The position numbers and the translations under genes are program-made. From a virus (taxonomy: Duplodnaviria; Caudoviricetes): a stretch of 25,342 bases of DNA. The stretch covers positions 1 to 25,342 of IMG/VR virus record IMGVR_UViG_3300010366_000062; one strand, written 5' to 3'. Shown in pieces: positions 1 to 25,342 of this stretch; positions within the stretch are counted from its first letter, which is position 1, and the number at the start of each line of letters is the position of its first letter. The notes below the pieces were generated by a model, which saw only the letters and a list, made by a program, of their open reading frames with translations, searched no databases and was not told the origin of the DNA.

Positions 1-1
1 C

Positions 2-3000
2 GACCTGCGCGGCGGCAGCGAATGGATGACACCCGACCAGATGCAAGCGCGCATGGGCCAACTCCAGGGTGGATTGGCCGTCGATCACCCGCAGGTGCCG
101 GGCGACAGTCCACTCAGCGTCGGGGCGATGGCCGCCAACCCGCTCATGCCGTCGAACCTGGTCTCGCGCGGCATGCAGATCCTGGGGCAGGTGGTGCAGC
201 CCGAGACACGTCAGGCCCTCGGACGCGCGCTCCAGCAGGCGCCGGCGCCCACCGACCGCGACGTGTCGTTGATCACCGGCCTGCCTGAGCTGCCCGGACT
301 CGCGGGTGTCGCGCGCTTCGGCACCCAGGCCCTCGGCGGCCTGCTCGCGCAGCCGAGCGCGCTCGAGGCCGTCGGCACCATCGACCGCGTCAATCGCAAG
401 ATGCTGGACGACCCGAACTCGATCACCGACGCCGACCGTGCCGACCTGCAGCAGGCGCAGATGATCGTGGGTGGTTTGAGTGGCGCGCCCGAGAGTGGCA
501 CCACGCGCATGTACCACGGCACCGGTGCCGACTTCCCCAGTGTGTCGCCTGAGGCCGTCAGTGGCGAAGGCAACCTGTTCGGGCCGGGTTACTACATGAC
601 GACCTCGCCCGACGTCGCCGGTGGGCGCGTGAGTCGTGGTCAGATCGGTATCAATCCGGAGACCGGGCGCACCAGCGAATACGACCCGACCACCGGCAAG
701 TTCACGACGTACATGACCGGCGCAGGCGAGTTGCAAGCACCGGGCTACGCCCAGGCGCGTACTAGGGTCGATGCGAACGAACTCGCCGACCTGCTGCAGA
801 GCGTGCATGAGGAGGTGTCGGGTGACGCCGGGTATCACGGGTACTTCCAACAGTCGACGGCGAGTGACATTCGCCAGTTAGCTAATGGCGCGCAACAACT
901 GGCCGATACGGGCTACACGCGAGTCGCTGGTACACAGATGTCTGGCGACAGTGCGATTCAGTACATCCAGAACCGGCTCGAGGCCGTCCTGAGTCGCGAC
1001 GTCCCGAACCCCGAGACGTACCTGAAGACGCTACGGCCAGACATTTTCAGTCGCGGCGGCAACGTGCGCGCGCTCGACGTGCCGAATGATCTGAACCTAC
1101 TGAACGTCGACAATCCAGCCCCGGCAGATGTCGAGCGTATCCGCAGTAGCGTGGCTCCCGACGTCGCCAAGCGTTTCGACGACCAGCTACGCGTGCAGGG
1201 CACGAACGTCTGGGACGCGCTCATGCGGGCAAATCCTGGCCCAGACCTGGGTGGATGGGGCCGCGGCCAGGTCGAGCAATGGACGAACCGGACCCTGGCG
1301 GACGCGGGCTATGACGGCATCACCTACGCCGGTGGCCAGCGCATCCCGATGCGCGACTCTGCAGGGAATCCCATTGAGCACCAGGCCACGGTCATCTTCC
1401 CCGAGAACGTCGGCAAGATCCGCAACGCCGTGAGTGGCACGATGGGCGGCCAGGCGAACGCGCTCTACGCCGCGGGCCTGGGCGGGGCCGCGGCCGGGCT
1501 GGCCGGTGCCGGCGCGGTCCTGGGAGGTGGCCTGTCAGACGCGCGGCAAAAAGCCCAGGCCGTCGCCGACAGTCTGCAGGGTTTTACGGCGCCATTGACC
1601 GCCGACGCGCGCGTGCCGCGCGAGCTCACCGATAACCCGCTTATGCCGTCCAACATCCTGGGTGGCGGCCTGCGCGCGGCCGGTCAGGCGCTCGCGGCCT
1701 CGCCGCTCGGTCAGGCCTACGGCTCGGAGTTGCGCCAGCAACTGCTGCCCAACATCCTCGAGCCGGGCCACCCGGTCAACGTCATCAGCGACCTGACCAC
1801 CAAGTACGCCGACCCGAATGCGGGTCCGATGACACCCGAGGACCGCCAGCGTTGGGACAACGCGCAGCTCGCCATCGCCGGCATGGCCGAACCGAGCGGG
1901 CTTGGGGGGCAGAAGTTGTCAGTGGGCGAACTCGCGGAGCAGTTGCGGCAGTATCCCGACGAGATTCAGGCTGGACTACGCGACTTTGTCCAGCAGCAGT
2001 CCCAAGCTGGCGTCGCCGGCAAGGACATCAATGACACGTTGCGCCAATGGGTCACCGATCATCCACTGCGCCCCGAAACACCGGGCGAAACGACACCATC
2101 TCCACCCTCGCCAGAGGCACCCGCGCCACCGACCTGGCCCAAGGGCGTGACCCAGGACATGGTGGATGCCATGCACCAGCGCATCGACCGCGCCCTCGAC
2201 ATCGCCGCGCCGTCCAACTATATCGCCCACGACCGGCTCGACCAGTTGCTGAACGCCGGGGCCAACCCCGGTGAGATCGAGCGCTTCTTGTCTGGCGTCA
2301 CCGGTCAGAACGTTGGCAAACTCGAGATGCTGCGTGCGCTGCGAACCGGCGCAATGGCCGGCGGCCTCTCGACCGAGGCCAAAGTCGCGGCGAGTCCGTT
2401 CATCCAGACGGCGCTGCGTGCGCCCGCCGGGGCCGTCAATCTGATCCTGCAGGGTCGCGCGGGCGACATCCCGGCCGGACTGGCGGGCGGCATGGGCGGT
2501 CTCGTCGAGGGCGCGCGCGACGCGCTCCAGACCATGCGCTACGGCACCAACTATCGCGCGCTGGGCGGCGGGCCCGCCGGGGGCTATGGCTTCAGCCCAG
2601 GGCTGGATGTGCTGGGCTCGAATCCACTGACGCGCACGCTCGGCACCGGGCTGATTGGTCTGGTGCGCACCCACGGGGCGATCAGCGACATCAGCGCCGG
2701 CATCGGTCGCGGGGCCAACCTGGCGCTCGGCGCCTCGCCCGCGCAGGCGGCCGAAGCCGGCCAGCAGTGGGCACTGCGATCTGGCCAGTACGGCACGATC
2801 GGCTCCGCGGTCAACGATGCCATGAGTGCCTTGCGCGGCAAGAACCCCGGTCTGGACGTCGCCAGCCAGATCCTGCTGCCGTTCTATCGCGTCGGCTACA
2901 ACGTCTTCACCCAGGGCGTCGAACGCTCGCCGCTCGGACTGGGCGGGCGGGTGATCGACGCTGTGCAGGGGCGTCCGCTGGACCGCGCCAAGTTAGTCAA

Positions 3001-3616
3001 CAACCTGTTCGGCGTCGGTCTGGCCGGGCTGGCGTTTACCCAGGCGGCGGCCGGCAACATCACTGGCGAGCAGCCCGAGGGCGGTGCGCCGAAGCAAAGC
3101 GTTCGCATCCCGGAGCAGGCGAATCTAGGACCGTTTGAGGGCATGGCGAAACGTGACGCCCAGGGCAATCTGTGGCTGCCACTGCGCGCCCTCGGGGCGG
3201 CGAGTGAGCCATTGGCTCAGGCCGCAGCACTGTATGAGTCGGCGCGCGACAATGAGGGCAACCTTCCGGGCCTGGCCAGTCAATTCGCCTCCGAGTACGT
3301 CAAGCACGTCGCCGACGAGACGTGGCTTTCGTCGCTGCAGGACGCGATGAATCTGGTCGGTGCGGTGGGTGGCGTCTCGAGCGCGAACGCCCAGGCGCGC
3401 GGCCAGGCCCAACGTGAGCTCGCCTACCAGGCTGGGCAGTATGGCAAGTCCTTCATCCCCCAGGAAAAGTTGGGCGAACAGATCGCGGGCGCGCTCGGCT
3501 TTACCGCACCCTCGACGTCGGGCGGCACGGCAACCGCGACGCGCCCGCGGACGAGCTCGGGTGCGACCAGCCGCTCAGTCGGCAGCGCGACTGCGGGCGC
3601 GCACCGGGCACGCTAG
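2..3616 (+). CDS. Large polyvalent internal virion/ejection protein with ADP-ribosyltransferase-like (ART-PolyVal-like) domain; probably 5'-truncated by the window edge
   Basis: Frame is open from nt 2 (DLRGGSEWM...), at least 1196 aa. Motifs YHGT (509-523), FGPGYYMT, GNV, AGYDGI and VIFPENVGKI follow the order seen in ART domains of polyvalent proteins. The Gly/Ala-rich C-terminal half has LPFYRVGYN..ERSPLG, like large phage internal proteins. Confidence 0.7.
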   Translation, partial: DLRGGSEWMTPDQMQARMGQLQGGLAVDHPQVPGDSPLSVGAMAANPLMPSNLVSRGMQILGQVVQPETRQALGRALQQAPAPTDRDVSLITGLPELPGLAGVARFGTQALGGLLAQPSALEAVGTIDRVNRKMLDDPNSITDADRADLQQAQMIVGGLSGAPESGTTRMYHGTGADFPSVSPEAVSGEGNLFGPGYYMTTSPDVAGGRVSRGQIGINPETGRTSEYDPTTGKFTTYMTGAGELQAPGYAQARTRVDANELADLLQSVHEEVSGDAGYHGYFQQSTASDIRQLANGAQQLADTGYTRVAGTQMSGDSAIQYIQNRLEAVLSRDVPNPETYLKTLRPDIFSRGGNVRALDVPNDLNLLNVDNPAPADVERIRSSVAPDVAKRFDDQLRVQGTNVWDALMRANPGPDLGGWGRGQVEQWTNRTLADAGYDGITYAGGQRIPMRDSAGNPIEHQATVIFPENVGKIRNAVSGTMGGQANALYAAGLGGAAAGLAGAGAVLGGGLSDARQKAQAVADSLQGFTAPLTADARVPRELTDNPLMPSNILGGGLRAAGQALAASPLGQAYGSELRQQLLPNILEPGHPVNVISDLTTKYADPNAGPMTPEDRQRWDNAQLAIAGMAEPSGLGGQKLSVGELAEQLRQYPDEIQAGLRDFVQQQSQAGVAGKDINDTLRQWVTDHPLRPETPGETTPSPPSPEAPAPPTWPKGVTQDMVDAMHQRIDRALDIAAPSNYIAHDRLDQLLNAGANPGEIERFLSGVTGQNVGKLEMLRALRTGAMAGGLSTEAKVAASPFIQTALRAPAGAVNLILQGRAGDIPAGLAGGMGGLVEGARDALQTMRYGTNYRALGGGPAGGYGFSPGLDVLGSNPLTRTLGTGLIGLVRTHGAISDISAGIGRGANLALGASPAQAAEAGQQWALRSGQYGTIGSAVNDAMSALRGKNPGLDVASQILLPFYRVGYNVFTQGVERSPLGLGGRVIDAVQGRPLDRAKLVNNLFGVGLAGLAFTQAAAGNITGEQPEGGAPKQSVRIPEQANLGPFEGMAKRDAQGNLWLPLRALGAASEPLAQAAALYESARDNEGNLPGLASQFASEYVKHVADETWLSSLQDAMNLVGAVGGVSSANAQARGQAQRELAYQAGQYGKSFIPQEKLGEQIAGALGFTAPSTSGGTATATRPRTSSGATSRSVGSATAGAHRAR

Positions 3617-3828
3617 TGAACAACGCAGGACGGATCGACGACTGCGGCGCCGGGCGAGCAGGTGCCATCCAGAGGGATGACGCCGGTCAGGACCAGAATC
3701 AGACACGCCGCACTCACCAGAATGAGCAGTCCCATGCCGAGCCGGTGGCGCCAGCGCGCCGCTCGTCTGGCGCGTTCGACGCGCGCGCACAGGTCCGCGT
3801 ACAGATCACCTTGTGTCGGCGTGCTCAT
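3613..3828 (-). CDS. Small membrane protein (basic patch plus one TM helix), 71 aa
   Basis: RRAARWRHR followed by hydrophobic LGMGLLILVSAACLILVLTGVI. ATGA coupling to the upstream minus-strand gene; its stop overlaps the plus-strand stop in CTAG (3613-3616). Confidence 0.65.
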   Translation of the reverse strand: MSTPTQGDLYADLCARVERARRAARWRHRLGMGLLILVSAACLILVLTGVIPLDGTCSPGAAVVDPSCVVH

Positions 3829-4073
3829 GGCTGCGCCTGTCCGTTAGGATTGATGCGGCGCAACTCGTTTTCGATGCTGCCCAGGCGACCGTCGACTGCG
3901 TCGAGTCGCGACTCGAGCCGTTCGATGCGCTGGTTCACCCGACTGAAGCCGGCCTCGATTTCCCGCAAGATGTCGGCAAAGCCCTGCGCCATGAACTCAT
4001 GGAGCATGGCGAAGCGCCTGGCCATGTCGCGCTCGATCTCTGGGTGTCGGTGTTCGTTAGACTGGGGCTGCAC
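3825..4073 (-). CDS. Small coiled-coil protein, 82 aa
   Basis: AAGGAG RBS 7 nt before GTG at 4073; heptad pattern VNQRIERLESRLDAVDGRLGSIENEL. Confidence 0.75.
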   Translation of the reverse strand: MQPQSNEHRHPEIERDMARRFAMLHEFMAQGFADILREIEAGFSRVNQRIERLESRLDAVDGRLGSIENELRRINPNGQAQP

Positions 4074-4098
4074 GGCGAATCTCCTTCGTTGTGCCAAC

Positions 4099-4134
4099 GG
4101 TCCCGGCCAGTGACTCTTGGCGCGGGACCTTCTT
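4099..4134. terminator. GC-rich hairpin; possible plus-strand terminator or 5' leader stem of the minus-strand moron
   Basis: GGTCCCG-GCCA...TGGC-G-CGGGACC followed by TTCTT. Confidence 0.4.
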
Positions 4135-4199
4135 GTGTGATGGCTTACTATACGCGCAGAGTTGTCAAGGATTCGCTAAGGCGAAGTAAGCGCTGCTAG

Positions 4200-6170
4200 A
4201 TGCCAAACATTCCTGGAACGAGCATCCCCTGGCCGTTCGGGTGGTTCTCCGACCCGGCATCCGGTCAACCCGAGATCGACTCGTCCCAGGCGCAATCGGT
4301 CGTCAATCAACTCGCGGCCGATCACGGTGGTGTCGTCGGCCAGCCGCAGGCCAACATCACCGATGCCAAGGGCAAGCCGACCGACATCAGCCGGTACTCG
4401 TTTGGCGACGGCTCGTCATTGCAGATCAGCCCGAGCGGCGTCATCGATGACTGGACACCCAAAGGCACCGGGTCCAGGACGGGCTGGACCGACTTCCAGC
4501 AGATTCGGAACGCCGACCAGTCGATTACCTACTACGGCAAGGACCCGGCCGACGGCAAACTGAAACCCGTTCCGGATCTGCCCAACAGCGCCGCGCCCGA
4601 GTCGGTCAAAACCACGCCGACACCCAGCGCGCAGCTCGACAAACTCGACGCGAAGGGCAACGTCATCGCCGCCGATGACACCACCACCAAGCCGGTCAGC
4701 CTGCGCGATCCGAAGACGGGCACCGTCATCGATATCCCGAAAGATCCCTCGGGCTCACTGACGACCATCAACAAGACGCCGTACCTGGTCAAACCCGACG
4801 GCACGGCGACGGTGGTCACCGGTCCGGACGGCAAGCCGATCTCGGTCAACGACAAGAGCACCGTGAATGTGCCCGGCAAGGGCCTGGTCGAGTATGACCC
4901 GTCCAAATCAGGCGACGACGCGTACCACGTCGTGCCCGGCACCGAGCCGTCCACCAACCGGTTGGCCAAGGACCTGCAGCCGGTGGTGCGCAACGGCAAG
5001 ACGTACATCGCCGTTGACAGTGCCGGGGGCATCGTCTGGCAGGAGGCGAAGGACGACCAGGGCAACGCGCTGCCGACCGAGACCACCTACACCGTCGCGC
5101 AGAACGACCCGCGTTCGCCGAATGTCCTGCTGATCGACTCGCAGGGCAACTCGAAGCTCGTCTCGAAGGGCCCCGACTGGAAGCCGCCGCCGTTGCCGGC
5201 CGCCGGTCAGGCGCTCACCCCGGACACCACATCGCCATTCGTGGTGACCATCGGCGACAACGGCCAGCCGGTCTTCACCCACAACCAGAACCAACTGAGC
5301 ATCTCGGACGCCCAGAAGCAGCTCATCCAGCAACTCGGCATGAAGGTGGCCGACGGGTCGATGTCCGAGGACGCGGCGCAGAAGCTGATCACCTCGGCCA
5401 CCCAGTCGATGACCGCCCAGGCGGCGATGATCAATGCCCAGGCCAACCAGCAGCAGCAGGTTGCCCAGACCGGCGGGGCCGTGCTGCAGGGCATCCAGCA
5501 GGGCGCGCAGACCGGCGCCGGCATCCTGCAGAACCGCGTCTCCAACGCCCAGCAGATGCTCGGCTCGGTGCTCGGCCTGGCCGGCCAGCGCTCACCCAGC
5601 GGCAATCTGGGCGGCGGCATGCTGTCGGCACCAGCCGGTCTCGGCGAGGCGCTCGTCGGCGGCATCAGCGGCTGGGCGACCGAGCTCGGCGGCGGGCCCG
5701 ACGTGTATCAGTCGGCGGCCAACCTGGTGCAGCGCGCCGATCCGGGCAGCAAGCTCGGCGGTGACGCGGCGAATGCCTACGGCGTGCTCGGCCAGATGCT
5801 GCAGAAGTACCGCGACATGACCGGCCAGCCGCATCCGGCCGAGACCATCGCTGCCCAGCAGCAACAAGGTGCCGGCTTCAACGCGCCGACGACGGTCACC
5901 CCTCAGCAGCAAGCCAACCAGGCCGCCGCGGCACAGCAGGTCCAGCAGGCGACCGCTCAGGCGAACATGCCCTTCGGTGCCATTGGCTCCAATCCGATGC
6001 TAGCCGCGCAGCAGGCCTACAACCGCCAGCAAGCATCTCAGCAGCTCGCCGCGGCGACGGCCCAGGCCAGTACGCCCTTCGGTGCGGTCGCCCCGAATCC
6101 CTGGGCGAACGCGGCCATGTTCGTCGCGCCGACCACGGTCGCGCCGCCGACCGCCACGGTGACCGCCTGA
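4200..6170 (+). CDS. Putative internal virion/ejection protein, 656 aa
   Basis: Long ORF with good codon bias; beta-hairpin-like PDG/DPKTG N-terminal half and Q/A/G-rich C-terminal half; position next to head genes. Confidence 0.6.
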   Translation: MPNIPGTSIPWPFGWFSDPASGQPEIDSSQAQSVVNQLAADHGGVVGQPQANITDAKGKPTDISRYSFGDGSSLQISPSGVIDDWTPKGTGSRTGWTDFQQIRNADQSITYYGKDPADGKLKPVPDLPNSAAPESVKTTPTPSAQLDKLDAKGNVIAADDTTTKPVSLRDPKTGTVIDIPKDPSGSLTTINKTPYLVKPDGTATVVTGPDGKPISVNDKSTVNVPGKGLVEYDPSKSGDDAYHVVPGTEPSTNRLAKDLQPVVRNGKTYIAVDSAGGIVWQEAKDDQGNALPTETTYTVAQNDPRSPNVLLIDSQGNSKLVSKGPDWKPPPLPAAGQALTPDTTSPFVVTIGDNGQPVFTHNQNQLSISDAQKQLIQQLGMKVADGSMSEDAAQKLITSATQSMTAQAAMINAQANQQQQVAQTGGAVLQGIQQGAQTGAGILQNRVSNAQQMLGSVLGLAGQRSPSGNLGGGMLSAPAGLGEALVGGISGWATELGGGPDVYQSAANLVQRADPGSKLGGDAANAYGVLGQMLQKYRDMTGQPHPAETIAAQQQQGAGFNAPTTVTPQQQANQAAAAQQVQQATAQANMPFGAIGSNPMLAAQQAYNRQQASQQLAAATAQASTPFGAVAPNPWANAAMFVAPTTVAPPTATVTA

Positions 6171-6171
6171 C

Positions 6172-7206
6172 ATGGCCACCTTTACGCTTCCCAATACTCA
6201 GACAGGCGGCGCGCAGCAGATCCAGGCCGGCTCGCTGCAGGAGGCGCAGCAGCAGGCCCAGGCGGCCGGTACCTGGTCGCCCGCGGCCGGCACGTACGGG
6301 TCCAATTCCATCGGTGCCTACACCCCCTCGAGCGGGGGCGGCAGCACACCCTCGGCGCCCACGGGCACGGTCGCCGCGCCACAGTCGGCGCAGCTCGCCT
6401 CGGGCATCAACTCGCTGCTCGGCGCCATCGCCTCAGGCAACAAGCAGGCCTTCGACGAGGCCGTACGCCAGTTCAACCAGACCTTCGGCCTCGACCAGCA
6501 GAAGTTTGCCGAGTCTGTGCGTCAGTACAACGAGGGCCTGGCTGTCACCCAGGCCGGCCTAACTGGCACGTACCAGGGCCAGACCACCCAGCAGGCGCTC
6601 GCGCAGGCGGCCAGCATCCAGGCGCAGCGGGCCAAGACCGCTCAGGACTGGGCCAACATCTACGGCTACACGCCGCAGCTCGACGTCAACGGCAACCCCG
6701 TCATGGTGAATGCCGCCGCAGGTGGTCCCGCGACCACACTGGCCGCGCAGCAGCAGGCCTACAAGCAGCAGCTCGATGCGATCACGGCCGCCGCGGGGAT
6801 GCAAGCGAATCCGTTCCGCCAGCAGCAGGTCATGGGCCAACTCGGGCGCGTGCTGACCGGCCAGGGCGTGGCCGGTTTTTCTGCGCCCAACACGGTGACC
6901 GGTGTCGGCACGGTCGGTGGCAATACCCAGGGCGGCCTGGGCTACATGCAGCAGATGATCGACGACATCCGCGGCGGCACCAACTCGGCCAACTCGCAGG
7001 GCGTGCAGGGCGTGCTGGACGCCATCCCTACCCCGAACAAGATCAATTCCGCCGACTTCCTGCGCTCGGCACCGTCTACCCAGAACATGATCCTGCAGGG
7101 CATGCAGGAAAAGTACGGCCTCGACCCCAACGACGCGTTGAACCAGATCAAGAACACCTTGCCATCGTTCCAGGCACCGTCTACATTCGGGACAATCAAG
7201 GGATAA
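6172..7206 (+). CDS. Putative DNA ejection/pilot-like protein, 344 aa
   Basis: Q/A/G-rich, with repeated F.E.VRQ(F/Y)N (FDEAVRQFN, FAESVRQYN); starts 1 nt after the previous stop. Confidence 0.55.
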   Translation: MATFTLPNTQTGGAQQIQAGSLQEAQQQAQAAGTWSPAAGTYGSNSIGAYTPSSGGGSTPSAPTGTVAAPQSAQLASGINSLLGAIASGNKQAFDEAVRQFNQTFGLDQQKFAESVRQYNEGLAVTQAGLTGTYQGQTTQQALAQAASIQAQRAKTAQDWANIYGYTPQLDVNGNPVMVNAAAGGPATTLAAQQQAYKQQLDAITAAAGMQANPFRQQQVMGQLGRVLTGQGVAGFSAPNTVTGVGTVGGNTQGGLGYMQQMIDDIRGGTNSANSQGVQGVLDAIPTPNKINSADFLRSAPSTQNMILQGMQEKYGLDPNDALNQIKNTLPSFQAPSTFGTIKG

Positions 7207-7210
7207 ACCG

Positions 7211-7366
7211 ATGCCACTGTTGGGCGGGAAAGCGGCCAAGACAAAAGCGGGCATCTCGAAGAACATCAAGACCGAGATGGCCGCCGGCCGGCCCCAGGCG
7301 CAAGCCGTGGCGATCGCCATGAGCAAAGCCGGAAAATCGCGGGCCAAGGGGAAGCCGTCGAAATGA
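7211..7366 (+). CDS. Small basic phage protein, 51 aa (MPLLGGKAAKTKAGISKNIKTEMAAGRPQAQAVAIAMSKAGKSRAKGKPSK); not in the ORF track
   Basis: Translated by hand. Resembles the common phage head-region family with IS.NI..E...G+PQ.QAVAIA.S.AG. ATGA overlap with the next gene. Confidence 0.8.
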   Translation: MPLLGGKAAKTKAGISKNIKTEMAAGRPQAQAVAIAMSKAGKSRAKGKPSK

Positions 7367-8292
7367 CGATGGACCTGCGGCGCTCCACCCATCCGGACCT
7401 CCTGGACGAGCTCGAGCCATTTCTCCCCCCGCCCGAGCCGAGCCCGTCCGTCTCGAACGGCGCCCCCCCGCGTTCCCGTTCGAGGCGCAAGGTGGCGGAT
7501 ACTGTCCCGGACGCGTCCCCTCCCGGAGACACCGAGACGCCCGCTGCCACGGAGGGCGGCTCGGACGACGGCCCTCCTGCGTCCGAGCCCGCCGCTCCAG
7601 AAGCAGATGTGCCCGAATGGCTCGGCCAACTCCGCGCCGCGACCGACCCGGACGAAATCATCGGGCTGGTGACCAAAAACGTCGATCGCGACCTCTTGAT
7701 GAAAAACGAAATCCTGTCCGCCGTCCTCGGCAACATGAGCAACAAGCGCGCTCAGGACCTGTTGCGTCAACAAGACCAGCAGCGTCAGGAGCGCGACCGC
7801 CAGGCTGCTTATGAGCGCGGCGACCTGTACGCCCTGGGTCAGCTCACGGCGGCCGAGCTGCAGCAGCAGCGCGCGGCGCTCGAGGCGCAGACCCAGGCCA
7901 CGCTGAATCCGTACATGCAGGACGTGACGGAGTTTCAGCGCGCCCTGCCCGAAGACGTCCAGAAACGCGTCCAGGGCAAACAATACGACAGCTTCGGCGC
8001 CTATCTGCAGGCCGTCCACGAGGCACGCCTGCAGTACGACGTCGAGCAGGAAGTCAAAAAGCGCGAGCCCGCCTTGAAAAAGGCCGAGCTGTCGCAGAGC
8101 GTGGGTAGCGAGATGACCCCCGAGTTGGATGGCGGACCTGCACAGCAGTATCGCGAGATCACCGATGCTCAGGTCGCCAGCATGACGCTCGAGGAGTACG
8201 ACCGCTACTTCGACGACAAGGGCCGACCCAAACCGGGCGTGCGCGTCCGATTGGAGCGCGGCATCGACGTGCGTCGCGAACAGCGGCGGTGA
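7363..8292 (+). CDS. Putative capsid scaffolding protein, 309 aa
   Basis: Acidic/Pro-rich disordered N-terminus, helical coiled-coil middle, C-terminal ASMTLEEYDRY motif; directly upstream of the MCP. Confidence 0.65.
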   Translation: MTMDLRRSTHPDLLDELEPFLPPPEPSPSVSNGAPPRSRSRRKVADTVPDASPPGDTETPAATEGGSDDGPPASEPAAPEADVPEWLGQLRAATDPDEIIGLVTKNVDRDLLMKNEILSAVLGNMSNKRAQDLLRQQDQQRQERDRQAAYERGDLYALGQLTAAELQQQRAALEAQTQATLNPYMQDVTEFQRALPEDVQKRVQGKQYDSFGAYLQAVHEARLQYDVEQEVKKREPALKKAELSQSVGSEMTPELDGGPAQQYREITDAQVASMTLEEYDRYFDDKGRPKPGVRVRLERGIDVRREQRR

Positions 8293-8296
8293 TCTC

Positions 8297-8327
8297 CTCA
8301 CCCGACTAGGGTGAGACGCCGAAAGGA
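8297..8327 (+). promoter_or_regulatory. Stem-loop and RBS of the major capsid gene
   Basis: CTCACCC-gacta-GGGTGAG (8297-8315), then GAAAGGA (8321-8327) before GTG at 8337. Confidence 0.6.
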
Positions 8328-8336
8328 ATACAACCA

Positions 8337-8396
8337 GTGGCCACTGGTGCAACGGAGTTTGTCGACAAGACCATTGCCGACGGGATCTTCAGCCCT
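8337..8396 (+). CDS. Major capsid protein exon 1 (MATGATEFVDKTIADGIFSP)
   Basis: RBS plus GTG, 20 codons. The unspliced frame stops at 8406-8408. Joins in frame to exon 2 to give FSP-DIWSKQVL, matching the F.P(E/D).WS MCP N-terminal motif. Confidence 0.85.
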
Positions 8397-9051
8397 GAAA
8401 CGTTCTGAATTGGGGCTATAAAACCGACCTCAAATGCTGGGATACCCTAAAGTCTTCACACCTACTAAGGGAAAAGAGTGGAGAATACGTGGGCAATCAG
8501 CAGGGCAATTTCGGAGAGACTGATCTCGCATGGTTAGCAGGATTCATCGACGGTGAAGGGTCATTCGGATTTCAACGGCTTGTCGCGTCGCGAACGAATC
8601 GGCCGCACAAGCGCGCTTACTTCACCCCGCGAATCACTGTCGGCAACACGGACCGTCCAACGCTCACCTATGTGCTTGACCTTCTCGAGGCGTACCACCT
8701 CCCGCATCTGGTGTGGGACCGGCAGCGCCGCGGAATCAATCTCAATGGGCATGCGAAGGCAGACTTCTGGCAGGTTCGTGCGGAGGGTTTGAAGCGGTGT
8801 GCTCGATGGCTCCCGTTACTCTTGCCGTATCTGCGGACCAAGCGAGATCAAGCGAAGGTGATGTACGAGTTCTGCGAGTTCAGGCTCGCGATGCCAGGTC
8901 ACGACAAGCCGTACACGGCCCGCGAACTGGAAATACTCGACATGTTCCGCAACCGTCGCTTCGAAGCCCTCACAGACTACACGGTCGGCGGGGCTATTCA
9001 GGCCTCGATGGTATAGTCGGCCCCCCTTCGAAAGCTGGGGGAGCTCCTGCG
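8397..9051 (+). ncRNA. Group I self-splicing intron, 655 nt
   Basis: P1 AGCCCU(8391-96)/GGGGCU(8412-17) with U.G at the 5' splice site. P3 CCGACC(8424-29)/GGUCGG(8983-88). P AAAUGCUGGGA(8432-42), Q AAUCAGCAGG(8495-8504). P6 AGGGC/GCCCU. R UCACAGACUACACG(8970-83). P8 CGGGGC/GCCUCG. S AUGGUAUAGUC(9008-18). P9 CCCCC..GAAA..GGGGG. Terminal G at 9051. Confidence 0.93.
8489..9016 (+). CDS. Intron-encoded single-motif LAGLIDADG homing endonuclease, 175 aa
   Basis: DLAWLAGFIDGEGSF motif, LLPYLRTKRDQA C-terminal motif, GGAG RBS at 8480-83; codon usage differs from flanking genes. Confidence 0.92.
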   Translation: MGNQQGNFGETDLAWLAGFIDGEGSFGFQRLVASRTNRPHKRAYFTPRITVGNTDRPTLTYVLDLLEAYHLPHLVWDRQRRGINLNGHAKADFWQVRAEGLKRCARWLPLLLPYLRTKRDQAKVMYEFCEFRLAMPGHDKPYTARELEILDMFRNRRFEALTDYTVGGAIQASMV

Positions 9052-9843
9052 GATATCTGGAGCAAACAGGTTCTGCGCGCGACCGAGGCGAATCTGGTCT
9101 TCGCCAAATGTGTCAATCGCGGCTTCGAAGACGACGCCGCGGTCGGCAAGTCGGTCAAGGTCGCCAGCATCGGCAACGTCGCCGCGCGCGCGAAGGCCGA
9201 AAACACGGCCATCGTGTACGAGACGGTCGCCGAGACCGCCACGACCATCACGCTAAACATCTGGTCGTACGCCGCGGTCGGCATCGAAGACATCGTCAAA
9301 GTGCAGTCGATCGTCGACGTCCAGAACGAGTACCAGATGAAGATGGGCTACGCCATCGCCCGCGACATCGACTCGAAACTGGCCGCCGACGTGGCCGGCT
9401 TCACCCAGACCGTCGGCACGCTCGGCACCGCGCTGGCTGACGTGGACGTCATTCGCTCCAACCAGTATCTGGACGATGCCGACGCGCCCGCCGACGATCG
9501 CTTCTTCATCATGTCGCCGGCCGAGAAAGCCAGCAAGATCGGGCTGGATCGCTGGTCGAACGCGCTGTACATCGGCAACCCCAAGCCGGTCGTGACCGGC
9601 AGCCTGGGCGACATGTACGGCATGAACCTGTTCGTGACCACCAACCTGGTCAAGCCCGCAGGCGGCCAGGCCAACAACTTCGCTTTCCAGCGCGAAGCGC
9701 TCGCGCTGATCGTGCAGCGCTCGCCCAAATTGCACCTGTTCTACGACATCGACTTCTTCACCTGGAAGCTGGCCTCAGAGGTGATCTACGGCCACCAGAT
9801 GATGCGTCCCACCTTCGGCGTCTGGGCGAAAGGCGTCGGCTAA
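9052..9843 (+). CDS. Major capsid protein exon 2 (spliced product 283 aa, HK97-fold, P22-coat/N4-gp56-like)
   Basis: DIWSKQVL...GKSVKVASIG...MGYAIARDIDSKL...LDDADAPADDRFFIMSP...GDMYGMNLFVTTNL...AFQREALAL...IYG pattern typical of phage MCPs. Confidence 0.88.
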   Translation, partial: DIWSKQVLRATEANLVFAKCVNRGFEDDAAVGKSVKVASIGNVAARAKAENTAIVYETVAETATTITLNIWSYAAVGIEDIVKVQSIVDVQNEYQMKMGYAIARDIDSKLAADVAGFTQTVGTLGTALADVDVIRSNQYLDDADAPADDRFFIMSPAEKASKIGLDRWSNALYIGNPKPVVTGSLGDMYGMNLFVTTNLVKPAGGQANNFAFQREALALIVQRSPKLHLFYDIDFFTWKLASEVIYGHQMMRPTFGVWAKGVG

Positions 9844-9847
9844 AGAG

Positions 9848-10420
9848 ATGGCACAGCAGATAGATCAGGGGCAGTCACTGCTCGAGCGGCTTGAGCAACG
9901 CGCCGCGCCGGTCGAGCACCAGCCGTCGGCCGGCCTCACCTACAACTTTCCGTTGGCCTGGTACCGGCGCCCAGACGGCGACATCGTCCAGCTCCAATCG
10001 GACCCCTACAACCGCACCATGTACGAAAATCTGGGCTTCGTCCTGCTGCGCCCGTCCGAGGCGCGCGAGTGGATCACCGAGGTGCGGCCAGGGGTGCTCG
10101 CCGAACAGAAAAAGCGGGCTGCTCTGATCACCGCCATCCGTCGCATCGCCCAGCGCGTGCCGCAGTACGTGCTGGACGAGGACCAGGACAACCCGCTCAG
10201 TCTGCGGACCACCGAAGAACTCGAGGAGATCTTCAGCGACGCCAAAGAGGCCACCGGGCTCAAGATGCGGCTGCCGCCAATCAAGGCCGAGCCGAACAGC
10301 GCCCCGAGCGCGGACGCGCAGATGGCCGGCGTCGAGACCAACGTGAGCATGGAAGAGCTCGATTCGAAACTGCAGCGCGGGCGTGGCTACGACCCACTGC
10401 GCGAAGCAAGGAGGCGTTGA
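9848..10420 (+). CDS. Hypothetical head-associated protein, 190 aa
   Basis: Directly follows the MCP; strong codon bias. Confidence 0.7.
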   Translation: MAQQIDQGQSLLERLEQRAAPVEHQPSAGLTYNFPLAWYRRPDGDIVQLQSDPYNRTMYENLGFVLLRPSEAREWITEVRPGVLAEQKKRAALITAIRRIAQRVPQYVLDEDQDNPLSLRTTEELEEIFSDAKEATGLKMRLPPIKAEPNSAPSADAQMAGVETNVSMEELDSKLQRGRGYDPLREARRR

Positions 10421-10425
10421 GAGAT

Positions 10426-10725
10426 ATGGCTGAAGCAAGCCAGTGGCTGCAGGCGGCCCAGGCCGCGCAGTCCACGACGCCTGGCACGCCGCCGGGTGAC
10501 CTGTTCTTTACCTACAAGCGACCCGATGGGGATACGTTCATCGGCTCCGCGGCCAACGCCGAGGTGTACCTGCGCGAGGGGTTCACGGTGGAGGGCGAGC
10601 AGACGATTGAGGGCTCGGAGTCGTTTCGAGACCTGGTTAGTCCGGGCTCACGCGAACCCCCAGCGTCAGGTGTCACAACCACCTCCGCCACCTCCGCCAC
10701 CACCGCTGCCGCCGCCAGCGCGTAA
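10426..10725 (+). CDS. Hypothetical protein, 99 aa (start re-assigned to ATG 10426)
   Basis: AGGAGG upstream; MAEASQWLQ...; shares a Y.RPDGD...Y...GF motif with the previous gene. Confidence 0.7.
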   Translation: MAEASQWLQAAQAAQSTTPGTPPGDLFFTYKRPDGDTFIGSAANAEVYLREGFTVEGEQTIEGSESFRDLVSPGSREPPASGVTTTSATSATTAAAASA

Positions 10726-10742
10726 GAAGAAGGAGACCGCGC

Positions 10743-11162
10743 ATGCCGATCGCCAACCAGGGCGCCGCCGGCGGGCTGTGGACGCACACCCCGGTTGACT
10801 GGGCGGCCGACCTGGGCAACACCAAGCCGGCCACCTGGCCGACGGATGCCAGTCTGGGCTCGGCTGGCGCGGGGAAGGGCGCGCGCCCGCAGGGCCCGAG
10901 CACCACCCAGACCGGCGTCACCGGCACGCCCGGCGTGGCGCAGGCGACGATCGCCTGGACGACCACGCTGCCGGCCGATTCGCTGGTCGAGTACGGCACG
11001 ACTGTGGCCTATGGCAACACGACATATTCGGCCGCGCTGGTGACCAGCCACAGCGTGTTGCTGACCGGCCTGACGAGCGCCGTGCTGATCCACTACCGCG
11101 TGGCCAGCCAGGGTCAGGGGGTGAACACGGTGAGCGCGGACGCGACGGTGACGCCGACGTGA
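10743..11162 (+). CDS. Fibronectin type III-like (purple-acid-phosphatase N-terminal-type) virion decoration protein, 139 aa
   Basis: AAGGAG RBS; ATIAWTT..ADSLVEYGTT..YG...HSVLLTGL....HYRVAS FN3 signature. Confidence 0.75.
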   Translation: MPIANQGAAGGLWTHTPVDWAADLGNTKPATWPTDASLGSAGAGKGARPQGPSTTQTGVTGTPGVAQATIAWTTTLPADSLVEYGTTVAYGNTTYSAALVTSHSVLLTGLTSAVLIHYRVASQGQGVNTVSADATVTPT

Positions 11163-11575
11163 GCCATCGCTCCGGCTGCAGCTTCGGCCCTGGCTTCTAT
11201 CGCATCGAGCTCATTTCGGGCACGCGACGGTATTGCCAGACCGAGGCCGAGGTCAAGCAGGTGTACGCACTGCTGCTGCTGGACACCATCAAACGCGTGG
11301 CGCGCGACGGCTACTGCCTGGACGAGCCGCAGGCCGAGGCCTCTCGCGGCGTCCTGGATGGCGAGCTGTTCCTGAACATGCCCGAAAACGAGGCCAGGCG
11401 CGCGCTGGGCGATGTTACCCACGACGAGTACGTCAGGGCCTACCGCGCGGTTGAAGACGCGGTCCTGGCGCGAGACAGGGCCGTCGCCGCGGGTGCCGCG
11501 GACCGACCGTCGATCGTGGTCAAAAAGAAGGGGCGAGAGGTGGCTGACGTTGCGGCTCTTCGATTGCCACCGTAG
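11159..11575 (+). CDS. Hypothetical protein, 138 aa
   Basis: GTGA coupling with the previous gene; good codon bias. Confidence 0.65.
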   Translation: MSHRSGCSFGPGFYRIELISGTRRYCQTEAEVKQVYALLLLDTIKRVARDGYCLDEPQAEASRGVLDGELFLNMPENEARRALGDVTHDEYVRAYRAVEDAVLARDRAVAAGAADRPSIVVKKKGREVADVAALRLPP

Positions 11576-11912
11576 CCACCACGCCCGAATGGTTGCCGGC
11601 CGTGGCGACCAGGATTTTGACGATATCGCCGATGCGAATGGCACGGCGATTCGGCAACTTGCCACCGGTGAAACGCCCTGCGGTGCCGCCGGTCATCGTC
11701 GGTCGATTGGCCGGATCGGTCCACAGCGACTGGTTGTTGATCTGCACGTCGACGATGGTGGTGCCCGTGCCACCGGAGGCCGAGACGGCGCACGCCACGC
11801 TGCGGACCTGGGCTTCGGTCACCGCCACCATGGCCGCGATGACCTGGCCGGCCTGCACGTTGGTCGACACGTAGCCACTGAGGAAACCCTGGACGTGCGT
11901 GGGATCGGCCAC
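11520..11912 (-). CDS. Beta-rich virion-type domain protein, antisense to the structural operon, 130 aa
   Basis: [30 protein letters not shown]....GDIVKILV pattern resembles minor tail/fibre-tip domains of high-GC phages; the plus-strand frames here look non-coding. Confidence 0.65.
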
Positions 11913-11929
11913 GTGGCGAGCGTAGCAGC

Positions 11930-12622
11930 ATGACCGAGACGCCGACGCTCAACCCGTATCAGCCCACGCCGGCACCACCACTGCAGCCGCTGAATTCCAC
12001 GCCCGCGCCGCCGTTCGTGCCGGACGTGCCGCCGGCGTGGACCGGGCCGCAGGGCCCGCCTGGTCCGCAGGGCCCACAGGGGGATCAGGGTATCCAGGGG
12101 CCGACCGGGCCGCAGGGCGTGCAGGGACCCCAGGGCGTGCAGGGCGTGCAGGGCATCCAGGGTCCGCCCGGCGGCGCGCCGTCCTGGCGCGGCGAGTGGA
12201 ATTCCAGCACCACGTACGTTGCCAACGACGCGGTGTCGTACGTCGGCTCGAGCTACTACGCGCCCAGCAACGTCACGCTCGGCGTCGCACCACCGGCGGC
12301 TCCCTGGCAGCAGATCGCCGCCAAGGGCGACACCGGCTCGACGGGTCCAACAGGTGCCACCGGCGCAACGGGACCGGGCGTGCCAGCCGGCGGCACCACC
12401 GGTCAGGTTCTGGCAAAGACCAGCGCGACCGATTACGCGACGGCGTGGACGACGCCGGCCACCTTCGACCTGCTCGAGCAAGCCTCCAACCCCGCCACGC
12501 CAACGGCCGGCACGCTGCGCTTGTTCGCAAAAACCGACCACGGCCTGTACGTCATCGACTCCAGCGGCGCGGTGCGACGCCTGGACATCACCACCCTGGA
12601 GGCGGCCGTCTCGTATGCCTAG
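11930..12622 (+). CDS. Collagen-like minor tail/fibre protein, 230 aa
   Basis: Gly-X-Y run (GPQGPPGPQ...GVQGIQGPP), [19 protein letters not shown] carbohydrate-binding-like repeat, [23 protein letters not shown] motif. Confidence 0.85.
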
Positions 12623-13655
12623 CCTGGCCACGTACCGCTCCACGTTTTCGGTCGAGGCGGGGCCGTACATCGGTCCGGACTCGTACGAGGTGCGCGCCAC
12701 GGCCAACTCGGACCTGACCCACCTGTACTGCGACGCCTATCCGATCAAGTCCGGGATCCCCCAGACCGACCAGCTCATCGACCGCCCGCTGTACCGCCCC
12801 GGCGCGGTCCAGCAGACCGACCGCCACCGCTATGTGCAGGGCTATCAGCCGGCGACCGGACTGATCACGCCCGACCTGGCCTGGGCACTGCCGCCGCTCG
12901 CCGACCCCGGCACGGGCACCCAGTACCAGGACATGGAGGCCTTCACCTACGCCGAGCTCGAAACGCAGATCTACGACGACTTGGAAAACACCGGCCTGGC
13001 CGGCTTCGGGGAGCGCTTCGAGGTGCTCGGGCCGTTCGATGTGCCGACCACGCATCGGTTGATCAACGACGGGTTGAAGAACTGCTGGCTGATCGTCGAG
13101 GTGGCGTGCATCCCGACGCCGCTGAAAAATCGCCACAACCTGTCGGTGGTGTGTCCCTGGCTGCAGGACCCGAGCGATGTGCTCCAGGTCGGCGTCATCA
13201 AGGACTACCAGGATCGCGACCTGATCGACCCGTTCGAAAGCGTGGTGCGCGGCATGATCGAACGCGATGGCGGCGACTTTTACTTGAACACCGGCACCAC
13301 CACCTTCGTCGATGGCGACATCCTGTGGCTGCGCGTGCTCAAGCGCGCCTACGACCACTGTCGCAAGAACGGCGGCATCTTCGGCGAGCAGAGTGGGCTG
13401 TACCTCGAAGACGACGAATCACCGTGTGAGCGCAACTGGGTCGCCTCCGCGGCACTGGTCATCGCCTGGCGAAGATTTGCGCACATGCTCGAGCCGCAGG
13501 CCAATCAGCGTTTGATCCGCGACCAGGCGTCGGCCGCGGCGTGGTTCACCGACGAGTGCCGCAAGCACTTCACCGCGCCTCTGCCGGGGCGCACGCTGCG
13601 ACGGCGTCGGTACTTCGGCCCGCCGCGGCAGCTCGCCGGGCAGTACTGGGGCTGA
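12615..13655 (+). CDS. Putative head-tail adaptor/tail protein, 346 aa (start at ATG 12615)
   Basis: GGAGG RBS near 12598; MPSLATYR...[12 protein letters not shown] motif like adaptor proteins; synteny before the nozzle-like gene. Confidence 0.5.
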
Positions 13656-13659
13656 TGCG

Positions 13660-15603
13660 ATGAGCCAGTACGTTCGCCGCGAGCCATATCCGTTCATGAT
13701 CAAGATCAACGGCACCGGGCACCTGCTCGGCTCGCCCGGTCCTGGCCAGCCGGCGCTGCTGTCAGCCAAGGCCGAGGACATCGCCAGCGTCGACCCGCCC
13801 GACTTCGACTACGCGAACCTGTCGCCATTGGCCGACCGCCAGGAGCCGTTCGAATCGCTGACGATCGGTATGGGCATGCGCACCCAGCACAAGTGGCACG
13901 ACTACCGCTACGCCGAGGCGATGGGCGTCGACCTGAGCGTGTGGCCGTGGTGCAAGGGACCCGAGGTGCTGAATTCGACGGGCGCGGGCACGGGCGAGGT
14001 GGTCGACTTCTTCGAGCTCGGCACGACCCTGTTCATGGCCGCCGGCACCCAGATCCTGTCATACGCGCCGAGCACGAACACGTGGACGGTCACCGCGACG
14101 TTTGCCAATCCGATCGTGTGCGCGGTGGTCTTCGCCTCGAACTTCGACGGCGTCCAGCGGGTGTGGGTCGGCTTCGGCGATGGCATCGTCGCGCAATGGA
14201 GCACCAACGGCACGGCGTTTACCGCCATGGCGACGTTCGGCGCGCGCGCGTTCGTCAGAATCGGCCGTGAGTGGTGGTGGGCCGACCAGACCAATCTGCT
14301 GCGCAAGTGCGACACCAACGCCGATCCGACCAGCGAGGCCAACTACACCAGTTTGCAGTTCCGCGTCGGCGATCGCAGCTCACCCATCACCGCGCTGTTG
14401 TCGACCGCGGGTGGTGTGCTGGTCATCGCCAAGACGGACGGGCTGTACACGCTGGATGCAGCGGGCGACGATCACCCGCTGTTTCCGTTCCTGCAGTTCG
14501 CGCCGAACGCGCGCAACGGACGCTGCCGCGGCCAGTTCCTGAACGACCTGTACCTGGGCTACGGCACCAATTTAGCGCGCGTCGGGACCGACCTGTCGAT
14601 GGAGCAGATCGGGCCCGAGCGGCTGCCCGACTACGACGGCCCGGTGCGCGGCCAGATCACGTCGTTCGTCGGCGTCGGGTCGCTGTTCGGCTACGCCGGC
14701 ATCTGGAATCCCGATACGTCGACGAGTTACCTGGTCAAGTTCGGCGCGTTCATCATCCAGGGCACCTTTTCGACGTACCAGACGCTGGCGAATGTGCTGG
14801 CCAACCCGGAGCGCATCGACGCGTGGAATGGCGCGCTCAACCACGGCTGGAGTGGGAAATACCCGTCGCGGATGTTCACCACGGCCATCGGTGCGCCAGC
14901 CGGGCACACCTTCACCATGATCGGGTTTTCAGACGGCACGTGCTCGCGCGTGGTCAACCCGTGTGTGTTCAACCCGCTGGCGTGCTCGCAGTACCGCTTC
15001 CTGGTGGGTGACGACTGGGTACGGCTACCGACGTGGCACGGCACGTATCAGGCGTCGCGCAAGACGCTCCGTGAGTGGTCGGTGACCGGCCCGCACATTG
15101 ATGCCAATAACTATCTGACGCTGGAGTACAAGACCAGCCCGTCGCAGACCACGTGGACCGACTTTGGCTACAACTTCCAGGCCGGCACCTTCGACCGCCA
15201 GCCGTTCCCGGTTGGCACCGTGGCCATTCTGGCGCAGTTCCGCGTGCACCTGCACAACAGCGTCAACACCGATTCGCCGGCGGTGGCCTCGGTGGCTATC
15301 GGGCACGCGCTGCGTCCGTCGCGCATGATGGCCTTCGAGGGCGACATCCTGTGCGCCGACGGGTTGGTGCGGCGTGACGGGGTGCCGATGCGCAAGGGCC
15401 GCATTCAGATTCGCCAGGAGGTTGAGGCCGCGGTCGACAATCCTGGCGCGGTCCCCGTGGTGCTGCCGGACGAGACCAATACGTACCTGAGCTTCATCGA
15501 CTACCGCGTCGGCCAGGCGTTCGACGAAGTTGGCCGCGAATGGCGCGGCAGCCTGCATATCAAGGCGGTGCAGTGGACCGCCGTGGAGCCACCCCCTAGC
15601 TAA
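13660..15603 (+). CDS. Putative tail nozzle/hub (beta-propeller-like) protein, 647 aa
   Basis: Beta-rich, aromatic-rich sequence (GDRSSPITALL..GGVLVIAKTDGLYTL); size and position between adaptor and fibre. Confidence 0.55.
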   Translation: MSQYVRREPYPFMIKINGTGHLLGSPGPGQPALLSAKAEDIASVDPPDFDYANLSPLADRQEPFESLTIGMGMRTQHKWHDYRYAEAMGVDLSVWPWCKGPEVLNSTGAGTGEVVDFFELGTTLFMAAGTQILSYAPSTNTWTVTATFANPIVCAVVFASNFDGVQRVWVGFGDGIVAQWSTNGTAFTAMATFGARAFVRIGREWWWADQTNLLRKCDTNADPTSEANYTSLQFRVGDRSSPITALLSTAGGVLVIAKTDGLYTLDAAGDDHPLFPFLQFAPNARNGRCRGQFLNDLYLGYGTNLARVGTDLSMEQIGPERLPDYDGPVRGQITSFVGVGSLFGYAGIWNPDTSTSYLVKFGAFIIQGTFSTYQTLANVLANPERIDAWNGALNHGWSGKYPSRMFTTAIGAPAGHTFTMIGFSDGTCSRVVNPCVFNPLACSQYRFLVGDDWVRLPTWHGTYQASRKTLREWSVTGPHIDANNYLTLEYKTSPSQTTWTDFGYNFQAGTFDRQPFPVGTVAILAQFRVHLHNSVNTDSPAVASVAIGHALRPSRMMAFEGDILCADGLVRRDGVPMRKGRIQIRQEVEAAVDNPGAVPVVLPDETNTYLSFIDYRVGQAFDEVGREWRGSLHIKAVQWTAVEPPPS

Positions 15604-15616
15604 AGGAGGTCTGTCA

Positions 15617-16789
15617 GTGGCCAGAACCAACTCGGTCAACTTCACCGGTGCGAACCAGTTCCCGATCGCTAACGCGGGCACGGACATCTTCAAGAAGGAG
15701 GACGTCCAGGTCGCGACCAAGTCGCTCGACCTGCACGATCACTCGCCGGGGCTGGGCCTGCCGATCAATCCCGCAGCGATTCCCGCGGGCACGATCACCT
15801 CGGCCATGATTGCCGACGGCACCATCCAGGGTGCCGACATCGCCACCGGCGCGATCACCACGACGCAGATCGCCGACGGCACGATTGCCACGGCCGACAT
15901 TGCCAATCAGGCGGTCGCCAACGCCAAGCTCGGCACCGACACGGCGCGCCTGAATTTACTGACCAATGGCGGCTTCGAGATCTGGCAGCGTGGAGCCGGG
16001 GCATTTGCTGGCAGCGCCAGTGGGACCTACAACGCCGATAGGTGGGCGGCGTTCGTAGCCGGTGGCGACACGTTCAGCGTCAGCCGCGACAGCGCAAACG
16101 TCGATGGGGCTGGCTCGTACTGCGCGGCGGTGACGTATACGCGTTCGGCGGGCGGCAGTCAGTTTGCCCAGCAATGCAACGAGCAGGCTGTCCTTTTGCG
16201 GAATAAGCCGGTCACGTTCTCAGTCCGCGTCAAATGCAGCACCGCGAATGCGGTGCAGGTTGCGATCTACGACGGCTCCGTCTGGACCCAGGGCACGTTT
16301 CATACAGGCGGTGGGGCCTACGAAACCCTGACCATGACGCGTACCGTCGCGGCAGCGGCAACTGGGCTGAATGTCGCCGTGTGGTTCACGGCCTCCTGCA
16401 CGGCGTATCTGGACAACGCCATGCTGGTGGTGGGCTCGGTGGCGGCCGACTACGCGCCGCTGCACCCGGCCGACGACCTGGCGAGATGCCAGCGGTACTA
16501 CGAGAAGATCGCAGACCTGTTCTTCGGTGTCGGCTACTGCATGTCTGCGACTGTCGCCGAATACCTCATTCCATATATAGCTCACAAGGGCGGAACGCCG
16601 ACGCTGACTGTGAGCACGTCCGGTATGACAGTGCGAGATTTAGGCAATCCGGTAACTGTGACCGGAGTGGCCTACAACAGTCCTGGGTTAGATAAAGGCT
16701 TGATTCAGGTAAACGTAGCGAGTGGCCTGACTGCGGGTCGTGGATCAACGCTCGCCAATGGATCAATCGCAGTTGAGTACAACCCATGA
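15617..16789 (+). CDS. Tail fibre/receptor-binding protein, 390 aa (start GTG 15617)
   Basis: AAGGAGGT RBS; HDH motif; 10-aa repeats ITSAMIADGT/IQGADIATGA/ITTTQIADGT/IATADIANQA; NLLTNGGFEIWQRG...ADRW carbohydrate-binding-like module; DDLARCQRYY junction motif. Confidence 0.8.
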   Translation: MARTNSVNFTGANQFPIANAGTDIFKKEDVQVATKSLDLHDHSPGLGLPINPAAIPAGTITSAMIADGTIQGADIATGAITTTQIADGTIATADIANQAVANAKLGTDTARLNLLTNGGFEIWQRGAGAFAGSASGTYNADRWAAFVAGGDTFSVSRDSANVDGAGSYCAAVTYTRSAGGSQFAQQCNEQAVLLRNKPVTFSVRVKCSTANAVQVAIYDGSVWTQGTFHTGGGAYETLTMTRTVAAAATGLNVAVWFTASCTAYLDNAMLVVGSVAADYAPLHPADDLARCQRYYEKIADLFFGVGYCMSATVAEYLIPYIAHKGGTPTLTVSTSGMTVRDLGNPVTVTGVAYNSPGLDKGLIQVNVASGLTAGRGSTLANGSIAVEYNP

Positions 16790-17145
16790 GCATCAGACCA
16801 GTCCAATTCAATACTGACGGCTCCATCGACGTGGTGTACGACGAAACAGGTCACACCGGCACCATCCCCGCCGCCGAGGTGCGCTGGACCACCGGAATCG
16901 ACGGAACACCGAATCATTCATACATCGTGCTGAACTGTCCGGATGGCTGCGGCGCGAGTTCGACCCATCCAGTGGGTGGCGGCGCGGCGCCCGTCGAGGT
17001 GCAGCAGATGTTCGTCCACAAGACCGACCACGACGGCTGCGCCTGCGGCCAGGTCACTCCTACGGATTCGACCACGCTCGGCGAGTCGCACGTCCGCCTG
17101 AATGTCAATCGCATGGATGGACCTGGGAGGTGGCAGCTCGCATGA
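16786..17145 (+). CDS. Hypothetical Cys/His-containing protein, 119 aa (possible fibre chaperone)
   Basis: ATGA coupling; CPDGC and CAC motifs. Confidence 0.65.
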   Translation: MSIRPVQFNTDGSIDVVYDETGHTGTIPAAEVRWTTGIDGTPNHSYIVLNCPDGCGASSTHPVGGGAAPVEVQQMFVHKTDHDGCACGQVTPTDSTTLGESHVRLNVNRMDGPGRWQLA

Positions 17146-17351
17146 CCGAAACCGAGTTCCAATTCAAAGTGGTGTACGTCGACCCCGGCAACGGCTTGAT
17201 CGTCGGCATGGAGCCGAGTGGCGGCGCGGTCGGCAGCGCCCACAAGGTAGCAGTGCTATTCGACCCGAACGAATACGCCAAGTTGAGGGTCACCGATCCG
17301 GCGTACCTGAGTAGCGACAAGCTGCACGTGCTGGCAGCACCGGATCACTGA
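17142..17351 (+). CDS. Hypothetical protein, 69 aa
   Basis: GGAGG RBS; ATG 17142 overlaps the previous stop. Confidence 0.6.
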   Translation: MTETEFQFKVVYVDPGNGLIVGMEPSGGAVGSAHKVAVLFDPNEYAKLRVTDPAYLSSDKLHVLAAPDH

Positions 17352-17540
17352 GTGATGACCGAAGACGAGATCCAACAGGCAATCGCGGTTCTTCAACAGC
17401 AGCAGGCGCTGCAGTCCGCAGCGCTCAAGGCCGCGCTCGAGGCGCGCTGGACCGGCGAAGACTCGGTCGACGCGTATGTAAAGGCGCTTACGCCGGGCAT
17501 CGACACCGCGCCCGAGATTCCGTTGTACGCGGATGGCTGA
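17352..17540 (+). CDS. Small helical protein paralogous to the endolysin N-terminal region, about 62 aa
   Basis: IQQ...QQA...EARW..DS..A...L.P is shared with the N-terminus of the next gene. Confidence 0.7.
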   Translation: MMTEDEIQQAIAVLQQQQALQSAALKAALEARWTGEDSVDAYVKALTPGIDTAPEIPLYADG

Positions 17541-18270
17541 CGGGCCGAGCATCCAGCAGCAGCTCGACCTGCTCAAAGAACAGCAGGCGGCCATCAGTGC
17601 CGGCTTGAACGCGATGAACGAGGCGCGCTGGCTGGCTGCCGACTTCGGCGCCGACTCACTCGAGGCGATTTTGTATGGCCTGAACCCGAACTGGGCCGGT
17701 CAGATCTCGGCGCGAGAGCCGCTGTACGTGCGGCCGCCCGCGCCGCCTGAGGCGAACGTCGTCTGGGTCGGAAGTCCGAATCACTATCAGGGCCGCGCCG
17801 GCTGGCCCGTGGTGGCCATCGTGGTGCACACCATGGCCGGCACGCTCGCCTCCTGCGACAGTTGGTTTCAGAACCCGGCCAGCCAGGTGTCGTCGCACTA
17901 CGGCATCGGCCTGCAGGGCCAACAGCACCAGTATGTGAAGCTGGCCGATGGTTCCTGGGCGAATGGCATCCTCGAGCCCGGCAACCAGTGGGTCACGATC
18001 GTCGGCAACTCGGCCAATCCGAACTACCAGACGGTGACCATCGAGACCGAGGACAACGGCTCGGGCGCGACGGCGGTGACGGATGCGCAATACGCCGGCA
18101 CGCTGGCGGTCTCTCGGCTGGCCATGCAGACCTACCCCGCCATCCAGTACCTGATGTCACACCGCACCATCTCGCCGAGCTCGCGCAGCGCGTGCTGCGG
18201 TGGGCGCTGGTGGGACTCGGGTCGCTTCGATCAGCTCGCCGCGGACCTGGGCCTGCAGGCCTATCCCTGA
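17533..18270 (+). CDS. Endolysin, N-acetylmuramoyl-L-alanine amidase (Amidase_2-like), 245 aa
   Basis: SPNH..GR, IVVHTMAG, SQVSSHYGI, QYV..SWANG, NYQTVTIETE, SHR and C(C)G zinc-amidase motifs. Confidence 0.9.
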   Translation: MADGPSIQQQLDLLKEQQAAISAGLNAMNEARWLAADFGADSLEAILYGLNPNWAGQISAREPLYVRPPAPPEANVVWVGSPNHYQGRAGWPVVAIVVHTMAGTLASCDSWFQNPASQVSSHYGIGLQGQQHQYVKLADGSWANGILEPGNQWVTIVGNSANPNYQTVTIETEDNGSGATAVTDAQYAGTLAVSRLAMQTYPAIQYLMSHRTISPSSRSACCGGRWWDSGRFDQLAADLGLQAYP

Positions 18271-18285
18271 GCTGAGAGATGTCTG

Positions 18286-18471
18286 GTGGACGAGCAGCGG
18301 CTGGAACTCGTCAGGACGCTGGCCACCGCGGCGATCGCCGTCGTGCTGATCCTGGCCATGACCTGGATCGTGGTGCTGCCGCACACGGACGAGGCGGCCA
18401 GCAAGGCGGCGCTGCTGGTGGTTGGCTCGGCGGTGGGTTTTCTGTTCGGGCGCGAGACGCGTAGTTCCTGA
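18286..18471 (+). CDS. Holin-like protein, 2 TM, 61 aa
   Basis: Two hydrophobic segments ending GFLFG; follows the endolysin. Confidence 0.65.
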   Translation: MDEQRLELVRTLATAAIAVVLILAMTWIVVLPHTDEAASKAALLVVGSAVGFLFGRETRSS

Positions 18472-18472
18472 A

Positions 18473-18754
18473 ATGGTGGCCGTGGAGACGCCGGCCATGG
18501 CTGACCTTGGCATCAATGGCTCAGGCACCACGCGGCAGTCGGCGGAGACGGCCAGCGAGCAGGCAGCCAAGCTCAACAACCGCTACGACATCATCCACCT
18601 GTGCTTTGAGTTCCTGCTGTCAGCGCTCATCCTTGGCGGCAGCTACGCGATCCTGGTCGTATATCGCGACCCGAATGTCGCGAGCGGCGTCGTGGCGATC
18701 AGTACGTTGGTGATCAGCTATTGGTTCGGCAAGGCCAGACCACCGAGCCGATGA
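18473..18754 (+). CDS. Holin-like protein, 2 TM (start ATG 18473 or 18497)
   Basis: Two TM segments ending ISYWFG plus basic tail; GGAG precedes ATG 18497. Confidence 0.65.
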   Translation: MVAVETPAMADLGINGSGTTRQSAETASEQAAKLNNRYDIIHLCFEFLLSALILGGSYAILVVYRDPNVASGVVAISTLVISYWFGKARPPSR

Positions 18755-18772
18755 CCGAGGGAGGCAAGTGAC

Positions 18773-18934
18773 ATGCAGATAACGACGGTAGGTAGCTTGG
18801 CAGTGACAGTTGGTTGGCTGATCGCCATCATCATTTTGATCTTGGCGATTCTGGGCCTGGTGGGCGTGTTGCCGAATACGCCAATCGTGGTCTTCGGCAT
18901 GCTCGGCGGGCTGGCGATCGCGCGGCTTCTTTAG
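18773..18934 (+). CDS. Small 2-TM membrane protein, 53 aa; not in the ORF track
   Basis: GGGAGG RBS; MQITTVGSLAVTVGWLIAIIILILAILGLVGVLPNTPIVVFGMLGGLAIARLL. Confidence 0.75.
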   Translation: MQITTVGSLAVTVGWLIAIIILILAILGLVGVLPNTPIVVFGMLGGLAIARLL

Positions 18935-18940
18935 GCCGTC

Positions 18941-18970
18941 TTACTAGTTACTAGTTACTAGTTACTAGTT
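18941..18970. repeat. Tandem repeat (TTACTAG)x4 + TT
   Basis: ttactag ttactag ttactag ttactag tt, between convergent operons. Confidence 0.95.
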
Positions 18971-19141
18971 CTTATGTCGGCCAAGTGCTTCGTCTATGGC
19001 CGCGACGCACTCAGGGTGATCTCGCCCCGTCACCAGGCACTCATGGATGCGTTGAAGCGCCGCGACCAACTCTCTGATCTGATCGGCGGCAGCGGCAACA
19101 CCCTGCAAGTAGGCTTCTTGTTCTGGGGTTTTGGTGGTCAT
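18965..19141 (-). CDS. Hypothetical protein, 58 aa
   Basis: AGGAG RBS before ATG 19141 (MTTKTPEQEAY...). Confidence 0.6.
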   Translation of the reverse strand: MTTKTPEQEAYLQGVAAAADQIRELVAALQRIHECLVTGRDHPECVAAIDEALGRHKN

Positions 19142-19149
19142 ATCACTCC

Positions 19150-19326
19150 TTATGAGGCCCAAGGGCTTCGAGAGCGATCAAGCGCCTTTGAGGCGATCTC
19201 GTCAGCCCAGCACATGACCTGATGCGAGCAGCGGTGTTTCTGTCGATAGTCCCGCAAATTGATCCGTAGCCGCTCGTTAGTCTGGGTCAACTCGGGCACA
19301 CATTGGCAGTGCTGATGCTCGCTCAA
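19150..19326 (-). CDS. Hypothetical protein, about 58 aa
   Basis: TTG start overlapping the stop of the HNH gene (TTGA); HCQC and CSH motifs. Confidence 0.45.
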   Translation of the reverse strand: MSEHQHCQCVPELTQTNERLRINLRDYRQKHRCSHQVMCWADEIASKALDRSRSPWAS

Positions 19327-19787
19327 TGTTTGCCCATCTTCGCGTGGCACTGTCTGCACAGCCACTCCACCTCCAAGGGTTTCGAGTAGTCAGGATGGTG
19401 GCCTTCAATGGTCACGCCAGTGATGCCACACGTCGAACACTCGTATGATGGCATGATCCGCCCTGAGCGCACGGCACGATTCAGAACGTTATGTGCCCGC
19501 GCCCGCTCAGGATGCGTCTCTCGCCAGTCGCGAATGACTCTCCGCCGATAGCCGGGATTGCGCTCATCGTAGTTATCGCGGGCCGCACGTACCCGGTCAG
19601 GATTGCTGGCACGCCAGGAGTCGTCCTGAGCTTTGCGGCGTGCCGGATCAGCAGTCTTGTACGCCTGAGTCGCTTTCAGGTGGCACGTCTTGCAGTGGCT
19701 ATTCAGCCCGTCAGTAGCGCGCCGGTCTGAGTAGAACTCAGTGGTCGGCTGGGATTCGTGACAGCGACTGCACGTCTTCAATGCCAT
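19323..19787 (-). CDS. Zinc-finger HNH-like endonuclease, 154 aa
   Basis: AAGGAG RBS; KTCSRC...EFY...DGLNSHCKTC N-terminal Zn finger; CSTCG...GHHPDYSKPLEVEWLCRQCH C-terminal motif. Confidence 0.8.
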   Translation of the reverse strand: MALKTCSRCHESQPTTEFYSDRRATDGLNSHCKTCHLKATQAYKTADPARRKAQDDSWRASNPDRVRAARDNYDERNPGYRRRVIRDWRETHPERARAHNVLNRAVRSGRIMPSYECSTCGITGVTIEGHHPDYSKPLEVEWLCRQCHAKMGKH

Positions 19788-19896
19788 GCTCCTTGAGAAG
19801 TGCTTTCAATCGCTCGACCTCGGCGCGGAGTTCGTCGCACTCGCGCACAAGCTTGGCCACGAGCTGCTCGTCGGTAAGCGGTGGGTTGGTAGTCAT
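19738..19896 (-). CDS. Small coiled-coil protein, 52 aa (MTTNPPLTDEQLVAKLVRECDELRAEVERLKALLKEHG...); not in the ORF track
   Basis: AAGGA RBS inside the 27-bp repeat; LRAEVERL heptad typical of small phage early genes. Confidence 0.6.
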   Translation of the reverse strand: MTTNPPLTDEQLVAKLVRECDELRAEVERLKALLKEHGIEDVQSLSRIPADH

Positions 19897-19984
19897 GTTT
19901 GGTCCTTGTAACGGCACTTATTCTGAGGTGTCCTTCCACCTGCCCAGCCATCGGGCTATGTTTGAGCCTTGTAACGGCACTTAT
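19895..19984. repeat. Two 27-bp direct repeats (25/27 identical) separated by a 36-bp unique segment
   Basis: ATGTTTGgtCCTTGTAACGGCACTTAT (19895-19921) and ATGTTTGagCCTTGTAACGGCACTTAT (19958-19984). Confidence 0.9.
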
Positions 19985-20085
19985 AACCACCAAACCAGCA
20001 ATTGAGCAGGCCGTCGCCGAGTACCAGCCGGCGTGCCTCTTCGGGTCCTGCGCGTCGACCACCTCGTACCTGGCGACGTACGGCA

Positions 20086-20706
20086 TCAGCGGCGACGGCT
20101 CTTCGCGCGCTGGCCGAGGCTGTAGGCGACGCACCAATCCTCGAAGCGATCGGCGTCAGGCGGATACTCCTTGCGCCGCATCAGATACGCCTCCAGCACC
20201 TCCAGCTGAATGTCGTGGCTGGCGGCGGGCAGGAATCCGCGCACCCATTGCCAGAGCAGCTCGTGCGGATCACTCGAGCGCGTATCGGGTGTCGACTGCG
20301 GCGCGGCGTCACTCGGCGGCAGCGCGCGACGCTTCGGCTCAGCCAGCCTGGCCATGGCGCGGCGCAGCGACAGGCCGGCGAGTTCGCGGGCGACGGGCTG
20401 CTCACGCAACACCTGGTCAACGTCGGCCTCGGGATCGGCGAGCGCTGGCACCGCAGTCGCCAGTTGCATATACAGCTGCGCGGTGCGGTCCGAAAACGGC
20501 AGGTTGTCGTCACACCACAGCTTCCATTCGCCGTAGCCCTCTTCGTACTCGACCCGCGCCTTGGCCTGTTTCAGCAAGGCGCCGGTGCGAGCTGCGCGAA
20601 TGACGGCTTGCGCCGCGTGTACCTGCGACGCCTCAAACTCGGTATTGATGCGTTGTGCAATGGCGTCTAAATCCGTCGATTTGACTAATGCCCATGCCTC
20701 AGTCAT
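20086..20706 (-). CDS. DUF3102-domain protein, 206 aa
   Basis: G.LL.QAK......GEWKLWC..NLPFSDRTAQLYMQLA signature. Confidence 0.8.
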   Translation of the reverse strand: MTEAWALVKSTDLDAIAQRINTEFEASQVHAAQAVIRAARTGALLKQAKARVEYEEGYGEWKLWCDDNLPFSDRTAQLYMQLATAVPALADPEADVDQVLREQPVARELAGLSLRRAMARLAEPKRRALPPSDAAPQSTPDTRSSDPHELLWQWVRGFLPAASHDIQLEVLEAYLMRRKEYPPDADRFEDWCVAYSLGQRAKSRRR

Positions 20707-20720
20707 GGCCGAAGCCTAGC

Positions 20721-20766
20721 AGTCCCGCAACACTTCCGCAACGGGCGTTGCGGGACTTCCGCAACG
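20721..20766. repeat. Cluster of CCGCAAC direct and inverted repeats
   Basis: AGTCCCGCAAC(20721-31)/GTTGCGGGACT(20747-57) perfect inverted repeat; ACTTCCGCAACG at 20732-43 and 20755-66. Confidence 0.85.
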
Positions 20767-20772
20767 CGGTGG

Positions 20773-21016
20773 TCATTTGCCGGCCTCCAGCCAGGCCAGC
20801 CAGGAGTCCGCGATCTTCAACACGTCACCACTCTTGCAGTCGGGGCGACTGGCGCCGAAGGCCGCGGCGATGCGCAGCACCTCGAGCCTGTCCGTGGAGG
20901 AGCTGGCTGCCCCTGAAGGGACCGAAGTGCGAGCGGTCGTGGCACTCTGAGCCGCTCAGACGCCTCGGCTCGACTCCCGCCCATGCGGGATTGTCGACGG
21001 TTTTCCAGTCACTCAT
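20773..21016 (-). pseudogene. Frameshifted (+1) partial paralog of the 21181-21510 gene
   Basis: The ATG 21016 frame ends at 20825. The +1 frame (20955-20773, no ATG) encodes DRLEVLRIAAAFGASRPDCKSGDVLKIADSWLAWLEAGK, which matches the C-terminus of 21181-21510. Confidence 0.6.
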
Positions 21017-21194
21017 CTTTGTCGACCAGCAACTGGCAGTAGGCGTGCACGGCGACGGCCATGCGCAACGCCTCGTCGAAGCTCAGTGCGTCGGCGTCGT
21101 GCTTGATCGCACGGGCAAGAGTGGCCTGCTTGCGCAGGTAGTCCTCGAGCTCGCCCAGCGGGCGTGCGATCTCCTCGAACTCAGCCGGCGTCAT
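21009..21194 (-). CDS. Hypothetical protein, 61 aa
   Basis: Overlapping-gene coupling in the leftward operon; helical sequence. Confidence 0.6.
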   Translation of the reverse strand: MTPAEFEEIARPLGELEDYLRKQATLARAIKHDADALSFDEALRMAVAVHAYCQLLVDKDE

Positions 21195-21510
21195 GGTTGA
21201 CCCACTCGAGCCACTTGTCGGCGATGCGCAGCACGTCGGCGCTCTTGATGTCGGAGCGGATCGCCGCGAAGTTGGCCGCGGCTTTCAGCACGGCCAGGCG
21301 CGTGATGCGCTCGTCGCGACTCGAAACCGCGGGACTCTCACCATCCAGCACCTGGATCTCTTTGAGAAAGCCCTTGTTGTCGACGTCGGCGCGGACGTGC
21401 GCGCCCACTTCGGGTAACTCCACGGGGTGAAATTTTGAAACGTTGCGCCACTCGCCGTCTATCTTGACGCCGGTGCCGTTGCGCGCCTCGACCACGCCCT
21501 CGATGCTCAT
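21181..21510 (-). CDS. Hypothetical protein, possibly OB-fold ssDNA-binding N-terminus plus helical C-terminus, 109 aa
   Basis: Beta-strand-like N-terminus; C-terminal I.RLAVLKAA...V...A..W..WV helix pair. Function is inferred only. Confidence 0.6.
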   Translation of the reverse strand: MSIEGVVEARNGTGVKIDGEWRNVSKFHPVELPEVGAHVRADVDNKGFLKEIQVLDGESPAVSSRDERITRLAVLKAAANFAAIRSDIKSADVLRIADKWLEWVNHDAG

Positions 21511-21704
21511 GGCTGGATGCCGTCTAGCATCAGCCGCAGCGCGCGCAGGGTGTCCTGCGCCTCGCGATAGGTGGCGATGCGATTGGTCCGTCGCAGTCTG
21601 GTTGCGGCAGCATTGTCACCGCGCGCGCCCTTGAAGCTTTCCACGTACCAGATACGTTGCTGCAGCGCCTCGATGGCCATGTCGAGACTGGTGGCAAGCT
21701 TCAC
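21507..21704 (-). CDS. Hypothetical protein, 65 aa (start GTG 21704)
   Basis: GGAG RBS and GTGA coupling; the upstream part of the tracked ORF overlaps two better genes. Confidence 0.6.
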   Translation of the reverse strand: MKLATSLDMAIEALQQRIWYVESFKGARGDNAAATRLRRTNRIATYREAQDTLRALRLMLDGIQP

Positions 21705-21985
21705 GGTTTTACTCCGATCCCATAGCGCGCGGGGTCGGCTTCGACGCAGCGCCGCCAGCTCGCGCCGCTGAGTGCGTCGACCACCTCGGCGATCGGCTCG
21801 CGCACGGCCAGCACGCCGGCCTCCTGCTGGAAGTACAGCAGCGTCCCGTCGACGCTTTCGGTTCCCTTGCCGCGGGTGATGATGCGCGGTGTGCAGTAGG
21901 CGATGGTGGCGGGATTGACCCAGACCTCGGGCTCCGGATTGTCGTGCCCGAAGGCGAACTGGGTGAAACGCTTGAAGGTGGTCAT
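21701..21985 (-). CDS. FlbD-like small protein, 94 aa
   Basis: VWVNPATIAY...GTLLYF...LAVREPIAEVVDAL resembles the FlbD-type pattern. Confidence 0.55.
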   Translation of the reverse strand: MTTFKRFTQFAFGHDNPEPEVWVNPATIAYCTPRIITRGKGTESVDGTLLYFQQEAGVLAVREPIAEVVDALSGASWRRCVEADPARYGIGVKP

Positions 21986-22269
21986 GGCTGAATGACCCCC
22001 TCGGCGACGGCCTGCTCATAGAGCCGCACCGCGATGATGTGCTTGCACAGCAGCCACGGGCGGTAGTTCTGGTCAGGACAGGTGCAGCCCTCGGCCGAGG
22101 TGCGATAGAAGCGACCTGGCTTGGAGGAAGGGACGCCGTAGGACATGGCGCCGTCGAATGCGCGGAAAAACTTCCAGCGATCGGCCACGACCAGGTCGAT
22201 CGACTTCGCGGCGCGAGCCGTGCCGTCACTCAGGCAGGCCTCGCACTCACAGGTGGTGATGGTGCTCAT
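21982..22269 (-). CDS. SWIM zinc-finger protein, about 95 aa
   Basis: Y.V.S......Y......CTCPD.......CKHIIAV (CxC-xn-CxH); extra N-terminal CECEAC. Confidence 0.8.
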   Translation of the reverse strand: MSTITTCECEACLSDGTARAAKSIDLVVADRWKFFRAFDGAMSYGVPSSKPGRFYRTSAEGCTCPDQNYRPWLLCKHIIAVRLYEQAVAEGVIQP

Positions 22270-22278
22270 CGTGACTTC

Positions 22279-22307
22279 ACTATACTTGATATGCGACATG
22301 CATGCAA
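22279..22307 (-). promoter_or_regulatory. Sigma70-type leftward promoter
   Basis: Minus strand TTGCAT-17 nt-TATAGT, 9 nt upstream of ATG 22269. Confidence 0.65.
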
Positions 22308-22382
22308 CATATCTGCTACACTGTCGGCATGCTGATTCAAGATTGTGACGCCACTCTGGCAGTACACTCGCCTATCGTGACA

Positions 22383-22577
22383 ATGGTGCCGCCCCTGGTC
22401 CATCTGCGCGACCTGCGCCTGCGCCGCGCGCTGACGCAGGTGGATCTGGCCACCCTCTCAGGTGTCTCGCGCGCGACCATCATTCGCCTGGAGGCCGGCG
22501 AGCGCAACGTCCAGCCGCCCACCTTGCGCAAACTCGCCAGGGCACTCCGCGTCAAGGTTGCGGAGTTGATGGCGTGA
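22383..22577 (+). CDS. XRE-family HTH regulator, 64 aa
   Basis: LRDLRLRRALTQVDLATLSGVSRATIIRLEAG...TLRKLARAL. Confidence 0.9.
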   Translation: MVPPLVHLRDLRLRRALTQVDLATLSGVSRATIIRLEAGERNVQPPTLRKLARALRVKVAELMA

Positions 22578-22780
22578 CGCTGGCTGATGCACCGCTCGAG
22601 CCGCGTTTGCGCGGCATCGAAGATCGCCTGCTGGTGATCGAGACGCGTCTCAGTTACCTGGCCACCAAGGCCGAGCTCGCCGACGTCAAAGCCGACGTCT
22701 TGCGCTGGTATGTCACCGGCTGGAGCAGCCTGGTGCTGCTGATTGTCGGCGCCACCGTCGTCAATCACTTCTGGAAGTGA
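22574..22780 (+). CDS. Coiled-coil plus C-terminal TM protein (DUF1640/CCDC90-like), 68 aa
   Basis: RLRGIEDRL..IETRL..LATKAELADVKADVLRW followed by a TM helix. Confidence 0.65.
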   Translation: MTLADAPLEPRLRGIEDRLLVIETRLSYLATKAELADVKADVLRWYVTGWSSLVLLIVGATVVNHFWK

Positions 22781-22784
22781 TGCG

Positions 22785-22883
22785 ATGAGTATTGACTGGG
22801 ACAGCGTGATCATCGGCTTCGGGCTGGGCGTGTTCTGTGGGCCGTGGCTTCACAAAGCCCTGCGCTGGTGGTTGTTCCGATGA
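22785..22883 (+). CDS. 32-aa membrane peptide (MSIDWDSVIIGFGLGVFCGPWLHKALRWWLFR); not in the ORF track
   Basis: Fills the gap exactly and is ATGA-coupled to the integrase start. Confidence 0.55.
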   Translation: MSIDWDSVIIGFGLGVFCGPWLHKALRWWLFR

Positions 22884-24007
22884 GCCGCCGCGGCAATGGC
22901 GAGGGCAGCATCTATTCGCGCGTGCGGCGCCACACGCGCAAGGACGGCATGCTCGTCGAAAAGACCGTCTGGTGCGCCGCGGTGTCGCTCGAGTACGGCG
23001 AGCGCAAGGTCATCTACGGCAGTACGCGCGAGGAGGTCGCATCTGAGCTCGTCCGCCTGCTCGGCGCGCGCCAGTCCGGGCTGCCGGTGCCACGTGGACG
23101 ACTCAAGACCGGCGACTACCTCGAACAATGGCTGGAAGAGACGGTCAAACCGTCACGCAAGCCGCTGACCTACGTCCGTTACGAGAACATCACGCGTCGC
23201 CACCTGATCCCGACGCTGGGCAAAATCCCACTGGCCAAACTCGGGCCTGGCGATGTCCAGCGCATGCAGGCGCGCATTATCAGCAAGGGTCTTTCGCATG
23301 CCAGTGTGCTGGGTGCGCGCAACGTACTCAGCGCCGCACTCAGCCAGGCCGAGCGCTGGCAACTCATCGTGCGCAACCCGGTACCACTGGTTGCCGCGCC
23401 GCGCGGCGAGCCGTCCGAACCGCGCTGTTTGAGCCGCGCCGAAGGCGACGCGTTTCTGGCAGCCGCCCGCGGCGACGAGTACGAGTACCTCTTCGCGACC
23501 ATGCTGGCGACCGGGCTGCGGCCGGGCGAGGCGCGTGGGCTGGCCTGGACCGCGGTGCACCTGGATCGCGGGGTGCTCGAGGTCCGCCAGCAGTCGATCG
23601 ACATGAACCGCGAGCTGGCCGCCCCGAAATCGCGCCATGGACGTCGCTGGGTGCCGCTCATGCCTCTGGCGGCCTGGGCCCTCGAGCAGCAGCGCGCGCG
23701 GCCTGTGCGTGCGCTGAGTGGCCTGTGCTTCGCGGCCGAGGATGGCTTGCCACCGGCGGCACGCACCATCCGCGACCACTTCGACGCGATCTGTCTGAGG
23801 GCCGGCATTGTGGGCGCCACCCCGCACACGCTGCGGCATTCGGCCGGCACCTACCTGCTGGGCGCGGGCGTGCCGGATCGGGTGGTGCAGGACATCCTGG
23901 GCCACGGCTCGGCGGTGATGACACGGCACTACCAGCATGTCACGCCGGACATGCTGACCGAGGCCGGCGCGCGCCTGGCGGCCTACTGGACGGCCACTGC
24001 GCACTGA
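22880..24007 (+). CDS. int: Tyrosine integrase, 375 aa (start ATG 22880)
   Basis: MSRRGNGEGSIY N-terminus; catalytic TGLRPGE (R), PKS (K), HTLRH, LGH and RHYQH (Y). Confidence 0.95.
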   Translation: MSRRGNGEGSIYSRVRRHTRKDGMLVEKTVWCAAVSLEYGERKVIYGSTREEVASELVRLLGARQSGLPVPRGRLKTGDYLEQWLEETVKPSRKPLTYVRYENITRRHLIPTLGKIPLAKLGPGDVQRMQARIISKGLSHASVLGARNVLSAALSQAERWQLIVRNPVPLVAAPRGEPSEPRCLSRAEGDAFLAAARGDEYEYLFATMLATGLRPGEARGLAWTAVHLDRGVLEVRQQSIDMNRELAAPKSRHGRRWVPLMPLAAWALEQQRARPVRALSGLCFAAEDGLPPAARTIRDHFDAICLRAGIVGATPHTLRHSAGTYLLGAGVPDRVVQDILGHGSAVMTRHYQHVTPDMLTEAGARLAAYWTATAH

Positions 24008-24010
24008 GGC

Positions 24011-24197
24011 GTTGCTGTCCGGGTTGCTGCCAGAAGGTCGAAAATGAGTGATTTTGAACTCAGAACGAGGCCGTTCGCATTTCTGTGCCAGTTCTGTTTT
24101 TTGGCCTTGGAAACCCTCATTTTGAGTTCAAAATTGGCTCAGCAAGGGTCCCGAAATGTCCGTGTGTAGCAGCGCGTTGCTACACACTTTGCTACAC
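24011..24197. other. Putative attP region with arm- and core-type repeats
   Basis: AT-rich gap after int. GTTGCTG x2 (24011, 24023); 20-bp imperfect inverted repeat 24051-70/24115-34; GTGTGTAGCA/TGCTACACAC inverted repeat 24162-87; TTGCTACAC x2 (24177, 24189). Confidence 0.65.
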
Positions 24198-24536
24198 CGG
24201 ACGGCTCGGATAGATGTGGATGGTCTGCTGCAGCACCCACAGGTTGACCACCATCGGCGGTTCGAACGCGCCACTGCCGAAGACGGGCACGGGGTTGAGC
24301 AGCTCGCCAGGCAGGACGTGGAAGTGCGCCGCGACCTGGATCAACTGATTCAGCGACGGCTCGTGCGTGTGCTCTTCCCAGCGGGCAATGGTGCCGATGG
24401 GCAGCCCGAGCGCGTCGTTAAGTTGCACCTGGGTCAGGCTGTCGCGCTGGCGCAGACGCTTCAGGTTGGCGGCGAACGTCAGGTTGCGCGAGCCAGCCGA
24501 GCGGCGGCCACGTCGGCGAGTGCTGTCATTGGTCAT
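24192..24536 (-). CDS. XRE-family HTH repressor (CI-like), 114 aa
   Basis: FAANLKRLRQRDSLTQVQL..ALGL...TIARWE...EPSLNQLIQVAAHF; divergent from the RHH/xis genes. Confidence 0.85.
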   Translation of the reverse strand: MTNDSTRRRGRRSAGSRNLTFAANLKRLRQRDSLTQVQLNDALGLPIGTIARWEEHTHEPSLNQLIQVAAHFHVLPGELLNPVPVFGSGAFEPPMVVNLWVLQQTIHIYPSRPV

Positions 24537-24602
24537 GCATGCCCCGGCCTTCCCAGTGTCACAAAACGCCGCTATCGAAACGATATCACGCCGCGCTCAG
24601 GC

Positions 24603-24754
24603 TGGGTCAGACAGGGTCAGGCGAGTCGCCGGAGGGTACCGGGGATTTTACGTGGCGTTTACGTGGCGTTGACGCTGACCGGGACGCGATTTAGCGTTTA
24701 GTTTCAAGGTTTTCCCGAATTCTGGTAGACGGCCTACTAGAATATGCGTTCTAG
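24603..24754. promoter_or_regulatory. Divergent control region with operator-like repeats
   Basis: GGGTCAG x2; TTTACGTGGCG x2 (24647-68) plus TTGACG; overlapping inverted repeats around TAGAAT (24721-24754). Confidence 0.5.
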
Positions 24755-24767
24755 GAGGAAGGGGCAA

Positions 24768-24953
24768 GTGGCACTCCACGACTCGAGCGTCATGCTCACC
24801 CGAAGCGTGACGGCGATGGTCAGCGAGCAGCAGGGACGGCTGCTCGACCAGGTCGCCGAGCAGCGTCAGATCAGCCTGAGCGCCGTGGTGCGCGACGCCA
24901 TCCGCGAGTATCTCAGCCGGGCCGCGCTGCCGCGCGCCAAAGCCGCGCAATGA
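24768..24953 (+). CDS. Ribbon-helix-helix (CopG-like) DNA-binding protein
   Basis: GGAGG RBS before GTG 24768; RSVTAMVSE....LLDQVAEQRQISLSAVVRDAIREYL. Confidence 0.75.
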   Translation: MALHDSSVMLTRSVTAMVSEQQGRLLDQVAEQRQISLSAVVRDAIREYLSRAALPRAKAAQ

Positions 24954-24954
24954 C

Positions 24955-25203
24955 ATGGACTCTCTCAACAGGAACACCAGAGAAACTGCCGAGCTGCTGG
25001 GCGTCAGCGAAGCGACGGTCAAGCGGCTGATCCGCCGCGGCGAGTTGTTGTCGATCAACATCGGGGGTCGCCGGCTGGTGCCCCAGACCGCGATTGACGA
25101 GTACCAGGCCAGCCTGGTCAACGACGCACGCGAAGAGCACGATGCGCACCTCGAGCAGCAGCAGCGCATCAACCAGTTCACCCGCAAGCGGCGGCCGGCA
25201 TGA
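24955..25203 (+). CDS. xis: Excisionase-like HTH (MerR-type/HTH_17) protein, 82 aa
   Basis: TRETAELLGVSEATVKRLIRRGELLSINIGGRRLVPQTAIDEY. Confidence 0.85.
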   Translation: MDSLNRNTRETAELLGVSEATVKRLIRRGELLSINIGGRRLVPQTAIDEYQASLVNDAREEHDAHLEQQQRINQFTRKRRPA

Positions 25204-25342
25204 GCGACGCGTCGCTCAGGGCCTATTTCGTCTGGCTTTCACGCCATCCAAGCGAAGCCGCGGCGGTGCGTGACATGCCGCCTGACGTTGCCAGCCAGTT
25301 GTGGGCCGACGCCTGGCAGGCCGGCGCCTGGGACGCCATCCG
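25200..25342 (+). CDS. Hypothetical protein, 3'-truncated (MSDASLRAYFVWLSRHP...)
   Basis: ATGA coupling with xis; frame is open to the window end. Confidence 0.55.
   Translation, partial: MSDASLRAYFVWLSRHPSEAAAVRDMPPDVASQLWADAWQAGAWDAI

Follow-up and report, generated by a model that had tools for sequence, protein, structure and literature searches.

A probable mobile group I intron with a LAGLIDADG endonuclease gene in the major capsid gene of a temperate tailed phage

The DNA analysed here (the window) spans an entire IMG/VR virus record, 25,342 nt long and ~65% complete, and close relatives of this phage are found on contigs of up to ~40 kb. Profile matches revealed a tyrosine integrase (22844–24007, + strand), genes with repressor-like HTH domains (three HTH genes at 22302–22577, 24192–24536 on the − strand and 24955–25203), an amidase, tail-fibre genes and a free-standing endonuclease gene (19326–19787, − strand). 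Judged by the combination of integrase, repressor-like HTH, amidase and tail-fibre genes, the source is a temperate tailed phage. Only distant relatives were obtained when isolated phages were searched with the capsid and endonuclease sequences. The genome collections contained one close capsid match only, an intron-free gene in a Gemmatimonadales MAG (contig of 39.7 kb), and the intron core pattern described below had no occurrence in the genome-contig collection. Upstream of a probable scaffold gene (7363–8292) lie three large ORFs without family matches (26–3616, 4200–6170 and 6172–7206), which likely encode injected virion proteins; the weak ART-PolyVal match of the first (E = 0.015) is below the cut-off. 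Between 7900 and 10000, a promoter scan found no promoter-like site, including none of the sigma-70 type, and a terminator scan found terminator-like sites at chance level only.

The major capsid gene is present in two parts. Exon 1 (8337–8396, + strand) comprises 20 codons and begins with a GTG start at 8337, 9 nt behind the ribosome binding site (RBS) AAGGA (8323–8327, + strand; anti-SD duplex of −5.6 kcal/mol). Similar purine-rich motifs also precede the capsid homologues. This exon matches the N-terminus of the intact homologues, with 19/20 residues being identical in one of them, P0039. Exon 2 (9052–9843, + strand) adds 263 codons plus a stop in frame with exon 1, matches the PHROG 267 major head protein (E = 7e-32) as well as PF19821 and PF25209, and shares 95–98% identity with the intact homologues. 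Together, the two exons account for the 283–284 aa of the intact homologues. A total of 271 capsid homologues were found, and the N-termini were counted on the 120 matches listed. Among these, 114 are 283–290 aa long with an exon-1-like N-terminus, and D/E-I/V-W-S is located exactly at residue 21 in 108; three begin a few residues before the junction, two are shorter pieces, and one, P0002 (345 aa), carries an 82-aa extension resembling read-through of an intron tail. The comparison with intronless homologues, proposed as a check in the original prediction, came out in favor of a split gene.

Similarity to profile families and solved capsids places the protein among the HK97-fold major capsids (PHROG 267, T7/P22-like). 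The insertion point lies within F-x-P-x-x-W, the N-terminal capsid motif with the highest conservation, which is also present in the solved capsids 9jwb and 8e16. An AlphaFold model of an intact capsid homologue reached a pLDDT of 39 and was set aside. Reading of the unspliced RNA ends at a TGA (8406–8408) after 23 aa, and the profile scan of the window ORFs revealed no second capsid gene. Within exon 2, an in-frame start is first encountered at residue 75, without an RBS, so splicing would be required for the capsid protein to be made in full length. In the window, the splice boundary can slide by one base, as both the intron and exon 2 begin with G; it is fixed by the U·G rule described below and by relatives in which the intron begins with A. 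The original prediction of an unannotated 20-codon exon with an RBS, an in-frame junction, a stop four codons into the intron and a capsid dependent on splicing agrees in each of these points with the present analysis, the exon and RBS coordinates being exact. The alternative frame 8713–9843 was rejected as a real capsid gene and is regarded as a read-through artefact; it closes in 2/8 relatives. Between the stop of the upstream gene and the capsid RBS, a hairpin (8297–8315) was observed whose shape, not its sequence, is kept in many relatives. The folding z of this region is −2.9, and translational control or mRNA stabilization is a possible function.

The 655-nt insert between the exons (8397–9051, + strand), which ends with G9051, is predicted from its helices and their covariation to be a self-splicing group I intron. 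Introns at the same site measure 649–674 nt in 8 loci. The hand-drawn structure, based on the window sequence, has 13 helices, and the group I traits found are the terminal G, P10/P9.0, the P3–P7 pseudoknot, P8, P9, the P4–P5–P6 domain and the P/Q/R/S elements (all on the + strand). The last 7 nt of exon 1 form the 5′ strand of P1 and end with the splice-site U8396. The internal guide sequence (8409–8418) provides both the P10 strand (8409–8411, pairing with 9052–9054) and the P1 strand (8412–8418), in which G8412 pairs with U8396; this U·G is kept in 8/8 distinct rows of the same-site alignment. At the other insertion sites, introns with different guide sequences obey the same U·G rule. In P10, an A-U pair is changed to G-C in 2/8 rows, where exon codon 21 is GAC and the guide has G instead of A. 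The in-frame TGA lies in the P1 loop and stops translation of the unspliced RNA, and 9/9 rows show such a stop at the second or fourth intron codon.

The 5′ strand of P3 (8424–8429) pairs with 8983–8988 across ~550 nt; it is 100% paired in the alignment, and double-sided changes are seen in 2/6 pairs. P4 (8435–8440/8497–8502), P5 (8445–8447/8491–8493) and P5b (8461–8463/8468–8470) derive from the helix drawing, while P5a (8453–8459/8478–8484) shows double-sided changes in 4/7 pairs; P4 to P5b also appear in the MFE fold. P6 (5′ strand 8503–8506) and P6a (5′ strand 8510–8515) contain one double-sided change each. The 3′ core (8960–9019) is marked by helices, covariation and nearly frozen synonymous sites. 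Here, the 3′ strands of P6a and P6 (8960–8969) are followed by J6/7, by P7 (8973–8979/9014–9019) with the G-binding pair G8975–C9018 and a bulged A8974, by the 3′ strand of P3 and by P8 (8989–8995/9001–9007) with two double-sided changes. P9.0, P9 with a GAAA loop (9022–9041) and the terminal G9051 complete the intron (9020–9051). All helices named in the original prediction, which had claimed a complete set of group I pairings, are present, and P5, P5a, P5b, P6a, P9.0 and P10 are added here. The intron contains no P2 and no P7.1/P7.2, and its P5 is extended by P5a/P5b. These features are associated with the group I subgroup IB (IB4-like), to which the intron may belong.

The drawn helices were scored on a MAFFT alignment of the 9 same-site introns (8 distinct). 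As many as 98.7% of the 528 cells are paired, compared with 31–53% in the controls with slid partners, although this fraction is inflated because the eight distinct rows are related and the structure was derived from the window. Double-sided changes occur in 11/66 pairs, with 0/500 shuffles as high, and fall in P3, P5a, P6, P6a, P8 and P10, whereby the long-range changes in P3, P6 and P10 are the informative part of the covariation. The count of extra pair types was not above that of the shuffles (409/500), and the folding energy of the two core halves was no better than that of shuffled sequences (z of −0.11 and −0.49). The R..S core pattern has a single occurrence in the window, compared with 0/100 shuffles, and the 3′ core model yields one real match in the window. 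In 19 wider 3′ cores, 14/20 pairs change on both sides; these cores were chosen by the R/S pattern, so the conservation of P7 there is a product of the selection. An Rfam scan of the window, the kind of search suggested in the original prediction, did not recover the intron at the gathering score or at E ≤ 10, and no aptamer or other Rfam element was matched in the window. In 6/15 related loci RF00028 was detected below the gathering score (E of 1.6e-5 to 0.92), in one case spanning the same-site intron of L022. Poor coverage by RF00028 is noted in PMC6125680.

The intron contains a 175-aa ORF (8489–9016, + strand) that occupies ~80% of its length and was overlooked in the original prediction. 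Profile matches, a structural model and selection all point to a single-motif LAGLIDADG homing endonuclease. The motif LAGFIDGEG is found at residues 16–24, of which D21, E23 and G24 are invariant in 23/23 rows. The endonuclease profile matches I-MsoI (E = 1e-15) as well as I-CreI and I-CvuI. The window protein alone is below the Pfam cut-off (LAGLIDADG_1, E = 0.06), and 18/23 family members match PF00961 at E ≤ 0.1. The model, with a pLDDT of 82.6, contains the α-β-β-α-β-β-α elements, and a Foldseek search with it returned I-MsoI, I-CvuI and I-CreI as top matches (E ~1e-7, prob 1.0) at an identity of 18–24%. No frame breaks are present in 9/9 rows, and dN/dS amounts to 0.04–0.18 in the loop part of the ORF in 8/8 comparisons. 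Combined, these data predict an endonuclease of the I-CreI type with a homing function. The PHROG of this protein carries the label HNH, an identity ruled out by the LAGLIDADG motif and the fold. For the pseudo-palindromic target at the intron-free junction that a homodimer of this type would cut, a dyad scan gave at best 14/22 at +8 and 12/22 at +3, which is within chance for 29 positions.

The endonuclease ORF starts with a non-AUG codon inside P5/P4, has its body in the P6 loop and then runs through P7, P3′ and P8 to its TAG stop (9014–9016) inside the 3′ strand of P7, overlapping the core by ~27 nt at one end and ~57 nt at the other. Its candidate RBS, GGAG (8480–8483), sits in the P5a stem, and across 16 relatives the strength of such candidates lies between −0.9 and −9.5 kcal/mol. 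Along the dual-coding stretch (8960–9016), where ORF and core coincide, hardly any synonymous changes are left, and the final residues of the protein encoded there are disordered in the model. The position of the stop varies, being located in the P8 loop in 4/9 rows and in P7 in the window, which we read as a snapshot of the ORF creeping into the core.

The distribution of the intron was compared with that of the capsid gene using the best 80 of the 238 capsid loci, near-duplicates included and one locus starting beyond the site. Of these, 68 are intron-free and 12 have an intron core, 3 at the site of the window and 9 after codon 5; all 12 introns retain the endonuclease ORF. The intron of the window is 90% identical to those of L081–L083, whose exon 2 is only 74–76% identical. 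Conversely, exon 2 shares 82% identity with L022 and 91% (over 375 nt) with L166, while the introns of these two loci share 72–76% (76% for L166). The nearest capsid alleles of the window (89%) are intron-free. In a 73-row capsid tree, a single clade of the 7 intron-bearing alleles was rejected with a p-AU of 0.0007. Intron losses alone could explain the rejected clade, but not the inversion of the identities. Optional presence and a history unlike that of the host gene, both expected of mobile introns, are seen, and by these sequence comparisons the intron is one that moved sideways between capsid alleles. With dS of ~0.6 to the closest copies, the transfer was not recent. The hexamer AGCCCT ahead of the splice site occurs in 9/9 same-site rows versus 0/66 distinct other alleles, a uniformity expected from P1 pairing together with short co-conversion, and 61/66 intron-free alleles have TCN or AAC, not AGY, at codon 19.

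Searches with the endonuclease added further same-site copies as well as the third site described below. The same site is also occupied in capsids that are only 22–37% identical (L095, L167, L250 and L251), where each intron has a terminal G and a P1 of its own that matches. A second site in the same capsid family lies after codon 5, e.g., in L045 (2175–2955), where the first exon is 15 nt long, and is also used in L041, L043, L049, L054–L056, L059, L060, L097 and L101. The stop codon is the first intron triplet there, the introns have their own guide sequence and P10, and the endonuclease (206 aa) is ~32% identical to that of the window; several of the nine codon-5 introns among the best 80 capsid loci are near-identical. 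No locus with both codon-5 and codon-20 introns was seen among the loci examined. At a third site, near codon 88 (L105, 1925–2687), the intron is of another type and has its endonuclease in the P5 region. Two to three intron cores or endonuclease ORFs lie close together in L102, L107, L131, L146, L148, L191 and L202, with the split in L102 being 10 nt downstream of the site of the window.

To view the endonuclease more widely, 120 distinct relatives were collected from the best 80 of 170 viral and the best 80 of 146 metagenome matches. At least 33 of the 120 have an intron core downstream. The host genes of these 33 comprise 12 capsids of the family of the window, 12 other capsids by PHROG (one weak), 3 more capsids by similarity to one of these and 6 genes without identification, and none is another identified gene. 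Thus, 27/33 intron–endonuclease units reside in capsid genes, which belong to at least five PHROG groups, a count that may be biased because the core model was trained on capsid-intron cores and other subtypes could escape it. The other 87 relatives are mostly free-standing in appearance with mixed neighbours (polymerase, reductase, methylase, terminase and some capsid genes), and the two endonuclease matches inspected in isolated phages are free-standing genes without an intron core. In L120, L125, L142, L206, L213 and L238, related endonuclease genes directly follow capsid-like genes with no core detected; these are possibly free-standing homing partners or missed introns.

Taken together, the capsid gene is very probably interrupted after codon 20 by a mobile self-splicing homing intron with its LAGLIDADG endonuclease. 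The exons sum to an intact protein, and the pairing pattern of group I is complete in the insert and shows compensatory changes. Following the mechanism of the family, guanosine bound in P7 would attack U8396 held in P1, whereupon exon 1 would attack after G9051, aligned by P10 and P9.0, and ribosomes on the unspliced RNA would halt at 8406 and thereby stay out of the core. The endonuclease would be translated from the capsid transcript, probably at low expression or from the excised intron. With its start in P5 and its final codons passing through P7, the ORF prevents any one RNA from being translated there and catalytically folded at the same time. A homodimer would then cut near the exon junction of intron-free capsid genes in related phages, and repair would copy the intron plus a few flanking exon bases. 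The conflicting histories of intron and capsid, together with the insertion in a conserved motif, are observed and are in line with such homing.

Besides homing, the endonuclease might also serve as a weapon that cuts the capsid gene of intron-free relatives, whether they co-infect or are resident, an addition that is compatible with homing but that we consider rather unlikely. The strong purifying selection on the protein, the essential target gene and the many intron-free relatives would fit this role, and gp210 of PhiPA3 acting on PhiKZ provides a precedent (PMC11620839). However, homing alone accounts for the selection, and with TCN or AAC at codon 19 many of the intron-free alleles may escape cutting. 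It is improbable that the protein is chiefly a maturase needed for folding and splicing of the intron. PMC3984707 reports maturase-like activity for only one bacterial intron protein of the LAGLIDADG type, from Thermotoga, the ORF is kept in all 12 introns mentioned above, and the core halves fold weakly by energy alone, but the core is complete and canonical, sideways movement requires DNA cutting, and the catalytic acidic residue is kept in 23/23 rows.

The original prediction had further inferred that dependence on self-splicing could act as a checkpoint on assembly. In this reading, splicing would be tuned so that the capsid awaits a cue, for instance the GTP level, Mg or the translation state. 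Capsid synthesis would indeed hinge on splicing, and a T4 study cited in PMC3073962 reports splicing that follows the growth state, so that an incidental effect of this kind is possible. This part of the prediction nevertheless did not hold up and is very improbable, as 68 of the best 80 capsid loci do without the intron, the introns are scattered over the tree, three different insertion sites are used within one gene family, the intron moves sideways with an intact endonuclease gene, no aptamer or other Rfam element is found in the window, and an early stop is generic to group I introns (PMC3073962). Finally, the absence of splicing, with exon 2 translated alone or from the open frame 8713–9843, or the gene being dead, can practically be dismissed: the exon-2 frame is open for 124 codons upstream in the window and for >110 codons in 6/8 relatives, and the database protein P0002 is annotated that way, but this frame closes after 11–12 codons in L080 and L093, the upstream extension matches no intact capsid, both exon 1 and the RBS in front of it are conserved, the junction is pinpointed by P1 and P10, and the scanned window ORFs hold no other capsid gene.

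The homing intron of the window provides an entry to a wider pattern of I-CreI-like enzymes in a seemingly capsid-confined lineage. We tentatively propose, as a possibility short of even odds, a capsid-specialist lineage in which a group I intron with a promoterless, core-overlapping LAGLIDADG gene rides the most abundant late transcript and thereby expresses its enzyme, targets the few conserved motifs across unrelated capsid families and doubles as a weapon against relatives lacking the intron. Among the open-access papers searched, single cases but no capsid-restricted lineage with a sense-strand, core-spanning LAGLIDADG gene were found. For annotation, gene callers yield a false 376-aa or a truncated capsid and miss exon 1, and Rfam overlooks the window intron. 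The availability of same-site alleles with and without the intron makes homing, co-conversion, the conflict between splicing and translation, and competition testable, and this set also offers new small meganucleases.

The window intron is a further case of phage capsid introns that are already known. Its closest counterpart is the capsid intron of the mycobacteriophage LittleE, for which efficient splicing was demonstrated by RT-PCR and N-terminal sequencing (PMC3706429). In both cases, a probable group I intron, with a U before it and a G at its end, splits the capsid gene of a temperate phage, and the I-CreI-like LAGLIDADG ORF is of similar size (177 aa in LittleE; PMC3706429). However, the LittleE intron is 819 bp long with its ORF on the opposite strand, while that of the window is 655 nt long with a sense-strand ORF over the core. 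The capsid families are also different, mobility is visible across many alleles in the case of the window, and a phage search with the window endonuclease gave no LittleE match. A group I intron in the capsid gene of the lactococcal phage Tuc2009 is cited in PMC3706429. Capsid genes of the Delta and Zeta groups of crAss-like phages were likewise reported to be interrupted by group I introns, with several per gene in some genomes (PMC7886860); those are large intron-rich gut phages, whereas the present phage is ~40 kb in size, bears an integrase and shows one intron over the 25 kb seen.

According to reviews (PMC3984707), phage introns mostly carry GIY-YIG, HNH, PD-(D/E)xK or EDxHD enzymes, and LAGLIDADG genes are a minority in the phage sets of PMC12880540 and PMC10448857. 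Like the archaeal intron IA3.1, the window intron has its ORF in P6 (IA3/IB4 introns, PMC6125680). It shares the single-motif LAGLIDADG fold with I-CreI, I-MsoI and I-CvuI, but the introns of these enzymes reside in rRNA genes, whereas that of the window resides in phage mRNA with its ORF over the core from P5 to P7. I-TevI of the T4 td intron has its own promoter, unlike the window endonuclease, for which no sigma-70-type promoter was found in the scanned region. Core overlap, a buried RBS, a non-AUG start and an early stop have been described in other bacterial and phage introns (PMC3073962, PMC3984707), and group I introns usually have an in-frame stop close behind their 5′ splice site (PMC3073962). 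The window intron likewise resembles T4 td/I-TevI in its P6 ORF reaching into the core, early in-frame stop, sequestered RBS and non-AUG start; td, however, encodes a GIY-YIG enzyme with a 20-nt overlap, whereas the window intron carries a LAGLIDADG gene that overlaps the core at both ends (PMC3073962).

Follow-up and report, generated by a model that had tools for sequence, protein, structure and literature searches.

A LAGLIDADG endonuclease gene that starts and stops within the core of a group I intron in a phage capsid gene

In the phage sequence studied here, the insert that splits the major capsid gene (8397-9051) carries the hallmarks of a group I ribozyme, putatively self-splicing, and the homing endonuclease gene inside it both starts and stops within helices of the ribozyme core (Table 1). 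The whole stretch analysed, hereafter the window, is a viral record of 25,342 bases, 65% complete according to CheckV. We delimited the intron and its helices, placed the start and stop of the gene, assigned the fold of its product and found the same layout many times over in introns of phages and bacteria, the present locus being only one of them. This locus is a variant of the known core-creep layout, in which loss of the stop or initiation at an alternative codon carries the ends of an ORF into core helices (Edgell, Chalamcharla and Belfort 2011, PMC3073962). The initial annotation had drawn it correctly, and the comparative support for the 5′ overlap is the new part. The explanation that we favor, and consider probable, is that the gene borrowed the start and the stop of the ribozyme, with low-level synthesis of the endonuclease from molecules in which the P4-P5 domain is open. 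Rather than a dedicated switch, the layout is probably a side effect that holds endonuclease expression low. Behind this explanation we rank, in this order, a dedicated switch, an internal promoter and entry of ribosomes from upstream.

Table 1. Features of the capsid-gene intron and of the endonuclease gene, in window positions.
Feature	Position	Strand	Remarks
Major capsid gene, exon 1	8337..8396	+	GTG start, ends ...TTC AGC CCT
P1	8391..8417	+	8391-96 with guide 8412-17; U8396.G8412 at 5′ splice site; invariant 8/8
Group I intron	8397..9051	+	655 nt, terminal G 9051; no P2, no P7.1/P7.2 seen; extended P5
In-frame stop TGA	8406-08	+	within P1 region
P10	8409-11 with 9052-54	+	one pair covaries
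5′ strands of P3, P4, P5	P3 8424-29, P4 8435-39, P5 8445-47	+	
TAAAGT, TAnnnT hexamer at J5/5a	8448..8453	+	weak candidate -10 box
P5a domain	8453..8484	+	stem 8453-59/8478-84, inner hairpin 8461-70, A-rich 8471-77, GGAG 8480-83 in 3′ arm
Single-motif LAGLIDADG endonuclease ORF	8489..9016	+	175 aa, GTG to TAG
5′ overlap, codons 1-9	8489..8515	+	P5 3′ strand, J5/4, P4 3′, P6 5′, P6a 5′
P5 3′ strand	8491-93	+	then J5/4
P4 3′ strand	8498-8502	+	
P6	8503-06/8966-69	+	
P6a 5′ strand	8510-14	+	
Loop L6	8516..8956	+	encodes residues 10-156, folded nuclease domain
3′ overlap, last 19 codons and stop	8957..9016	+	P6a/P6 3′, J6/7, P7 5′, P3 3′, P8, J8/7, P7 3′
P7	8973,8975-79/9014-19	+	
P3	8424-29/8983-88	+	
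P8	8989-94/9002-07	+	
P9.0, P9 with C(GAAA)G loop, terminal G	9020..9051	+	
Major capsid gene, exon 2	9052..9843	+	begins GAT ATC TGG; Pfam Phage_capsid_2 E 1.2e-8; phrog_267 major head protein E 7e-32

Joining the two exons yields ...GIFSP/DIWSKQ (the slash marks the junction), and 76 of the best 80 related capsid loci (of 238) have this site uninterrupted, reading F(S/N)P followed by D(I/V)W; three of the 80 carry an intron there and one is truncated. Protein and DNA-pattern searches for further introns at this site yielded 85 pattern matches; a filter for the P and Q elements retained 18, and these collapsed to eight distinct same-site introns, the window's own included. The exon motif AGCCCT (8391-8396) precedes all eight of them and none of 64 intronless alleles, only three of which end in T, as co-conversion or the needs of P1 would lead one to expect. 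In a small share of an RNA sample, searched as assembled contigs only and from a library that may contain DNA, a 252-nt contig covered 8454-8705 with 29 differences; the intronless-type junction was present among these contigs and the spliced junction was absent, which weighs neither for nor against splicing. The phage is probably temperate, given the integrase, HTH regulators, amidase and tail-fibre-like genes in the window. The tyrosine integrase (22844-24007) has HTH regulators and an excisionase-like HTH_17 ORF on its flanks in a temperate module (22302-25203), and a free-standing ORF on the minus strand (19323-19787) matches the phrog_2340 endonuclease (E 8e-34) and HNH families.

The splice sites have the expected group I hallmarks, namely a U.G pair at the 5′ splice site in P1, a terminal G and restoration of the host frame upon removal, and between them lies a P3-P9 core with the G-binding site in P7 and the R and S elements. 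A hand-built structure of 62 pairs is paired in 99.2% of 496 cells across the eight same-site introns, compared with 30-52% in slid controls, and in 13 of the 62 pairs both partners change (in P3, P5a, P6, P6a, P8, P9.0 and P10), a number reached in none of 500 shuffles; both the derivation of the structure from the window itself and the relatedness of the eight sequences favor it in this comparison. P4 and P7 are invariant among the eight and therefore uninformative for covariation. In P10, the pair 8409/9054 covaries with the wobble base of the codon that opens exon 2, A accompanying GAT and G accompanying GAC in 8/8. Rfam returned no group I match on the window or on 8300-9120, the core being split by an insert of 440 nt. 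By inspection, the intron may be IB4-like (compare the L1917/L1931 rRNA introns), a subgroup with neither P2 nor P7.1/P7.2 and with an extended P5.

The ORF product is predicted to be an I-CreI-like single-motif LAGLIDADG homing endonuclease, on the basis of a motif helix with an acidic end and an alpha-beta fold. A phmmer search found I-MsoI (E 1.4e-6), and the AlphaFold model (pLDDT 86; helices from H10-23 to H144-156) has I-MsoI, I-CvuI and I-CreI as its best Foldseek matches, with E from 9e-8. The motif reads LAGFIDGEG, and D21, E23, G24 and K118 are invariant in 38 sequences. These three homodimers (PDB) share fold and motif with the capsid-intron product but differ from it in sequence, with 17-26% identity; they come from algal organellar rRNA introns. 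Pfam gave no match for the ORF at E<=0.01, and some homologs carry PF00961 or PF14528. In PHROGs, residues 10-146 match phrog_5046 (E 2e-17), a family labelled 'HNH endonuclease', a label that Caulobacter phage homologs bear as well. Among cultured phages, eight records hold homologs of the ORF, all below 31% identity, and in the two inspected the annotation shows an ordinary gene among its neighbours and lists no intron. Across the eight same-site introns, 64 of 148 codons in L6 vary only synonymously, which indicates that the ORF behaves as a gene under selection.

The predicted target can be read from the intronless alleles, whose junction, CCN/GAY ATY TGG with the slash at the insertion site, is a pseudo-palindrome. 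In 64 unique intronless alleles, the centre between +3 and +4 comes second in symmetry among 790 centres when arms 1-6 are compared and tenth when arms 3-7 are. I-CreI cuts just 3′ of its insertion site, and the predicted centre, also just 3′ of the insertion site, has a similar geometry. A homodimer would cut intronless capsid genes at this sequence.

The initial annotation held that the ORF is not confined to a loop, and its passage through P4, P6, P7, P3 and P8 is confirmed at every coordinate. The GTG at 8489 is also where it had been placed, at the 3′ strand of P5, although it does more than abut that strand, since G8491 pairs in P5 and the two overlap. We looked for the alternative of a start inside L6 and found none: GTG 8489 is the sole ATG, GTG or TTG between the upstream in-frame stop and the LAGLIDADG helix, and CTG 8405 is the only other candidate start in the ORF frame. 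A start-like codon occupies this position in 8/8 same-site introns (GTG in five, TTG in two, ATG in one), which is weak evidence by itself because the P5 strand carries such a codon by default. This default was apparent in a scan for the P and Q elements, which gave at least 225 unique matches, 137 of them with recognisable R and S and 102 of these with a short L6. Among the matches listed, TTG or ATG stands at the P5 position in 72/102 short-L6 (ORF-less) introns and in 23/33 LAGLIDADG introns (p=1.0), whereas ATG alone is enriched with a LAGLIDADG ORF (16/33 versus 18/102, p=0.0009), and the P5 codon shares the frame of the ORF in 28 of the 33 LAGLIDADG introns, two of the 28 seeming to reach the motif only after R.

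A second scan was blind to frame and asked only for Q followed by the motif 18-48 nt later; it covered 121 of about 230 viral and 123 of about 1400 genome stretches, and when a P element 40-140 nt upstream was also required, 101 introns remained from 114 unique viral matches and 101 from 122 unique matches in genomes. The motif is in frame 0 with Q in 78/101 viral and 95/101 genome introns among the matches listed, and the viral gaps, listed over 18-48 nt, peak at multiples of three. Again among the matches listed, 69 of the 101 viral introns have no ATG, GTG or TTG between Q and helix 1, that is, downstream of P4; the nearest start lies in the P5 strand in 53 of them and further up in 16, and nine of the 53 use another frame that reads Q as I-S-R. 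The pattern holds on representatives at 60% identity (60/86 of those listed). The compared introns are related, and the p-values overstate their independence; the frame label itself changes at least five times on well-supported branches of a quick tree, a tree that is poorly resolved, with 14 of 108 branches starred. A homolog of the capsid protein is detectable beside only 8/101 viral introns among those listed. The N-termini MGNQQ and MDNPQ in annotated phage proteins are read-outs of the intron Q element and give a rapid way to spot introns such as those that escaped Rfam here. In another frame, a 19-codon ORF (8478-8537) begins at GTG 8478, 6 nt after UAAGGG, and overlaps the endonuclease start; this GTG is found in 6/8 same-site introns and may be simply the top pair of P5a.

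At the other end, the TAG at 9014-16 does lie in the P7 3′ strand, as first proposed. The accompanying idea of dual coding stands as an overlap at both ends and not as a two-way constraint, because helix-preserving changes alter residues and two of the eight introns stop earlier. In detail, compensatory changes in P3, P6, P6a and P8 exchange V/P/L, G/E/R, G/R and F/L, and six same-site introns stop at the UAG of S while the other two stop five codons before it, in L8. More widely, 39 of 40 viral representatives with visible ends, among the matches listed, run into or past the core, with stops at the UAG of S in 10, beyond it in 12, earlier in the core in 17 and before the core in one, and homologs end in all three frames of R. 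RNA structure seems to dominate at the overlaps, and the protein tails look like passengers.

A GGAG ribosome-binding site in the stem 8453-59/8478-84 had been described as well, with the stem as a regulatory device. The stem is present in the MFE fold, and GGAG 8480-83 lies wholly in its paired 3′ arm, 5 nt before the GTG. Such an arrangement would suit a dedicated switch, in which P5a was selected to hide the Shine-Dalgarno (SD) sequence and made endonuclease translation and capsid mRNA splicing coupled alternatives, and removal of the hairpin in the T4 td intron does impair splicing (PMC2988022). We nevertheless find such a switch unlikely. As a conserved ribosome-binding site the GGAG fails, being present in one of the eight same-site introns, with GUGA only in five and no SD at 4-12 nt in two. 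The pairing of P5a is kept where the SD is not, four of its seven stem pairs changing freely on both sides, and the stem is an ordinary P5a also found in ORF-less introns. Its stability in isolation is unremarkable (-7 kcal/mol, z -0.16), and the predicted cost of exposing the start region, 12.7 kcal/mol, is similar to the 10.0-14.7 of seven other genes of the phage in a calculation of secondary structure only that ignores tertiary structure. The regulatory stem is therefore not upheld, and neither trait of a T4-type hairpin, a consensus SD about 8 nt before the start that is kept among relatives or a very stable dedicated hairpin, is found here.

The wider family gives a picture more favorable to the initial annotation. 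Among the matches listed for 60 representative phage introns, an SD precedes 42/98 in-frame P5-region starts and 6/90 other starts (p=5e-9); 40 of the 60 introns hold an SD at an in-frame P5-region start, and 19 of these 40 SDs are paired over 75% or more of their length in the MFE fold, as a switch would have it, whereas 21 are not mostly paired. An SD accompanies the P5 codon in 16/35 ORF-bearing and 7/72 ORF-less introns listed (p=7e-5), while within ATG-type introns the difference in SD strength among the matches listed (16/32 versus 5/18) is not significant (p=0.13). At the level of sequence, the family-wide enrichment shows that initiation inside the P5 domain has been selected for; selection for hiding the SD is not seen, although the pairing may have a regulatory use. 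The inner hairpin CCU-N4-AGG and the A-rich stretch after it (8461-8477) are kept in same-site introns, and the best SD-like match in most of them is UAAGGG or UAGGGA, but at 14-17 nt from the start.

Core creep with passive expression would proceed as follows. A nuclease domain in L6 that lacks a start of its own would take the start-like codon carried by default in the P5 3′ strand, and the ORF would then continue until a stop first appears in frame, which in this intron is the UAG of the conserved S element. P5a, P5 and P4 are local helices that would fold once transcribed, so that ribosomes would mostly be excluded and splicing of the capsid mRNA would win. The GUG or UUG start and the weak or absent SD would keep initiation low in the window's lineage, and other lineages would have gained stronger SDs in the P5 extension. 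Excised intron RNA, or unspliced and misfolded precursor, would be the source of the protein. In keeping with core creep, the 5′ and 3′ extensions vary in length and frame, and the overlap residues, predicted to be disordered or modelled with low confidence, may be dispensable, in view of the earlier stops in two of the eight introns and of the low pLDDT of the tails (below 50 for residues 1-4 and 173-175, means of 52 and 48 for the C-terminal blocks of residues 161-175, with the first helix beginning only at residue 10). The proposal that translation and splicing are mutually exclusive survives for one molecule at one moment, as a physical inference with the T4 td precedent, and not as a tuned switch that couples the endonuclease to capsid mRNA maturation; folding and translation would exclude each other as a consequence of the layout, through ribosome occupancy, since a ribosome could neither start on these helices nor pass them in a folded ribozyme.

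A separate transcript is another alternative, and a more doubtful one than the switch. An intron promoter with TAAAGT as its -10 box and a start near 8460 would yield an mRNA without the P5a 5′ arm and the 5′ strands of P3-P5, free of competition with splicing. TAnnnT is present at J5/5a in 8/8 same-site introns, a start at 8460 lowers the opening cost of SD and start from 9.0 to 3.7 kcal/mol, and the late transcript of I-TevI in T4 provides a precedent (PMC2988022). The hexamer, however, has neither a -35 nor an extended -10, and a scan of 8250-8560 for sigma70 promoters alone returned 0 sites. In addition, among the matches listed, TAnnnT at J5/5a is not enriched in ORF-bearing phage introns (14/86 versus 18/102) and the leaderless signature is absent from phage introns (4/134 versus 4/115).

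A further argument for such a promoter comes from bacterial introns of the same layout. The introns of the genome set are mostly in rRNA genes, with an rRNA motif in 66/101 of the matches listed and LSU rRNA assigned by Rfam to one locus (L456). They have no SD enrichment among the matches listed (15/109 versus 29/300), and TAnnnT lies 5-7 nt before the start in 44/126 in-frame ATG/GTG compared with 12/330 others, with a peak at 6 nt. Such a spacing is a mark of leaderless promoters. For ATG only, the listed counts are 27/79 in-frame and 6/107 other starts, 10/28 clusters and 0/4 short-L6 controls. Near-consensus -10 hexamers are not above shuffles among the matches listed (35/94; mean 26, max 38), but TGnTAnnnT is (28, against a maximum of 17). 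Loci L454-L575, such as L458, L464, L480 and L481, include bacterial 23S rRNA introns whose P5 extension holds an in-frame ATG preceded at 6-7 nt by TAnnnT, and several Patescibacteria introns have TGnTATAAT-like boxes, candidates for a leaderless internal promoter of the endonuclease. We give roughly even credence to the broader view that, across a large class of group I introns with I-CreI-like genes in L6, the P5 domain became an expression module for the endonuclease, contributing SD and start in phage mRNA introns and, in bacterial rRNA introns, a -10 box from which a leaderless mRNA without the 5′ half of the ribozyme would be made. If true, this would explain how endonucleases of rRNA introns are expressed and provide hundreds of natural tests of 5′ core creep.

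Entry from upstream (through an exon 1 frameshift, CTG 8405 or an intron circle), or a barely expressed ORF, is very improbable: the ORF frame is open from 8399 in the window and in L001-L003 but closed upstream in L025 and L083, no XXXYYYZ-type slippery site is visible by eye, and the synonymous-rich variation of L6 indicates a gene under selection. The exon 1 frameshift was rejected on the ground that the open frame is not conserved among same-site introns.

Several parts of this layout are in print in the sources available to us, including core overlap, 3′ read-through of P7/P3/P8 by a single-motif LAGLIDADG ORF, RBS sequestration and capsid-gene introns. According to the accessible text of the core-creep review (PMC3073962), extensions should vary in length and overlap residues should be non-essential, and the capsid-intron class matches on the first count and is compatible with the second. 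That text treats 5′ overlap in general terms only, with a warning of possible mis-annotation, and its Table 1 contains no P5/P4 overlap, whereas in the capsid-intron class frame, start and SD statistics back the 5′ overlap. The L1917 intron of Synechococcus sp. C9 (Haugen et al. 2007, PMC1995217) is similar in its single-motif LAGLIDADG ORF through P7, P3 and P8, its lack of P2 and its complex P5; its ORF, as described there, differs in starting in P6 and stopping in P9, and it resides in 23S rRNA and not in a phage capsid gene. In T4 td, as far as the consulted parts of PMC2988022 and PMC3073962 describe it, the I-TevI ORF likewise occupies L6 with its 3′ end in P6a/P7, its RBS lies in a hairpin and its translation harms splicing. 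Unlike the present case, the enzyme belongs to the GIY-YIG family, the overlap is of 20 nt at the 3′ end only, and the hairpin is a separate, very stable element of the P6 loop that has a late promoter as well as a consensus SD. Mycobacteriophage LittleE also has a LAGLIDADG-ORF intron in its major capsid gene, with an I-CreI-like gp14 that differs in being encoded on the opposite strand (Pope et al. 2013, PMC3706429, in the portion available). The comparison also took in further literature (PMC3984707, PMC11878797, PMC11270868, PMC13619312, PMC6125680, PMC11835236). Within the literature accessible to us, mostly without subscription papers, figures and supplements, there is no account of P5 starts as a class feature or of leaderless promoters in such introns; the structure figures of PMC1995217 and PMC6125680, which may mark ORF starts, lie outside this statement. 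The value of the locus is as an entry to a class with comparative support for the overlap of the 5′ end of an endonuclease gene with P5/P4, and the eight natural variants with and without SD make the question of translation versus splicing testable.

The same capsid gene has a second group I intron site, after codon 5, in nine of the 80 loci (the best 80 of 238), namely L044, L046, L048, L052, L057-L059, L062 and L063. Where its 5′ part is visible, this intron contains a 206-aa LAGLIDADG ORF with an MGNPQ start in P5 and AAGGA 7 nt upstream. Moreover, the viral contigs L229, L247, L249 and L306 carry several group I cores within 2-3 kb.
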